The notes: generated by a model from the sequence alone, not told the origin. Positions 1 to 64,000 are shown, counted from the stretch's first letter. The stretch: DNA of 64,000 nucleotides from Clostridiales bacterium (GCA_003343885.1 QAKH01000059.1:8416-72415); one strand, 5' to 3'. Numbers and translations are program-made.

Positions 1-1
1 A

Positions 2-2011
2 AAGTATCAGTTCTCGGTGGACAAGCTTTTTCCTGATAAGACTCTTTCTCTTGCTAAGGGAGCGTGCGCATGCAACGGCTATAAAAAGGTTACGGACGAG
101 TCGTGGAGCGCAGTTGGAATAAATACAGCCCTTGCCCAGTTTGGTTACGATATCCATACGCCGTTATGTAAGATGAGTGATAAAGCGCTTAAAGTGCTGC
201 TGTACGGCGCGGGAGAAAAGCTAAAGTATTCTTACCGTGGGTATGCGCTGAATTTTGCCGGAATAATAACGGATATACAGCGCAGATATGAGCAGTGCGA
301 AAATAATCCCGAACAGCGTGAGTATTATGAACAGTTCATGGAAAACGTTGCTTGTCCTGCGTGTTCAGGAAAGCGTCTTAAAAAGGAATCTCTTGCGGTA
401 ACAGTAGGAGATTTGAATATATCGGAATGCTGTGAAATGTCTGTGAGCAATGCGCTGGAGTTTTTCAAAGACTTAAAGCTTGACAGTCAGAATGCGGTTA
501 TTGCTAAAGATATTTTAAAGGAAATAAGAGAACGGTTGGGCTTTTTGTGCAGTGTGGGACTTGAGTACCTGACGCTTTCAAGGCGCAGCGGCACTCTTTC
601 GGGCGGCGAAAGTCAAAGAATACGCTTGGCTACACAAATAGGCTCATCACTGATGGGAGTTTTGTATATACTTGACGAACCGAGCATAGGACTTCATCAG
701 CGTGATAACTCAAAGCTTATCGCGACGCTTAAAAAGCTGAGGGATCTCGGAAATACGCTTATCGTTGTCGAGCATGACGAGGAAACCATGCTTGAATCGG
801 ACTATATCATTGATATCGGACCGGGCGCCGGAATACACGGCGGAAAGGTCGTAGCGGCAGGAACCCCGGCGCAGGTTATGAAGCAAAAAGGTACTGCAAC
901 AGCTGATTTTCTTTCGGGAAGACGGAAAATTGCCGTGCCGGAAAAGAGAAGAACACATGAAAAAGGCTATCTTGAGGTGTTCGGAGCAAGGGAGCATAAC
1001 CTGAAAAATATAGACGTAAAAATTCCGCTCGGCGTGTTTACGTGTGTTACGGGCGTTTCCGGTTCGGGAAAAAGCTCGCTTGTAAACGGAATTATACTTC
1101 CGGCGCTTGCTCATGATCTTAACGGAGCGTATACAGTGCCGGGCAGCTACGATAAAATAAAGGGCACTGACAAGCTTGACAAAGTTATAAGCATTGACCA
1201 GTCGCCCATAGGACGTACTCCGCGCTCAAATCCGGCAACATATACCGGTCTGTTTACCGATATAAGAATACTATTTGCCTCTACCCAGGATGCCCAGATA
1301 CGATGCTTCAAACAGGACCGTTTTTCCTTTAACCTTAAAGGCGGAAGATGCGAGGCGTGCCAGGGAGACGGTACTCTTAAAATTGAAATGCACTTTTTGC
1401 CGGACGTTTACGTCACGTGCGATACCTGCCACGGCAAACGGTATAACAGAGAAACGCTCGAAGTAAAATACAAGGGCAAGAGCATATCTGACGTGCTTGA
1501 AATGACGGTAGACGAGGGCTGTGAGTTCTTTTCAAATATACCGAAAATTTATAAACGCCTTAAAACCATGCAGGAAGTCGGACTTGGCTATATAAAGATA
1601 GGTCAGTCCTCAACAACACTGTCCGGTGGCGAGGCTCAGAGAGTAAAATTGTCGGCGGAGCTTTCCAAAACCGGTACCGGAAACACTCTTTATATACTTG
1701 ACGAGCCGACAACGGGACTGCACAGCGCTGATGTTGAAAAACTGGTTGAGGTGCTCCAAAAGCTTGTAGACGCAGGAAACACGGTAGTCGTTATTGAGCA
1801 TAACCTCGATATGATAAAAACAGCGGATTATATCGTAGATCTTGGGCCTGAGGGGGGAGACGGCGGCGGAACGGTTGTTGCCTGCGGAACGCCGGAGCAG
1901 ATAGCTGAGTGTGAGAAGTCATATACCGGTGAATACCTTAAAAAATATCTGCCTTCTGAAAAGTCCGAACAAAAAAGCGTGCCGAAACGGCAAAGAAAGA
2001 CAGAAGTATAA
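2..2011 (+). CDS. uvrA: Excinuclease ABC subunit A, C-terminal part (5' end lies off-window)
   Basis: The frame is open to the window edge. Two ABC signature/Walker B pairs are present (LSGGESQRIRLA..LYILDEPSIGLH and LSGGEAQRVKLS..LYILDEPTTGLH), plus a Zn-finger CEACQGDG..CDTCHGKRY. Confidence 0.97.
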   Translation, partial: KYQFSVDKLFPDKTLSLAKGACACNGYKKVTDESWSAVGINTALAQFGYDIHTPLCKMSDKALKVLLYGAGEKLKYSYRGYALNFAGIITDIQRRYEQCENNPEQREYYEQFMENVACPACSGKRLKKESLAVTVGDLNISECCEMSVSNALEFFKDLKLDSQNAVIAKDILKEIRERLGFLCSVGLEYLTLSRRSGTLSGGESQRIRLATQIGSSLMGVLYILDEPSIGLHQRDNSKLIATLKKLRDLGNTLIVVEHDEETMLESDYIIDIGPGAGIHGGKVVAAGTPAQVMKQKGTATADFLSGRRKIAVPEKRRTHEKGYLEVFGAREHNLKNIDVKIPLGVFTCVTGVSGSGKSSLVNGIILPALAHDLNGAYTVPGSYDKIKGTDKLDKVISIDQSPIGRTPRSNPATYTGLFTDIRILFASTQDAQIRCFKQDRFSFNLKGGRCEACQGDGTLKIEMHFLPDVYVTCDTCHGKRYNRETLEVKYKGKSISDVLEMTVDEGCEFFSNIPKIYKRLKTMQEVGLGYIKIGQSSTTLSGGEAQRVKLSAELSKTGTGNTLYILDEPTTGLHSADVEKLVEVLQKLVDAGNTVVVIEHNLDMIKTADYIVDLGPEGGDGGGTVVACGTPEQIAECEKSYTGEYLKKYLPSEKSEQKSVPKRQRKTEV

Positions 2012-2053
2012 CAGCAATAAACTCAAATAAGTAAAATAGCAAAAAGCAAAAAC

Positions 2054-2095
2054 AACGGCGGAATCGTTTTTGAAGCGACTCCGCCGTTTTGTATT
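2054..2095. terminator. Bidirectional intrinsic terminator between convergent uvrA and the 2133-2762 gene
   Basis: A 9-bp stem aacggcgga (2054-2062) pairs with tccgccgtt (2080-2088). It is flanked by an A-run upstream and a T-run downstream. Confidence 0.7.
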
Positions 2096-2132
2096 GTTTT
2101 GTTATTTTTTTGATAACCTTTATTGTTTTTTA

Positions 2133-2762
2133 CTATTTGTTTTTTACTTTGCAGATTAACTGCGTCATTGTTCCCATAGGACAGTAAACGCACCACGAAC
2201 GAGGCTTGAAGAGAAGCATTGTAATAAAGCCGAGAATGGTGGAAGTTAACATAATGCTGTAAAAACCAAACGCGAATTGAGCAGTCCACGGAATAAAGCC
2301 GCCGCCGTATGCCCAGTCCCACGGAAGCTTGAATGTCCATAGCAGCGTAACCTTTTCAGAAAGAGAACCGGCTCCGGAAAAAACTAAATATGTATTGAAA
2401 ATCATAACGAAAAACATAGCCAAGAAAAATATGAGAAAACCGTACCGGAAATACTTTGAACGAAGAAAAGACGGAACATCTTTTTTTCTCGACAAACCGA
2501 ATCTGCCGCCGATAAGGGAAAACAACTGCCCTCTGCCGCAGTACTTTCCGCAGTATGCCTTATTTCCGGCAATTGCCGATATGGCGAGCGGAATGAAAAA
2601 GCAGGCGAGTCCAAGCCATGCGAACATGATGTTAAAGAATCCGAGTATGAGATAAATCAAGGAGGCAATCCAAAGATAGTCGTACCGGTGTTTGTTTTTT
2701 GACTTCTTTTTTGAAGCACTGACGCTTGAAGCTTTATTGTTTGGAACTCTGTTATTCTCCAT
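2133..2762 (-). CDS. Polytopic membrane protein with cysteine motifs of the NapH/Fer4_5-like 4Fe-4S-binding type
   Basis: The 209-aa protein has several hydrophobic segments and the motifs YCGKYCGRG and WCVYCPMG (CxxCP-type). It overlaps the upstream ferredoxin gene by 11 nt. Confidence 0.6.
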   Translation of the reverse strand: MENNRVPNNKASSVSASKKKSKNKHRYDYLWIASLIYLILGFFNIMFAWLGLACFFIPLAISAIAGNKAYCGKYCGRGQLFSLIGGRFGLSRKKDVPSFLRSKYFRYGFLIFFLAMFFVMIFNTYLVFSGAGSLSEKVTLLWTFKLPWDWAYGGGFIPWTAQFAFGFYSIMLTSTILGFITMLLFKPRSWCVYCPMGTMTQLICKVKNK

Positions 2763-2952
2763 CTGATATGACCTCCACTTTTATCACCGATGCCGGACAT
2801 TCTTTTGCACATATGCCGCAGCCTACGCAGGCTGATAAATCAACTACGGCAAAAATTCCTTTCGGAACGGAAACAGCAGCTTTGGGACATACTTTGGCAC
2901 AGCATCCGCACCCTACGCAAAGAGCCGTGTTGACGATAGCTTTTCTTTTCAT
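2752..2952 (-). CDS. 2x[4Fe-4S] ferredoxin
   Basis: The 66-aa protein carries two CxxCxxCxxxCP motifs (CVGCGCCAKVCP and CVGCGICAKECP). Confidence 0.9.
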   Translation of the reverse strand: MKRKAIVNTALCVGCGCCAKVCPKAAVSVPKGIFAVVDLSACVGCGICAKECPASVIKVEVISDGE

Positions 2953-3045
2953 AAATTCTCTCCTTAAGTTTGTTTACTTAAGTATACAAGAAAAATCAGA
3001 AAAAATACGTGACGAAGTCACACTTTGAAAAATTATAATGTGAAA

Positions 3046-3612
3046 TTATAATCCGAAAGCGTATCCGGCACCTATTCCGACAGCGGCGGACAGGCAGATT
3101 ATAAGTATGGGATTAACTTTTTTGATGATAAAGACAAGCATGACGGAAAAAATCACTAATGAAATGTAAGTGGATATGTCGCCGAAAATATTCAGTGTTA
3201 CTCCGTTAGGGAAAAATACGGTTTTAGCTATTGAAATGACAGATGACGCTATAAGTCCGATGACCGCCGGCCTTAGTCCGGACATGCAGCCTAAAACGAT
3301 CCTGTTGCTCTTAAATTTGTCAAAGAATTTTGCAATAACAAGTATTACCGCAAAAGCCGGTATCACAACGCCGAGCGTTGCGCAAAAAGCACCGAAAAGA
3401 CCTCCTGCCTGCATGCCGACGTACGTCGAAATGTTTACAGCAAAGGGACCGGGTGTGCTTTCACTGACCGCAATAAAGTTGACGATCTCTTGTTCTGTTA
3501 ACCAGCCGTGAGAAATGACCTCGTCCTCAATCAGAGGAAGCATGGCGTATCCGCCGCCGAAAGTAAAAGCGCCTACCTTCAAAAATGTCCAGAATAATAT
3601 CAAATATATCAT
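3046..3612 (-). CDS. Chromate transporter (ChrA/CHR family) half-size subunit
   Basis: The N-terminal motif is FTFGGGYAMLPLI and the protein is polytopic and hydrophobic. It overlaps its partner gene by 4 nt. Confidence 0.85.
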   Translation of the reverse strand: MIYLILFWTFLKVGAFTFGGGYAMLPLIEDEVISHGWLTEQEIVNFIAVSESTPGPFAVNISTYVGMQAGGLFGAFCATLGVVIPAFAVILVIAKFFDKFKSNRIVLGCMSGLRPAVIGLIASSVISIAKTVFFPNGVTLNIFGDISTYISLVIFSVMLVFIIKKVNPILIICLSAAVGIGAGYAFGL

Positions 3613-4196
3613 TTTTTTGCCTCCTCACGCATTGCAAGCGACACTATAAGTCCGGTAAGCGCCGACAACGGTACAAGTATCAGCACGTTTACCCCAAACA
3701 CGGCCGCACACAAGAATACTGCGCACATGATGATGTAAGACAGTATTCCTTTCGGACATTGACGGAACATGGAGTGCAAAGCTTTGAGTATAAGAGCCAA
3801 AATTCCGGCACGTATTCCGAAAAAGGCGTACTTTACTGCTTTTATCTGCTCGAATTCACGCAAAACCACTGAAATCAGCGATATGATTACGAAAGAAGGA
3901 AGAACTACTCCTGTGGTAGCGGCAATAGCTCCCGTAAGCCCGTGAATTCTGAAACCTACAAATGTCGCGGATTTTACAGCGATAGGACCTGGGGAAGATT
4001 CGGAAATGGCTACAATGTCAAGAAAGTCCTTTTCTTTTATCCAGTCTCTTTTTTCGGAAAGTTCTTTTTGAATAAGTGGAATCATAGCGTATCCGCCGCC
4101 GAAAGTGAAAGCGCCGATTTTCAAAAAAACGGTGAAAAGAGTAAACAGCATTTTTGCGTGGGAAGCGCTTTGCACGTCACCTTTTTGATGTTTCAT
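3609..4196 (-). CDS. Chromate transporter (ChrA/CHR family) half-size subunit
   Basis: The protein has the motifs FTFGGGYAMIPLI and ISESSPGP and forms a pair with 3046-3612. Confidence 0.85.
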   Translation of the reverse strand: MKHQKGDVQSASHAKMLFTLFTVFLKIGAFTFGGGYAMIPLIQKELSEKRDWIKEKDFLDIVAISESSPGPIAVKSATFVGFRIHGLTGAIAATTGVVLPSFVIISLISVVLREFEQIKAVKYAFFGIRAGILALILKALHSMFRQCPKGILSYIIMCAVFLCAAVFGVNVLILVPLSALTGLIVSLAMREEAKK

Positions 4197-4317
4197 TACG
4201 TATTCTCCTTAAAAATATTAACATTTTTACACATTTATTATATGCCGTTAACTGAAATAAGTAAATTTATATGTTATTATGAAAAACATAACCAAAAAGT
4301 TATGAAAGAGGAAGAAA

Positions 4318-5202
4318 ATGACATTAAGACATCTTGAGATATTTAAATGCGTGTGTGAGTCAGGAAGTATAACAGGGGCGGCAGCTCAGCTTAATATGAC
4401 GCAACCAGCTGTAAGCAAAGCCATAAAGGAGCTTGAGAGTTTTTATTCGGTAGAGTTGTTTGAACGTATACGAAAGCGCATATATATAACCGAGTCGGGA
4501 GCAATGTTAAAAAAATATGCAGACAGTGTGGTTAACTCTTACGAGGAGTCGGTAGCGCTGTTAAGAGATAAAAATCATACTAAAAACTGCCGTCTCGGCG
4601 TAAATGTGTCGTTTGCCGAAATGTATATTCCGCAAATAATGGATAACGTACACGGGAAATATGCGGATATTGATTTGAGAGTAGTTGTAGACAACACAAG
4701 CGGAATAGAAAAAAAGCTGTTTGATAATGACATAGATTTTGCGGTTGCCGACGGTTTTACGAATTTACGGTACTTTGAAGCGCAGAGTCTTATGACAGAA
4801 CACATGGTTGTTGTTTGTTCAAAAAATATATGTCGGAAAAAATCGATGAGCCTTGGCGAACTTGCCTGTCAGCCGCTTTTGCTGAGAGAAAAAGGCAGCA
4901 GCTGCCGTTATATGATTGAAAGCCGCTTTGCGCAAAAAGGACTAAGTGTTGTTCCTAAGGTTGAAAGCGTCAGTTCGCTAAGTCTCTTGAAACTTGTCGA
5001 AAGCGGAGCAGGGTACGGAATATTTCCACGGTGTATTGTTGCTGAGAATATAGAAAATAATACGTTTATCGAGATTGATTTGGACGACTGTGACTTTTCA
5101 AGATGTTTTGAACTGATATTCCAAAAGGGAAAGAGTATGACGCCGGCATTTGAGGCGGTTTTGACTGAGATTAAGGAGTATTGCGCGAATACGAGCAATT
5201 AG
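4318..5202 (+). CDS. LysR-family transcriptional regulator
   Basis: The N-terminal wHTH reads MTLRHLEIFKCVCESGSITGAAAQLNMTQPAVSKAIKELE, and the length (294 aa) is typical. It is divergent from the ChrA pair. Confidence 0.9.
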   Translation: MTLRHLEIFKCVCESGSITGAAAQLNMTQPAVSKAIKELESFYSVELFERIRKRIYITESGAMLKKYADSVVNSYEESVALLRDKNHTKNCRLGVNVSFAEMYIPQIMDNVHGKYADIDLRVVVDNTSGIEKKLFDNDIDFAVADGFTNLRYFEAQSLMTEHMVVVCSKNICRKKSMSLGELACQPLLLREKGSSCRYMIESRFAQKGLSVVPKVESVSSLSLLKLVESGAGYGIFPRCIVAENIENNTFIEIDLDDCDFSRCFELIFQKGKSMTPAFEAVLTEIKEYCANTSN

Positions 5203-5301
5203 TGTTTACTTTTTAACTAAAACACTGAACATTTTGCACTTACATAATGAAACCAACCGACTGCCCCAAAAGACAGCCGGTTGATTTTATTATTAAAATT
5301 T

Positions 5302-8300
5302 TCAAATTCCCTCAACATCGACAACATGCTTTCCGGAAGATAACTCAATACGGTGCGATGCTTGTTCCGTACCGTCAAGCAAAAGCCTTTCGGTACCGGT
5401 TTTGTTATAGTTGACAGTTAAATGCAGATTTCGCTCAGGAAACTCAAGAGATATTTCAAAGTGCGATCCTATAATAAACGGAGCCCGAAACGCACTCGGC
5501 ATAAATGTTATATCCATGGTTGTTCCGGCTTTTCCGAGAGTTCCGGTAAGCGTTATTCCGAATAAGCAGTTTAGTACTGCACGCCACAGCCAGGAGGCGG
5601 AACCTGTGTACCAGCTCCAACCGCCGCGTCCGGGATTGTCGCCGGCGTATATATCGCCGCAAAGAACATATGGCTCGCATTTGTATATTTCAAAAGCCTG
5701 CCTGTCAATGCATCTGTACGCCGGCAGTAAATTTATAAGCGCGTGAACTCCGTCCGATAACATTTTACGTGCATTACTGTCGTTCGGCGAATCTTTAAGG
5801 ACGTTGCAGCTTGAAATTATCATCGCCATACAGCCCCATACAGCGCCATGCGTGTATTGACCGCCGTTTTCCCGTATCCCGGGCGCATATCCCTTGATGT
5901 ACCCGGGATTTTTTGCACACGCCGAGAAAGGCGGTGACAGAAGTTTGAATATTTTCGCATCACTGTCATATAACTTTTCGTAAGCATTGCGAATTGCACT
6001 GAAACTCATTGCCGGGGGAAGACCTGCGAAAACAGAAAATGCCTGCGATATAAGCTCTATATTGCATTCGTCACTTGCCTGCGAACCGATAGGCGTTCCG
6101 TCGTCGTACCATGCACGGAGGAAATATCCTGCACTTTGATCATATGCGTGTTTTTTGATATTCTCGGCAAGTTTTGCAGATTTTTGAGAAAATTTGTCAC
6201 AGTATTCGGATTTTTTCTCATCTCCCGAAAAAACGTCACAGAACATATCCGTAACAAATTTTAAAAACATGCTGAGCCATACGCTTTCTCCGCGCATGCC
6301 GCTCCCTGCTTTGTTAAGACCGTCGCACCAGTCGCCGCTTCCGAGAAGAGCAAGCCCTTTTGCTCCGGTACGCAAATAAGCCCGTTCAAGCGCACGTACA
6401 CAGTGCATAAAAATGCTTTCGCTAAAGTCTGTTTTGTACGCTGAAACATACTTTTCACTTTCGCCGTTTTCCAAAGGCTCGGACGTCACATATTTCACCA
6501 TTATATCGGCAAGTCCGTTGTCTCCGGTAAATTTGATATACTCGCATACCGCGTAAACCAAGAACAAATAGTCGTCACTGCATTCGGAGCGGATTCCTCT
6601 GTGAAATACCTTTTGGGTAGCTGTGCTTTCCGCATTTCCGCAAGGCACACACTGATGCCACCAGTGAAGAGCGCTTCCGTCCTCAAATTGATGAGCTGCG
6701 CTCCTTATTATGTGCGTTTTTGCCTCGGCGGCGTCTGCGTACATAAGCGTCAATGCATCCTGAAGCTGATCCCTGAAACCGTATGCGCCGCCTGACTGAT
6801 AAAATCCGCTGCGTGCTCTCATACGGCATATTCCGTTCTGATAGGGAAGCCAGAAATTGAATAAGTGGCATAAGGATTTACCTACATCGGAAGATGCGTC
6901 CGATTTAACGCTTATTTTCGGAACTACGTGACCGGCAAAATTCTCGGCGCTTATTAAAAGGTTATTACAGTCGGCTGAAATATTTTTTGAGATATAATCA
7001 AAAATATTATTCAAATCAGCTGTTCCGCTCTTATAGCAGCCGAGGATAAAACGTGCATATCTTTGCCGTCCTGAGCTCATTTTGCATAATACGTGACCTG
7101 CAAAAAGACCGGACTCGGGAAACTCGTAAGAAACATCTTTGCCGATACCCTTAAGAAAACCGGTATAATTCGAAAAATATTCCGAGTATTCGTTTATAAA
7201 CTCTGCCCGTTCTTCTCGTTCGTACAGTTTGCAAAGACGGTTTTCTTCATTTTTTTCACCCATGACAGGTTTGAGCGCAAACGTGAATGACGCTTCTTTG
7301 CCGCCGGTGTCAATGTCAAAGATTTTTACGGGAAGTTTTTCGGGTATATATACTCTCACAGAATATTTTATGCCGTCGCATGTTCCGTGATATTCGGCAA
7401 ATCCCCTCCCGTAAATTACTTTTTCCGAGACAGCGGCAAGGTCAAACATTTTTTCTCCGCTCACAAGAAAAATCCTTTCTCCGCTCATGTCATCCGTCGG
7501 ATCATTTTCAAACGGAGAAATCCTCTTTAATACCGAATTTGTGCCAAACGTGTACCCGAAAGAGTTCTGGGTGATGACAGTAGATAACATTCTTCCGCTT
7601 AGTACCATGCTTTGCACAACGGCAAACGGCTTATCTTTAAGAACGACATATGAGCTGTTCGGCTCAAAATATCCGTTTCCGGAATACAGGTCTTTGTGAC
7701 TTTCGGAAGCATGCGTTGTTTCAGAAATGTTCGGTTTCACAATAATGTCAGCATTCACATTGTTTTTCTGATTATTATTCTCAATAAACTGATTGTTGTA
7801 AACATTCCGCGTCGTGTCCGCGGCGTCAAATATTCCGTAAGAATATGCTAAAAGCGCTTTTGCGTTGTCGGACAGATTGTTCCTGTCAACAACAAAAATT
7901 CCTCCGCCATGCTTTTTTAAATATTCCGAAGCACCGCACTTTTCAAGGATTGAAAGTACCGCATTTTCACACGGCCTGCGGTATTTTTCGCTGTCTTTGT
8001 ATAAAAGAGCCATGTCGAAAGATATTTTTTTCTTTTTCAGAAGGACAAAAGCCTTTATGAAAATTTCAGCACGCTTTGCAGCCTTGGCGCTTGGAATTTC
8101 AACGGTAATAAGAGGAAGATCTCCGGATATTCCGCTTTCCCATAAACAGCCTTTCGAGCTACGTTCTGCGTTTGACGTTTGACTTTCGGATTCCGGAAGA
8201 TATTTTTCCGGAAACATTATTTTTGAACATATTTCAGATACAATTGCCGCCGCATTTCGTTCGGTAAAAAGACCGCTTCCCATAAGAAGCAGAGTTTCAA

Positions 8301-11300
8301 GGTTTTCGGCTTTTTCAATATTTTCGCTCTTGTTTGCCGCACGGGCGTTTTCTAATTTTTCGGTCGCTTCTTTCTCACTTTGTGATACGCATAAGAAAAG
8401 TCGGCAGGAACATCTCATTTCCCGTGAAAATGCAAGTTCGGTACGGATAAGGCAAAACGGGGAAACACAAGCTCCCGTTTTATTGTCAAGTTCGGACTCA
8501 AAAACAGTGTTGTAGTCCGATACAGAGAAAGGAGTGCGGAATAAGTCCTGCTTTTTCGTACAAAATTCCATTCCGGCGTTTTTGTTTTCAAATCCGACGG
8601 CTAAAAATACGGGCTTTTCGGTATCCTCATCGCGAACGCGTTTCTCAAAAATGAGCGCCTTTGCCGATTTGTCATAGCGGCTTACGATAAACAAGGAATT
8701 GAATGCCGGATGTGAGGCGAAAGCCGCTTCATTCATCATTACCGGCTCAAAGCAAAATGCGGTTTTTAAAGTTGAATTTCTTATACCCGGATTGTTTTTG
8801 CGCCGTGCAGTGAAATTAACCGAAACAGATGAATTATCAGCCATAAGGGAATATGATGTTTTAGCTTTTATAGAATCATTTTCAAAAACGTGTGAGAAAG
8901 CACCTCCCGAATATTCAAACGAGTATTTTCCGGCATTGCTTTCGAAAGGAAGAACGGACGGAGAGTAAATCAGGTTATCGTATTTGAAAAAAGTGAAAAA
9001 TCCCTTTTTTACATTTTCATATTTTTTGTCGCACGCATTTATGATTTTGTTTCCAAAATACATCTTTACGCTGCCGAGACTGCTGCCCATAACTCCCGCA
9101 AAGCCGTCAGATATAACCCTGCAAAACGGATCCTCGCCTTTTTGGGCGCCCATACTGATATACTTTTTCTCGGGAAACCTGCAAGGCTTTCCATGCTGTT
9201 CACCGGTTTTACGTATTTTCCGTACAACGGCGTCTACCGGTATTTTTTCTTCTAAAAATTCATGCGCCGAACGCATTCTTGCATCGTTCATGAACCGCTT
9301 TACCGTTATATTGTCAAAGCAAGCGTTAGCGCACGCAATAAAACTCATGCCGACATGATGCGACATGTAGCTTTTGACAGGTGCACCTGCGCCGGCGCTG
9401 CGTCCGGGAGTAAAGTCACATGCTTCGTAAAAACCGTATTTTCCGTATAAACCCGACATCGAGAGCTTTTTTAAATTTGCGAGGGGAAGAGTATGATTGA
9501 GGCAGAGCGCGAGAAAAGAGGAATAAGGCGATATGACAAGATCGTTTTCAAGCCCTCTTTTTAAACCCAGCTCAGGAATTCCGAAGGCACGGTATCTGTA
9601 ATTCATGTCGCTGTCAAAAGCAAAGTAACCGCTCTCGGAAATTCCCCATACTTTGTATCCTTTATCAGTCAGCGCATACCGCTGTCTTTGACAGTAAAAC
9701 GCAAAGCGAAGCGCCTCGTACATAAGCGAACCTTTGACGGTAGGCAGAAACAGAGCCGGCATGAAATACTCAAACGCCGTTCCCGTCCATGAGGCAACTC
9801 CTATGCGGTCAGCCTTTTTTACAAGAGGTCTTGAAAGCTTTGCCCAGTGCTTTTTCGGTACTTCACGCTTCGCAAGCGCAATATAGCTTAGCGTGCGGGC
9901 TTCACTCATGAGCATGTCGTAGTCGTTGCCGCCCGAAACAATTGCGTTTCCGTTTTCGTCAACAGGAACGCCGATGAGAAACCTGTCGGTGTTTTTGTTG
10001 TAAATAGCGGAAAGGTCAGTTTCTTCAAACAAATTTTCAATTCTCCTGCACACAGAGATAAATTCCGTTTTCTCATGAATATACTGCTTGACGCCCTCTT
10101 TGAGAACTATAAGACAAGCGAGGAAATTCCCGCTGTCAACACTTGAAATATACTTCGGCTCCAAAAGAGAAAGACTGCACGTGTCATACCAGTTGTATAG
10201 ATGCCCTTTCCATTTTTTCATTTTTTCAATAGAGGTTAAAGTGTTGTCAAGACGTGCGTACAGATTTTCCGAGTCGATAAAGCCGAAATCTCTTGCGCAA
10301 AGTGCGCAGACAAGATAAAGTCCGATATTTGTAGGAGAAGTTCGGTGAGCGTAAATATCACAGGGAAAAAGCTGCAGATTGTCTATCGGCAGAAAGCTGT
10401 CGTCGGGACCGACAGTGTTTTCAAAGTAGCGCCACATGTCGCCGGCATATTTTTTAAGCTTTGAGACAGCAGTGCGGTCCTTGGCAGATACATTATCCTT
10501 CGCCGTGTTTTCTCCGGATAAGAAATATAGGATTGCCGGTGTGAAAAACCAAGTGAGTCCGATGAGCTTTAAAAAACCGTCAGGGGAAAAGATGAAAATA
10601 CAAACGCCAAGAGCTGCCGTAATAAGATTTTTTTGAACGTAGTACAGCAGCCCTGCGTCTGAGGCTGCGTCAGACTGCGCCGCCGTTACCCATTCGAGAA
10701 GCCGCTTTTTTGAAACAAGCATACGCCATAAGCTTCTTAAAATTGCGTCGAGCGTTACAAAGGCGTTTTTCGGAAGTGTAGCGACAGAAATAAACGCTCT
10801 TGACAGACTTTGCCATATGCCGCCTGTTACTCCTTTTGAGAAAAAACGGCGTGCGGCACACTGGAATCCGAGCGTTCTTACAAGCTCCCACGTATCAAAA
10901 ATCAACGGTAAAACATACGGAATCAGAGAAAAAAATATCAAAACAGAGCGCAAACCTTGCGGCGTAAAGCTTGCCGCTAAAAGGCAGGCAAAAGAAAAAA
11001 TCGGAGTAATTTCTCTTCTTACGTTGTCAAAAAGTTTGTATTTTGATAAAGGCGAAATATTGTTTTTGACCTTTTTTTTCGAGGCGTTTGTGAAATTACC
11101 GAGAATAAAGGCAAGGTTCTGTATGTCGCCTCGTACCCAGCGGTGATGCCGCTTAAAGTACGAAAGCGCATTTTTCGGAAAACCGTCCGTAACCTCAAGA
11201 TCGCTTATAAGGGCGGCGCGCAGTCTTGAGCCTTCAAGAATATCGTGGCTTAAAACCGAATCATTTGGAAACTCAGTCTCTTTACAGTTAATTACATTTT

Positions 11301-13047
11301 CAAAGGCGTATTTGTCAAAAATACCTTTTCCGCAGAATATGGCTTCTGAAAAGACAGATTGATACAGATCGAATCTCGCAAAGGAATACGTTTCCATTCC
11401 TCCGCAGCCGCAAAGTATTCTCGAAAAAGGTGTTTTTGCAGCGGCGGAAAGCTCCGGCGCAACACGGGGCTGCATTATTCCGTATCCTGATGTGACAATG
11501 TGCCTTTTTTCATCTATAACCGGACGGTTGAGAGGGTGAAGCATGGTGCATGCCATTTCTTTTACCGAATCTGACGACAGATTGGTGTCAGCGTCAAGCG
11601 TTATTACGTAGCGTATACGGTTGCACAGCGAACGGGGCATACTCGATTCATTTTGTATAAAGCAGTCCTCTTTGCCGCACAAAAAACTGACAAGCTGTGT
11701 AACAGCTCCTCGTTTGCGTTCATATCCCATAAATGCGTTTTGCGTTTTTGAGTATTTTCTGGGGCGGATAAACAGAAAAAAGTGATTTCCGTACTTTTGG
11801 TTCAGCGCGTTAATTCGAAGAGAGGCGTTTTCAAGTATCTCTCTGTCAGAAGGATTGTCCGCGTGAGGACTGTCTGAGTAGTCTCCGAGAACAGAAAAAT
11901 AAACATTGTCCATGCCGTTTGAGAGATATAGTTTTTCAAGCCTTGAAAATATCTCTCCGTCAGCTTTTTCCCCGAATAATAAAGTGGTTATGGTAACGAG
12001 AACTCCGTCAGCATCGGGCAGTCTGTCAAGATCAAGCCGCGGAAGCGCCGGAGTCTTTACAAACGCCGAAAACAGACGGTCGCAAAGCTGTTTTGCAGCT
12101 TCCCATACCGGAAAAATAATCAGAGTAAATATCGGTGAATAAAGACAAAGCGGCAGACAAACCGCTGTAATAAGTGAATAAAGCAAAACAAAATATGCCG
12201 CTTTGACCGCCTTGCCGGGAGCCGGATACAGATATGCTCCTATATGTCTGAACCTGCTTCCTTCAGCGGCGGACCGTGCCTTGTCAAGCAGCATTTTTGC
12301 GTAGTCTGATTCCTTAATGCCGCTTTTTTTAGATAAATAAGCTATTCTTGAGCGATAGTAGTCTTTGGTTTCTTTTGTCATAACCGGATAAAAACCGGCA
12401 GGATCCTGGCGAAGATATTCTTCTGTCAGACAGTTTTCAAAGCTTTTGTCAAATTGATGAACAGCAAGATATTTGAGAGACACAACACAGCGGGCAAGCT
12501 CATGAGCATATTCACCCTGAGAGGAAGAAAACGGGTTTGACAGTATTTCCGAACAGGTTTCTGCAACTTTGGAAAGAACCGCCGCAGTAAAAAGTAGCTG
12601 CATGCTGTAATAATCGGCAAATTCCGGACGGCTGGCAGCTGTTCTCTCGTCGCTGGCAGAGATGAAAGCCTTGACGCAGGAATTGTCAAGTGCTGTATCA
12701 ATCATAGAAAAGTATTCTTTAAAAGCATTGTAAAACCTTGGAGTCTTTGTACCGGACAAATGAACGGAAGCCTGAAGGCGGCAGTGATTTTTAAGGCTGT
12801 GCAGGACTTCGTTGGCTTTTTCTTCAAAAATATAATAGTTGTCGGCAATCCACTCAAGATGTGATGGCAGAGTTTTTCCTTGCTTTTCAGTAATTTTTGA
12901 AGCCTTGTAAGCACGGAAAATCACGGATATATCAAGCTTCACGCTCTTTTTCAGGCTTGATGCGTCAATACATCCGTCAGGCGGATTATTTGATAAAGCC
13001 GCCTTTGCCAAAGATTTGTATTTGTTGTTTGCCGAAGCGTCTGACAT
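5302..13047 (-). CDS. Cyclic beta-1,2-glucan synthase-like giant protein (GT domain + TM region + TSPTNIG-type middle domain + GH94-like phosphorylase domain)
   Basis: This is a single 2581-aa ORF. The GT region contains VITLDADTNL and RHHRWVRGD (aa ~345-650). Hydrophobic segments lie at aa ~285-315 and ~685-845. The middle domain contains HRTSPTNIGLYL. The C-terminus carries GGAYGFRDQLQD, GSGDWCDGLN and ENGGQYTHGAVW, as in GH94 enzymes. Confidence 0.8.
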   Translation of the reverse strand: MSDASANNKYKSLAKAALSNNPPDGCIDASSLKKSVKLDISVIFRAYKASKITEKQGKTLPSHLEWIADNYYIFEEKANEVLHSLKNHCRLQASVHLSGTKTPRFYNAFKEYFSMIDTALDNSCVKAFISASDERTAASRPEFADYYSMQLLFTAAVLSKVAETCSEILSNPFSSSQGEYAHELARCVVSLKYLAVHQFDKSFENCLTEEYLRQDPAGFYPVMTKETKDYYRSRIAYLSKKSGIKESDYAKMLLDKARSAAEGSRFRHIGAYLYPAPGKAVKAAYFVLLYSLITAVCLPLCLYSPIFTLIIFPVWEAAKQLCDRLFSAFVKTPALPRLDLDRLPDADGVLVTITTLLFGEKADGEIFSRLEKLYLSNGMDNVYFSVLGDYSDSPHADNPSDREILENASLRINALNQKYGNHFFLFIRPRKYSKTQNAFMGYERKRGAVTQLVSFLCGKEDCFIQNESSMPRSLCNRIRYVITLDADTNLSSDSVKEMACTMLHPLNRPVIDEKRHIVTSGYGIMQPRVAPELSAAAKTPFSRILCGCGGMETYSFARFDLYQSVFSEAIFCGKGIFDKYAFENVINCKETEFPNDSVLSHDILEGSRLRAALISDLEVTDGFPKNALSYFKRHHRWVRGDIQNLAFILGNFTNASKKKVKNNISPLSKYKLFDNVRREITPIFSFACLLAASFTPQGLRSVLIFFSLIPYVLPLIFDTWELVRTLGFQCAARRFFSKGVTGGIWQSLSRAFISVATLPKNAFVTLDAILRSLWRMLVSKKRLLEWVTAAQSDAASDAGLLYYVQKNLITAALGVCIFIFSPDGFLKLIGLTWFFTPAILYFLSGENTAKDNVSAKDRTAVSKLKKYAGDMWRYFENTVGPDDSFLPIDNLQLFPCDIYAHRTSPTNIGLYLVCALCARDFGFIDSENLYARLDNTLTSIEKMKKWKGHLYNWYDTCSLSLLEPKYISSVDSGNFLACLIVLKEGVKQYIHEKTEFISVCRRIENLFEETDLSAIYNKNTDRFLIGVPVDENGNAIVSGGNDYDMLMSEARTLSYIALAKREVPKKHWAKLSRPLVKKADRIGVASWTGTAFEYFMPALFLPTVKGSLMYEALRFAFYCQRQRYALTDKGYKVWGISESGYFAFDSDMNYRYRAFGIPELGLKRGLENDLVISPYSSFLALCLNHTLPLANLKKLSMSGLYGKYGFYEACDFTPGRSAGAGAPVKSYMSHHVGMSFIACANACFDNITVKRFMNDARMRSAHEFLEEKIPVDAVVRKIRKTGEQHGKPCRFPEKKYISMGAQKGEDPFCRVISDGFAGVMGSSLGSVKMYFGNKIINACDKKYENVKKGFFTFFKYDNLIYSPSVLPFESNAGKYSFEYSGGAFSHVFENDSIKAKTSYSLMADNSSVSVNFTARRKNNPGIRNSTLKTAFCFEPVMMNEAAFASHPAFNSLFIVSRYDKSAKALIFEKRVRDEDTEKPVFLAVGFENKNAGMEFCTKKQDLFRTPFSVSDYNTVFESELDNKTGACVSPFCLIRTELAFSREMRCSCRLFLCVSQSEKEATEKLENARAANKSENIEKAENLETLLLMGSGLFTERNAAAIVSEICSKIMFPEKYLPESESQTSNAERSSKGCLWESGISGDLPLITVEIPSAKAAKRAEIFIKAFVLLKKKKISFDMALLYKDSEKYRRPCENAVLSILEKCGASEYLKKHGGGIFVVDRNNLSDNAKALLAYSYGIFDAADTTRNVYNNQFIENNNQKNNVNADIIVKPNISETTHASESHKDLYSGNGYFEPNSSYVVLKDKPFAVVQSMVLSGRMLSTVITQNSFGYTFGTNSVLKRISPFENDPTDDMSGERIFLVSGEKMFDLAAVSEKVIYGRGFAEYHGTCDGIKYSVRVYIPEKLPVKIFDIDTGGKEASFTFALKPVMGEKNEENRLCKLYEREERAEFINEYSEYFSNYTGFLKGIGKDVSYEFPESGLFAGHVLCKMSSGRQRYARFILGCYKSGTADLNNIFDYISKNISADCNNLLISAENFAGHVVPKISVKSDASSDVGKSLCHLFNFWLPYQNGICRMRARSGFYQSGGAYGFRDQLQDALTLMYADAAEAKTHIIRSAAHQFEDGSALHWWHQCVPCGNAESTATQKVFHRGIRSECSDDYLFLVYAVCEYIKFTGDNGLADIMVKYVTSEPLENGESEKYVSAYKTDFSESIFMHCVRALERAYLRTGAKGLALLGSGDWCDGLNKAGSGMRGESVWLSMFLKFVTDMFCDVFSGDEKKSEYCDKFSQKSAKLAENIKKHAYDQSAGYFLRAWYDDGTPIGSQASDECNIELISQAFSVFAGLPPAMSFSAIRNAYEKLYDSDAKIFKLLSPPFSACAKNPGYIKGYAPGIRENGGQYTHGAVWGCMAMIISSCNVLKDSPNDSNARKMLSDGVHALINLLPAYRCIDRQAFEIYKCEPYVLCGDIYAGDNPGRGGWSWYTGSASWLWRAVLNCLFGITLTGTLGKAGTTMDITFMPSAFRAPFIIGSHFEISLEFPERNLHLTVNYNKTGTERLLLDGTEQASHRIELSSGKHVVDVEGI

Positions 13048-13305
13048 ACTTATTGACCATGCCTTTCTTTTTCGGATAATATCCGGCTTTGAGATAAATT
13101 TACAAAACTGGTTTTAGGTAGTATTTGCATGGAACATAAGTAATATGCAAAATATTCAAAAGCTCATAATATTACCGTCATTTTTGTGCTTTACGATTTC
13201 TGTGTATGTATATATGTATATTAGTATTGCGGACGTGTATTAGTATATATTAGATAAATGGCAGCAGTAAAAAATTGTTGGCAGCAATGAATACAGATAA
13301 CGGCA

Positions 13306-13995
13306 TTGAGCCTGAAAGGACGGGTAGATTTGATTAACAGCGAGGAGTATTTAAAAGGATTACCTTTTTGGAACAATCTTTCCGACAGCGAAAGAAAACA
13401 GCTTTGTGCGTCGGCGGTAATAAAAAGCTATGATAAAGGGCAGGAAATACACGGCTCGGGAAATGACTGCCTCGGCATGATCTATATTATATCCGGAGAA
13501 ATACGAATTTATATATTATCGGAAGAGGGAAGAGAGATAACGCTTTTTCGCCTTGAAAACGGTGAAGTGTGCGTATTATCGGCGTCATGCGTTCTGTCGC
13601 AGCTGACATTTGAAACACAAATCTGCGCCGAAAAGGAAACGGAGCTTCTCATTGTCAACTCGTCTGTTTTGTCGTCGCTTGCAGAAAAAAATATATATGT
13701 GCGCTGCTATATGTATGAGCTTATCGCCGAGCGGTTTTCGTCGGTTATGTGGATAATGCAGCAAATCCTGTTTTTGGGCTTTGACAGACGTTTGGCAAAT
13801 TTCTTAGTGAGAGAGTGCGCTAAAAACGGTAGAAACGAAATAAACATGACGCATGAACAGATAGCAAAGGACTTGGGCTCTGCAAGAGAAGTCGTGGCTC
13901 GTATGTTAAAAAGATTTTCCGCCGAAGGCTTGGTGGAAATTCGCCGAGGTTCAATTATCGTAAAGGATATAGATGCCCTTGAAAGCCTAGCATAA
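13306..13995 (+). CDS. Crp/Fnr-family transcriptional regulator
   Basis: A cNMP-binding-like N-terminus is followed by a C-terminal HTH (MTHEQIAKDLGSAREVVARMLKRFSAEGLV). The true start may be TTG 13330, which has AAAGGA 9 nt upstream. Confidence 0.85.
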   Translation: MSLKGRVDLINSEEYLKGLPFWNNLSDSERKQLCASAVIKSYDKGQEIHGSGNDCLGMIYIISGEIRIYILSEEGREITLFRLENGEVCVLSASCVLSQLTFETQICAEKETELLIVNSSVLSSLAEKNIYVRCYMYELIAERFSSVMWIMQQILFLGFDRRLANFLVRECAKNGRNEINMTHEQIAKDLGSAREVVARMLKRFSAEGLVEIRRGSIIVKDIDALESLA

Positions 13996-14056
13996 CTTGT
14001 AACTTTCAACGATTCACAGGTTAGAAGAATATAAAATTCAAAAGTATAACAAGAAG

Positions 14057-14491
14057 ATGGTTCAGCTTTTTTTTGATGACGATGGGCTTTTTTCGAGAGT
14101 AAATACTGTAAGAAAATACGGAAATCCGGAGCTTATAAAGGACGCAGTATATTACGACGGCTTGTGCAGTACCGATTACTGTACCTGCGACGTGTTTAAA
14201 ACCGACGACGGTATAATACATATGATTTATATGGGAAAAACGCCGGACGGAATAATGTGCTGTTTTATGGCGTGCAGTACGGACGGTATACACTTTTCGC
14301 CGGAGAACGTTGCAGATAAAACAAACGTTGAAAACAGAGTGCCTCCGCATGAACTGATTGCTTTGAATAACAGCGAAATCGCGGGTGTAATTGAGGACAA
14401 AACCGCCTATAAGAGCGAAAGATATAAAATGTTTATAAGCTCCTACAACGGAGAAAGCCTTTCGGTGCCGGACGGCGAGCACATTTTCTGA
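14057..14491 (+). CDS. Hypothetical 144-aa protein (possible remnant of a larger beta-propeller-type protein)
   Basis: The ORF has ordinary composition, a weak SD and a hairpin terminator after it. DGIIHM and STDGIHFSPEN are reminiscent of glycosidase-like propeller blades, but the protein is too short for a full fold. Confidence 0.3.
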   Translation: MVQLFFDDDGLFSRVNTVRKYGNPELIKDAVYYDGLCSTDYCTCDVFKTDDGIIHMIYMGKTPDGIMCCFMACSTDGIHFSPENVADKTNVENRVPPHELIALNNSEIAGVIEDKTAYKSERYKMFISSYNGESLSVPDGEHIF

Positions 14492-14511
14492 GAGCTTTAC
14501 GGCAGAATTTT

Positions 14512-14548
14512 ACGGTACACAAATCAGCGGCATGTGTACCGTTTTTTA
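14512..14548 (+). terminator. Intrinsic terminator
   Basis: A 10-bp stem acggtacaca (14512-14521) pairs with tgtgtaccgt (14533-14542), followed by a T-run. Confidence 0.8.
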
Positions 14549-14564
14549 CAAAAAATAACACAAA

Positions 14565-14606
14565 TGTGACTTTGTCACGGTACAGTAGAATAAAATGTAG
14601 TATAAT
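14565..14606 (+). promoter_or_regulatory. Palindrome GTGAC-TTT-GTCAC plus TATAAT box: candidate activator-dependent promoter of the redox operon
   Basis: A perfect dyad spans 14566-14578 (centre 14572). TATAAT lies at 14601-14606, and no good -35 sits at 17-bp spacing. The dyad centre is about 41 bp upstream of the predicted +1. Confidence 0.4.
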
Positions 14607-14637
14607 GAGCACACAAACAAGAAACGGAGGCGAGAAT

Positions 14638-15333
14638 TTGCAGTATTTTATAACCTTTCTCGAGGGACTTATTTCATTTATTTCTCCTTGTATTCTGCCA
14701 ATGCTGCCGATTTATCTTTCATATTTTGCCGGAACGGCTTCTGAAAACGTAAATACGGGCACTGGTGAAACCGCAAAAAGCGGAAAAAATGACGGAGTTC
14801 TTGTCAGAGCCCTTGCGTTTGCCGTCGGTTTTACGGTAGTTTTCTCTTTACTTGGACTATTTGCCGGCACGCTCGGAGTATTGCTTAATAAGTACCGGAC
14901 GGCGGTGAACATAGTCAGCGGAGCGATTGTTGTCCTGCTTGGATTAAGCTTTATGGAAGTAATCAGAATACCGTTTTTTAACGGAGCCGGAAAGGCGAGA
15001 AAGATTACAGGAATTTTTTCGGCATTTCTCTTCGGAGTGGTTTTCTCGATAAGCCTTACGCCCTGCGTCGGAGCGTTTTTAGGTTCAGCGCTGATGCTTG
15101 CCTCAAGCTCGGGCGGAGCGCTCATGGGAATGCTGCTGCTGCTTTCCTATTCCCTCGGCATGGGAATCCCGTTTGTTCTGTCGGCGGTGCTTATAGATAA
15201 GCTTTCAGTGCTTTTCTCGGCAATAAAAAAGCATTATCGGGTTATAAACATCGTTTGCGGAGTGTTTTTGATAATAGTGGGTATTGCAATGATGTTCGGC
15301 GTGCTGAACGGAATATTAGTACTGTTTTCATGA
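14638..15333 (+). CDS. ccdA: Cytochrome c biogenesis-type thiol:disulfide electron transporter CcdA
   Basis: The protein has the motifs FISPCILPMLPIYLSYF and SLTPCVGAFLG in a polytopic body. I chose the TTG start at 14638, 7 nt after GGAGG. The upstream part of the ORF overlaps the promoter and palindrome. Confidence 0.88.
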   Translation: MQYFITFLEGLISFISPCILPMLPIYLSYFAGTASENVNTGTGETAKSGKNDGVLVRALAFAVGFTVVFSLLGLFAGTLGVLLNKYRTAVNIVSGAIVVLLGLSFMEVIRIPFFNGAGKARKITGIFSAFLFGVVFSISLTPCVGAFLGSALMLASSSGGALMGMLLLLSYSLGMGIPFVLSAVLIDKLSVLFSAIKKHYRVINIVCGVFLIIVGIAMMFGVLNGILVLFS

Positions 15334-15394
15334 TGTGTGAACGCTGAATATGCGGTAAAGCGGCGGTGAAATAAACGGCAAAAAGCCGTAAAAA

Positions 15395-16045
15395 ATGCAG
15401 ACTGAAAGGATAGTGACGAATTTGAAAGTAAAAAATATTATCATACTGGCGGTTGTTTTTGTAATTGTCATAGTTGCGGCAGTGTTTGGATATAATTATC
15501 TGTCAGAAAGATACCTGCCCGACAGCGTGCCGTTTGATAATCCTGCGGCAGGGGACATTCAGCAGGAACAGGAGCAAGATGACGCAGAAACGCCGGACAG
15601 TACTGAGAACAATACGTCGGATGAATATGCGGCACCGGATTTTACGGTATACGACGAATCCGGAAACGCAGTGAAACTGTCGGACTTTGAAGGAGATCCG
15701 GTTGTGATCAATTTCTGGGCAAGCTGGTGCGGACCGTGTAAGTCGGAACTCCCGGCTTTCGATAAACTTTCAGCTGAGTACGGTGAAGACGTGAAGTTCA
15801 TGATGGTTAACCTTACCGATGGCGTGCGTGAAACGGTAGACGGAGTAAAGGAGTTTGCCAAAGAAAACGGATATTCTTTCGAAGTGCTTTATGATACCGA
15901 CTATGAGGCGGCTTACGCATACGGAGTGTATTCAATTCCCATGACAGTGTTTGTTGACGAAAGCGGAAACATTTATACAGGCTATATAGGAGCAATAAAC
16001 GAAACAACTTTAGAAGAAGTCATAACTGAATTGATAGGAGAGTGA
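15395..16045 (+). CDS. Membrane-anchored TlpA/ResA/StoA-like thiol-disulfide oxidoreductase
   Basis: An N-terminal TM helix (IIILAVVFVIVIVAAVFGY) precedes a thioredoxin fold with WASWCGPCKSELP. The start is uncertain (ATG 15395 or TTG 15422). Confidence 0.85.
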   Translation: MQTERIVTNLKVKNIIILAVVFVIVIVAAVFGYNYLSERYLPDSVPFDNPAAGDIQQEQEQDDAETPDSTENNTSDEYAAPDFTVYDESGNAVKLSDFEGDPVVINFWASWCGPCKSELPAFDKLSAEYGEDVKFMMVNLTDGVRETVDGVKEFAKENGYSFEVLYDTDYEAAYAYGVYSIPMTVFVDESGNIYTGYIGAINETTLEEVITELIGE

Positions 16046-16051
16046 TTATTC

Positions 16052-16249
16052 ATGGCGATTACGCTGAATCCCGACAAAGAAGTGGTAAAAACAGTAAAAG
16101 AAGGGCTTAAGGCTACCGGTGGATATTGTCCCTGCAGAACTAAAAGAACAGAAGAGTATAAATGCATGTGCAAGGAATTCAGGGATCAGATAGCCGATCC
16201 GAATTTTGAAGGATATTGCCACTGCATGCTGTATTACAAGTCAAAATAA
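16052..16249 (+). CDS. Ferredoxin:thioredoxin reductase catalytic-subunit-like mini protein
   Basis: The 65-aa protein has three CxC motifs: CPC (26/28), CMC (38/40) and CHC (56/58). AGGAGAG lies 9 nt upstream, inside the end of the previous gene. Confidence 0.7.
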   Translation: MAITLNPDKEVVKTVKEGLKATGGYCPCRTKRTEEYKCMCKEFRDQIADPNFEGYCHCMLYYKSK

Positions 16250-16321
16250 AGACAAGCAAAATATTAAAAGACAAACCAAAATATAATAGATCAAAATATA
16301 GTCGTAAAGGAGAGATTAAAA

Positions 16322-16633
16322 ATGGCAGAAGTTAAAATTACAAAGAGCAATTTCAAACAAGAGGTATTAGGTTCAAATATCCCGGTACTCGTAGATTTTT
16401 GGGCAACATGGTGCGGACCGTGCAGAATGCTTTCACCGGTTATTGAAGAAATAGCCGAGGAGAATGACGGCGTCGTAAAAGTAGGAAAAGTAAACGTAGA
16501 CGAAGAGCCTGAGCTTGCAGCTGAATTCGGAATAGCAAGCATACCGACCGTTTTGCTCTTCAAAAACGGTAAAGTGGTTAGTTCTTCCGTAGGCTTCAGA
16601 CCTAAAGCTCAGATTGAGGCAATGTTCAAATAA
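16322..16633 (+). CDS. trxA: Thioredoxin
   Basis: The 103-aa protein has VLVDFWATWCGPCRMLSP and a good SD (AAGGAGAG). Confidence 0.95.
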   Translation: MAEVKITKSNFKQEVLGSNIPVLVDFWATWCGPCRMLSPVIEEIAEENDGVVKVGKVNVDEEPELAAEFGIASIPTVLLFKNGKVVSSSVGFRPKAQIEAMFK

Positions 16634-16657
16634 TTCAAGTAATAAATAAAGCTTACG

Positions 16658-17038
16658 ATGGTATACAAGGAAGGTATACAAGAAAGTTTAAGGCAAAGGA
16701 AGTTGATTACCTTGGGAATTTTCGGATTGTTTTCAAAGCCCGTAACCGACAAGGGCGTGTCGGATTATAAAAACACACCAAACGCCGTACTGCTTGACGT
16801 AAGAACGCCGGAGGAATACGCACAAGGGCATATTCCTGACAGTATAAATATACCGCTTTCTCAGATAAATGACGACGTACCTTGTGCCATAAAAGACAAA
16901 AATACACCGTTATTTGTATACTGCAGAAGCGGAGCAAGAAGTTCACAGGCAGTGTCACAACTTAAGAGAATGGGGTATATAAGCGTAGTAAATATCGGAG
17001 GTATACTTGATTATACCGGAGAAATTGAAAGAGGTTGA
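16658..17038 (+). CDS. Single-domain rhodanese (sulfurtransferase)
   Basis: The protein has LLDVRTPEEYAQGHIP and the active-site loop YCRSGARS. The start is uncertain, and an internal TTG downstream of AAGGAAG is possible. Confidence 0.85.
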   Translation: MVYKEGIQESLRQRKLITLGIFGLFSKPVTDKGVSDYKNTPNAVLLDVRTPEEYAQGHIPDSINIPLSQINDDVPCAIKDKNTPLFVYCRSGARSSQAVSQLKRMGYISVVNIGGILDYTGEIERG

Positions 17039-17042
17039 GAAA

Positions 17043-18734
17043 GTGAAAATAGTAATAGTAGGCGGAGTTGCCGGCGGAGCAAGTGCAGCCGCAAGACTGC
17101 GCAGATTAGATGAAAAAGCAGAAATTGTGATGTTTGAGAAGAGCGGATATATTTCTTACGCAAACTGCGGACTGCCCTACTATATAGGCGGGGAAATAAC
17201 CGACAGCGAAGAGCTTACTCTTCAGACGCCGCAGAGCTTTAACGCAAGATTCAACGTTGATGTCCGAGTAAACAGAGAAGTTATAGATATAAACAGACAG
17301 AGTAAAACAGTTACTGTTCTAAAGACTGACAGCGGAAAGACATATGAGGAAAGCTATGACAAGCTGATCTTGGCTCCGGGAGCAATGCCGATTGTTCCGA
17401 ATTTCTCAGGAGTTGAGAACGAAAGAATTTTTACTCTCAGAAATGTCGAAGACACGTTCAAAATCAAAAGCTTTATAGATGAGAAGCAGCCGAAGTCGGC
17501 AGTGGTAATAGGCGGCGGATTTATCGGACTTGAGATGGCGGAAAATCTCGTCTCTCAAGGCATTGAAGTTACGCTTGCGGAAAAAATGCCGCAGCTTCTC
17601 GGCACTCTTGACTCGGATTTGGCTTCATTTGTTCACGCCAAATTTGCTTCAAAGGGCGTAAACTTAAAACTCGGCGTGACGGTAAAAGGCTTTGAGAGCC
17701 GTAACGGTAAAATAGCAGTGTTAGCGGATGAAATTCCTGAAACAGTCGCCGATATGGCAGTGCTTGCGCTGGGAGTGACTCCTGACAGCTCACTTGCTTC
17801 AAAAGCCGGACTGGAACTCGGTATGAAGGGTTCAATTGCCGTAAACAGCCATATGCAAACGTCTGATCCGGATATATACGCAGTAGGAGACGCAGTCGCG
17901 GTAGAGCACTTTGTCACAAAGCAGCCGGCGCTTATATCTCTCGCAGGTCCGGCTAATAAGCAGGGACGTATCGCCGCCGATAATATTTACGGTATAAGCA
18001 GCGTTTACCAAGGTTCACAGGGCTCGTCGGTAATAAAGCTTTTTGACATGACGGCGGCAACTACCGGAATAAATGAAAAACAGGCAAAAGCGCTCGGACT
18101 TGATTACGATAAGGTGATTTTGTCACCGTCCTCACATGCCGGATACTATCCGGGCGGAAAAGTGATGACGCTGAAAGTAATATACGAAAAGAAAACGCTC
18201 AAGATACTCGGAGCGCAGATAGTGGGCAGTGACGGCGTCGATAAAAGGATAGACGTGATTGCTGTTGCTATTCGTGCAGGTCTTTCCGCAATTCAGCTAA
18301 AAGACCTTGATCTCGCGTACGCTCCGCCGTATTCCTCGGCAAAAGATCCGGTGAATATGGCAGGATTTATGATTGAAAATATAGAAAACGGACTTGTTAA
18401 GCAGTTCCACTATGACGACATAGCAGAACTTAGAAACAGAAACGACTGCATATTGCTCGATACCCGAACAAATACAGAGTATTCACGAGGACATGCGGAA
18501 GGTTTTGTACATATCCCGGTCGATACTTTAAGAGACAGACTGGATGAGCTTGATAAATCCAAAAAAGTTTACGTGATGTGCCAGAGCGGACTCAGAAGCT
18601 ATATTGCTTGCAGAATTCTGTCTCAAAACGGATACGATTGCTATAATTTTTCCGGAGGATACAGACTGTATAACAGTATAAAGAATGATATCGTTCCGGC
18701 GGATAAAGCGTATCCGTGCGGAATGGAAAAATAA
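17043..18734 (+). CDS. CoA-disulfide reductase family flavoprotein fused to a C-terminal rhodanese domain (CoA-persulfide/polysulfide reductase type)
   Basis: The motifs are VIVGGVAGGASAAARLRR (FAD), the redox Cys in SYANCGLPYYIGG, and the C-terminal rhodanese loop MCQSGLRS. I chose the GTG start at 17043, after AAAGAGG. Confidence 0.88.
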   Translation: MKIVIVGGVAGGASAAARLRRLDEKAEIVMFEKSGYISYANCGLPYYIGGEITDSEELTLQTPQSFNARFNVDVRVNREVIDINRQSKTVTVLKTDSGKTYEESYDKLILAPGAMPIVPNFSGVENERIFTLRNVEDTFKIKSFIDEKQPKSAVVIGGGFIGLEMAENLVSQGIEVTLAEKMPQLLGTLDSDLASFVHAKFASKGVNLKLGVTVKGFESRNGKIAVLADEIPETVADMAVLALGVTPDSSLASKAGLELGMKGSIAVNSHMQTSDPDIYAVGDAVAVEHFVTKQPALISLAGPANKQGRIAADNIYGISSVYQGSQGSSVIKLFDMTAATTGINEKQAKALGLDYDKVILSPSSHAGYYPGGKVMTLKVIYEKKTLKILGAQIVGSDGVDKRIDVIAVAIRAGLSAIQLKDLDLAYAPPYSSAKDPVNMAGFMIENIENGLVKQFHYDDIAELRNRNDCILLDTRTNTEYSRGHAEGFVHIPVDTLRDRLDELDKSKKVYVMCQSGLRSYIACRILSQNGYDCYNFSGGYRLYNSIKNDIVPADKAYPCGMEK

Positions 18735-18740
18735 GTTGAT

Positions 18741-18790
18741 GGGTAGAATGGGGCTCTGCCCCATACCCCGCCCGCTTTTTCTTTTTATAA
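18741..18790. terminator. Intrinsic terminator after the redox operon
   Basis: The hairpin is gggtAGAatggggc-tct-gccccat-accc (18741-18768), followed by ...gctttttcttttt. Confidence 0.65.
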
Positions 18791-18829
18791 ATGAGGTTTT
18801 AACGTTAGTTTTCTTGCTGGTATTTTACT

Positions 18830-19085
18830 CAGGCGGCAAACCAAAACCCCATTAACAAAAAACCCAAAATTTCCCCAAAACACCGCCTGTGTTAGCCCGC
18901 AGTTGATAAGGAAAAAATAAAAACTGTGTTTTCTTGCGTTTCCACATAATGAGGAATTTCCGGTATCGCCGTAAAACATACGAAGCAGAGCGGAGTCGGA
19001 GTTTTACGGCGTCCATGGGAGCCGAGAGGGTGCACACACTTCCGGGTACTTTTTGGAAGCTTTTTTCTTCGAGGAAAAACTGCGG
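18830..19085. other. Structured noncoding region (candidate sRNA or repeat element; strand unknown)
   Basis: A 7-bp IR (18830-18836 with 18883-18889) encloses a 46-nt C/A-rich loop. An 8-bp pairing (18897-18904 with 19078-19085) encloses a centrally placed 11-bp hairpin (18967-18977 with 19001-19011). No credible ORF is present. Confidence 0.3.
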
Positions 19086-19222
19086 CAACAACACGCTGTG
19101 AATTACAATTTGCTATCTCATAAGAAATGAAAATAAACAGAATGCCATTTTAAAAAAGTTCCATGAATTATATTTTTTTACATAAAATAAATAAAATATT
19201 AATATATTCGGGCTCAATTTTG

Positions 19223-19251
19223 TTGAAATCAATATTTGTTTGCTATATAAT
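19223..19251 (+). promoter_or_regulatory. Sigma-A-type promoter of the dcw operon
   Basis: TTGAAA (19223-19228), a 17-nt spacer, then TATAAT (19246-19251). Confidence 0.65.
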
Positions 19252-19260
19252 ATAACCAAG

Positions 19261-19310
19261 TGGAGCGAAAAACCTTAAAAAGGATTGATTTTCCCTAAAA
19301 TGGAGCGAAA
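19261..19310 (+). promoter_or_regulatory. Two exact 10-bp direct repeats TGGAGCGAAA between the promoter and mraZ (candidate MraZ operator)
   Basis: The copies lie at 19261-19270 and 19301-19310, 40 bp apart start to start, immediately downstream of the -10 box. Confidence 0.4.
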
Positions 19311-19330
19311 TTTAAGAGGAGGTGCATGGC

Positions 19331-19750
19331 GTGTTTTCCGGAAAAGCTTATCACACAATCGACGCTAAGGGAAGACTGTTTATACCTGCCATGTACCGTG
19401 AAGAACTCGGAAACAGCTTCATTGTCGCAAAAGGTTTTACCGATCCGTACCTCATTGTTTATCCTCAAAGTGAATGGGAAACTTTCATAGAGAAGGTAGA
19501 CGAGCTGGGACTTGATAAAAGGGCAAGAAGTTTGAAAAAGTACTTTATGATGAGCGCAAATCCAACTGAAATGGACGCACAGGGCAGGTTTGTTTTGTCT
19601 AAAGAACATAGAGAGTTTGCCGGACTTACTAAGGAAGTCATTGTTTTGGGAATGAATAAAACAATAGAAATCTGGGACAGAGCATTGCTTGAAAAGCAAA
19701 CCGAACAGCCGCCTGAAGACTTGGAAGAGTTTCTCAGTATGCTTAAATAA
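19331..19750 (+). CDS. mraZ: Transcriptional regulator MraZ
   Basis: The protein has FSGKAYHTIDAKGRLFIPA and a second DAQGRFVL repeat (two SpoVT/AbrB-type halves). GTG 19331 lies 8 nt after AGGAGG, and the ORF itself opens at 19322. Confidence 0.93.
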   Translation: MFSGKAYHTIDAKGRLFIPAMYREELGNSFIVAKGFTDPYLIVYPQSEWETFIEKVDELGLDKRARSLKKYFMMSANPTEMDAQGRFVLSKEHREFAGLTKEVIVLGMNKTIEIWDRALLEKQTEQPPEDLEEFLSMLK

Positions 19751-19776
19751 TAACCGGGTAGGAAAGCAGGTAGAAA

Positions 19777-20718
19777 ATGCAGGAGAATTACGGACACTAT
19801 TCGGTTATGCTTGCCGAGACCGTAGACAGCTTGAATATAAAGCCCGGCGGAGTGTACGTGGACTGTACCCTCGGAGGAGCCGGACACTCAGCGAGAATTC
19901 TTGAAAAAATGGGCGGCGACGGAAAACTTGTAGGCATTGACCGTGATGAGTACGCAATACAAAAAGCGTCGCAGCGCCTTGAAAAATACAAAGACAACAT
20001 TTTGCTGATTAAGGGCAATTTTTGCGACGCCCCCGAGCTGTTAAGCGAAAACGGTATACATAAAATTGACGGAGTGGTCGCAGATCTCGGAGTATCTTCC
20101 TTTCAGCTTGATAACGCTGACAGAGGTTTTTCGTATATGCACGACGCTCCGCTTGATATGCGTATGTCAAGACAGGACAAGCTAAGTGCGTACGACGTAG
20201 TAAACGGTTATGAAGAAAAAGAACTGTCACGTATAATAAATCTTTTCGGCGAAGAAAGATTTGCGTCAAAGATAGCGTACAATATATGCCGTACAAGAGA
20301 AAAACAACCGATTAAAACAACCGCAGAGCTTGCGGAAGTGGTGAAAAACTCGATACCTGCCAAAAACAGAGCCGACGGACCTCACCCGGCAAAAAGAACT
20401 TTTCAGGCGATCCGAATAGAGGTAAACGGCGAGCTTGACGTTATAGACAAGATGATACTCGGCCTTTTTCCGATGCTTGAATCCGGGGGGAGGATGGCGG
20501 TAATTACCTTCCATTCACTTGAGGACAGAATCGTTAAGCATACCTTTGCGGAACTTGCAAAAGGCTGTGAGTGCCCGCCTGATTTTCCGGTGTGCGTGTG
20601 CGGGAAGAAGCCGCAGGGCGTTGTCGTGACAAAAAAACCGATTTTGCCTTCAGAGCAGGAGCTTGAGGAAAATCCTCGTTCCAGAAGCGCAAAACTGAGA
20701 GTTTGCGAAAAAATTTAA
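19777..20718 (+). CDS. rsmH: 16S rRNA (cytosine1402-N4)-methyltransferase RsmH
   Basis: The protein has HYSVML, VYVDCTLGGAGHS and FHSLEDR, and sits in the position after mraZ. Confidence 0.96.
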   Translation: MQENYGHYSVMLAETVDSLNIKPGGVYVDCTLGGAGHSARILEKMGGDGKLVGIDRDEYAIQKASQRLEKYKDNILLIKGNFCDAPELLSENGIHKIDGVVADLGVSSFQLDNADRGFSYMHDAPLDMRMSRQDKLSAYDVVNGYEEKELSRIINLFGEERFASKIAYNICRTREKQPIKTTAELAEVVKNSIPAKNRADGPHPAKRTFQAIRIEVNGELDVIDKMILGLFPMLESGGRMAVITFHSLEDRIVKHTFAELAKGCECPPDFPVCVCGKKPQGVVVTKKPILPSEQELEENPRSRSAKLRVCEKI

Positions 20719-20727
20719 ATATATAAA

Positions 20728-21558
20728 GTGGGAAAAATACAAAACAAATATGATGAAAGAAAGGAATGCTGCAAAATGACGTATAATGCCGGCATAGAAT
20801 ACATAAATCTCAAGGACGCTAAATACAATAGAGATAAGAGGATGATGAAAACCGGCGTAAAATCTCCGGTATCAGTATCGGCAAACACCGTCAGAACAGC
20901 TCCTGTTCGTTCGTCACAGAACACCGCTGTTTCCAGAAGCAAAAATAACGCTTCGAGGAATACCGCAAGTTCAGTTATCCCTGTTAAAAGAAATGTACCG
21001 GCATATGCTAAGACAATGTCAAAACCATATTCATATTCACGAGCACACGCTTCCGTACGTGTAAATCCTGTCGATGAAGAGTATACGGCAAAGGACGTTA
21101 TCGGCGACATTGCTGATGCGATAGGTCGTGCTGCGGCAAAAAAGCTCAAGGAAGCCGAGAGGGAAAGATCAAGACGCCCGAGATACATAGTTAGAAAAGC
21201 GGAAAATATAAAACCGCTGCCTATATCTGTCATAGGCTATATGCTGGTCTTTGCGGCTATCGCAGCATTCTTGGTTCTTGGCAACAGCAGGATAAACGAG
21301 GCAACGCTAAAGGCTGATGCTCTTAAAAGTGAGATAGCGCTTGAAACAGAGCGCTCATATGAGCTGTCATCTGCAATAAACCAGAGAAAAGATATGGCGT
21401 ATATAGAAGATTACGCTGAAAACGTTCTCGGTATGGTTAAATCGACCGATGTTGCAAAAAGATATGTGAGCATTTCGGGCGAAGACAAGATAGTTGTAAG
21501 AAACGCTGCCATTGAACCGTCAAATCAAACAGCGGAGCAGACGGTATCAGGAAATTGA
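20728..21558 (+). CDS. FtsL-like bitopic cell-division protein with a long basic/Ser-rich N-terminal extension
   Basis: It has a single TM helix (ISVIGYMLVFAAIAAFLVLG) followed by coiled-coil-like sequence. It sits between rsmH and the PBP, where ftsL normally lies. Confidence 0.6.
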   Translation: MGKIQNKYDERKECCKMTYNAGIEYINLKDAKYNRDKRMMKTGVKSPVSVSANTVRTAPVRSSQNTAVSRSKNNASRNTASSVIPVKRNVPAYAKTMSKPYSYSRAHASVRVNPVDEEYTAKDVIGDIADAIGRAAAKKLKEAERERSRRPRYIVRKAENIKPLPISVIGYMLVFAAIAAFLVLGNSRINEATLKADALKSEIALETERSYELSSAINQRKDMAYIEDYAENVLGMVKSTDVAKRYVSISGEDKIVVRNAAIEPSNQTAEQTVSGN

Positions 21559-21582
21559 AGTAAATATTAGGCAAACAGGAGG

Positions 21583-23841
21583 ATGCACATGTTTGGAAAT
21601 AATATAAAGAAACCGATGTATATCCGTGGGATAATGGTTATTTGTGTGTTCATCCTGCTTGCGGTGCTTTTAGGAGCAAGACTTTGGTATTTGCAGATAA
21701 TAGAAGCTGATAAATATAAAACGGGAGCATACGAGCAGTATACTACCGAAATAACAATAAGCCCTCAAAGGGGTACTATTTACGACCGTAACATGACGCC
21801 GCTGGCTGTAAGTGCTACGGTTGAAACTGTTTTTATATCACCGTACGAGATAGCTACACAAAACGAAAACAAGCCGGCGGATGAAATTGTTGATATTGAG
21901 GCTGAAAAGAATAAGATAGCGGATTTTCTTTCTGTTACGCTTGACGTTGACAAACAAGAGATCCTTGATCGTATGGAAAAGACGAATTCGCAGTATCAGA
22001 TTATAAAGAAAAAAGTAGAAAGAGATATTTGCGACCAAATAAGAGTTTTTATTAACGAAAATGATATAGTCGGCATACATCTTGAGGAAGATGTAAAAAG
22101 ATATTATCCGTACGGCAGTCTTGCCAGTCATGTTATCGGTTTTACTAATTCTGAAAACGTCGGAGTACTGGGCGTGGAGTCGTATTATGAAAACTACCTC
22201 AAGGGAAGCTCCGGAAAGATAGTGACAGCGCAAAACGCAACCGGCAAGGATATGCCCTTTGAATATGAAAGTTACGTCGAAGCAGAGAACGGAACAAACG
22301 TTGTCCTGACGATAGATTGGCAAATACAGTCTATTTTGGAAAAAAATCTCGAAATCGCGCTCAGCGATACAAATGCGCAAAACCGTGTTTTCGGCATTAT
22401 AATGGACGTTAATACCGCTGAAATTCTAGCTATGTCTACCAAACCCGACTACGATTTAAATTCTCCGTATGAACTGGATGAACTTTCTCAAGCCAAACTT
22501 GATGCTTTTGTCGGAACAGAGGAAGAGAAAAATACTTACTATAAAGAACTGCTTGAAGGACTTTGGAAAAATAAAGTAATAACAGAGACGTATGAACCCG
22601 GTTCAACCTTTAAACTCATAACAAGCGCTATGGCTATGGAAGAAAACGTTGTGTCCGAGAGCGATATGTTTTATTGCTCAGGTTCAAAGAGTATCGGAGG
22701 GTATGTAATACACTGCCATCAGGCCGGCGGACACGGTTCGGAGAACTTTGAGCAGGCACTGCAGAATTCCTGTAACCCGGTGTTTATGGAACTTGCCGAA
22801 AGAGTCGGAAAAGAGAGTTTTTATAAATATTTTGAGGCGTATGGCTTTACAGAAAAAACAGGAATTGATTTAGCCGGAGAAGTTTCAAGTATATACCACA
22901 CAAATATTGATGAATTCAACCAGACCGAGCTTGCTGTTTATTCCTTCGGTCAGACCTTTAAAATTACACCTATGCAGCAGATCTGCGGAGTTTCCGCAGT
23001 GGCAAACGGGGGAGATCTGCTGAAGCCTCATGTTGTTAAAGCCCTGGTTGACGATGAGGGAAATGTAATAAAGAGTTATGATACCGAGGTAGTACGCAAG
23101 GTAAACTCTGAAGAAACTTCAAAAACGCTGATGGCATATCTGATGAACGGCATAAACGTAGGTTCGACAAAAAATGCTTACGTAAAAGGGTATAATATAG
23201 CAGCGAAAACCGGAACTTCACAAAAAAGAGATAAGGAAGGCAATCTTTATATAGGTTCCTGCGTTGCCTTTGCACCGGCAGAGGATCCTCAGATAGCAAT
23301 ACTTATCGGTATAGACGAACCGTCAAACGGTGAGTACTACGGAGGAGTTATCGCGGCTCCGGTTGTTTCGTCCGTACTTTCGGAAGTTTTGCCTTACCTC
23401 AACATAGAACCTTCTCTTACTGAAGAAGAAGCGGCGACGCTTGATGTTCCGGTGTCGGATTACAGAGGAATGACTCTTGAAGAAGCAAAAGAAGCAGTCC
23501 AAAATTCCGGATTTACCACAAAGGTAATAGGAGATGGAGATACAGTTACAGAACAGCTTCCTCGTTATGGCGGAAAGATCCCGCAGGGAGGAATAGTAAT
23601 ACTGTATACCGGCTCCGAGGTCCCGACAGAAAACGTGACTGTTCCTGATGTGTCCGGATATTCGCCGGCACAGGCAAATAAGACGCTTATAAATGCTGGA
23701 CTGAATATAAGAATGGAAGGCGCTTACAGAGAAGATGTTTCGGGCGCAGTAGCCTCAAAACAGACTCCGGAAGCTGGAGCTGTCGTTCAACCCGGAACTG
23801 TCGTGGAAGTTGAATTCTGGCATATGGATTCGTATGATTAA
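21583..23841 (+). CDS. Class B penicillin-binding protein (SpoVD/FtsI type) with two C-terminal PASTA domains
   Basis: It has an N-terminal TM anchor and the motifs SxxK (PGSTFKLIT), SxN (NSCNPVF) and KTG (AAKTGTSQ). Two PASTA-like repeats end the protein. Confidence 0.92.
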   Translation: MHMFGNNIKKPMYIRGIMVICVFILLAVLLGARLWYLQIIEADKYKTGAYEQYTTEITISPQRGTIYDRNMTPLAVSATVETVFISPYEIATQNENKPADEIVDIEAEKNKIADFLSVTLDVDKQEILDRMEKTNSQYQIIKKKVERDICDQIRVFINENDIVGIHLEEDVKRYYPYGSLASHVIGFTNSENVGVLGVESYYENYLKGSSGKIVTAQNATGKDMPFEYESYVEAENGTNVVLTIDWQIQSILEKNLEIALSDTNAQNRVFGIIMDVNTAEILAMSTKPDYDLNSPYELDELSQAKLDAFVGTEEEKNTYYKELLEGLWKNKVITETYEPGSTFKLITSAMAMEENVVSESDMFYCSGSKSIGGYVIHCHQAGGHGSENFEQALQNSCNPVFMELAERVGKESFYKYFEAYGFTEKTGIDLAGEVSSIYHTNIDEFNQTELAVYSFGQTFKITPMQQICGVSAVANGGDLLKPHVVKALVDDEGNVIKSYDTEVVRKVNSEETSKTLMAYLMNGINVGSTKNAYVKGYNIAAKTGTSQKRDKEGNLYIGSCVAFAPAEDPQIAILIGIDEPSNGEYYGGVIAAPVVSSVLSEVLPYLNIEPSLTEEEAATLDVPVSDYRGMTLEEAKEAVQNSGFTTKVIGDGDTVTEQLPRYGGKIPQGGIVILYTGSEVPTENVTVPDVSGYSPAQANKTLINAGLNIRMEGAYREDVSGAVASKQTPEAGAVVQPGTVVEVEFWHMDSYD

Positions 23842-23885
23842 CCAATGCGGTCAAAACCAAGGAATGTAATTGGAGAGTGTTAGGT

Positions 23886-24869
23886 ATGGACAATACAACC
23901 TATGTTATGCTTGGCGGAGCTATAATTTGCTTTGCCGCGACGGCGGTGTTGGGGAAAATATTTATTCCTGTGCTCAAGAGTATTAAAATGGGACAGAAAA
24001 TATTGGATATAGGCCCGAGATGGCATAAATCCAAAGAAGGCACTCCGACAATGGGAGGACTGTTCTTCATAGTGCCGATTGTGGCTGTCGGAGCTGCAAT
24101 AGGCGTTATCAGCGGCAACAGCGCAATATATATACACCTTGCATTCCTGCTTCTCAACGGAGCTATCGGTTTTATCGACGACTACGTAAAGTTCTTCAAA
24201 AAGCAAAATGCCGGACTTTCTCCGTCGCAAAAGATGATTTTGCAGTTTACTGTTGCGGCGGCATACATATTCGCTCTTTACGCTACCGAACATATCGATA
24301 CTGTTATAAAACTGCCGTTTACAAGCGAAAGCTTTGAATTAAATATCGTTGTGTATTGCCTGCTTGCCGTAGTCGGAATAGTTTTTACGGTAAACAGCGT
24401 AAACCTTACTGACGGAATAGACGGACTTGCGTCAAGCATTACCGCAGTTGTGATGGTGTTTATGGCTGCTCTTGGATTTAAGACAGAGAATGAAATTGCC
24501 GTTATACTGTCAGGCTGTGTTATCGGAGGAACGCTTGGATTCTTGGTATATAATTTTTATCCGGCAAAGGTTTTCATGGGCGATACCGGCTCTCTGTTTC
24601 TCGGGGCTGCGGTCAGCAGTATGGCGTTTGTACTCGATTGTCCGCTGCTGCTGATTTTTACGGGATTTATGTATTACGTGGAAGCGTTTTCGGTAATAAT
24701 ACAGGTAACAAGCTATAAGCTTACAAAAAAAAGAGTGTTTAAAATGACGCCGATACATCATCATTTTGAGATGAGCGGATGGTCGGAAATAAAAATAGTT
24801 ACCGTGTTTTCGGTAATAACTGCGTTAACATGCACGCTTGGAAGCTTCGGATTTTTGCCGGTGCTGTAA
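23886..24869 (+). CDS. mraY: Phospho-N-acetylmuramoyl-pentapeptide transferase MraY
   Basis: The protein has TPTMGG, NLTDGIDGLA and the HHHFE motif. ATG 23886 lies 8 nt after GGAGAG. Confidence 0.95.
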   Translation: MDNTTYVMLGGAIICFAATAVLGKIFIPVLKSIKMGQKILDIGPRWHKSKEGTPTMGGLFFIVPIVAVGAAIGVISGNSAIYIHLAFLLLNGAIGFIDDYVKFFKKQNAGLSPSQKMILQFTVAAAYIFALYATEHIDTVIKLPFTSESFELNIVVYCLLAVVGIVFTVNSVNLTDGIDGLASSITAVVMVFMAALGFKTENEIAVILSGCVIGGTLGFLVYNFYPAKVFMGDTGSLFLGAAVSSMAFVLDCPLLLIFTGFMYYVEAFSVIIQVTSYKLTKKRVFKMTPIHHHFEMSGWSEIKIVTVFSVITALTCTLGSFGFLPVL

Positions 24870-24922
24870 TGATGCAAATGTAATGTAAAGACATAAAATT
24901 TCATAAGAAAAGAGGAAGAACT

Positions 24923-26362
24923 TTGGATAATACCGGCTTCGGTTATGGAATAGAAAATCAAAACAACAGTACAAAGAAAGTTCCGAAAAAGAAAATTCCA
25001 AAAAAAGCCGAACCGAGACGCCGAAGTGTTGTCAAACTGGTTGGCGGGGTAGACAGACCTTTTCTTGTAACTATAATTCTTTTGCTGTGCCTTGGAACTG
25101 TTATGGTTTTCAGCGCAAGCTATCCGTACGCAAACGCAAATTTTAACGGAGACAGTTATCGCTTTGCAAGGCGGCAGCTGATGTTTGTAATTCCCAGTAT
25201 AGCTGCAATGCTTATAATAGCTAAAGTAAATTGGTTCAATTACTATAATATACGTAAGCTGACAAAATTAGCTTTGATAGTGTCAATAATACTGCTTGCC
25301 GGAGTTCTGGTTGTGGGAAAAAATCTCGGCGGCGCAACAAGATGGTATTCAATAGGTCCGATAACAGTCCAGCCGTCGGAAATAGTGAAATTTACGCTCG
25401 TTATGTTTTTCGCCGATTACGCTGACAGATACGCAGAGCAAATACGGACAAAAGGAAGTCCGAAAAGCATACTGACCGTCGTGCTGCCGTTCGTGCTTAT
25501 CTGCGGAGCCGGAGCAGGAATGTTTATAGTATTTGACAATAAAGTGATTGGCGCGGTGTTTGCCGGAGCCATACTGCTTATGGCACTTGCGTTCATGTAT
25601 ATATCAAATATGAAAAAAACAGCGCCTGCTTTTTATTACGGAGTTCTTCCTTATATTATAATTCTCGGCATAGTTGGAGTGCTGCTGTATCTTCAGCCGC
25701 ATGTATCAGGTCTTATTATCATGGCTGGAATTACGTTTGCCATGATGTTTATGGGAGGAACGAATTTGTTCTATCTCATTTCCGGAGCGGGAGTAGGAGC
25801 TGTCGGACTTTTTGTAATAGCAATGACAATGGGCCATTCATCAAGCCGTATAAAAGTTTGGCAGGATCCGTTCTCATATTTGCTTGAAGGTGGTTGGCAG
25901 CCGGCTCAGTCATTGTACGCAATAGGCTCCGGTGGCTTTTGGGGAGTAGGTTTCGGAAACAGCAGACAAAAGCATCTGTACCTGCCGGAACCGCAAAACG
26001 ACTACATCTTCTCAATATGGTGTGAGGAGATGGGTTTCATAGGCGCTATGCTTGTTATTTGTATATTTCTGTTTTTCATATATAGAGGAATTTTGATAGG
26101 ACTTCGTGCTCCGGACAGATTCAGTTCGTTGCTTGTAATCGGAATAATAATGCACGTCGGACTTCAGATGGTTCTTAATATCGCCGTCGTAACCAACTCA
26201 CTGCCGAGTACCGGTATTTCACTTCCGTTTTTCAGTTACGGCGGAACGTCAATTCTGATATTACTCGCGGAAATGGGGGTTGTGCTGTCGGTGTCGCGCT
26301 TTTCTTCGGTTGAAAAAAGTACCGGAGAAGACGACAAAACGAGACAAACTTCGCCGCAGTAA
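24923..26362 (+). CDS. ftsW: SEDS-family lipid II polymerase/flippase FtsW/SpoVE
   Basis: The polytopic protein has QPSEIVKF, LPEPQNDYIFS and SLPFFSYGGTS. It starts with TTG after AGAGGA. Confidence 0.92.
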   Translation: MDNTGFGYGIENQNNSTKKVPKKKIPKKAEPRRRSVVKLVGGVDRPFLVTIILLLCLGTVMVFSASYPYANANFNGDSYRFARRQLMFVIPSIAAMLIIAKVNWFNYYNIRKLTKLALIVSIILLAGVLVVGKNLGGATRWYSIGPITVQPSEIVKFTLVMFFADYADRYAEQIRTKGSPKSILTVVLPFVLICGAGAGMFIVFDNKVIGAVFAGAILLMALAFMYISNMKKTAPAFYYGVLPYIIILGIVGVLLYLQPHVSGLIIMAGITFAMMFMGGTNLFYLISGAGVGAVGLFVIAMTMGHSSSRIKVWQDPFSYLLEGGWQPAQSLYAIGSGGFWGVGFGNSRQKHLYLPEPQNDYIFSIWCEEMGFIGAMLVICIFLFFIYRGILIGLRAPDRFSSLLVIGIIMHVGLQMVLNIAVVTNSLPSTGISLPFFSYGGTSILILLAEMGVVLSVSRFSSVEKSTGEDDKTRQTSPQ

Positions 26363-26427
26363 AATGTTATTATATACAAAATGCCAAACAGCGTAATAAT
26401 TCGTGCTTAAAGAGAGGTACTCAAAAA

Positions 26428-27558
26428 ATGAGAGTTCTTGTCAGCGGAGGCGGAACTGCCGGACATATAAATCCGGCTCTTGCCATAGCGGATAAAATAA
26501 AGTCGGAAAGGCCTGACAGCATTATAGAATATGTGGGAACTCCGACCGGAATGGAAACAAGACTTGTTCCCAATGCCGGCTATAAAATTCATACTGTTGC
26601 GGTAAGAGGATTTAAAAGAAAACTCAGCCTCTCAAATATAGACGCAGCGGTTAAAGCGGTTACATCCGTTCAGAAAGCAAAAAAAATAATTCGTGAATTC
26701 GAGCCGGACATAGTTATAGGAACGGGCGGATATGTAAGCTGGCCGGTTGTAAAGGCGGCGGCAAAACTCGGTGTTCCTACTCTTATCCACGAGCAAAATG
26801 CTGTTCCCGGTGTTACCACAAAAATGCTTTCCAAGTACGTAGACCGAGTTCTTATCAGTTTTGAAAACTCCATGGAGTTTTTTGACTGCAAAAAAGATAA
26901 GCTGGTTTTTACAGGAAACCCTGTTTCGGAAAAAATGCTGTCGGCAAACAAAGATGAAACTCGCCGCCTGCTTGGAATTGAGGATAATAAAACCGTTATC
27001 CTTTCCGCCGGCGGAAGTCTCGGAGCCAAGATGATAAATGAATCTGTTCACTACCTGATTAAACACTATACCTCGTGTACGGACAAAGTTAGGCACTTTC
27101 ACGCTACGGGACGCGGAGGATATGATGAACAGGCACTGCTGTACAGGTCCGAAGGCTTTACCGAGGCTGACAGTGAAACTCTTAAAAAAGGCGGCGTAAC
27201 GGTTAAAAAGTACATATATAACATGCCGGAATTACTTGCTGCGGCTGATATTGTAATATGCCGTGCCGGTGCTATGACGCTCTCAGAAATAGCTTGCATG
27301 GGAAAAGCGTCAATAATAGTGCCGTCACCAAACGTAACCAACAATCATCAGTATAAAAACGCAAAGGTACTTGCAGATGCAGGAGCTGCGGTGCTGATTG
27401 AAGAGAAAGATTTAACCGGACAGCTGCTTTGCGAAAAAGTTAAATATTTTGTGGATAATCCTGAAGAAAGAAAAAAAATGGAGGATAACGTACGCAAGTT
27501 TGCTGTTATGGACGCACTTGACAGAATATATTCCGAAATTTGCGGGCTTGCGGACTGA
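26428..27558 (+). CDS. murG: UDP-GlcNAc:lipid I GlcNAc transferase MurG
   Basis: The protein has VLVSGGGTAGHINPALA and RAGAMTLSEI. Confidence 0.95.
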   Translation: MRVLVSGGGTAGHINPALAIADKIKSERPDSIIEYVGTPTGMETRLVPNAGYKIHTVAVRGFKRKLSLSNIDAAVKAVTSVQKAKKIIREFEPDIVIGTGGYVSWPVVKAAAKLGVPTLIHEQNAVPGVTTKMLSKYVDRVLISFENSMEFFDCKKDKLVFTGNPVSEKMLSANKDETRRLLGIEDNKTVILSAGGSLGAKMINESVHYLIKHYTSCTDKVRHFHATGRGGYDEQALLYRSEGFTEADSETLKKGGVTVKKYIYNMPELLAAADIVICRAGAMTLSEIACMGKASIIVPSPNVTNNHQYKNAKVLADAGAAVLIEEKDLTGQLLCEKVKYFVDNPEERKKMEDNVRKFAVMDALDRIYSEICGLAD

Positions 27559-27610
27559 ACTGTGAGAATTAATTGTGGGAATTAATTTGAAGATGCTTTG
27601 GAGGAGTTAA

Positions 27611-28429
27611 ATGGACGGCAACCGGGTTAACTCAAAAAGGTCGACCGAAATGGACGTATCAACTGCGAAAAGAAGAGTTGTAAAGAAAAAGGCAAAAAAT
27701 AAGTTTTTCGCATTTTTGGTTGTGCTGATTTTGATGGTTCTTACGGCTTGGCTGTTGTTTGATAAAATATTTGTAATTAAGTCTTTTAAAATCAGCGGCG
27801 GTATTGAATATACCGAAGAACAGGCTGCGGCGATGGCGGAAAAAATAGGACTTAAAAGCGGAATGCATATGTTCGGCTTTGATAAAAATGAAGCGCAGCA
27901 GTTGGCAAAATATGCGCTTTCAGAGTTTGACAGCGTAAAAATTGAATATGACATTCCCGATAAGATAGTATTCAAAGTTGTTGAATCTGAGCCGGCAATG
28001 TATATTTCGCAAGGCGATTATACGTTTATTTTGTCGGAAGGCTTGAGGGTAATGTCTATGTCGGATAGCTCTGAACAGGCGGAGAACCTTGAGCTAAAGC
28101 ACGTCTACATAAGCGGAGTAACGAGCTGCGTTGCCGGCGAGTTCCTTTCGACTGATAATAACTCCGACACCATACTTAAGGAGCTGTATGCTGTTTTAAA
28201 GGAAGAAGAAGTGCTTGCCGAGGCAGATGAAATAGATGTTACGAATAGGTTTGCGCTGACATTTAAATATAAGGACAGGTATGACGTTAAACTTGGAGAT
28301 TCGGAAAATCTGACAGTGAAAGTCAGGTTTATGAAATCGATAGAAGAAAAACTGAAAGATACTGATAAAGGTTCTATCGACGTTTCAGATGAAAACTACC
28401 GGGAAGGTATCTTTAAGGCTTACAATTAA
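27611..28429 (+). CDS. ftsQ: Cell-division protein FtsQ/DivIB
   Basis: It has a single TM helix (FFAFLVVLILMVLTAWLL) followed by a POTRA-like domain. It sits between murG and ftsZ. Confidence 0.75.
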   Translation: MDGNRVNSKRSTEMDVSTAKRRVVKKKAKNKFFAFLVVLILMVLTAWLLFDKIFVIKSFKISGGIEYTEEQAAAMAEKIGLKSGMHMFGFDKNEAQQLAKYALSEFDSVKIEYDIPDKIVFKVVESEPAMYISQGDYTFILSEGLRVMSMSDSSEQAENLELKHVYISGVTSCVAGEFLSTDNNSDTILKELYAVLKEEEVLAEADEIDVTNRFALTFKYKDRYDVKLGDSENLTVKVRFMKSIEEKLKDTDKGSIDVSDENYREGIFKAYN

Positions 28430-28484
28430 CCGCATAAATAAATGTAAAAAAAATGTTAACTGCTGAGCTTTTTGCCAAAAAGCC

Positions 28485-28513
28485 TTGAAAATTGATTGTG
28501 AAAAGTTTATTAT
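28485..28513 (+). promoter_or_regulatory. Candidate promoter upstream of ftsZ
   Basis: TTGAAA (28485-28490), a 17-nt spacer, then TATTAT (28508-28513). Confidence 0.45.
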
Positions 28514-28591
28514 ATATATTGTATAGATATCTCTGTGATAATTTGCACTGCATATAATTTGAATGACGATAGAAAACAGGAGGAAGTTTAA

Positions 28592-29731
28592 ATGAATTTC
28601 GATTACGATGCGAGTTTGGATTCCGGCGCAAAAATAAAGGTTATCGGCGTCGGCGGCGCCGGAAACAACGCTGTTAACCGAATGGTAACTGAAAATGTGA
28701 AGGGCGTTGATTTTGTTGCCGTAAATACCGACCAGCAGGCACTTTACCGCTGTGCGGCTCCGGGAAAAGTACTTATCGGTGAAAAGCTTACTAAGGGCAG
28801 AGGTGCCGGAGCAAACCCTGATGTTGGAAAGAATGCGGCGGAAGAAAATATAGATGACATAAAGAAAACACTTGAAGGCACGGATATGGTGTTTATAACT
28901 GCCGGCATGGGCGGCGGAACGGGAACCGGAGCGGCTCCTGTTATCGCAAAACTCGCCAAGGATATGGGCGTTCTTACCATAGGTGTTGTAACCAAGCCGT
29001 TTGCTTTTGAAGGCAAAAAGAAGATGGAGCAGGCTGAGGCTGGAATATCAGCTCTTAAGCAGCATGTAGACTCGATTATTATAATTCCTAACGAAAGACT
29101 TAAGTTCGTTTCCGAAACCGGCAGGCTTACTCTTGCAACTGCCTTCCAGGTGGCTGACGACGTGCTTCGCCGCGGTGTTCAGAGCATTACCGACCTTATC
29201 AATGTACCTTCATTTATGAACCTTGACTTTAATGACGTTGTAACAACCATGCAGAACGCCGGACTTGCTCATATGGGCGTTGGTTCTGCTCAGGGTAAGG
29301 ACAAGGCTGAGGTCGCCGCTAAGGCTGCTATATCAAGTCCGCTTCTTGAAACATCCATCACAGGATGCAGGGGAATTATTATCAACTTCACATCTTCTCC
29401 GGACATCGGACTTGATGAAGTTGAGTACGCCGCAAGCCTTGTCGGACAAGAGGCTCATCCGGATGCAAATGTTATCTGGGGTGTTACATTTGATGAAAAG
29501 CTTGAGGATGAGATGCGCGTAACAGTAATAGCAACAGGTTTTGACGCAGATAAGACTGATGCAAAGGTCGTATCAAGACCTGTAATGGATAAGCTTGAGT
29601 CTTCGGAAAATGCAGCATCTTCTGATACAGCTGCCGGAATCGCTGATAAAACCGTTGCCGGTGATGAAATAGAAGACGCTTTGAATTTGTTCAAGAAACG
29701 CGGTTCAAGTCCCTCAAGACTTAATTTCTAA
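28592..29731 (+). CDS. ftsZ: Cell-division GTPase FtsZ
   Basis: The protein has GVGGAGNNAVNRM and the tubulin signature GMGGGTGTGAAPV. Confidence 0.98.
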   Translation: MNFDYDASLDSGAKIKVIGVGGAGNNAVNRMVTENVKGVDFVAVNTDQQALYRCAAPGKVLIGEKLTKGRGAGANPDVGKNAAEENIDDIKKTLEGTDMVFITAGMGGGTGTGAAPVIAKLAKDMGVLTIGVVTKPFAFEGKKKMEQAEAGISALKQHVDSIIIIPNERLKFVSETGRLTLATAFQVADDVLRRGVQSITDLINVPSFMNLDFNDVVTTMQNAGLAHMGVGSAQGKDKAEVAAKAAISSPLLETSITGCRGIIINFTSSPDIGLDEVEYAASLVGQEAHPDANVIWGVTFDEKLEDEMRVTVIATGFDADKTDAKVVSRPVMDKLESSENAASSDTAAGIADKTVAGDEIEDALNLFKKRGSSPSRLNF

Positions 29732-29750
29732 TTAAAATATTGCAAACTTC

Positions 29751-29795
29751 GGCATCCGCACCGATAGAAAAGTGCGGGTGCTGTTTTGTTATTTA
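29751..29795 (+). terminator. Intrinsic terminator after ftsZ
   Basis: The stem gcatccgcac pairs with gtgcgggtgc (one G-U pair), followed by tgttttgtt. Confidence 0.6.
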
Positions 29796-29874
29796 TACTT
29801 TAAATTTGGGCGGCACTGCTTGATATTGGACGCAATCTGTGGTACAATAAAAAATAAAGTTTCATGGAGGCAAT

Positions 29875-30864
29875 ATGTCGGAAAAAGAATTTGATTTGCA
29901 AAATTCCTCAAATAATAAAATAATATGTGTCGTAGGTCCGACTGCCTCGGGAAAATCAGCGCTTGCCGTAGATATTGCTTTGCATTTTGGAGGAGAGGTA
30001 ATTTCGTGCGATTCAATGCAAGTATATAAAAACATGAATATTGGAACCGCCAAAACAACTGAACCTGAAATGAAAGGTGTTGCGCACCATCTCATAGATA
30101 TATTGGACATAAATCAAAAATTCAGCGTCTCGGATTATGTCCGCCTTGCTTCGGATTGTGTGTCAGACGTGCAAAACCGGGGTAAGCTTCCTGTTTTTTG
30201 CGGCGGGACAGGCTTGTATATTGACAGCTTTATAAAAGGCATTGAGTTTGGAGAGTATCAGGTGGATCCTGACCTTGCAAAAAAATATCAAGAGATTGTA
30301 AGCACTTCAGGTTTTGAAAGTTTACATAATCTGCTAAAGTCTGTTGATCCGGAGTCTGCTGAAAAAATACAGCCTGAAAATGTAAAACGTGTTATGAGAG
30401 CGCTTGAGGTCAGCGAGTCAACCGGAATTCCAATGTCACGCTGGAACCGGCTTCAGCTTGAGAAAGCAGTGAAGCGCGACGCTTTGTATATTGGGCTGAC
30501 TTTTGAGAACAGAAGCGTATTGTATGACAGAATAAACAAAAGGGTAGACGATATGATGAGAGCAGGTCTGCTCGAAGAAGCTTATGGACTTGTGCAGTCA
30601 GGCATAGAAAGCAGTCCGACAGCCGGACAGGCTATCGGATATAAAGAGTTTTATCCATACTTCAAGGGCGAGGCCCGGCTTGACGAATGCGTGGAAAGGC
30701 TTAAAATAAACTCAAGACATTACGCTAAACGTCAGATTACATGGTTTTCAGCCAACAAGGAAATTATGACAATAGCTGTCGATTCTATGACGAAAGAAGA
30801 TGTCCGCCGCAGAGCCTTTGAAATGTGTGAGCAGTATCTTGACAAAGAACGGCAGGAGAAATAA
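29875..30864 (+). CDS. miaA: tRNA dimethylallyltransferase MiaA
   Basis: The protein has the P-loop VVGPTASGKSALA and DSMQVYKNMNIGTAK. It has its own promoter (TTGATA 29820-29825, 17 nt, TACAAT 29843-29848). Confidence 0.93.
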   Translation: MSEKEFDLQNSSNNKIICVVGPTASGKSALAVDIALHFGGEVISCDSMQVYKNMNIGTAKTTEPEMKGVAHHLIDILDINQKFSVSDYVRLASDCVSDVQNRGKLPVFCGGTGLYIDSFIKGIEFGEYQVDPDLAKKYQEIVSTSGFESLHNLLKSVDPESAEKIQPENVKRVMRALEVSESTGIPMSRWNRLQLEKAVKRDALYIGLTFENRSVLYDRINKRVDDMMRAGLLEEAYGLVQSGIESSPTAGQAIGYKEFYPYFKGEARLDECVERLKINSRHYAKRQITWFSANKEIMTIAVDSMTKEDVRRRAFEMCEQYLDKERQEK

Positions 30865-30896
30865 TATTATAAATTCTGAGAATGGGAGGAGTAACA

Positions 30897-32192
30897 TTGA
30901 ATAAACGCATATCATCGTTTTTTTGCGATCCAAAGACAGTAATTAAGAATGTTGCGATATTTTTGCTTATGATATTTTTGTCGGTGTATGCTTTTTTTCA
31001 GATACTCCCTACATTTGCCCAGAAAATAGAAACGGAAACAGCCTTGCCGGTTTCTGTTTATGATACGACACAAACAACAGGGTATATTTTCAGAGAAGAA
31101 CAGCTTGTATCCGGTCCCTCAAACGGCATAGCCGTTACCCTGGTGAAGGACGGAGAGAGACTGTCAAACGGACAGCACTTTGCAAATGTGTACAGTAATG
31201 CGGATGCCGCAAAACTGCAAGAGGAGATAAATGCGATAGACAGAAAAATAGAAACGCTGTCAAAAAGCGTCGTAGATACGGATTTGTATGTTACGGATAT
31301 TACAAAAACAGATGAAGCAATTTCTGATAATTTTGATGAACTCTTCTCTAAGATAGCCAAAAACGACCTTACGGACACTCTTAATATTCAAAAAGACCTT
31401 CTTGTTAATCTAAACAAGAAAGATATGATAGTTAATATGACCGATAGCTATGACGCAGAAATTGCTTCGCTCCAGACTCAAAGAAATGCAATTTTAAATC
31501 GCATAAACTCTATGACGCAAAAGCTTATTGCGCCGTTTTCCGGATATTATTACGGCGATACTGACGGTTATGAAACCATTTTTGATCCTGCTGAGCTTGA
31601 AAATCTCACTATTGAGCGATTTCATGAAATTATATCTCAGCCGCCGGTTCAAAACAGTACGACTGCCGATTTCGGTAAGATAGTTACCGATTTTGTGTGG
31701 TACGTCGTGTGTGAAACAGACAGGCTTTCAGCCGCTAAGTACAATATAGGCAGCTACTATAAGCTAAGATTTACCTCTTTTTCCGAAGAGGAAATAAAAC
31801 TTGAACTAACCGACGTCATATCTGAAACATCAGAAGACACGGCGCTGCTTATCTTTAGAGGAAATACTGCGCCTGAAGGTTTTCCGTACCAGCGCAGTCA
31901 ACAGGTTGACATAATCAGCGACGGCTATTCAGGACTTGCCGTACCTAAACAGGCGCTGAGAGTGGTTGACGGGAAAACGGGAGTGTATATTCTCGATGGG
32001 GATATAGTAAGATTTCGCCTTGCAGATGTGATTTTTGAGGATGAAGATTATTACGTTATTTCGACAGAATCCGCAAAAACAGCAGATAATCAAGAAGATA
32101 CAGAGGACGGGAAAACCTACTACTATCTGACATTGTATGATAACGTGATTGTCAGCGGCAAATCACTTTTTGACGGAAAAATCATAGGCTGA
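30897..32192 (+). CDS. HlyD/membrane-fusion-like protein (N-terminal TM, coiled coil, beta-rich C-terminus)
   Basis: A TM helix (IFLLMIFLSVYAFF) is followed by a long coiled-coil-like stretch and a C-terminal barrel-like region (GLAVPKQALRVVDGKTGVYIL). TTG 30897 follows GGAGGAG. Confidence 0.4.
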   Translation: MNKRISSFFCDPKTVIKNVAIFLLMIFLSVYAFFQILPTFAQKIETETALPVSVYDTTQTTGYIFREEQLVSGPSNGIAVTLVKDGERLSNGQHFANVYSNADAAKLQEEINAIDRKIETLSKSVVDTDLYVTDITKTDEAISDNFDELFSKIAKNDLTDTLNIQKDLLVNLNKKDMIVNMTDSYDAEIASLQTQRNAILNRINSMTQKLIAPFSGYYYGDTDGYETIFDPAELENLTIERFHEIISQPPVQNSTTADFGKIVTDFVWYVVCETDRLSAAKYNIGSYYKLRFTSFSEEEIKLELTDVISETSEDTALLIFRGNTAPEGFPYQRSQQVDIISDGYSGLAVPKQALRVVDGKTGVYILDGDIVRFRLADVIFEDEDYYVISTESAKTADNQEDTEDGKTYYYLTLYDNVIVSGKSLFDGKIIG

Positions 32193-32217
32193 TGAAAAGT
32201 CAAAGGAGAGGATAAAA

Positions 32218-32964
32218 ATGGGAGAGAAATTCTCACGCCAGGTTATAGAAAATAATATAAGCGAAATACGTAAGAAAATTGCCGAAGAGGCGGAAAAAGT
32301 CAATCGTGATCCCGCAAAGATTAAATTGCTTGCCGCAACAAAGACAGTTGATGCGGATACAATAAATTTTGCAATATCCAAAGGCATACGCCTTATAGGA
32401 GAAAACAGAGTCCAGGAACTGCTTGAGAAATATGATAAGATTGACAAGTCTAATGTGGATATTCACTTTATCGGACGACTCCAGACAAATAAAGTAAAAT
32501 ATATCATCGATAAGGTAAGCCTTATACATTCCGTTGACTCTCTTAGACTGGCGGAAGAAATAGATAAACAGGCAAAAAAACACGACCTTGTTATGGATGT
32601 CCTGCTTGAAGTCAACGTTGCCGGTGAGCAGTCAAAAGGCGGAGCCGCATTTGATGAGGTCTACGGTTTGCTTGAACAAATAGCTAAATTTACAAATGTT
32701 CGTGTCAAAGGCTTAATGACAATTCCACCAAAATGTAATAATTTGGTAACAGAGGAAAATGGCGGAAGCAGTTCAGAAAAAGTTTACAAAAACAGCGAGT
32801 TTTTTGATAAAATATTGAATTTGTTTCTTGACATATCGTCGAAAAAGTTAGATAATATATGTATGTATGAATTATCTGCCGGAATGTCTGATGATTACAT
32901 AACAGCAGTTCGTTACGGAGCAACAATTTTGCGCCTTGGACGGGCTATATTTGGTGACAGATAG
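32218..32964 (+). CDS. yggS: YggS/YlmE-family PLP homeostasis protein
   Basis: The protein has KLLAATKTV (PLP lysine), HFIGRLQTNKVK and ELSAGMSDDY. Confidence 0.9.
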   Translation: MGEKFSRQVIENNISEIRKKIAEEAEKVNRDPAKIKLLAATKTVDADTINFAISKGIRLIGENRVQELLEKYDKIDKSNVDIHFIGRLQTNKVKYIIDKVSLIHSVDSLRLAEEIDKQAKKHDLVMDVLLEVNVAGEQSKGGAAFDEVYGLLEQIAKFTNVRVKGLMTIPPKCNNLVTEENGGSSSEKVYKNSEFFDKILNLFLDISSKKLDNICMYELSAGMSDDYITAVRYGATILRLGRAIFGDR

Positions 32965-32996
32965 CATAGAGAATATAAAATTTGGAGGTTTGAAAA

Positions 32997-33479
32997 ATGA
33001 GATTTTTCGATAAGATGAAGAATTTTCTCCCGAATAATTATGGTGATGAAGCGGGATACGAGGACGATTACTCGGAAGAACAGGATGAGGAGATGGTTCA
33101 GAACGAGGTGCGTCCGCGCGAAGTAAAGCAACAGCCGGTGTATGGTGCAAGACCGTCTGAAACAAGCGGCGTAGCGATAGCCTCCAGAAATTCGTCAATC
33201 GAAATGAGAGTTGTTTCTCCGACAAGATTTGACGAGGTTGACCAGATATCTGATTTGCTTCTCAGAAATATTACCGTTCTTCTCAATCTTGAGAATACAA
33301 ACAAAGAAACTACAAAACGCCTTATCGACTTTCTCTCAGGCGTGGCTTATGCCCTTAACGGTGAAGTTCAGAAGGTTGCCGACAATGCGTATGTCGTTAC
33401 CCCCAACAACGTTGCCGTTTCAAGCGAAACCTTGGAGAACTCTCAGGCTCAGCCGCAGGATACGGGGATATACGAATAA
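32997..33479 (+). CDS. sepF: Cell-division protein SepF
   Basis: The conserved C-terminal domain reads VVSPTRFDEVDQISDLLLRNITVLLNLEN..GVAYALNGEVQKVADN. Its position in the ylm block fits. Confidence 0.9.
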   Translation: MRFFDKMKNFLPNNYGDEAGYEDDYSEEQDEEMVQNEVRPREVKQQPVYGARPSETSGVAIASRNSSIEMRVVSPTRFDEVDQISDLLLRNITVLLNLENTNKETTKRLIDFLSGVAYALNGEVQKVADNAYVVTPNNVAVSSETLENSQAQPQDTGIYE

Positions 33480-33485
33480 AGCAAA

Positions 33486-33752
33486 ATGCCTGTAATTTTG
33501 TTGATTTTATTTTTTGCGGTACGGCTGTTACTTGAATTGTTTTATGTTTTGCTTATTGTACGCGCCGTGCTGTCGTGGGTTCCGGGAGTGCGCAACCGTT
33601 TAACGGATTTTGTCTATATGGTGACAGAACCGGTTCTTTCTCCCGTGAGAAATTTGCTGAACCGTTCAAGATTCGGCAATTTGTCCTTGCCGATAGATCT
33701 CTCTTTTTTGGTAGTCCTGTTCATTCTTACGTTTTTGCTGTATATTTTTTAA
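33486..33752 (+). CDS. YggT/YlmG-family membrane protein
   Basis: The 88-aa protein has two TM helices and the motif LLIVRAVLSWVP. Confidence 0.85.
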   Translation: MPVILLILFFAVRLLLELFYVLLIVRAVLSWVPGVRNRLTDFVYMVTEPVLSPVRNLLNRSRFGNLSLPIDLSFLVVLFILTFLLYIF

Positions 33753-33756
33753 AGAT

Positions 33757-34566
33757 ATGAATGATAACGATATACAAAGCAAGATCCTTTGCGCCCGTAT
33801 TGATGACCTTTGCAGACGTTGTGAAACGAGGTATTGTCCTTGCTTTACTTCTTTTCTTTCACCTCATGAGAGAGCAGTTGTTTTGCGTGAGGCGGTTAAA
33901 CATCCTGATGTTTTGTGCATCGAGTTTACCGGTGTAGATTTTGCCGAAAGGGCAGTTCTTGGATTTTTTCCTAAAGATCTGTATCTTTTTGAAAAAATTG
34001 AAGATTTGTCTGAAGATGACAGGGATGAATATGAAAGGGAAGCGGATATAGGATACGTTAAGGTAACAGGTTCAGGTTACAGGAAAATAGGGCATAAAGA
34101 TGTGCTTGGCGCACTTATGGCGCTTGGATTAAAAAGAGAAACTCTGGGTGACATATTGATTTCGGATGATGCCCGGGAAGCGTATATTGTCGCACTCGGA
34201 AGTGTCGTTCCGTATATTTGTGATAATCTTGTCGGGGTATCGAGCGACAAGGTGAAAGCCGTGAAAATAAGCAGACATGAGATGCCTCGTAAGACTAACA
34301 GGTTTGCTGATATGTCGCTTACGGTCGCATCGCAGAGGTTAGATGCGCTGATTGCTTCGGCGCTTGGCATGTCAAGGGAAAAGTCAAAAAAATGTATAAC
34401 TTCGGGGCTTGTGTCTGTGAATTATACAGTGTGTATGTCTGCAGACTCCGGTTTTAATCCCGGCGATGTGATATCCGTTAAGGGAGGCGGAAAGTTCCTT
34501 GTGGACTCGCTCCTCGGACAGACGCAAAAAAACAGATTCAGGGTGATCGTCAGAAAGTACCTTTGA
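33757..34566 (+). CDS. ylmH: YlmH-like S4-domain RNA-binding protein
   Basis: The C-terminal S4 motif is QRLDALIASALGMSREKSKKCITSGLVSVN. It sits between yggT and divIVA. Confidence 0.85.
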   Translation: MNDNDIQSKILCARIDDLCRRCETRYCPCFTSFLSPHERAVVLREAVKHPDVLCIEFTGVDFAERAVLGFFPKDLYLFEKIEDLSEDDRDEYEREADIGYVKVTGSGYRKIGHKDVLGALMALGLKRETLGDILISDDAREAYIVALGSVVPYICDNLVGVSSDKVKAVKISRHEMPRKTNRFADMSLTVASQRLDALIASALGMSREKSKKCITSGLVSVNYTVCMSADSGFNPGDVISVKGGGKFLVDSLLGQTQKNRFRVIVRKYL

Positions 34567-34606
34567 CTTTGACGACGAATGCCTTAAAGAAAGGAAATGA
34601 AGCAGC

Positions 34607-35212
34607 ATGGTTATGCCGAATCAGCTAAAAAAGAAGGAGTTTTCAAAGACCATAAAAGGCTATTCGGTTCCGGAAGTCGATGAATATATTTCTTACATAC
34701 TCTCTTCTTACCAGGATATGTTTAATGAATACGCCGAGCTTGAGAAAAAATATAAGGCAACTCTTCATAAGCTTGAAGAGGCAAGAAGTGAAGAAAGTAC
34801 TTTTTCGTCACTCGTGCTTGACGCAAAAAAAATGGCGGACGCAATAGTAAAAGACGCTAATGAAAAGGCTCGGGCAGCCACCGACGCAGTCAATGAAAGC
34901 TGTGAAAAAATTCTCTCGACGTATAGGGAAAACGTAACAGCGGAACGAGATAAGCTTGCAAAGATGGAAAAGCTTGCAAAAGATTTCAAGGAATCGTTGT
35001 ACTCAGCGTACCGCGAGCATATCCAGGCAATAGATAACATTCTTCCCGATGAAGAGAACAGTGAAAGCGAGAGTATATCAACGGCGACTGACGAGGAGCT
35101 GATGGACGCCGCCGTAGACCTTGCACGCCGAAAGTATGGCGCTGAAAACCCGGGCGAGCCTGCCGGAATGGGTGTTGAGCAAGCCGACAGCGCAGCCGCA
35201 CAAGCAAAGTAA
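34607..35212 (+). CDS. divIVA: DivIVA-family protein
   Basis: The N-terminus is PNQLKKKEFSKTIKGYSVPEVDEYI, followed by coiled coil. The start is ATG 34607 or ATG 34613. Confidence 0.9.
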   Translation: MVMPNQLKKKEFSKTIKGYSVPEVDEYISYILSSYQDMFNEYAELEKKYKATLHKLEEARSEESTFSSLVLDAKKMADAIVKDANEKARAATDAVNESCEKILSTYRENVTAERDKLAKMEKLAKDFKESLYSAYREHIQAIDNILPDEENSESESISTATDEELMDAAVDLARRKYGAENPGEPAGMGVEQADSAAAQAK

Positions 35213-35305
35213 TCAAAAACCGAGATATCGTTAGAGCATGAGTGCCCTAACGATATTTGTGCATGAGAATAAATAAAAAACAGAACATAAAGGAGCAACT
35301 TCAGT

Positions 35306-38125
35306 ATGCCGAAGGATTACGCAAAAACGCTTAATCTGCCGAAAACAGATTTTTCAATGAGAGCAAATCTTCCACAAAGAGAGCCTGCAACTGAGCAGAA
35401 GTGGATGCAGGAGGATATATATAAAAAGATGCTTGAGAAGAACGAGGGACATGAAAGCTTTGTTCTTCACGACGGACCTCCCTTTTCAAACGGCAATATC
35501 CATATGGGAACTGCCATGAATAAGGTTCTCAAGGATATTATAAATAAATCAAAGTCCATGGCAGGATATTATACCCCGTATATTCCCGGCTGGGATAACC
35601 ACGGAATGCCCATTGAAAGCGCAATTATAAAGCAGAATAAACTTGACAGAAAGAAGATGAGTGTTTCTGAGTTCAGAAGTGCTTGTCATGCTTTTGCGCA
35701 GAAATTCGTCGATATACAGATGACCTCTTTCAAACGTCTTGGCGTGCTTGGAGATTGGGAAAATCCATACCTCACCATGGCTCCGTCATTTGAGGCGGAA
35801 GAAGTTAAAGTCTTCGGTGAAATGTATAAAAAAGGATACATTTATAAGGGACTTAAGCCGGTGTATTGGTGTCCGTCCGATGAAACGGCGCTTGCCGAAG
35901 CTGAGATAGAGTACGCTGAGGATAAGTGTAAATCTATATATGTAAAGTTCCGCGTGACAGACGATAAGGGCCTATTTGCAGGACTAAGCGACCTGGATAA
36001 GACTTATTTTATCATTTGGACAACAACCACCTGGACACTGCCCGGAAACGTCGCTATCGCCGTTCATCCCCGTGAAAAGTACGCTCTTATCAAGGCTTCA
36101 AACGGCGAGTACTATGTTACCGCCGAGGCACTTGCGGAAAAAACAATGAAAGCCGGCGGCGTAGAGAGCTTTGAAATTGTAAAGACTTTCGCCGGAGAAG
36201 AGCTTGAATATGCAAAGACTAAACATCCTTTTCTTGACAGGGAAAGCGTTGTGGTAAACGCCGACTATGTTACCATGGAAAGCGGTACGGGATGCGTCCA
36301 CACCGCTCCCGGATACGGCGTTGACGACTATTTTACAGGCGTTAAGTATAAGCTTGAAATTCTTGTTGCCGTTGATGATAAAGGCTACCAGACAGAAAAA
36401 GCCGGAAAGTTTGCCGGACTAAAGTATGACGAGTCTAACGAGGCAATATTTGATGATATGAAGCAGAGCGGAGCACTGTTTGCTTACGAGGAAATCTCTC
36501 ACCAGTATCCTCATTGCTGGCGCTGTAAGAATCCGATAATATTCCGTGCTACTCCTCAGTGGTTCTGCTCAGTAGACGCTTTCAGAAATGAGGCGGTCAA
36601 AGCCTGCAAGGATGTTGAGTGGTTGCCTGAATGGGGCGAAAACCGCATAATATCCATGGTAAACGAAAGAGCCGATTGGTGTATCTCACGTCAAAGACAG
36701 TGGGGACTTCCGATACCTGTGTTCTATTGTGAAGACTGCGGAAAGCCGGTATGCACAGATGAAACAATAAACAAGGTTTCCGAAATATTTGCTCAAAAAG
36801 GCTCGAACGCTTGGTTCGACCTTGACGCAGCGGAATTGCTGCCGGACGGATTTGCATGCCCGCACTGCGGCGGAAAACATTTTTATAAAGAAAAGGATAC
36901 GCTTGACGGCTGGTTTGATTCCGGATCCTCTCACAGAGCCGTAATCAAGAATATAAAATGGCCGTGCGACCTGTATCTTGAAGGCGCTGACCAGTACAGA
37001 GGCTGGTTCCAGTCATCTTTGCTTACTGCAGTCGGAGCTACCGGCAAAGGCGCTCCTTATCGCCAGGTTCTCACCCACGGCTGGGTTGTTGACGGCGAAG
37101 GAAAGGCCATGCATAAGTCACTCGGCAACTCGGTTTACCCAGAGGACGTCATAAAAGTATACGGAGCCGATCTGCTCCGCCTTTGGGTTGCTTCAAGCGA
37201 CTACCGTGTGGACGTAAGAGTGTCGGATGACATTTTTAAACAGCTTTCTGAGATCTACCGTAAAATCCGTAATACAACGAGAATTCTTCTTGCAAATCTC
37301 GGTAATCCTGCGGAGGACTTTGATCCTGTAAAGGACTGTGTACCATTTGAGCAGATGGAAGAAATAGATAAGTGGATAGTCGCAAAGTTCAACGACCTTG
37401 TAAAGCGTGTTAAAGACGCGTATAACAGCTACGAATTCCACTTGATTTATCACGATATGCATAATTTCTGCGCAATAGAGCTTTCAAAGCTTTATATTGA
37501 TATCAGCAAGGACAGAGTATATGTTCAGAGCAAGAACTCGCCTTTAAGAAGAAGCGCTCAGACTGCTATGTACTATATTCTTTCAGGATTTACACGTCTT
37601 ATTGCTCCGATTCTCTCGTTCACCGCAGAAGAAATCTGGCAGTTTATGCCGCATACGGCAAATGATAACGCCGAAAGCGTTTTCCTCAACGATATGCCGG
37701 ATTACAGAGAAGACCTCGCGTTCGCGGAAACTGCCGCAAAATACGATAAACTCTTTGATGTGCGTGACGACGTCATGAAAGCGCTCGAGCTTGCCCGTGC
37801 CGAAAAGAAGATAGGCAAATCTCTCGATGCAAAAGTCGTGATTTACGATAAGAAAGACAGCGAACTCATGAAACTGTTTGAGTCGTTCGGCGACGAGCTT
37901 TCCGATATATTCATTTGTTCGGGCGTAGAGCTCACAGATGCAGCCCCCGACGCGGAAGCTTATGCCGATACATTATCGGGAATAGCCGTAAAGGTTGTGC
38001 CGGCTGTTGGTACTAAATGCGACAGATGCTGGTTTATAAGAGAGGACGTAAGCGAGGACGGTGAAGGCGGACATATCTGCAAGAGATGTGCGTCGATAGT
38101 CAATGCCGATTTTCCGTCGCTTTAA
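35306..38125 (+). CDS. ileS: Isoleucyl-tRNA synthetase
   Basis: The 939-aa protein has PPFSNGNIHMGTA (HIGH-type), KMHKSLGN (KMSKS) and a C-terminal Zn-finger CDRC..CKRC. Confidence 0.98.
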   Translation: MPKDYAKTLNLPKTDFSMRANLPQREPATEQKWMQEDIYKKMLEKNEGHESFVLHDGPPFSNGNIHMGTAMNKVLKDIINKSKSMAGYYTPYIPGWDNHGMPIESAIIKQNKLDRKKMSVSEFRSACHAFAQKFVDIQMTSFKRLGVLGDWENPYLTMAPSFEAEEVKVFGEMYKKGYIYKGLKPVYWCPSDETALAEAEIEYAEDKCKSIYVKFRVTDDKGLFAGLSDLDKTYFIIWTTTTWTLPGNVAIAVHPREKYALIKASNGEYYVTAEALAEKTMKAGGVESFEIVKTFAGEELEYAKTKHPFLDRESVVVNADYVTMESGTGCVHTAPGYGVDDYFTGVKYKLEILVAVDDKGYQTEKAGKFAGLKYDESNEAIFDDMKQSGALFAYEEISHQYPHCWRCKNPIIFRATPQWFCSVDAFRNEAVKACKDVEWLPEWGENRIISMVNERADWCISRQRQWGLPIPVFYCEDCGKPVCTDETINKVSEIFAQKGSNAWFDLDAAELLPDGFACPHCGGKHFYKEKDTLDGWFDSGSSHRAVIKNIKWPCDLYLEGADQYRGWFQSSLLTAVGATGKGAPYRQVLTHGWVVDGEGKAMHKSLGNSVYPEDVIKVYGADLLRLWVASSDYRVDVRVSDDIFKQLSEIYRKIRNTTRILLANLGNPAEDFDPVKDCVPFEQMEEIDKWIVAKFNDLVKRVKDAYNSYEFHLIYHDMHNFCAIELSKLYIDISKDRVYVQSKNSPLRRSAQTAMYYILSGFTRLIAPILSFTAEEIWQFMPHTANDNAESVFLNDMPDYREDLAFAETAAKYDKLFDVRDDVMKALELARAEKKIGKSLDAKVVIYDKKDSELMKLFESFGDELSDIFICSGVELTDAAPDAEAYADTLSGIAVKVVPAVGTKCDRCWFIREDVSEDGEGGHICKRCASIVNADFPSL

Positions 38126-38131
38126 TGACTG

Positions 38132-38749
38132 ATGGTTAGTGCATTTATAATAGCTCTCGCGGTTGTCGTGATTGATCTTGCGCTGAAATACGCCGTATCA
38201 TCAGGAATGACAGTAGGGCAGTCGTTTGAAGTTATACCCGGTGTGCTGAATGTAACTTATGTTCAGAACACCGGAGCAGCCTTTGGAATTTTAGGTCAAC
38301 AGCGCTGGATTTTCATTGTCGTTTCAGCGATTATGATTGTCCTTTTAACGCTTTTTTTAGCTCGCGCAAAAGGATATCACAAGCTTGTGTATATCAGTGC
38401 TGCACTTATCCTCGGAGGAGGAGTGGGGAACATGGTTGACCGCCTAAGCCTTGGTTATGTCATAGATTATATTGATTTCTGTGCGTTTCCATCACTTTGG
38501 AGATGGGTATTCAATGCCGCAGATACTGCTGTCTGCGTTGGTGCGGGACTTTTAATCGTGTACCTTTTGTTCCTTGACTCAAAGGCATATGCCGGCGGAA
38601 TGAAATCCGTCCTGAGAGACAATAACGCCAATAAAGGCAATAACGGCAACTACGGCGACGGCGGCAAGAGCGATAATAACGGCGACAGCGATAATAACGG
38701 CACCCCCAAAAAAGACCGAGTTGATGCAGATAATGCCGATGAAAAATAA
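38132..38749 (+). CDS. lspA: Lipoprotein signal peptidase (SPase II) with an Asn/Gly/Asp-rich C-terminal tail
   Basis: The protein has NTGAAFG, GGVGNMVDR and FNAADTAV. The tail is encoded partly by an 18-bp tandem duplication (38669-38704). Confidence 0.93.
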   Translation: MVSAFIIALAVVVIDLALKYAVSSGMTVGQSFEVIPGVLNVTYVQNTGAAFGILGQQRWIFIVVSAIMIVLLTLFLARAKGYHKLVYISAALILGGGVGNMVDRLSLGYVIDYIDFCAFPSLWRWVFNAADTAVCVGAGLLIVYLLFLDSKAYAGGMKSVLRDNNANKGNNGNYGDGGKSDNNGDSDNNGTPKKDRVDADNADEK

Positions 38750-39716
38750 TATCGAAAATAACATCGAGAACGGGTATTGTCCCGACGAAACGGACAGAGT
38801 AATCGAATATATCGTTGATGAACCCGGAGAAAGACTTGACGCAAGTGTTTCAAGAAACTGCGAAATAACCCGTTCGGCGGCATGCCGGCTCATAGAGGAC
38901 GGCACAGTTGAAGCACTGGGGAAAACGCTTACAAAAAAAAGCGAAAAATTACCTGTCGGCACTTTGGTAAAGGTTGTCATGCCCGAACCCAAACTCTGTG
39001 ATGCACGCCCTCAGGATATAGACATAGATATCGTCTACGAGGACGACGATATCGCCGTTGTCAATAAGCCGCAGGGAATGGTAGTCCACCCGGCTCCCGG
39101 AAATCCGGACGGCACGCTTGTCAATGCGCTCATGTACCGTATGCACGGCTCGCTTTCAACTATAAACGGCGTCGTGCGCCCCGGAATAGTCCACCGTATT
39201 GATAAAGATACGAGCGGACTGCTTGTGGTGGCAAAAAATGACGCGGCACATCTGTCGCTTGCCGAACAGATAAAAGCGCATACATTAAGAAGAGTGTATA
39301 ACGCAGTGGTAATAGGCAGTTTTAAGCCGGACGAAGGCAGAATTGATATGCCGATAGGCAGGCACCCGATACATCGCAAAAAAATGGCGGTTACGGACAA
39401 GAATTCCAAACCGGCGGCAACAAATTACCGCACTCTTGAGTTTTTTGACGGATATTCACTATGTGAATTTCGACTGGAAACAGGAAGAACACATCAGATA
39501 CGTGTACATGCCGCATATCTCGGGCATCCTGTTCTCGGAGATCCTCTTTACGCTCCGGAAGCAGGGAAAAATAAGTTTGGGCTAAGCGGACAGTGCCTGC
39601 ACGCAAAAATGTTGGCGCTCACACACCCGTCAACCGGTAAATACATGGAGTTTGAAGCTCCGCTTCCGGATTACTTTGAAAATGTGCTTGCAAAGCTTCG
39701 CGCTAAGCTTAGATGA
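38721..39716 (+). CDS. rluD: 23S rRNA pseudouridine synthase RluD family
   Basis: An S4-like N-terminus is followed by the catalytic motif HRIDKDTSGLLVVAKN. The start is uncertain (three in-frame ATGs between 38721 and 38736), and the gene overlaps the end of lspA. Confidence 0.92.
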   Translation: MMQIMPMKNNIENNIENGYCPDETDRVIEYIVDEPGERLDASVSRNCEITRSAACRLIEDGTVEALGKTLTKKSEKLPVGTLVKVVMPEPKLCDARPQDIDIDIVYEDDDIAVVNKPQGMVVHPAPGNPDGTLVNALMYRMHGSLSTINGVVRPGIVHRIDKDTSGLLVVAKNDAAHLSLAEQIKAHTLRRVYNAVVIGSFKPDEGRIDMPIGRHPIHRKKMAVTDKNSKPAATNYRTLEFFDGYSLCEFRLETGRTHQIRVHAAYLGHPVLGDPLYAPEAGKNKFGLSGQCLHAKMLALTHPSTGKYMEFEAPLPDYFENVLAKLRAKLR

Positions 39717-39815
39717 AAAGATAATAAAGTTAATATTCCATCGGAGAATACCTGAGCGTATGTACTTGTTTTAAACGGCGCATAGCTTGGTGTCTGAGAA
39801 AGGAACGACATAAGA

Positions 39816-40658
39816 ATGGATAAAACAAAATTGCAGAATATTGCGCTTGAAATAAGAAAGGGCGCACTTACGGCGGTGTTTTTCGCACAATCGGGCCATC
39901 CGGGAGGCTCGCTCGGAATAGCTGAAATCCTTGCGTATCTCTATTTTGAGGAGATGAACGTAGATCCGGCAAATCCTAAAAATCCGGATCGTGACAGACT
40001 TGTTCTTTCAAAAGGACATGCTTCCCCGGCACTGTATGCGGCTCTTGCCGAAAAGGGCTTTTTCCCTAAGGAAGATTTGAAAACCTTCCGCCATAAGGAC
40101 AGCTACCTGCAGGGACACCCGGATATGAAAAATATCCCGGGAGTAGATATGTCAACAGGCTCGCTCGGTCAAGGCTTTTCAGCCGCTTGCGGAATGGCGC
40201 TTGCAGGCAAGATATCAGAGAAAAAGTACCGAGTCTGGGCAATTCTCGGTGACGGGGAATGCGAAGAGGGGCAGATTTGGGAAGCGGCAATGTTCGGTTC
40301 TCACTACGGACTCAATAATATATGTGCGTTTGTTGACTTTAACGGTCTGCAGATTGACGGAGCGGTCACTGACGTTATGAACCCGACTCCCCTTGATAAA
40401 AAATTTGAAGCCTTTGGATGGAATACTCTTGTTATTGACGGCCATGATTTCGATCAGATTGCCATGGCTGTTGAAAACGCAAAGAGAAGCATTAAGCCGA
40501 CAGCCGTAATTTGCAAGACGATAAAGGGTAAAGACGTTTCGTATATGGAAAATCAGTGCTCATGGCACGGAACGGCTCCTAAGAAGGAACAGTACGATAT
40601 TGGCATGCAGGAACTTGAGGCGCTGCAAAAGAAATTGCTGCAGCCGGAACTTGTTTGA
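39816..40658 (+). CDS. Transketolase, N-terminal (TPP-binding) subunit
   Basis: The protein has SGHPGGSLG and GDGECEEGQIWEA and is a split-type transketolase. Confidence 0.93.
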   Translation: MDKTKLQNIALEIRKGALTAVFFAQSGHPGGSLGIAEILAYLYFEEMNVDPANPKNPDRDRLVLSKGHASPALYAALAEKGFFPKEDLKTFRHKDSYLQGHPDMKNIPGVDMSTGSLGQGFSAACGMALAGKISEKKYRVWAILGDGECEEGQIWEAAMFGSHYGLNNICAFVDFNGLQIDGAVTDVMNPTPLDKKFEAFGWNTLVIDGHDFDQIAMAVENAKRSIKPTAVICKTIKGKDVSYMENQCSWHGTAPKKEQYDIGMQELEALQKKLLQPELV

Positions 40659-40675
40659 AAGGAGCGCAGAGAAAT

Positions 40676-41617
40676 ATGTCAGAGAAAATAGCGACACGTG
40701 AGGCATACGGAAAAGCGCTCGCGGAATTCGGTGAAAAATACGACTTTGTAGTTTTGGACGCTGACCTTGCGGAAGCTACCAAGACAGGTATATTTAAAAA
40801 GGCATTCCCGTCACGCTTTTTTGACTGCGGAATAGCAGAAGGCAATATGATGTCCGTAGCGGCAGGCATTGCGGCGGCTGGTAAAACGGTTTTTGCAAGC
40901 TCCTTTGCCATGTTTGCGGCAGGCAGAGCCTTTGAGCAGGTAAGAAACAGCATTGCTTATCCGCATCTCAATGTAAAAATCGGTGCGACTCATGCCGGAA
41001 TCTCTGTCGGAGAGGACGGAGCTACTCATCAGTGCTGTGAGGATATTGCGCTTATGCGCGCTATACCGGGTATGGTAGTGCTGAATCCTGCCGATGCCGT
41101 TGAGGCAAGAGCCGTAGTCGAAGCGGCACTTAAGCATCAGGGACCTGTATATATGCGTTTCGGCAGACTTGCCGTTGAAACAATTTTTGATAAGGATAGC
41201 TTTACTTTTGAAATAGGTAAAGCGCAGAGGCTTTGCGAAGGCACTGATATCACTATTGTCTCAACCGGTCTTACTACCTCGATTTGTCTTGAGGCAGTTA
41301 AGTTGCTCGGAAACAGCGGTGTATCAGCCCGCCTTTTGAATATGGCATCAATAAAGCCGATAGACAAGGAGCAAATAATACTTGCGGCAAAGGATACCGG
41401 CTGTATATTAACAGTAGAGGAACATAATATCATCGGTGGACTTGGCAGCGCTGTCACGGAGGTTGTGTGTGAAAACTATCCATGCCCTGTATTAAGACAC
41501 GGAATATATGATACATTCGGAAAAAGCGGCAAGGCAACAGATCTTTTGATCGATTTCGGATTTACTCCGGAAGTCGTAGCGGAAAAAGCAAAACAGGCAG
41601 TGACATTAAAAAAATAA
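40676..41617 (+). CDS. Transketolase, C-terminal (pyrimidine-binding) subunit
   Basis: The protein has FFDCGIAEGNMMSVAAG and THAGISVGEDGATHQ. ATG 40676 follows AAAGGAG, and the ORF opens at 40655. Confidence 0.93.
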   Translation: MSEKIATREAYGKALAEFGEKYDFVVLDADLAEATKTGIFKKAFPSRFFDCGIAEGNMMSVAAGIAAAGKTVFASSFAMFAAGRAFEQVRNSIAYPHLNVKIGATHAGISVGEDGATHQCCEDIALMRAIPGMVVLNPADAVEARAVVEAALKHQGPVYMRFGRLAVETIFDKDSFTFEIGKAQRLCEGTDITIVSTGLTTSICLEAVKLLGNSGVSARLLNMASIKPIDKEQIILAAKDTGCILTVEEHNIIGGLGSAVTEVVCENYPCPVLRHGIYDTFGKSGKATDLLIDFGFTPEVVAEKAKQAVTLKK

Positions 41618-41638
41618 TATACAAAGGAAGAAAAAGAC

Positions 41639-42850
41639 ATGAAAGTATTGGTCATCAATGCGGGAAGCTCGTCAATCAAGTATCAGCTTATTGATATGAC
41701 GAACGAAACACTTTTGGCAAAGGGACAGTGCGACAGAATCGGTATCAGCGGCGGAAATTTCAAGCAGACAAACTATAAGGGCGACGTGTATAAAACTGAT
41801 GTTCAGATAGCAAACCACGGCGAGGGAATAAAGCTCATAATTGACGCCCTTACCTGCAAGGAACACGGCGTAATTGATTCTATGAGCGAGATAAACGCTG
41901 TAGGACACCGTGTCGTTCACGGCGGTGAGAAGTTCTCAGGCTCCGTTATAATCACTGACGAGATTATAGAGGCTCTCAAAGAGTGCTCAGAGCTCAGCCC
42001 TCTGCATAACCCGGCAAATCTTACCGGTATAAAGGCTTGCGAAGAGATAATAGGAAATATCCCGCAGGTCGGCGTATTTGATACAGGTTTTCATCAGACA
42101 ATGCCGGATTTTGCATACATATACCCGATTCCGTATGAGTATTACGAAAAATATAAGCTCCGCAGATACGGTTTCCACGGCACATCCCATCGCTATGTTT
42201 CAGCAAGAGCAGCCGCAATGCTCGGCAAGAAACCGGAAGAACTCAATATTGTTACCTGCCATCTCGGAAACGGCTCGTCAATAACAGCGGTTAAGGGCGG
42301 CAAGTCGTTTGATACAACCATGGGAGTAACTCCTCTTGACGGACTTATGATGGGTACAAGAAGCGGATCTATTGATCCTGCAATAATTCCGTTCCTCATG
42401 GAAAAAGAGCATATGACGGCGAAAGAAATAGACATAATGCTCAATAAAAAATCCGGTATGCTCGGTGTTACTCAGACTACAAGCGATAACCGTGATATTG
42501 AACAGGGCGCAAGAGAAGGCAACAAGCGTTACCAGCTCGTTGAAAATATGCTTTGTCACCAGATAACCAAATACATCGGCGGATTTGCCGCAGCGATGGG
42601 CGGCGTAGACGCAATTGTATTTACAGGCGGTATCGGCGAAAACAATCCGCATTACAGATCACGTGTAGGCGAAAAGCTTGAATTTATGGGCGTTAAGGTT
42701 GATGAGGAAATAAATAAAAAAGCGTTCCGTACTTCTGAAGAATTTGATATATCAACTCCGGACGCTAAGGTTCGTATGCTTGTTATTCCTACAAACGAAG
42801 AACTTATGATCGCGCGTGATACTTACGAACTGGTAAAGAACATAAAGTAA
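41639..42850 (+). CDS. ackA: Acetate kinase
   Basis: The protein has KVLVINAGSSSIKYQL, RYGFHGTSH and VFTGGIGEN. Confidence 0.97.
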   Translation: MKVLVINAGSSSIKYQLIDMTNETLLAKGQCDRIGISGGNFKQTNYKGDVYKTDVQIANHGEGIKLIIDALTCKEHGVIDSMSEINAVGHRVVHGGEKFSGSVIITDEIIEALKECSELSPLHNPANLTGIKACEEIIGNIPQVGVFDTGFHQTMPDFAYIYPIPYEYYEKYKLRRYGFHGTSHRYVSARAAAMLGKKPEELNIVTCHLGNGSSITAVKGGKSFDTTMGVTPLDGLMMGTRSGSIDPAIIPFLMEKEHMTAKEIDIMLNKKSGMLGVTQTTSDNRDIEQGAREGNKRYQLVENMLCHQITKYIGGFAAAMGGVDAIVFTGGIGENNPHYRSRVGEKLEFMGVKVDEEINKKAFRTSEEFDISTPDAKVRMLVIPTNEELMIARDTYELVKNIK

Positions 42851-42988
42851 TAATACTTTGAGTTAAGTACTATAAATAACAATATGAGTGCCGCATGAAG
42901 TCTTTGTGCGGCACTTCGTGTAAAGCGACAAGCGCCGGATTATATATCTGCCTTTGCAGGCAAGGGAACCGAAACGGAGGTTTAGAGT

Positions 42989-43897
42989 GTGAAAAAATAT
43001 CTTGAACAGTTCATGACGGATTTTAAATATCCGGGAGAGGCAATCGACAGTCTGTTAAACGATTACAGTTCAATCTTGGAAAAAGAAGAAGCAAGATGTA
43101 TACTTGAAACACATGTATCAGATTACGAGAAAAATAATACTCTTGATTGGCAGAAAGCAATCGAGAGTATGGATATTGCCGCAAAACTTGTTCAGATAAA
43201 CTCATATTCAGCACAGTTTATTTTGTTTCTGTGCCTGACACGCCATGCGCATGAGCTTTATGAAAAGCAGAGCTTGCCTGAACAGATTTTTTATGACTCG
43301 TTTTGCGATTTAAGATATAAACTCATGGAATGTAAACAAGTACGTGGCGTCTGGGGCTCATTTGTTTGTTTTTGGTTTCCGAGATTTTTTGAACTTACAC
43401 GCTTTGCCCTTGGAAGATTGCAGTACGAAACATTCGAATTTAATTTTGACGGTGAGTATAAAACAAAATATAAAATTCTGCGTAACGGAGATACGGTTAT
43501 AAATATGCATATTCCGTCAGCAGGTCCGTTAGATCATGACAGCGTAATCGATTCTTATAAAAAAGCATATAGTTTCTATAAAAATCTGTACTCTGACGGA
43601 ATCGTTCCGTTTGTTTGCGATTCATGGCTTTTAACTCCGGTTCACGAGAAAATTCTGCCTGAAAATTCCAATATACTGAAATTCATGAAAGACTTTACAA
43701 TCATAAGCAGCATGCAGACAGATAATTTTAACGACGGCTGGCGTGTATTTGGTAAAAGCGTTACCAGGGAAAATATTTCCGAACTTCCGGAAGAAACCAC
43801 GCTGCAGAGAATATATAAAAATTACCTTTTAGGGGACGGTAAAGCCGGAGCCGGCTATGGCGTTATCCTTTTTGACGGTGAAAATATATTAAAGTGA
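42989..43897 (+). CDS. Acyltransferase-like protein (N-terminal helical domain + GNAT-like C-terminal domain family)
   Basis: The 302-aa protein starts at GTG. FALGRLQYE..INMHIPSAGPLD resembles the widespread Firmicute acyltransferase-domain family. This assignment is from memory of that family only. Confidence 0.5.
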   Translation: MKKYLEQFMTDFKYPGEAIDSLLNDYSSILEKEEARCILETHVSDYEKNNTLDWQKAIESMDIAAKLVQINSYSAQFILFLCLTRHAHELYEKQSLPEQIFYDSFCDLRYKLMECKQVRGVWGSFVCFWFPRFFELTRFALGRLQYETFEFNFDGEYKTKYKILRNGDTVINMHIPSAGPLDHDSVIDSYKKAYSFYKNLYSDGIVPFVCDSWLLTPVHEKILPENSNILKFMKDFTIISSMQTDNFNDGWRVFGKSVTRENISELPEETTLQRIYKNYLLGDGKAGAGYGVILFDGENILK

Positions 43898-43956
43898 AGG
43901 CTTTCCACACTCCGAATGGCGAATAAAGTAAAAATAAAAACTGAAAGGACATAAAC

Positions 43957-44670
43957 ATGTCGATTTACCGTATAGCTGATTTGAATGTGAAAATTGAAAA
44001 TGAATATTCATATACCGGTATACTTTGCCGCGATTATATCGCCAAAGATGATTCATACTGGGATATTACTGCACGCGCCGATAAAAGCGAGTATGCGGCG
44101 GATAGACTTATTGTTCCGGACGCAACCGATGGGTATCTTGAGTCGCTGTCAATATATCGCAGCATATCAAACCAGCTTATAGACTATTCTGGCTTTATTC
44201 TTCATTCATCAGTAACCGAAAGAAACGGAGAAGCGTATGCTTTTGCCGCAAAAAGCGGAACCGGCAAAACTACGCATTGTAAACTTTGGCTTGATACTTT
44301 TCCGGACGCCCGCATTATAAACGGAGATAAACCGCTTGTCAGAATATCGGACGAAAAAGTCTTTATATACGGAACGCCCTGGTGCGGCAAGGAAAACTAT
44401 AACGTAAATACAAAAGCACCGCTTAAAGCCGTATGTTTTTTAGAGCGTGCGGAACAAAACAGCATTGATAGAATTTCAAAATCTGAGGCGGTCGCAAGAA
44501 TAATGCCGCAGCTGCTTATCCCCAAAAATTCGGAGTATATAAATAAGCTGTTGGACTTGGTGGAAAGGTTTGTGGAGCTTGTTCCGGCATATCTTTTAAA
44601 ATGCAACATGACTAAAGAGGCCGCGTTTGTTTCGTATTCCGGTATGCAAAACAGCAATTCAGGTAATTGA
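43957..44670 (+). CDS. HPr-kinase-C-terminal-like P-loop protein (function unknown)
   Basis: It has the Walker A motif AAKSGTGKTT preceded by ILHSSV, followed by NGDKPLV. This layout matches HprK-related kinases. Confidence 0.45.
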   Translation: MSIYRIADLNVKIENEYSYTGILCRDYIAKDDSYWDITARADKSEYAADRLIVPDATDGYLESLSIYRSISNQLIDYSGFILHSSVTERNGEAYAFAAKSGTGKTTHCKLWLDTFPDARIINGDKPLVRISDEKVFIYGTPWCGKENYNVNTKAPLKAVCFLERAEQNSIDRISKSEAVARIMPQLLIPKNSEYINKLLDLVERFVELVPAYLLKCNMTKEAAFVSYSGMQNSNSGN

Positions 44671-44673
44671 TCG

Positions 44674-45147
44674 ATGAAAAGAAAAGTAGATATTCAGGAG
44701 TTGGCGCCTCTGATAAAGGAGGTCGTTGACAGCGGATCACAGATTCGCATTTATCCGAGCGGAAAAAGTATGCTTCCGACAATAGTTGATGGCAGGGACT
44801 CGGTAATGCTTACCGCACCGACCGATCTTAAGAAGATGGATATTGTTTTTTATCAGAGAAGTAACGGTCAATACGTTCTGCATAGAATTGTCGCTGTGAA
44901 GAAAAATTCGTTTGATATGTGCGGCGATAATCAAACAGCGGTAGAGAAGAACGTGCCGGAAAATACGGTAATTGCAAAGGTAAGCGGTATTTATAAAGTC
45001 GATAAATACGTAAGCGTCGAAAGCGAGGAAATGAAAAAACTCGCAAAAAAAATATATAGAAAAAAAACTCTTCAACGCTTTGAAAATACATTAAAAAGAA
45101 TAGTAAAGAAAGTATTGTATCCGATTTACCGGATTATCAAAAAATGA
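44674..45147 (+). CDS. S26/S24-family serine peptidase-like protein without an N-terminal TM anchor
   Basis: It has the motif SGKSMLPTI (GxSMxPT type) and a later VLHRIVAV (SipW/ER-type His context). It has no hydrophobic N-terminus. Confidence 0.55.
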   Translation: MKRKVDIQELAPLIKEVVDSGSQIRIYPSGKSMLPTIVDGRDSVMLTAPTDLKKMDIVFYQRSNGQYVLHRIVAVKKNSFDMCGDNQTAVEKNVPENTVIAKVSGIYKVDKYVSVESEEMKKLAKKIYRKKTLQRFENTLKRIVKKVLYPIYRIIKK

Positions 45148-45178
45148 TTTCAAATTTTATCCTTTTACAGTAAAATAA

Positions 45179-45216
45179 CCGGTGCAGCAATTAAAAGCTG
45201 CACCGGCTGTTTTTTA
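45179..45216. terminator. Bidirectional intrinsic terminator
   Basis: A 10-bp stem ccggtgcagc (45179-45188) pairs with gctgcaccgg (45197-45206). It is flanked by an A-rich run upstream and a T-run downstream. Confidence 0.8.
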
Positions 45217-45249
45217 TTGCATTATTTTCGGTGTACTGATATATCATGT

Positions 45250-46605
45250 TTATCTGCGCCGAACTCTTTTTTTGCCGGAACTAACAAATACAGATATCAA
45301 AAAGTAAATTATGAAAAGTATTACGGCAGATATGGCAAAAACCCTGAACCACCTGCCGGTAACAAGATTTTCAGCCCTGTCCAAAAAGTATAAAACGTTG
45401 CTCTTATCAACGTTTTTACTCGCAACAAGCGGAACAGATCCAAGTACCGTTTCGTTCCTGTATTTAACAACTGCTTCTCCGTAAACTTCGCCTTCGTAAA
45501 CCGGAGCGGAGGCATAATCGTCACTCACACGGGGTTCAACAGTAATTTCTGAGGCATAGTCTAAATCTGTCGGCAAAAGCGCCTTGAGCTCGGCACCAGG
45601 AAGAAGGGTAACGTAATCAGTGTTGACGGCCAGACGAACAGGAATTTCACATATTATGCTTTTTTCAGATAAAACTCCGGTATAGGAAAAATTGTTCAAG
45701 CACATTTCAAGTAAATTTTTTGCGTCAGTGCACGCCATGTTGTTTTCATCATCAGAATATGCGTTCATTACTACGCATAGATAAGTCAGTCCGGATTCAT
45801 CCGCCGCGGTAGTGACAATGCATTCTCCTGCCTCCGGAGTGTTTCCTAACGACATCCCCTTTGCGGCTGAATAGTAGTAATCCTCAGAGCGTACACGTGA
45901 AATTAACAGATTGCGGTTAAGAAGCGTGCGTTGGGCGTCTGTCTGCGGAGTAGGGGAAATGATATAGCGGGTGGTGTTAGACATTTCAAAAAGCGTGTTT
46001 ATATAGTAAAAATACCTTGCAACAATCGCCGTGTCTTTTGCCGTGGTTTTCATTTCGTCAGAATGAAGCCCGGTGGGATTGGTGTAGTGAGTGTTTACAG
46101 CACCAAGCTGTTTTGCCTTTTCATTCATTAAAACGCAGAATTCGTCAATGCTTCCGGCAACATGCTCGGCAAGAACGTTTGCCGCGTCGTTGGCGCCCGT
46201 AACTAAAAGCCCGTATAATAATTGCTCCGCCGTAAAACTCTCCCCGGCTTTTATCGCCATGTTAGCTCCTTTGGTTGCGGTAACGGCAGACTTTGAAGCC
46301 GTTATTGAAACGCTGAGATCCGGAATATTTTCATACGCGACAATCGCCGTCATCAGCTTTACGGTTGAAGCAGGATAAACCATGTCAGAAGCGTTTTTTG
46401 AATACATAACGCTTCCGGTTTCAAGATTGTAAACATACGCCGCATATCCGTCAACCTCCGGAATATCTACAGAGGACGTGTATTCACATATGCTTTTCCC
46501 GTCATACAGCCTTTCGTAAAAAGGTTCGATTTCAGCGGCAAAAGAATTGAGAGAAGCGATTAAGAATATTACGAAAGCAAAAAATATATAACGCAGTGAT
46601 TTCAA
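45250..46605 (-). CDS. D-alanyl-D-alanine carboxypeptidase (S11, PBP5-like) homologue with a C-terminal membrane anchor
   Basis: It has a signal peptide, the SxxK motif PASTVKLMT, YTNPTGL and a C-terminal TM helix. The second and third motifs look atypical (see findings). Confidence 0.8.
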   Translation of the reverse strand: MKSLRYIFFAFVIFLIASLNSFAAEIEPFYERLYDGKSICEYTSSVDIPEVDGYAAYVYNLETGSVMYSKNASDMVYPASTVKLMTAIVAYENIPDLSVSITASKSAVTATKGANMAIKAGESFTAEQLLYGLLVTGANDAANVLAEHVAGSIDEFCVLMNEKAKQLGAVNTHYTNPTGLHSDEMKTTAKDTAIVARYFYYINTLFEMSNTTRYIISPTPQTDAQRTLLNRNLLISRVRSEDYYYSAAKGMSLGNTPEAGECIVTTAADESGLTYLCVVMNAYSDDENNMACTDAKNLLEMCLNNFSYTGVLSEKSIICEIPVRLAVNTDYVTLLPGAELKALLPTDLDYASEITVEPRVSDDYASAPVYEGEVYGEAVVKYRNETVLGSVPLVASKNVDKSNVLYFLDRAENLVTGRWFRVFAISAVILFIIYFLISVFVSSGKKRVRRR

Positions 46606-46619
46606 AGCTTAACTTCCTT

Positions 46620-47594
46620 TCATTTGTCTGCCGGAGAATAAAAGCCGGATAATAATTTTTCTGCCGGCTTGCCTGAGGAAAAATAATCACGGGTTTGTGA
46701 GATATTGTTCATGACATTTTCCGTAAGCTCTTCGAGAGAGGAAAACTTTTTCTCCTCCCTTAACATCTTGCAGAACTTTACCGTGACATCCTTTCCGTAA
46801 GCGTCGCCGGAATAGTCAAGAATATGTGTTTCAAATATAACCGGCGGATTTTGCTTGCCGGAAGAAACCGTAGGCCGAATACCGACGTTTACAACGCCCA
46901 TGTAGTTTTTTCCGTCAATGGTGCATACGCATGAGTACACGCCGAATTTCGGTATAGCCTTTTTTTGGTACTCGAGTTGATTTATCGTGGGAAAACCGAG
47001 TTTTCTTCCAAGTTTGGCTCCATGTGTTACCGTTGTCCTGATAAAATAGGGATATCCTAAAAATTTCTCTGCACTTTCCATGTCGCCGGAACGTATGAAA
47101 TTTCTTATGGCGGTTGATGAAACATGAACTCCGTCGATTTTGTAGTCCGGGATAATGTAGGTGTCTACACCAAAACTGCTCATCAACTCTTTAAGATTAA
47201 GAGCCCCGGCGCAGGCGCCTTTTCCAAAAGTAAAATTTTCTCCGCATACAACCGCAGTAACTTTAAATTTGTCGGTAATGTAGCGGCAAAAATCTTCGGG
47301 GGTAAAGTCCTTTACTTTGGAAAAATTATCGTAAAAAACAAAATCAACACCGAAGTGTTCGAAAATTTCGTTTTTCTCTTCATCAGTAGTTAAAAGGGAA
47401 AAGTCCCGTGCGCCAAGAAAACTTTTTGTATTTACATTAAAAGTGTAAACTCCTGCTTTCAGAGCATTATTGCCGGCAAGCCGGACTGCCTTTTCAAGCA
47501 GAGCCTTGTGACCGAGATGAATTCCGTCAAAATTTCCCAAAGCCAGAATACAGCGCTCGTCAATATGGAAATTGTTGTCTTTTAATATTTTCAT
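46620..47594 (-). CDS. ribF: Bifunctional riboflavin kinase / FMN adenylyltransferase
   Basis: The protein has LGNFDGIHLGH, GFPTIN and THILD motifs. Confidence 0.93.
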   Translation of the reverse strand: MKILKDNNFHIDERCILALGNFDGIHLGHKALLEKAVRLAGNNALKAGVYTFNVNTKSFLGARDFSLLTTDEEKNEIFEHFGVDFVFYDNFSKVKDFTPEDFCRYITDKFKVTAVVCGENFTFGKGACAGALNLKELMSSFGVDTYIIPDYKIDGVHVSSTAIRNFIRSGDMESAEKFLGYPYFIRTTVTHGAKLGRKLGFPTINQLEYQKKAIPKFGVYSCVCTIDGKNYMGVVNVGIRPTVSSGKQNPPVIFETHILDYSGDAYGKDVTVKFCKMLREEKKFSSLEELTENVMNNISQTRDYFSSGKPAEKLLSGFYSPADK

Positions 47595-47670
47595 AATTCA
47601 CCAATGTATATCCAGTTTATATAAATAAGCATATTATTAAGGCTATTATAAGTAATAAAAAAGAAAACGG

Positions 47671-48495
47671 CTAAATCAGTGTTTTCAGATATTTTAGCGT
47701 GTCAAACCCACGCTCAGCATGGTATAAAAGATATTTTTCACACATGTCGCAAAATCCGTCCGCACTTTCAGCGCTTAGCTTGAAACTCAAATATTTTGGG
47801 ATCTCAGCACGTGCAACGTATTCGGCGGCTAAAAGGGCAGGGGCGGAAACATATACGGTATAGGCGCTGTTTTTTATGTCGCCATTCAGACAGTTAACGC
47901 ATATCGGCGCTCCCTCTGATACGGAAAAAGCGTATCTGCCGGTGTCTTGATTAAAGGCAGGAAGCTTGTACGTGCCGCCGTGCTCCGCCATGCCGTCTGC
48001 CTTGTATAATACTTCGGAGCAGTACGCACACTGAGAAAAGTCCGGCGTAAATCCGGCGATACAGCACAGTTTTAACTCAAAGGCAGCCTTTATTTGCCAG
48101 AGCGGCTTGTCCTTTAAATTTGCGGCTGCATACAGCGTGTTTAAAACCAGCCGCATGGCGTCCGACTCATCATTTTCACTTGTACAGAAATTTGTAACGG
48201 CGTCGGACATATAACATGCCAAAGCATACCTTGCAATATCGCTTCGTAACCCGAAAAAGCCGTCCTTCAACACTGCCGTTTTTAGTGATAGATGTGATGA
48301 AGAGGAGCAAATAAGCTCAAGCTCACTGTAACAAAACAGCTGTACGGCGGCGCTGTTTTTGCTCGCAATATTGCGCACGCCTCGGGCATAAACCGTAAGA
48401 ATTCCTCTCTCCGGTGTAAGAACCGTCAAAATACGGTCGTTTTCCTTGTATGCCGTTTCACGAAGTACCACGGCGTCGGTCGTGAATTCACGCAA
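47671..48495 (-). CDS. recO: DNA repair protein RecO
   Basis: An OB-fold N-terminus (TDAVVLRETAYKENDRILTVLT) is followed by the Zn motif CAYC..CVNC. I chose the TTG start at 48495, 7 nt after the era stop and preceded by GAGGA. The ORF opens at 48552 but would then overlap era. Confidence 0.85.
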   Translation of the reverse strand: MREFTTDAVVLRETAYKENDRILTVLTPERGILTVYARGVRNIASKNSAAVQLFCYSELELICSSSSHLSLKTAVLKDGFFGLRSDIARYALACYMSDAVTNFCTSENDESDAMRLVLNTLYAAANLKDKPLWQIKAAFELKLCCIAGFTPDFSQCAYCSEVLYKADGMAEHGGTYKLPAFNQDTGRYAFSVSEGAPICVNCLNGDIKNSAYTVYVSAPALLAAEYVARAEIPKYLSFKLSAESADGFCDMCEKYLLYHAERGFDTLKYLKTLI

Positions 48496-48502
48496 GGTTA
48501 CG

Positions 48503-49945
48503 TCAGTCCTCTTTCTTAAATCCCAGACGTGCCATGTTAAGCTCGCTGTCACGCCAGTTTTCCTTAACCTTTACCCAAAGGTTCAAATATACCTTTTTAT
48601 CGGACATTGCCTCAAGGTCTTCACGTGCGTAGGTCGCCGCCTTTTTCAGCGTTTCGCCGTTTTTGCCTATGATAATTTTCTTGTGCGCTTCTTTTTCACA
48701 GTAAATCTCTGCTCGAATTTCAATAATGCTCGGCTTTTCCTTGTAGTCCTCAATTGTAACGGCTATTCCGTGAGGAATTTCCTCGTCAAGCAGACGAAGC
48801 AGTTTTTCACGTATTACCTCTGCGGCTATCTGACGCACCGTCTGGTCGGTAACCATGTCCTCAGGGAAGAACCAGCGCTCATTGTGCAAAAACTGCTTAA
48901 GTTCCTGCATAACAGTGTCAACGCCCTCTCCGGTGAGCGCGCTTATCGGGATAATGCTCTTAAAATTGTAAAGCTTTGAATATTTGTCAATAGTAACGAG
49001 AAGCTTGTCTTTTTTAGCAATGTCAACCTTGTTTATTAACAATATTGCCGGTAAACGCAAGCTTTTCAGGTTGTCTATAATATCTTTGTCCGCCTTTGAA
49101 ACTTCTCCTTCGCTTTCGGCGACAAGTATAACTGCGTCTGTGTCGGGAATGGCGGTCTTTGCGGCGTTTACCATATATTCTCCAAGCTTGTTTTTAGGCT
49201 TGTGAAGTCCGGGAGTGTCAACAAAAACATATTGTTCGTTTCCGACAGTATGTATGCCGGTAATTCTGTCACGGGTAGTCTGCGGTTTTTTTGAAACTGC
49301 CGCAACCTTTTCGCCGATCATCGCATTCAACAGCGTACTTTTACCGACGTTAGGACGTCCGACAATGCTGATAAAAGCTGTTTTCATGTTCTTTACCGGT
49401 ACGGATTCCTTTGCGGCTGCAGCTGAATGATTAGTGTCAGCGTCAGTATCCGAACCCTGCGCACGCCTTAACCCCAGCTCCTCAAGAACTTCCTCACAGG
49501 TTTCGTTCATGTATTCTTCGTCTTCTTTGCTTACTTCGTGGTCAAAACCAAGCAAATGAAGAACAGAATGAACGCACAGAAAACCAACTTCACGTTCAAC
49601 AGAGTGTCCGTATTCGTCAGCCTGTGCCGCAGCTCTTTCCAGAGAAATGACAATGTCGCCGATTGCGCACGGTTCTCCGCTTTCATCATCGTATTCTATC
49701 TCGCCGTTTTCAAAAAGAGGGAAAGATAAAACGTCTGTCGCACTGTCTTTGCCACGGTATTCAAGATTGAGCTTGTGAATATTTTCGTCGTCTGTAAAGG
49801 TCAGAGAAACCTCAACGGGAAAATCAATTTCCTGATAGTCCAAAGCGGCGGTAATCACCTTTTTTGCAAGAGAACGCAGTGCAGGAGTGAGTTCGACCTT
49901 GTCCTGGTCGTTTTTTGTATATATTGTGTGTTTGATTTTGCTCAT
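48503..49945 (-). CDS. ybeY-era: In-frame fusion of endoribonuclease YbeY (aa 1-~160) and GTPase Era (aa ~187-480)
   Basis: The YbeY part has DVLSFP and the metal motif HSVLHLLGFDH. A roughly 25-aa acidic/Ala linker follows. The Era part has G1 GRPNVGKSTLLN, G3 DTPG, G4 NKVD and a C-terminal KH domain (IIIGKNGETLK). No stop codon separates the two parts. Confidence 0.9.
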   Translation of the reverse strand: MSKIKHTIYTKNDQDKVELTPALRSLAKKVITAALDYQEIDFPVEVSLTFTDDENIHKLNLEYRGKDSATDVLSFPLFENGEIEYDDESGEPCAIGDIVISLERAAAQADEYGHSVEREVGFLCVHSVLHLLGFDHEVSKEDEEYMNETCEEVLEELGLRRAQGSDTDADTNHSAAAAKESVPVKNMKTAFISIVGRPNVGKSTLLNAMIGEKVAAVSKKPQTTRDRITGIHTVGNEQYVFVDTPGLHKPKNKLGEYMVNAAKTAIPDTDAVILVAESEGEVSKADKDIIDNLKSLRLPAILLINKVDIAKKDKLLVTIDKYSKLYNFKSIIPISALTGEGVDTVMQELKQFLHNERWFFPEDMVTDQTVRQIAAEVIREKLLRLLDEEIPHGIAVTIEDYKEKPSIIEIRAEIYCEKEAHKKIIIGKNGETLKKAATYAREDLEAMSDKKVYLNLWVKVKENWRDSELNMARLGFKKED

Positions 49946-50021
49946 TTTTTCAAATCCTTTCTCAAAGGGAAATTGTGCGGTTAAACCGAATGTTTAATAC
50001 ATTTATACCTTTATACCGCAG

Positions 50022-50990
50022 TCAAGAGTCCGATTTTTTGTTCTCGTATTTTTCATAAGCACGTATGATTTTCTGAACTAACGAATGACGTACAATATCT
50101 TTGTCGGACAGATAGTGAATAGCAATATCGGGAATATCCTTTAAAACCTTAACAGCTTCCGTTAAACCGCTTGTAACGCCCCGCGGCAGGTCAACCTGCG
50201 TAATATCACCGGTAACAACGGCTTTTGAGCCGAACCCAAGACGGGTTAAAAACATTTTCATTTGCTCGGGAGTAGTGTTCTGCGCCTCGTCGAGAATAAT
50301 AAACGAATCGTCAAGTGTACGTCCTCTCATGTACGCAAGAGGGGCAATCTCAATAGCACCTTTTTCAAGATTTCTTGTGTAGCCCTCCATGCCTAACATC
50401 TCGAACAATGCGTCATATAACGGTCTTAGGTAAGGATCGATTTTACTTTGAAGATCGCCCGGTAAAAACCCGAGACGTTCTCCGGCTTCAACCGCCGGAC
50501 GAGTAAGAATTATGCGGTTGACTTGTTTTGCACGCAGCGCATTTACTGCCATTGCGACAGCGAGAAATGTTTTTCCTGTACCGGCAGGACCGACAGCAAT
50601 GGTTACAGTGTTGTGTGAAATGGAGTCAAGATATTGCTTTTGACCGACAGTTTTTGCTTTAATCGGTTTGCCTCGGGAAGTGATGCAAACGCAGTCGCCG
50701 TCAAGACTTTGGAGTTGGCCTGCACTTCCGGAGCTTACCATGCTGATGACATATCTGACATTTTGTTCGGTAAGAGGTTCCGAGCGTTCTGTCATTTTTA
50801 AGAGATATTCGATGGCATTAGCGGCATTTTCAACATCGGCCGGATCGTCGCCGATTATTTTTATTCCGTCGGAGCATTGAAAAAGCTGAACGCCGAACTC
50901 GCTTTCAATTATTTTTGTATTTGAATCAAAATCTCCGAATATTCCGGCACGACGTTCCGCCGAAGCAATATTTACAAGCTTTTCTGCCAT
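50022..50990 (-). CDS. phoH: PhoH-family ATPase
   Basis: It has Walker A GPAGTGKTFLAVA and ILDEAQN. ATG 50990 lies 8 nt after AAAGGA. Confidence 0.93.
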   Translation of the reverse strand: MAEKLVNIASAERRAGIFGDFDSNTKIIESEFGVQLFQCSDGIKIIGDDPADVENAANAIEYLLKMTERSEPLTEQNVRYVISMVSSGSAGQLQSLDGDCVCITSRGKPIKAKTVGQKQYLDSISHNTVTIAVGPAGTGKTFLAVAMAVNALRAKQVNRIILTRPAVEAGERLGFLPGDLQSKIDPYLRPLYDALFEMLGMEGYTRNLEKGAIEIAPLAYMRGRTLDDSFIILDEAQNTTPEQMKMFLTRLGFGSKAVVTGDITQVDLPRGVTSGLTEAVKVLKDIPDIAIHYLSDKDIVRHSLVQKIIRAYEKYENKKSDS

Positions 50991-51244
50991 ACACAACATC
51001 CTTTCACACAACTTCACAGAATAATTATACAATATATATATCTTATTTTCAATGATTTTTTCATTATTTATGTATCAAGTTTTTTTTAACTGATTTAATG
51101 GTTGTTTGTGTGTTTTAACAATGCCGCGTGGGTGAGCATACAATACAACGAGCTGCGAATTCAATACACAATCGGGATTACCCGGAAATGAAAGGTGGGA
51201 TATCGGGAAGGAGTATTTCCTTTCCGTGGACAATGAGAAGAGAT

Positions 51245-52114
51245 ATGAAAATTGGTTTTATAGGCGGTGACATGCGGCAGGTGTTCTGTGCTGAAAATCT
51301 TGCAGAAATGGGATTTGAGGCAGCATTGTTCGGCTTTGATAAATATAGCAGCAGCGTAGGACTTTGTACAAGATGCAACAGTCTTGAGGACGCAGCATGC
51401 ATGGCAGATATACTTATACTCCCTCTTCCTGTCACAAGCGACGGAATAAATGTGAATACACCGTTATCAGAAAAAAGCATTTCTCTCGAGTATGTTTTCG
51501 AGCATGCTTTAGGATGCAGTTTGATATTGTACGGCGGAGAGTGTGAAGCTTTAGAAAGATTTGCCCGTGAAAATGGTATAGAAGCAATAAATTATTACGA
51601 GAGAGAAGACTATAAGGTTGCAAATGCCGTTCCCACAGCCGAGGGAGCTGTTTCAATCGCCGTAGACGAAATGCCCGGCACAATATACGGCGCCGATTGT
51701 CTTATACTCGGTTATGGAAGAATAGGAAAGGTATTGGGCAGACTTTTGCACGCTTTTGGCGGAAAAGTTTGCGTAGCCGCAAGAAAAAATGAAGACTTGC
51801 TTTGGGCAAATATAAACGGTTTGAAGAGCGTAAATATAAACAGTATGGAAAGTGAACTCGAAAAAAGCGACCTTATAGTAAATACTGTACCTAAAACTAT
51901 ACTAAAGGACGATTTGTTAGGAAAAATACGCAAAGACGCATTGGTGCTTGACTTGGCATCAAAACCCGGAGGAATTGATTTCAAATCCGCAAAGGAGAGA
52001 GGACTTAACGTCGTATGGGCGTTATCTTTGCCGGGAAAAGTCGCTCCCTTAAGCGCGGGGAAAATCCTGTCAGACACCGTGACAAAAATCCTCAGTGAAA
52101 AAGGAGTGATATAA
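51245..52114 (+). CDS. dpaA: Dipicolinate synthase subunit A (SpoVFA)
   Basis: The protein has MKIGFIGGDMRQ and the Rossmann motif ILGYGRIGK. It pairs with dpaB. The start is uncertain (51233 or 51245). Confidence 0.85.
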   Translation: MKIGFIGGDMRQVFCAENLAEMGFEAALFGFDKYSSSVGLCTRCNSLEDAACMADILILPLPVTSDGINVNTPLSEKSISLEYVFEHALGCSLILYGGECEALERFARENGIEAINYYEREDYKVANAVPTAEGAVSIAVDEMPGTIYGADCLILGYGRIGKVLGRLLHAFGGKVCVAARKNEDLLWANINGLKSVNINSMESELEKSDLIVNTVPKTILKDDLLGKIRKDALVLDLASKPGGIDFKSAKERGLNVVWALSLPGKVAPLSAGKILSDTVTKILSEKGVI

Positions 52115-52674
52115 TGCTTGGATTCGCTATGAGCGGCTCATTCTGTAACTTTGAAAAATCAATTAAAGTTCTGGAGCGGCTAAGCAAAATAAACGACGAA
52201 ATAATACCGATAATGTCGTATAACGCATACACAACCGATACCCGATTCGGTACAGCTCAGTATTTTATTTCAAGAGTTGAAAAATTGTGCTGTCATGAAG
52301 TAGTACACACACTTGCCGACGCTGAACCACTGGGTCCCAAAATAAAACTTGACTGCCTTTGCATATGCCCCTGTACGGGAAATACCCTTTCTAAGCTTGC
52401 CTGCGGAATATACGATACTCCCGTAACTCTTGCGGCAAAAGCGCACCTTCGCTCGTCGAGGCCGCTTGTGATTGCGCTTGCTACCAATGACGCACTGTCA
52501 GGAAACGCTGTAAGCCTTGCGACCATGCTTACAAGAAAAAACGTGTATTTTGTACCTATCGCTCAGGATGACAGCCACAATAAACCGTACAGTCTCGTGT
52601 GTGACTTCAATCTTGTTGAGCAGACTATCGAAAAGGCAATGAACGGGGAACAGATACAACCTCTGTTCTTTTAG
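52114..52674 (+). CDS. dpaB: Dipicolinate synthase subunit B (SpoVFB, flavoprotein)
   Basis: The protein has GFAMSGSFCNF and CPCTGNTLSKLA. Its ATG overlaps the dpaA stop. Confidence 0.88.
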   Translation: MLGFAMSGSFCNFEKSIKVLERLSKINDEIIPIMSYNAYTTDTRFGTAQYFISRVEKLCCHEVVHTLADAEPLGPKIKLDCLCICPCTGNTLSKLACGIYDTPVTLAAKAHLRSSRPLVIALATNDALSGNAVSLATMLTRKNVYFVPIAQDDSHNKPYSLVCDFNLVEQTIEKAMNGEQIQPLFF

Positions 52675-52904
52675 GTTATTTCTACTACAAAAAACTGTCA
52701 TAAATATCGGTAATTTACGTAATAGTAAAAGTTTCATAATTCATTCGTTTTGTTTTACTCAGAACGGATGAATTTTATTTTTGAAATAAAACGCGATGAA
52801 TAAGAGAAATATGTAAAATATTGTTACATTTTATTTCAATTATGATATTTATTGGATGTATATTGTGTGATAAAATAAACCGATTTTGTTGCAGGAGGAA
52901 AATA

Positions 52905-53474
52905 ATGAAAGAGCTTGTATTACTTTTTACGTCATTTTTCAAAATAGGCATAATGACATTCGGCGGCGGATATGCTATGCTTCCTATGCTTGAGCGCGAG
53001 ATAGTAGTCAATCATAAGTGGGCTACAATGGAAGAAGTGATGGACTATTTTGCTATTGGTCAGTGTACTCCCGGAGTAATTGCTGTAAATACTGCAACCT
53101 TTGTCGGATATAAGCGTAAAGGAATATTGGGTGGAATAATAGCAACGCTTGGTGTAGTCGCACCGTCAATTATAATCATTTCCGCGATTGCCGGAATACT
53201 TGATCTGGTGTCCGAGAACAAATACGTAAAGCATGCGTTTGCCGGAATAAGCGTTGCGGTGTGCGCACTGCTCGTGCAGGCACTTATAAAAATGGGAAAA
53301 TCGGGTGTAAAGGATATTTTCACTGCGATATTAGCGGTTTTGTCATTTGCTGTCTCACTTGCTTTCGGAGTTTCGCCGATAATACCGGTTGTGCTTTGCG
53401 GCATTGCAGGCTGCGTATATATGGCAATCCGAGAAAAGAATAAAGAATCGGCTAAAACTAATGGGAAAAAGTAA
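52905..53474 (+). CDS. Chromate transporter (CHR family) half-size subunit, second pair
   Basis: The protein has MTFGGGYAMLPML and QCTPGV. ATG 52905 follows AGGAGG. Confidence 0.85.
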   Translation: MKELVLLFTSFFKIGIMTFGGGYAMLPMLEREIVVNHKWATMEEVMDYFAIGQCTPGVIAVNTATFVGYKRKGILGGIIATLGVVAPSIIIISAIAGILDLVSENKYVKHAFAGISVAVCALLVQALIKMGKSGVKDIFTAILAVLSFAVSLAFGVSPIIPVVLCGIAGCVYMAIREKNKESAKTNGKK

Positions 53475-53491
53475 TACGGAGGAAGTCTTAT

Positions 53492-54052
53492 ATGCATATA
53501 TTGTGGTTATTGTTTATAGAGTTCTTTAAAACAGGACTTTTTTCCATAGGCGGAGGACTTGCAACCTTGCCGTTCCTTTTCCAGATGTCTGAAAGGTATG
53601 GTTGGTTTACGACAGAACAGCTTACCAATATGATAGCTGTGTCTGAGTCAACTCCCGGACCTATTGGGATAAATATTGCAACATACGTTGGTTTTACGAC
53701 TGAAAATCTCGGGGTGTTTGGTGCGATTTTTACAACGCTCAGCCTCGTTCTCCCAAGTATAATCGTAATACTGATAATAGCCGGATTTTTGGAAAAGTTT
53801 AAAGAAAACAAGTACGTTAAGAATGCTTTTTACGGCCTCAGAGCAGCGGTTGTCGGACTGCTTGCATATTCGTTCCTTGCCGTCATAAAGACTACTTTTT
53901 TGGTGCCTGGAGCAAAAGAAATACTTCAAATGGTAGATTTTCGCAAAGTAGCAATGTTTGCAGTAATTTTGTTTTTGGTTCTTAAATTTAAAAAGCATCC
54001 AATACTTTATATAGGTATAGGAGCTGTTTGCGGAATAATCTTTGCACTGTAA
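53492..54052 (+). CDS. Chromate transporter (CHR family) half-size subunit, second pair
   Basis: The protein has FSIGGGLATLPFL and VSESTPGP. Confidence 0.85.
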   Translation: MHILWLLFIEFFKTGLFSIGGGLATLPFLFQMSERYGWFTTEQLTNMIAVSESTPGPIGINIATYVGFTTENLGVFGAIFTTLSLVLPSIIVILIIAGFLEKFKENKYVKNAFYGLRAAVVGLLAYSFLAVIKTTFLVPGAKEILQMVDFRKVAMFAVILFLVLKFKKHPILYIGIGAVCGIIFAL

Positions 54053-54060
54053 AACAAAAA

Positions 54061-54105
54061 ATGACTCAAAGTTCAAATGTGAACTTTGAGTCATTTCTAT
54101 TTTCT
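54061..54105 (+). terminator. Intrinsic terminator
   Basis: A perfect 15-bp stem atgactcaaagttca pairs with tgaactttgagtcat (54061-54094), followed by T-rich sequence. Confidence 0.8.
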
Positions 54106-54211
54106 GCTTTTTACAAGCAACGGTTAACAAACGAGGATTGTCGGTTTAATTATAAGCCGAATAAACTTATTCGCACATAAAAAGTCGTCCTCAACTTACG
54201 CAGGCAATTGG

Positions 54212-56584
54212 CTATTCCATTTTCTCAAACAGATCAAATTCGGCTGCGTTAAGCGCTTCAATATATTTTTTGTAGTCGATATTAGGCATATCAGTGTAAT
54301 AATGATTGAGATAAGTCTTATTGTATCCGTCAGAGTCCAAAGCCCATTCTATAAGCAGAAATTCTTTTTTCAAATCAGATACGTCAAGCTTTCCGATTGG
54401 CGCAGAGGAGTTTGCATTAAGAGTAACCGAGCCTTGAAGCAGACATTTCCCGGACGGCATGTGCAATACTCTGTACGATACTTTGTGTGCATCTTGAAGA
54501 TCACTGACACCGTAAAGGCTGATATTTCCGTCAGCGTCCGGCTCGTCAAACATAAGACAGATGGGCGTCTGGGAACGTTTTATGTAACTGTACGCAAGTT
54601 TTTTGGTATAGTAGTAGTCGACAACTGCGTCAGATACCTGCGGCCAGCCGTCAAGTAAATTCCACCACAATATTCCTGTCCTGCGCCATTTACCTATTCT
54701 GAAGCGCTCAATAAAGTATTTTTTAGCCTCAGCCTGGGAAATTTGGCTTTGTTTCACAAAGTCTGTCAGGTCTTCGCTCGCATTGCCGAACAGCGTTACC
54801 ACCTGATTATATGCGAGTCTTATCCTGTATGCGTACGGAGCGGAGCCGGAAAGCTCCATGCTTGCGGCGTGAACGAGGTATTCGTCGGCAGGCACTCCGT
54901 CTGAACCGAATATTTTTTCCGGTTCACGCAAAAACTTCCGCAGAGTTTCTACAGATGGAAAACCGTGATAGCCTGTTTCACTTGCGAAATGGCTGACAGC
55001 GTTTTTGTAATAGTCGCCCTTGAAATAATCCCTCGGCCCCCACAGGTGGTCTTCCGAGGTTGGAAGTCCTGTACGATAAGCCGATTCTCCGATGTACGGA
55101 GAGCTTGGAAGATATGGCCTTGTGTAGTCGTGCGCAGACGTTACACGCTTTAAAACTTCCCTTGTCAGGAAATTCGTGTTGGGATCTCTGGGAAAACCGC
55201 CCCACGCAAAGGCGCAGTCGCATTCGTTGTCACCTGCCCAAAGTATAATGCAGGCGTGATTGCGAAGCCGCTTTACCGTGTGAACAGCTTCTTCCTCAAG
55301 CATCTTTGCAAAATCTTGTTCCTGCGGATAAACAGCGCATCCCATGGCAAAATCCTGCCATACGACAATGCCGTGCCTGTCGCAGTATCTGTAAAATTCA
55401 TCTGATTCATAAACGCCGCCGCCCCAGCATCTTACGGCGTTGCAGCCTATGTCCCATAAAAGCTCCAGCGCCCTGTCAAGCCTTTTTGCGTTTTGCGACG
55501 GAAAAGCGTCAAGCGGCACCCAGTTGGTCCCAAGCAAAAATACCTTTTTGCCGTTTATCTCAAAGCAGAATTCTCCGTCGTCTCCTGCACATTCCGTCAT
55601 AATGAGCTTCACGGTTCTTATTCCTACCTCAAGCTCATACACGTCGCACAGTGTGTCTTTTCCGCCCGGCTCTCCTTTCCGGTACAACTCAACCGTGGTT
55701 TTGTAAAGGTGCGGCTCACCGTAGTTTCTAGGATACCAGAATTTGCAGTTTTTGACCGTGAAGGATTTTTGAAAGCTGTTGTGCCATAGCTTGGTCTGAA
55801 AATCAAAGCGGCTGTCGGAACCGACACATTCACCGTGTACCTTTACGGTGTAGTCGGTTGAAAAATCTCCGTCAAGCTCTGCGTTTATGTAAAAACGCAT
55901 GTCGGCACTGTTATTCTCGGTGTCTACCGCGTTTGTGGCAAAGAAAACCTCTTTTATTTTGTCTTTTTGTTTTCTTAACAACTTTACTTCTTTCCATATT
56001 CCGGCAGACACGATTCTCGGCATTATGTCCCAGCCGAACATGTACGCCGCTTTTCTTAAATAAAGCGACGGATAGCTGTACTCAAGAGCGTTGCTTGAAA
56101 CCGGAAGAGTACGCTTCCTTGATTCAATGCATGAAGGCTTTATGTGTACTAAAACCTCGTTTATGCCTTCCTTAAAGCAGTCGGAAATCTCATACGGAAG
56201 AAACATATTGTCGGTTGACAGCCGCTTTTGTCCGTTTACATATATGTCGCTTACAGTATCAATTCCCTCAAAGCGTAGCACTGCTTCGTCAGGGTGTTCG
56301 CAGTTAAATTCGGTAAAATAGTAAACATGCAGATTTTCAAGTTCCTGGGCTTTCAGCGTGTTTACCGAATAGAACAGATCCGGAATTTTACCTTCACGCA
56401 TGAGGTCAAGCTCAAAATTTCCCGGGACTTGCGCGTGTATTATTTCAAAACCGGCGTTTTCTATATCTTTTTTGCATGAAATGTTCATTTCCCGGCAGAC
56501 ATTGTTTGGTGCGGTTGCAAGACTCCAGTTGAAACCATTTGTTTGCATATTTATATTCATTTCCTTATCCTTATCCATGTTCAC
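54212..56584 (-). CDS. Glycoside hydrolase family 2, beta-mannosidase-like
   Basis: The 790-aa protein has VVWQDFAMGC, WAGDNECD (acid/base region) and FASETGYHGFPS (nucleophile region). Confidence 0.8.
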   Translation of the reverse strand: MNMDKDKEMNINMQTNGFNWSLATAPNNVCREMNISCKKDIENAGFEIIHAQVPGNFELDLMREGKIPDLFYSVNTLKAQELENLHVYYFTEFNCEHPDEAVLRFEGIDTVSDIYVNGQKRLSTDNMFLPYEISDCFKEGINEVLVHIKPSCIESRKRTLPVSSNALEYSYPSLYLRKAAYMFGWDIMPRIVSAGIWKEVKLLRKQKDKIKEVFFATNAVDTENNSADMRFYINAELDGDFSTDYTVKVHGECVGSDSRFDFQTKLWHNSFQKSFTVKNCKFWYPRNYGEPHLYKTTVELYRKGEPGGKDTLCDVYELEVGIRTVKLIMTECAGDDGEFCFEINGKKVFLLGTNWVPLDAFPSQNAKRLDRALELLWDIGCNAVRCWGGGVYESDEFYRYCDRHGIVVWQDFAMGCAVYPQEQDFAKMLEEEAVHTVKRLRNHACIILWAGDNECDCAFAWGGFPRDPNTNFLTREVLKRVTSAHDYTRPYLPSSPYIGESAYRTGLPTSEDHLWGPRDYFKGDYYKNAVSHFASETGYHGFPSVETLRKFLREPEKIFGSDGVPADEYLVHAASMELSGSAPYAYRIRLAYNQVVTLFGNASEDLTDFVKQSQISQAEAKKYFIERFRIGKWRRTGILWWNLLDGWPQVSDAVVDYYYTKKLAYSYIKRSQTPICLMFDEPDADGNISLYGVSDLQDAHKVSYRVLHMPSGKCLLQGSVTLNANSSAPIGKLDVSDLKKEFLLIEWALDSDGYNKTYLNHYYTDMPNIDYKKYIEALNAAEFDLFEKME

Positions 56585-56716
56585 CTGTCCTTTCTTATAT
56601 TTTTTCGTTATTGTATACCGACAGTATACAGTACATTTTCCGGGAGGTAAATAGGATAATACGTGAATGTATTAAGAAAAACAACGCTAATGATTGTTAG
56701 TGTGTTTTATTGAGCA

Positions 56717-57532
56717 CTAATGAGCCTTGCGGTATTCCGAAGGAGTTACGCCGAGTTTTTGCTTAAACACGTATACAAAGTATTCGGCGGAATTATATCC
56801 CGATTCAAAGGCAATTTGCTTGACCGAAAGAGAGCTTGTGCAAAGCAGACCGCAGGCATATTTAAGCCTTGTCATATTGAGATAGTCTGCAAATGAAATG
56901 CCAAGGGATTTCTTGAAAATAACGCCGAGATGGTTTGCCGAAACGGCAAGCTTTTTTGCGGCGCTGAATAGAGTTAAATCGTTTCTGAAATCCCGCCGGA
57001 TAAGCGCAACAGCCGATTGAACATGCTTAGGACGATATTTGGACGGGGAAAACGAAGCGGATTTTCTTATAAGCTCAGTCACAACAGCCGAGATCATGCT
57101 TTTGCTCATAATTCCTGCAAAAGGCTTCTCACTGTTTTGTTCCTGATACAGAATGTCCGTGAAACGAATTATTTGTTTGAATTCTTCCTCAGCGAATTGT
57201 ACGCAGAACCGTGAAGCGCCCGGCTGAATATAGTCAACCAGCTCTTTTTCAGCCGCCTCCTCGCAAAAGCGCAGGTTTATAAGTCGCATGTCTGTGTCGG
57301 CACGTATGGAGTGAAAGTCGCAGTAAGACAAGAGATATGCGCTTCCGGCAGATACGGTGTACTTGCGGTCGTTTAACGTATGAATACCGGTGCCGTCAAG
57401 TATTATTTCAAATTCAAAATAATCATGCCAGTGCACAGGATATTCGCAGCCTTTTTGTATTTTGGATTCACGGATAATATACCCGTTTTTTCCGAATTCA
57501 TCGTCTAAACTCATAAACATGGACTCGCTCAT
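56717..57532 (-). CDS. AraC-family transcriptional regulator (cupin + HTH)
   Basis: It has an N-terminal cupin-like domain (HWHDYFEFEII) and a C-terminal double HTH (GYNSAEYFVYVFKQKLGVTPSEYR). Confidence 0.9.
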   Translation of the reverse strand: MSESMFMSLDDEFGKNGYIIRESKIQKGCEYPVHWHDYFEFEIILDGTGIHTLNDRKYTVSAGSAYLLSYCDFHSIRADTDMRLINLRFCEEAAEKELVDYIQPGASRFCVQFAEEEFKQIIRFTDILYQEQNSEKPFAGIMSKSMISAVVTELIRKSASFSPSKYRPKHVQSAVALIRRDFRNDLTLFSAAKKLAVSANHLGVIFKKSLGISFADYLNMTRLKYACGLLCTSSLSVKQIAFESGYNSAEYFVYVFKQKLGVTPSEYRKAH

Positions 57533-57724
57533 TTTCTGTCTCCCGAATCAGTGATTTTCTTAATTTTAACACCAAAATGATACTGTGTCAATTGTGCAAA
57601 GCTTACTGTTTACCATATGTTAGCCGTAAAAAGATTTTCTTCTTGAAATGTTTCAAAAATATTTACTTTTGTCTGTGTATGTGTTAGAATACAAGAAAAG
57701 TACATTTTTAATGAGGTGTCAGAT

Positions 57725-58387
57725 ATGATTTTTGAAAACGGAGACAGAATTGTGTTTTCAGGCGACTCGGTTACAGATATGGGAAGTACAAACCCGGTAG
57801 GAGAGGGACACCGTGAGGACCCGCTTGGCAGAGGTTATGTGCGTGTTATAGAAAACCTGCTCATGTCGTGCTATCCGGAAAGACTTATACGTGTGACGAA
57901 TTCCGGCATCAGCGGCAACACAAGCAGGGATTTGCTTGCGCGTTTCGACAGGGACGTTATTTCTCTTAACCCGGACTGGATATCTGTCTGTATCGGCATA
58001 AACGACGTGTGGCGTCAGTTCGACATGCCAGAAATGCCGGAATACCATGTATATCCGGACGATTACAGAAAAAACATGACCGAAATGATAGAGAAAGCCA
58101 AGAAATGTGCAAAAGGCGTTTTTGTGTGCACTCCATACATAATGGAGCCTGAAAAGGGCGACAAAATGAGAAAGAGAATGGACGAATATACGCAGATATG
58201 CAAAGAACTTGCGGAAAAATACGACTGTGTGCTGGTAGATTTCCAGAACATGTACGATAAGTTCTTTGCTTACAGACATTCGGCTGTAATTGCGTGGGAC
58301 CGCATACACCCGAACCAGGTAGGAGCTACCCTTATGGCAAAAGAGTTTTTGTCAAAATGCGAATTTGATTATAATCGGGAAATATAA
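57725..58387 (+). CDS. SGNH/GDSL-family hydrolase
   Basis: It has block I FSGDSVTD, block III GINDV and block V DRIHPN. ATG 57725 follows GAGGTG. Confidence 0.85.
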   Translation: MIFENGDRIVFSGDSVTDMGSTNPVGEGHREDPLGRGYVRVIENLLMSCYPERLIRVTNSGISGNTSRDLLARFDRDVISLNPDWISVCIGINDVWRQFDMPEMPEYHVYPDDYRKNMTEMIEKAKKCAKGVFVCTPYIMEPEKGDKMRKRMDEYTQICKELAEKYDCVLVDFQNMYDKFFAYRHSAVIAWDRIHPNQVGATLMAKEFLSKCEFDYNREI

Positions 58388-58475
58388 TGTCGGTTTAATG
58401 TTAGTATAAACAGTCGGCTGGTTATATTTAAACTGTATATTTTTCACTCTAAAATACACGACGGAGGTTTATACC

Positions 58476-59408
58476 ATGCAAAACAGTAAAAATTTTTCAA
58501 AAGGCGCCGGAATCGGAATTGCTATAGGAATATTCGCAGTTGTCATAGTACTTATGATTTTTGTGTGCTTTCCTCTTCAGTACCGCCTCGGCATGACAGG
58601 GCTTTTCCTTACGGAGCTCATATTTCTTGCCGTGTCGCTTCTTTCGTGCCTTATTTTCCGCCAAAAGTTCTCGGAAGTGTTTAAGATAAGCCGTCCTAAG
58701 CTCAGACACGTTTTCGGAACGCTTATACTGTGGGCTGGAATGATTTTGATAACGTCATGCATTGCTGTGATTACTATGTACCTGTTTCCGGACTTTCAGC
58801 AAACGGCGGAAGGCTTGACAGAATTTATTTCGCAGACTCCTGCGATACTTACAGTGATAATTGTCGCTGTTATGCCGGCAATATGTGAAGAAGCGCTTCA
58901 CAGAGGCGTTATACTGCATTTTTTCGGCAAAATCAAGAGCACATGGTTAATAGTAATTATAATGGGCATAATTTTCGGTATATTTCACCTTGATCCGTAC
59001 CGCTTTCTCATAACGGCGCTGCTCGGCGGAGCGATTACATACATTGCAGTGAAAACGCATAATATACTCTTGTGTGCATTATTCCACTTTGTAAATAATC
59101 TTCCGGCGGCAATTACTTCCGCCTTTGCGCAAAGTATCACTTCTAATGAGTTAACGGACTTAAATATGGTGTTTATAAATCCTATGATTATAGTCGGAGG
59201 AGCAATGCTGTTAACGTCAGTCGCTCCGCTTCTGCTGTTGGCAGGATCTGTTTTATTGAGTGAAAAGGATGACATAAAAAAAGGACTGAACGTGAAAATT
59301 GCTGTTTTTGTTTCTTTGTCGGCTTTAATGATAATAGTTGGAATATGGCTTATTGTAATTGGATTTCTTATAAGCTCAAGAGTTTTTCTGCCTAGGTTAA
59401 TATATTAA
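58476..59408 (+). CDS. CPBP-family intramembrane glutamic endopeptidase (CAAX protease-like)
   Basis: The polytopic protein has the motifs CEEALHRG, FGIFH and FHFVNN. Confidence 0.85.
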   Translation: MQNSKNFSKGAGIGIAIGIFAVVIVLMIFVCFPLQYRLGMTGLFLTELIFLAVSLLSCLIFRQKFSEVFKISRPKLRHVFGTLILWAGMILITSCIAVITMYLFPDFQQTAEGLTEFISQTPAILTVIIVAVMPAICEEALHRGVILHFFGKIKSTWLIVIIMGIIFGIFHLDPYRFLITALLGGAITYIAVKTHNILLCALFHFVNNLPAAITSAFAQSITSNELTDLNMVFINPMIIVGGAMLLTSVAPLLLLAGSVLLSEKDDIKKGLNVKIAVFVSLSALMIIVGIWLIVIGFLISSRVFLPRLIY

Positions 59409-59423
59409 AAAGACATTTTAACT

Positions 59424-59452
59424 GTTGACAAAATAAAAAAATAGTGATAAAA
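59424..59452 (+). promoter_or_regulatory. Sigma-A-type promoter of the pyr operon
   Basis: TTGACA (59424-59429), a 17-nt spacer, then TAAAAT (59447-59452). Confidence 0.65.
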
Positions 59453-59460
59453 TGAATCGA

Positions 59461-59496
59461 ATCTTTAAGAGCGATACAGAGATGTCGACAAGGTTC
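59461..59496 (+). promoter_or_regulatory. PyrR-binding-loop-like element in the pyr leader
   Basis: UCUUUAAGAGCGAUACAGAGAUGUCGACAAGG resembles the Bacillus PyrR loop pattern (UUUAA..stem..CAGAGA..stem..AAGG). Confidence 0.45.
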
Positions 59497-59562
59497 GGAT
59501 AAGTAAATACGGTTCGCAAACATTTATCTACATGGGCGGACTCTATCTGACTGATTACCGTA

Positions 59563-59590
59563 AATCTTGCCGTCCGGCAAGATTTTTTTT
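59563..59590 (+). terminator. Leader (attenuator) terminator upstream of pyrC
   Basis: The stem (at)cttgcc-gtcc-ggcaag(at) is followed by eight T residues and lies between the promoter and the first pyr gene. Confidence 0.8.
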
Positions 59591-59598
59591 GTATATTT

Positions 59599-60885
59599 TT
59601 GTATCCGGCATACTGCCGGATGACATTGTACATTCTCACTTGTGCAAACAAACGTAAAGGAGTGTTTGACATAGCTGTAAAAACACAATTTGCAAAAGCG
59701 GAGTTTATCTGCCCTGACTCAAGCGAAACTCGCCTTAGAAGCTGTACCGAATATCTGGAAAAAAGCGGTATTTCCGTAAAAGAAGGTCATATCTATGCCG
59801 TAATGCCGGGACTGTGCGACGTACACGTGCATTTGAGGGAGCCGGGATTTTCATATAAGGAAACAATGCGCACAGGTACTCTTGCGGCACTTCACGGCGG
59901 ATATACCGACGTATGCTCAATGCCGAACTTAAATCCTGTACCTGACTGCGCGGAAAACTTGAAAATTCAGCTTGATATTATTAAAAAGGACGCATGCGTC
60001 AGAGTACACCCATACGCTGCAATCACAGTCGGAGAAAAAGGCGAATCGCTTTCGGATATGGAAGAGCTTTGTGCTGACGCCGCCGCATTTTCAGACGACG
60101 GACGTGGCGTTCAGTCGGCGATTATGATGGAAAGCGCAATGATAAAAGCTGCAAAGCTCGGAAAAATAATTGCCGCACACTGCGAGGACAATTCGCTTCT
60201 TGAGGGCGGTTATATCCATAAGGGAAGCTATGCGGAGAAACACTCTCATAAAGGTATCAGCTCCGAGAGCGAGTGGAAACAAATAGAAAGAGATATAGAA
60301 ATAGCACGTAAAACCGGCTGTAAATACCATGTTTGCCATATATCGACTGCCGAGAGCGTAAACCTTATAAGAAAGGCAAAGGCCGAAGGCGTAGATATAA
60401 CATGCGAAACAGCGCCGCATTATCTCGTGCTTACAGAGGACAACCTTGAAGAGGACGGACGCTTTAAAATGAATCCTCCTCTAAGGGAAGAAAAAGACAG
60501 ACAAGCCTTGATAGAGGGAATTATCGACGGCACTATCGATATGATAGCCACCGATCACGCTCCGCACTCGGCAAAAGAAAAATCACTCGGACTTGAAAAA
60601 AGCCTTATGGGTGTTGTCGGACTTGAAACGGCATTTCCGATATTGTATACGTACCTTGTAAAACCGGGAATTATTTCACTTGAAAAGCTTGCTTACCTCA
60701 TGAGCGATTCTCCGAGAAAACGCTTCGGTTTTGCGAAATATGAAAATGAGTTTTCGCTGTGGGATCTTGACGAGTGTTTCAAAATTGATCCGGCAGAATT
60801 TGTTTCTATGGGAAAAGCAACGCCGTTTGAAGGTGTAAGCGTCTACGGCAAGTGGATTTATACTTTGGTTGCCGAAAAGAATTGA
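59599..60885 (+). CDS. pyrC: Dihydroorotase
   Basis: The protein has DVHVHLREPG, DHAPH and an HCED context. The start is uncertain (TTG 59599, ATG 59620 or later). Confidence 0.92.
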   Translation: MYPAYCRMTLYILTCANKRKGVFDIAVKTQFAKAEFICPDSSETRLRSCTEYLEKSGISVKEGHIYAVMPGLCDVHVHLREPGFSYKETMRTGTLAALHGGYTDVCSMPNLNPVPDCAENLKIQLDIIKKDACVRVHPYAAITVGEKGESLSDMEELCADAAAFSDDGRGVQSAIMMESAMIKAAKLGKIIAAHCEDNSLLEGGYIHKGSYAEKHSHKGISSESEWKQIERDIEIARKTGCKYHVCHISTAESVNLIRKAKAEGVDITCETAPHYLVLTEDNLEEDGRFKMNPPLREEKDRQALIEGIIDGTIDMIATDHAPHSAKEKSLGLEKSLMGVVGLETAFPILYTYLVKPGIISLEKLAYLMSDSPRKRFGFAKYENEFSLWDLDECFKIDPAEFVSMGKATPFEGVSVYGKWIYTLVAEKN

Positions 60886-60906
60886 AAAAAGGAGACGGTA
60901 AGCATC

Positions 60907-61650
60907 GTGAAACAGGGATTTTATGAGATAACCGAAAACATAAAGCTTGCTCATAATACATTTGAGATGAGACTTTGCGGAGATACGTCGGCTTTTACAA
61001 ATCCGGGACAGTTTTTGAATATCAAACTCGACGGATTTTTTCTGCGCCGCCCTATTTCTGTGTGCAGCTATTCCGAAAACGAGATAGTAATAATATATAA
61101 AACCGTCGGAGAGGGTACGGAAAGAATGTCAAAAATGCTTTCCGGAGAAAAGCTCGATATACTGACAGGGCTCGGCAACGGTTTTGATACTTCAAAAAGC
61201 ACCGATTCTCCGCTTGTTATCGGAGGCGGAGCGGGTGTCGCACCGCTTTACGGACTGTGTGAATGCTTGGTAAGAGAGGGAAAGAAGCCGAAAGTAATAC
61301 TCGGATTTAACTCAAAGGACGAGGTGTACTATGAGGATAAATTCGCCGCTCTTACACCCGATACATACGTCACAACTGTTGACGGAACACATGGAACAAA
61401 AGGCTTTGTCACAGACGTGATGAAAAATCTTGATTACGGATATTTTTATACTTGCGGTCCTATGCCGATGTTCAAAGCCGTTGAGAAGATAGCAAAAACA
61501 AGCGGACAGTTTTCGTTTGAGGAAAGAATGGGATGCGGATTTGGTGCCTGTATGGGCTGTTCCTGCAAAACTCTTACGGGCGGATATAAAAGAATCTGTA
61601 AAGAAGGACCGGTAATGGAAAGAGAGGAGATACTATGGACACAAGCGTAA
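60907..61650 (+). CDS. pyrK: Dihydroorotate dehydrogenase B electron-transfer subunit
   Basis: It has an FAD/NAD-binding fold (RRPISV) and the C-terminal 2Fe-2S motif [11 protein letters not shown]. Confidence 0.92.
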
Positions 61651-62543
61651 ATCTTTCCGGAATAAAGATAGATAACCCGGTAATTCCAGCAAGCGGAACT
61701 TTCGGATACGGCACGGAATTTGCCGGTCTTTACGATATAAATATACTCGGCAGCTTTTCGTTTAAGGGAACGACGCGCGAAGAGCGGTTCGGTAATCCTA
61801 CTCCGAGAATAGCCGAGTGTACGGCAGGTATGATAAATTCCGTCGGATTGCAAAATCCCGGCGTTGAAAGGGTAATATCACATGAACTGCCGGGACTTGC
61901 CAAGGTTTTCAAAAAGCCTGTAGTTGCAAATGTCAGCGGTTTTTCCTTGGAAGAGTACAGCTATTGCTGCGAATTGCTGTCGGAACAGCCGCAGGTCGGC
62001 TGGCTTGAAGTAAATATAAGCTGCCCTAATGTACACGGCGGCGGCATGAGCTTCGGAACCGACGCGAAAAGTGCGGCAAGCGTGACAAAAGCTGTAAAAA
62101 AAGTTTCAAAAAAACCTGTCTACATAAAGCTTTCACCGAATGTCACGGATATCACTGAGATAGCAAAAGCATGCGAAGCGGAGGGAGCGGACGGGCTGTC
62201 GCTGATAAATACGCTTATGGGCATGAGAATTGATCTCAAAACAGGAAAACCGGTCGTCGCAAATAAAATGGGCGGCTTTTCGGGACCTGCCATAAAGCCT
62301 GTCGCAGTTCGCATGGTGTATCAGGTGTACGAAGCCGTAAAAATACCGATAATGGGAATGGGCGGCGTTGCGAGCGCCGAAGATGTGTTGGAGTTTATGC
62401 TTGCGGGAGCTACGGCTGTACAGGTAGGAGCGGCAAATCTTGTCGATCCGTACGCATGTTTGAAAATAGTAAATAATCTCCCGAGAGTTATGGAAAAATA
62501 CGGAATCACAAAAATTTCAGATATTATAGGAGGAGCTCACTAA
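61635..62543 (+). CDS. pyrD: Dihydroorotate dehydrogenase B catalytic subunit
   Basis: The protein has [20 protein letters not shown] and GMGGV motifs. Confidence 0.95.
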
Positions 62544-63241
62544 TGGGAAAGGACGTAATAATCGCTTGTGATTTTTCGAGCGCTGACGAGGTGTTTGCTT
62601 TTCTTGACAAATTCGGGGAAAGAAAACCGTTTGTAAAAATAGGAATGGAGCTTTTCTATTCTCAAGGTCCGGATATTGTAAAAAAGATAAAAGAAAGAGG
62701 CCATAAGATATTTCTTGACCTGAAGCTCCACGATATACCGAATACCGTAAAAAAATCCATGGCGGTGCTTTCGGGACTTGACGTAGATATGACAAACCTT
62801 CATGCTTCCGGCACAATTGCGATGATGAAGGCGGCTCTCGAGGGACTTACCCGTCCGGACGGTTCAAGACCGCTTCTCATAGCAGTAACACAGCTCACCT
62901 CGACCGACGCCGAGCGCATGAAAAATGAGCTTTTGATAAACGAGGATATTGATAAGGTCGTTATGCACTACGCTCATAACGCAAAGCTTGCAGGCCTTGA
63001 CGGCGTTGTTTGCTCGCCGCTTGAAGCAGGTAAGGTGCACGAAGTTTGCGGTAAAGAGTTTTTAACGGTAACACCGGGCGTTCGGTTTGCCGACGGCGAT
63101 ATGGGGGATCAGAAGCGTGTAATGACGCCGGAGCAGGCAAAAATCATAGGAAGTGACTACATAGTCGTAGGCCGTCCGATAACTGCGGCAGAAGATCCCG
63201 TTGCGGCGTACTTGAAGTGCGTGGAGCAGTTTTGTGACTGA
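62543..63241 (+). CDS. pyrF: Orotidine 5'-phosphate decarboxylase
   Basis: The protein has IIACDF, FLDLKLHDIPNTV and IVVGRPI. Confidence 0.95.
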   Translation: MGKDVIIACDFSSADEVFAFLDKFGERKPFVKIGMELFYSQGPDIVKKIKERGHKIFLDLKLHDIPNTVKKSMAVLSGLDVDMTNLHASGTIAMMKAALEGLTRPDGSRPLLIAVTQLTSTDAERMKNELLINEDIDKVVMHYAHNAKLAGLDGVVCSPLEAGKVHEVCGKEFLTVTPGVRFADGDMGDQKRVMTPEQAKIIGSDYIVVGRPITAAEDPVAAYLKCVEQFCD

Positions 63242-63390
63242 TTTTTGTGTCGTGTTTTAAAGAATAAGCCTCGCGGTAAAATATATATCATCAATCCTGT
63301 AAAGCGAAAAGCATAAGAAAACAAGCAATGCGGCAAGTAAACAGTTCAAGCAGACACATTGCGGAAAAATAATGAAAGGAAGCAGAAAAG

Positions 63391-64000
63391 ATGCAGACAA
63401 ATAAACTTATAGCTAAGGATCTTCTCAAAATAAAGGCGGTTTTTTTACGTCCGGAAGAACCTTTCACCTGGGCAAGCGGAATAAAAAGCCCGATTTACTG
63501 CGATAACCGCCTTACTTTAAGCGACGTAGCCGTACGTACTGACGTTGAAAACGGACTTGCAGAACTTATAAAAGAGCACTATCCGGAAGCAGAGGTACTT
63601 ATGGGCACATCTACGGCAGGCATAGCGCACGCCGCAATTACGGCGCAGATTCTGTCACTTCCCATGGGATACGTACGCAGCGGCGCAAAGGATCACGGCA
63701 GACAGAACCAAATAGAAGGACGCCTTGAAAAAGGGCAGAAAACTGTCGTAGTCGAGGACCTTATTTCAACAGGCGGCAGCGTGCTGGAAGTCGTAGACGT
63801 ACTGAGAAACGCCGGAGCGGACGTGCTCGGAATAGTTTCCATATTTACATACGGCATGAAAAAAGGGCTCGAACGCCTTGAAGGCGCAAAGGTTAAAAAC
63901 GTAAGCCTTACTGACTTCGATTGCGCTATAGAAGTTGCGGCACAGGACGGATATATAAAACCTGAAGATGTCGCAAGACTTAAAGCTTTCCGTGACAATC
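63391..64000 (+). CDS. pyrE: Orotate phosphoribosyltransferase (3' end off-window)
   Basis: The frame is open from ATG 63391 to the window edge and is therefore absent from the ORF track. The protein has [16 protein letters not shown] and the PRPP loop [12 protein letters not shown]. Confidence 0.9.

Follow-up and report, generated by a model that had tools for sequence, protein, structure and literature searches.

The ybeY::era fusion occupies positions 48503..49945 on the minus strand of the window, by which the whole 64-kb stretch of DNA that was analysed is meant. The ORF listing and the domain matches define one open reading frame that starts at an ATG and encodes a protein of 480 amino acids and 53.95 kDa. 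The frame is free of stops from 49945 to 48506 in both the ORF listing and the raw sequence, the linker between the domains included, and YbeY lies N-terminal to Era within this one unbroken frame, which is the natural YbeY-Era architecture. The first-pass annotation of this DNA had described an in-frame YbeY-Era fusion at 48503-49945, and its coordinates are exact: they delimit a single minus-strand ORF of 480 codons for amino acids.

The YbeY domain comprises residues 1-161 (49463..49945, minus strand), as delimited by PF02130, TIGR00043, the AF2 model and PDB alignment. PF02130 matches residues 22-157 with 147.8 bits against a cut-off of 25 (E 2e-43; profile positions 6-129 of 129), and the NCBIfam equivalog TIGR00043 matches residues 26-160 with 143.7 bits against a cut-off of 45. 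The YbeY chains 7y7o, 1oz9 and 1xm5 of the PDB align to this half of the protein. Alignment places the zinc-binding motif H126-x3-H130-x5-H136 (HSVLHLLGFDH, residues 126-136) at 49538..49570 on the minus strand; its three histidines are the counterparts of H114, H118 and H124 in E. coli YbeY and are invariant in 51 fused homologues. Gate-keeping arginine, invariant active-site threonine and uS11-contact residues have been assigned in E. coli YbeY among R59, T65, D85, T42 and R44 (bioRxiv 10.64898/2026.08.26.747345). R59, T65 and D85 correspond to R64, T70 and D97 in the fusion, all of which are invariant in the alignment of 51 fused homologues. T42 is replaced by S47, a conservative change, and R44 by T49, a position at which S. 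aureus YbeY (7y7o) likewise has threonine. The YbeY half is predicted from these residues to be an active zinc hydrolase, which forms part of the overall explanation favoured below, and that explanation is considered very probable as a whole. A gene for uS11 was not found in the 64-kb window by a search of the six-frame translation with the pattern H[ND]GCR, which is a weak test.

The Era moiety takes up residues 187-480 and the stop codon (48503..49387, minus strand), with the GTPase domain followed by the KH domain, and is recognized by NF000908, TIGR00436 and PDB matches. The NCBIfam equivalog NF000908 matches residues 187-476 over its full length (profile positions 1-291 of 291) with 360.6 bits against a cut-off of 237, TIGR00436 scores 279 bits against a cut-off of 116, and the Pfam family MMR_HSR1 matches residues 192-306. 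The top PDB matches of this moiety are all Era (chains 9jkp_B, 1ega and 3iev). The G motifs comprise G1 GRPNVGKS at residues 196-203, the TT of PQTTR at 223-224, G3 DTPG at 243-246, G4 NKVD at 305-308 and SAL at 335-337. Motifs G1-G5 are all present, and their core residues, G1, G3 and G4 included, are invariant in the 51 fused homologues, whose identity goes down to 58%. The KH type-2 domain (PF07650, E 6.6e-20) spans residues 389-465 (48551..48781, minus strand), and its loop IIGKNG (I424-G430) is invariant or near-invariant in fused homologues. HSVLHLLGFDH, the Era G1-G4 motifs and the KH domain, all listed in the first-pass annotation, are thus found in the sequence and the alignment. Conservation is equally dense over the YbeY and Era domains and collapses in the linker only. 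Because the YbeY histidines and the G1, G3, G4 and KH residues of Era are invariant in 51 fused proteins, both halves are under purifying selection, and with the full-length equivalog matches this upholds the earlier statement that both domains are complete.

The two domains are joined by the linker AQGSDTDADTNHSAAAAKESVPVKN, which was studied through alignment, AF2 and anti-SD pairing. It had been described as a stretch of about 25 amino acids without a stop codon; it is 25 amino acids long (residues 162-186; 49388..49462, minus strand) and the raw sequence is stop-free. The linker region is unconserved across 121 fused proteins, in which its length ranges from 15 to 33 amino acids. A semi-conserved (I/V)P(V/I)K(D/E) just before Era, at residues 181-186 (49388-49405, minus strand), is the sole conserved part of the linker and is seen in the clade of the window. 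AF2 modelling of the fusion from a 51-sequence alignment gives pLDDT values of about 85-97 for the YbeY blocks and below 50 for linker residues 164-180, with a pTM of 0.45. The Era G domain is modelled with confidence except for switch I and switch II. Low AF2 confidence in these two switches is usual for GTPases. The model thus describes two well-folded domains with a disordered, flexible tether, and not a packed interface, between them, a predicted picture that draws both on the linker pLDDT below 50 and on the free variation of linker length and sequence. AF2 returned no confident YbeY-Era interface (pTM 0.45), and among PDB entries there is no solved fusion or YbeY-Era complex, every matching chain covering one half only.

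No gene lies between the fusion and phoH upstream, nor between the fusion and recO downstream. The ybeZ-like phoH gene (50022..50990, minus strand; Pfam PhoH, E 1.7e-96) is listed from a TTG at 51032; its true start is likely to be the ATG at 50990, which has GAAAGGA 8 nt before it and gives a 322-aa product, as called in L081 and L082. A promoter-like TTGAAA-17-TATAAT (51024..51052, minus strand) upstream of phoH is a consensus match only (11/12), in a region where the total of promoter-like sites is no higher than in shuffles. The TTG at 51032 falls inside this best promoter-like site (51052..51024). Downstream, recO (47671..48552, minus strand; Pfam RecO_N and RecO_C) is listed from a GTG, which makes it share 50 nt with era. 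There is also an in-frame TTG at 48495, 7 nt past the stop of era and with AGAGGA 11 nt before it; this TTG fits recO better because homologue alignments begin at residues 12-27, and it may be the start instead of GTG 48552. After recO, ribF and then a D-Ala-D-Ala carboxypeptidase gene follow on the same strand. Since the first strong minus-strand terminator past the operon, a terminator-like hairpin of 12 pairs with 8 GC (45177..45208, minus strand), comes only after the PBP gene, the transcription unit may extend over phoH, ybeY::era, recO, ribF and the carboxypeptidase gene. The 64-kb window, translated in six frames and searched by pattern, again a weak test, gave no credible match to cdd (PCGxCRQ), dgkA or pgpH (HD).

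Beyond the operon, dpaA (DpaA_N and an NAD-binding domain) and dpaB (Flavoprotein family) lie at 51128-52674 on the plus strand, divergent from phoH. Because dpaA and dpaB encode the dipicolinate synthase subunits, the organism probably forms endospores. Beside dpaB are two adjoining short genes of the chromate-transporter family (PF02417), a split ChrA pair, at 52821-53474 on the plus strand and beyond (L081:1-1041).

Fused proteins of this kind are common among the closest homologues. The best 120 matches in a collection of 5.8 billion proteins are all fusions of 440-480 amino acids with PF02130, PF01926 and PF07650, at 59-99% identity, and the first 150 cluster representatives (50% identity) include about 50 fusions, with lengths of 440-655 amino acids. 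Pfam gives only YbeY, GTPase and KH in nine of ten scanned cluster representatives. Extra domains were considered for the longer fused representatives (520-655 aa), in which Pfam finds merely longer linkers or N-terminal extensions. The tenth representative (P0267, 500 aa) is no YbeY fusion; it combines GTP-bdg_N and GTP-bdg_M, the N-terminal domains of HflX, with a GTPase domain and a C-terminal Era-type KH_2, and looks like an HflX/Era hybrid architecture.

The gene order around the fusion was compared by scanning one genome per species, which yielded 80 related loci, nearly all from Oscillospirales/Clostridia MAGs of gut and rumen. Eight of these loci are fused, namely the six relatives of the window (L001-L006), L019 (Evtepia sp.) and L020 (Ruminiclostridium sp.). 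A survey of related genomes for the same fusion had been proposed in the first-pass annotation, and it finds the fusion both in these loci and in all of the best 120 homologues. At 58 loci ybeY and era are adjacent and separate, and in 27 of the 58 they are in frame with exactly one stop between them; at L015 (uncultured Eubacterium sp. UMGS660), the TAA of ybeY is followed immediately by the ATG of era in the same frame. The remaining loci have an insert of 470-690 nt between ybeY and era (10/80) or an era without adjacent ybeY (4/80).

Examples of such inserts are found at L045:4474-5001, L053:1198-1741, L055:6486-7150, L059:6471-6940, L069:4572-5073, L074:6498-6980 and L075:577-1240, and also at L062 and L067. 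Most encode a protein of 150-205 amino acids with a basic N-terminus, an apparent single TM segment (…RNV(R/K)LITFLIC.AVF…) and a C-terminal domain. The identification of the inserts as dgkA or cdd was ruled out, the small insert proteins being without a Pfam family.

In 71 of 74 related loci phoH immediately precedes ybeY, and in 69 of 72 era is immediately followed by recO, which indicates that the compact phoH-ybeY-era-recO arrangement is the norm of the lineage and older than the fusion. The first-pass annotation had called the operon stripped-down in comparison with Bacillus, where pgpH, dgkA and cdd lie between or beside ybeY and era. The absence of these three genes from the operon stands, whereas its presentation as something special does not, given the frequency of the same arrangement in relatives. 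The split operons of other Oscillospirales (e.g. L015) share the order and compaction of the window and encode proteins that are 45-60% identical; they differ in that a stop or frame shift and a strong SD (median -6.25 kcal/mol) keep era a separate cistron.

Trees were built by bootstrapped neighbour-joining from concatenated PhoH, YbeY and Era of MAG-derived loci, and from Era only. The window and L001-L006 form a clade in 100/100 bootstraps of the concatenated tree, in which the window clade groups with fused L019 in 0/100 bootstraps and the nearest neighbours of L019 are split loci. In the Era-only tree, L019 and L020 make up another fused clade, with split lineages around it. Since the window clade is separate from L019 and L020, which nest among split lineages, the fusion appears to have arisen at least twice in the sample, and thus from at least two independent origins within Oscillospirales. 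By comparison with the split loci, the ancestor would have had ybeY and era adjacent, with a short spacer, in a compact phoH-ybeY-era-recO operon. Loss of the ybeY stop would have turned the spacer into the linker, after which the era SD would have decayed and the era start become dispensable. As little as one substitution, in the stop codon, may have been needed for the fusion.

The fate of the former era start can be followed at the ATG codon of Met187 (49385..49387, minus strand), which, judged from alignment and anti-SD pairing, is probably not used for initiation. Glutamine occupies the Met187 column in 65 of 121 fused proteins, methionine in 36 and lysine in 16. The era start codon is dispensable in the fused family because this column is mostly glutamine or lysine (81/121). 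The 20 nt upstream of Met187 pair with the anti-SD at -3.0 kcal/mol, compared with a median of -3.3 for random in-frame era positions and a median of -6.25 for the separate era genes of 68 related loci; the mean of the 8 fused genome loci is -2.9. The comparison shows that the era SD of the window has decayed to background, which agrees with the earlier remark that Met187 has no convincing SD. Within the 64-kb window there is no stand-alone ybeY or era, and the search for an internal era promoter within ybeY gave only a 9/12 consensus match at 49713..49685, the count of promoter-like sites in the region being equal to the shuffle expectation. From sequence comparison, the fusion appears to be obligate in most members of the family, and we infer that the product accumulates as a single 54-kDa polypeptide.

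It has to be considered whether the locus could nevertheless give two products, the full fusion and a free Era initiated internally at Met187 (ATG 49387..49385), so that an untethered pool of Era is kept. Weak or SD-independent initiation occurs in Firmicutes, the region is A-rich, the linker is unstructured, and the ATG is retained in the window and its closest relatives, as in 36 of the 121 fused proteins. However, the anti-SD pairing of -3.0 kcal/mol equals coding background, and the glutamine or lysine in most of the fused family argues that free Era is evidently not required there, and a second product is therefore considered unlikely. Processing of the fusion as a polyprotein, in which the disordered linker is cut after synthesis to give separate YbeY and Era in equal amounts, is less probable still. 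Although a hydrophilic linker predicted to be disordered (pLDDT <50) would be accessible to proteases, no cleavage motif is conserved in it, it varies freely both in length and in sequence, and such processing is without precedent in two published accounts of Era fusions (PMC10582724; PMC6144821).

Two further readings would deny that the fusion is a functional or a real gene. The loss of a stop between neighbouring genes can be neutral initially, and the fusion might then be a neutral read-through on the way to domain loss, with one half a decaying, non-functional remnant. As far as the sequences can tell, conservation already contradicts this highly improbable reading, since each half scores as a full-length equivalog, neither shows any change in its catalytic and binding residues in homologues down to 58% identity, and position for position YbeY is as well conserved as Era. 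A sequencing or assembly artefact, in which a base error in the linker masks the ybeY stop of two genes that are separate in reality, had been named in the first-pass annotation as what could overturn the fusion, and one error could in principle mimic a fusion in view of the 27 split relatives that are in frame with a single stop, but this is effectively refuted and has a negligible chance of being right: an identical 480-aa protein is recorded on 5 contigs (the two shown are from runs SRR5903354 and SRR5903347, with gene order alike), the best 120 homologues, with identities as low as 59%, are fusions without exception, monophyly of the fused clade is supported by 100/100 bootstraps, and the SD expected of a separate era is missing.

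The locus is very probably a genuine, vertically inherited gene fusion for one bifunctional 30S platform assembly factor in which YbeY is tethered to Era. The fusion, here in a gut or rumen genome of Clostridia, is confirmed; it belongs to a known kind, of which it is an ordinary example, and is conserved in its lineage. A YbeY-Era fusion was noted in Clostridia in 2018 (PMC6144821), and a 2023 review of Era, in the section ‘Era proteins with additional domains’, reports YbeY-Era fusions in Clostridia, some Selenomonadales and Thermoleophilum album (PMC10582724), on which the breadth of the fusion outside Clostridia rests. In the same work YbeY-Era is the most frequent Era fusion, a functional link is inferred from it, and the function of fused Era proteins is called an open question (PMC10582724). 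A natural YbeY-Era fusion is not mentioned in PMC5101352 or PMC9159920. The fusion architecture and the Rosetta-stone argument drawn from it are thus already known; the first-pass annotation was right to take the fusion as support for a YbeY-Era complex, and the argument had already been published (PMC6144821; PMC10582724).

The published YbeY-Era fusions (IPR002036 plus Era) have the same domain order of YbeY, GTPase and KH, and the same inferred joint action on the 30S platform. They come from the same group, Clostridia, with database names including Oscillospiraceae, Ruminococcaceae and Eubacteriales, and show no difference in kind from the fusion in the window. The separate YbeY and Era proteins of E. 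coli, S. aureus and B. subtilis (YqfG) belong to the same families, have the same catalytic residues and the same phoH/ybeZ neighbour, and are linked to one another and to uS11 by physical and genetic interactions; unlike them, the two domains in the window are covalently joined through a 25-aa tether and era is without an SD. In some Rickettsia, RNase III-Era fusions likewise join Era to an enzyme of rRNA or ribosome maturation encoded by a neighbour, although the partner is another one and these fusions are much rarer than YbeY-Era (PMC10582724).

The separate proteins provide the background for what the fusion may do. A three-way interaction of YbeY, Era and uS11 has been reported in E. coli (PMC5101352). 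Deletion of ybeY is suppressed by overexpression of era or by an era point mutation, and the recruitment of uS11 is accelerated by Era (PMC10582724). A 2026 preprint describes YbeY as a metzincin-like hydrolase that converts Asn119 of uS11 to isoaspartate, on the basis of work with the E. coli and human proteins; without YbeY, consolidation of the platform fails, and the defect in 16S 3'-processing is a consequence (bioRxiv 10.64898/2026.08.26.747345). The first-pass annotation had placed YbeY and Era together in 16S 3'-end maturation and late 30S assembly; the joint role in 30S assembly stands, whereas YbeY as the RNase of the 16S 3' end is under revision in the light of the isoaspartylase preprint.

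A mechanism for the fusion can be drawn by analogy from this published work on separate YbeY and Era proteins. The KH domain of Era would bind the 3' end and the h45 region of nascent 16S rRNA beside the platform. The tethered YbeY would bind uS11 and convert its asparagine to isoaspartate, leading to the seating of uS11 and closure of the platform, and maturation of the 16S 3' end would follow as a consequence of platform closure. The tether would enforce 1:1 stoichiometry, co-localisation and a high local concentration of two factors that otherwise have to meet. A stronger form of this proposal holds that there is no pool of free Era or YbeY, the fusion being strictly obligate, and that the tether links what YbeY does with uS11, its isoaspartylation and delivery, mechanistically to the GTPase cycle of Era on the nascent platform; this is put forward tentatively, at somewhat less than even chances. 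If it is true, the single-chain protein would be a handle for trapping the still-unseen YbeY-Era-uS11-pre-30S intermediate.

The fusion carries little weight as a discovery, as citations of the Clostridia fusion in support of joint action go back at least to 2018. What is added here is that the fusion appears, by sequence, to be obligate in most members, that it probably arose from an adjacent in-frame pair through loss of a stop codon, that at least two origins are indicated within Oscillospirales, that modelling predicts the domains to be tethered by a disordered stretch instead of packed against each other, and that the YbeY half is reread through the isoaspartylase preprint. The name given to fused proteins in NCBI/nr (P0027, P0046) is just ‘GTPase Era’, in which the YbeY half is invisible. 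Since the product name covers Era only, ybeY is possibly scored as missing, and surveys of gene content or essential genes could wrongly call it missing in these genomes. As an apparently obligate, flexibly tethered fusion of an abundant gut or rumen lineage, the protein is a sensible choice for capturing the platform-assembly intermediate in a structure. With many relatives one stop away from fusion, the family illustrates cleanly, on a small scale, the way in which neighbours in an operon become Rosetta-stone fusions, and, if the stronger proposal above holds, the recurrent origin by stop-codon loss would show that selection favours the tethering of YbeY to Era.
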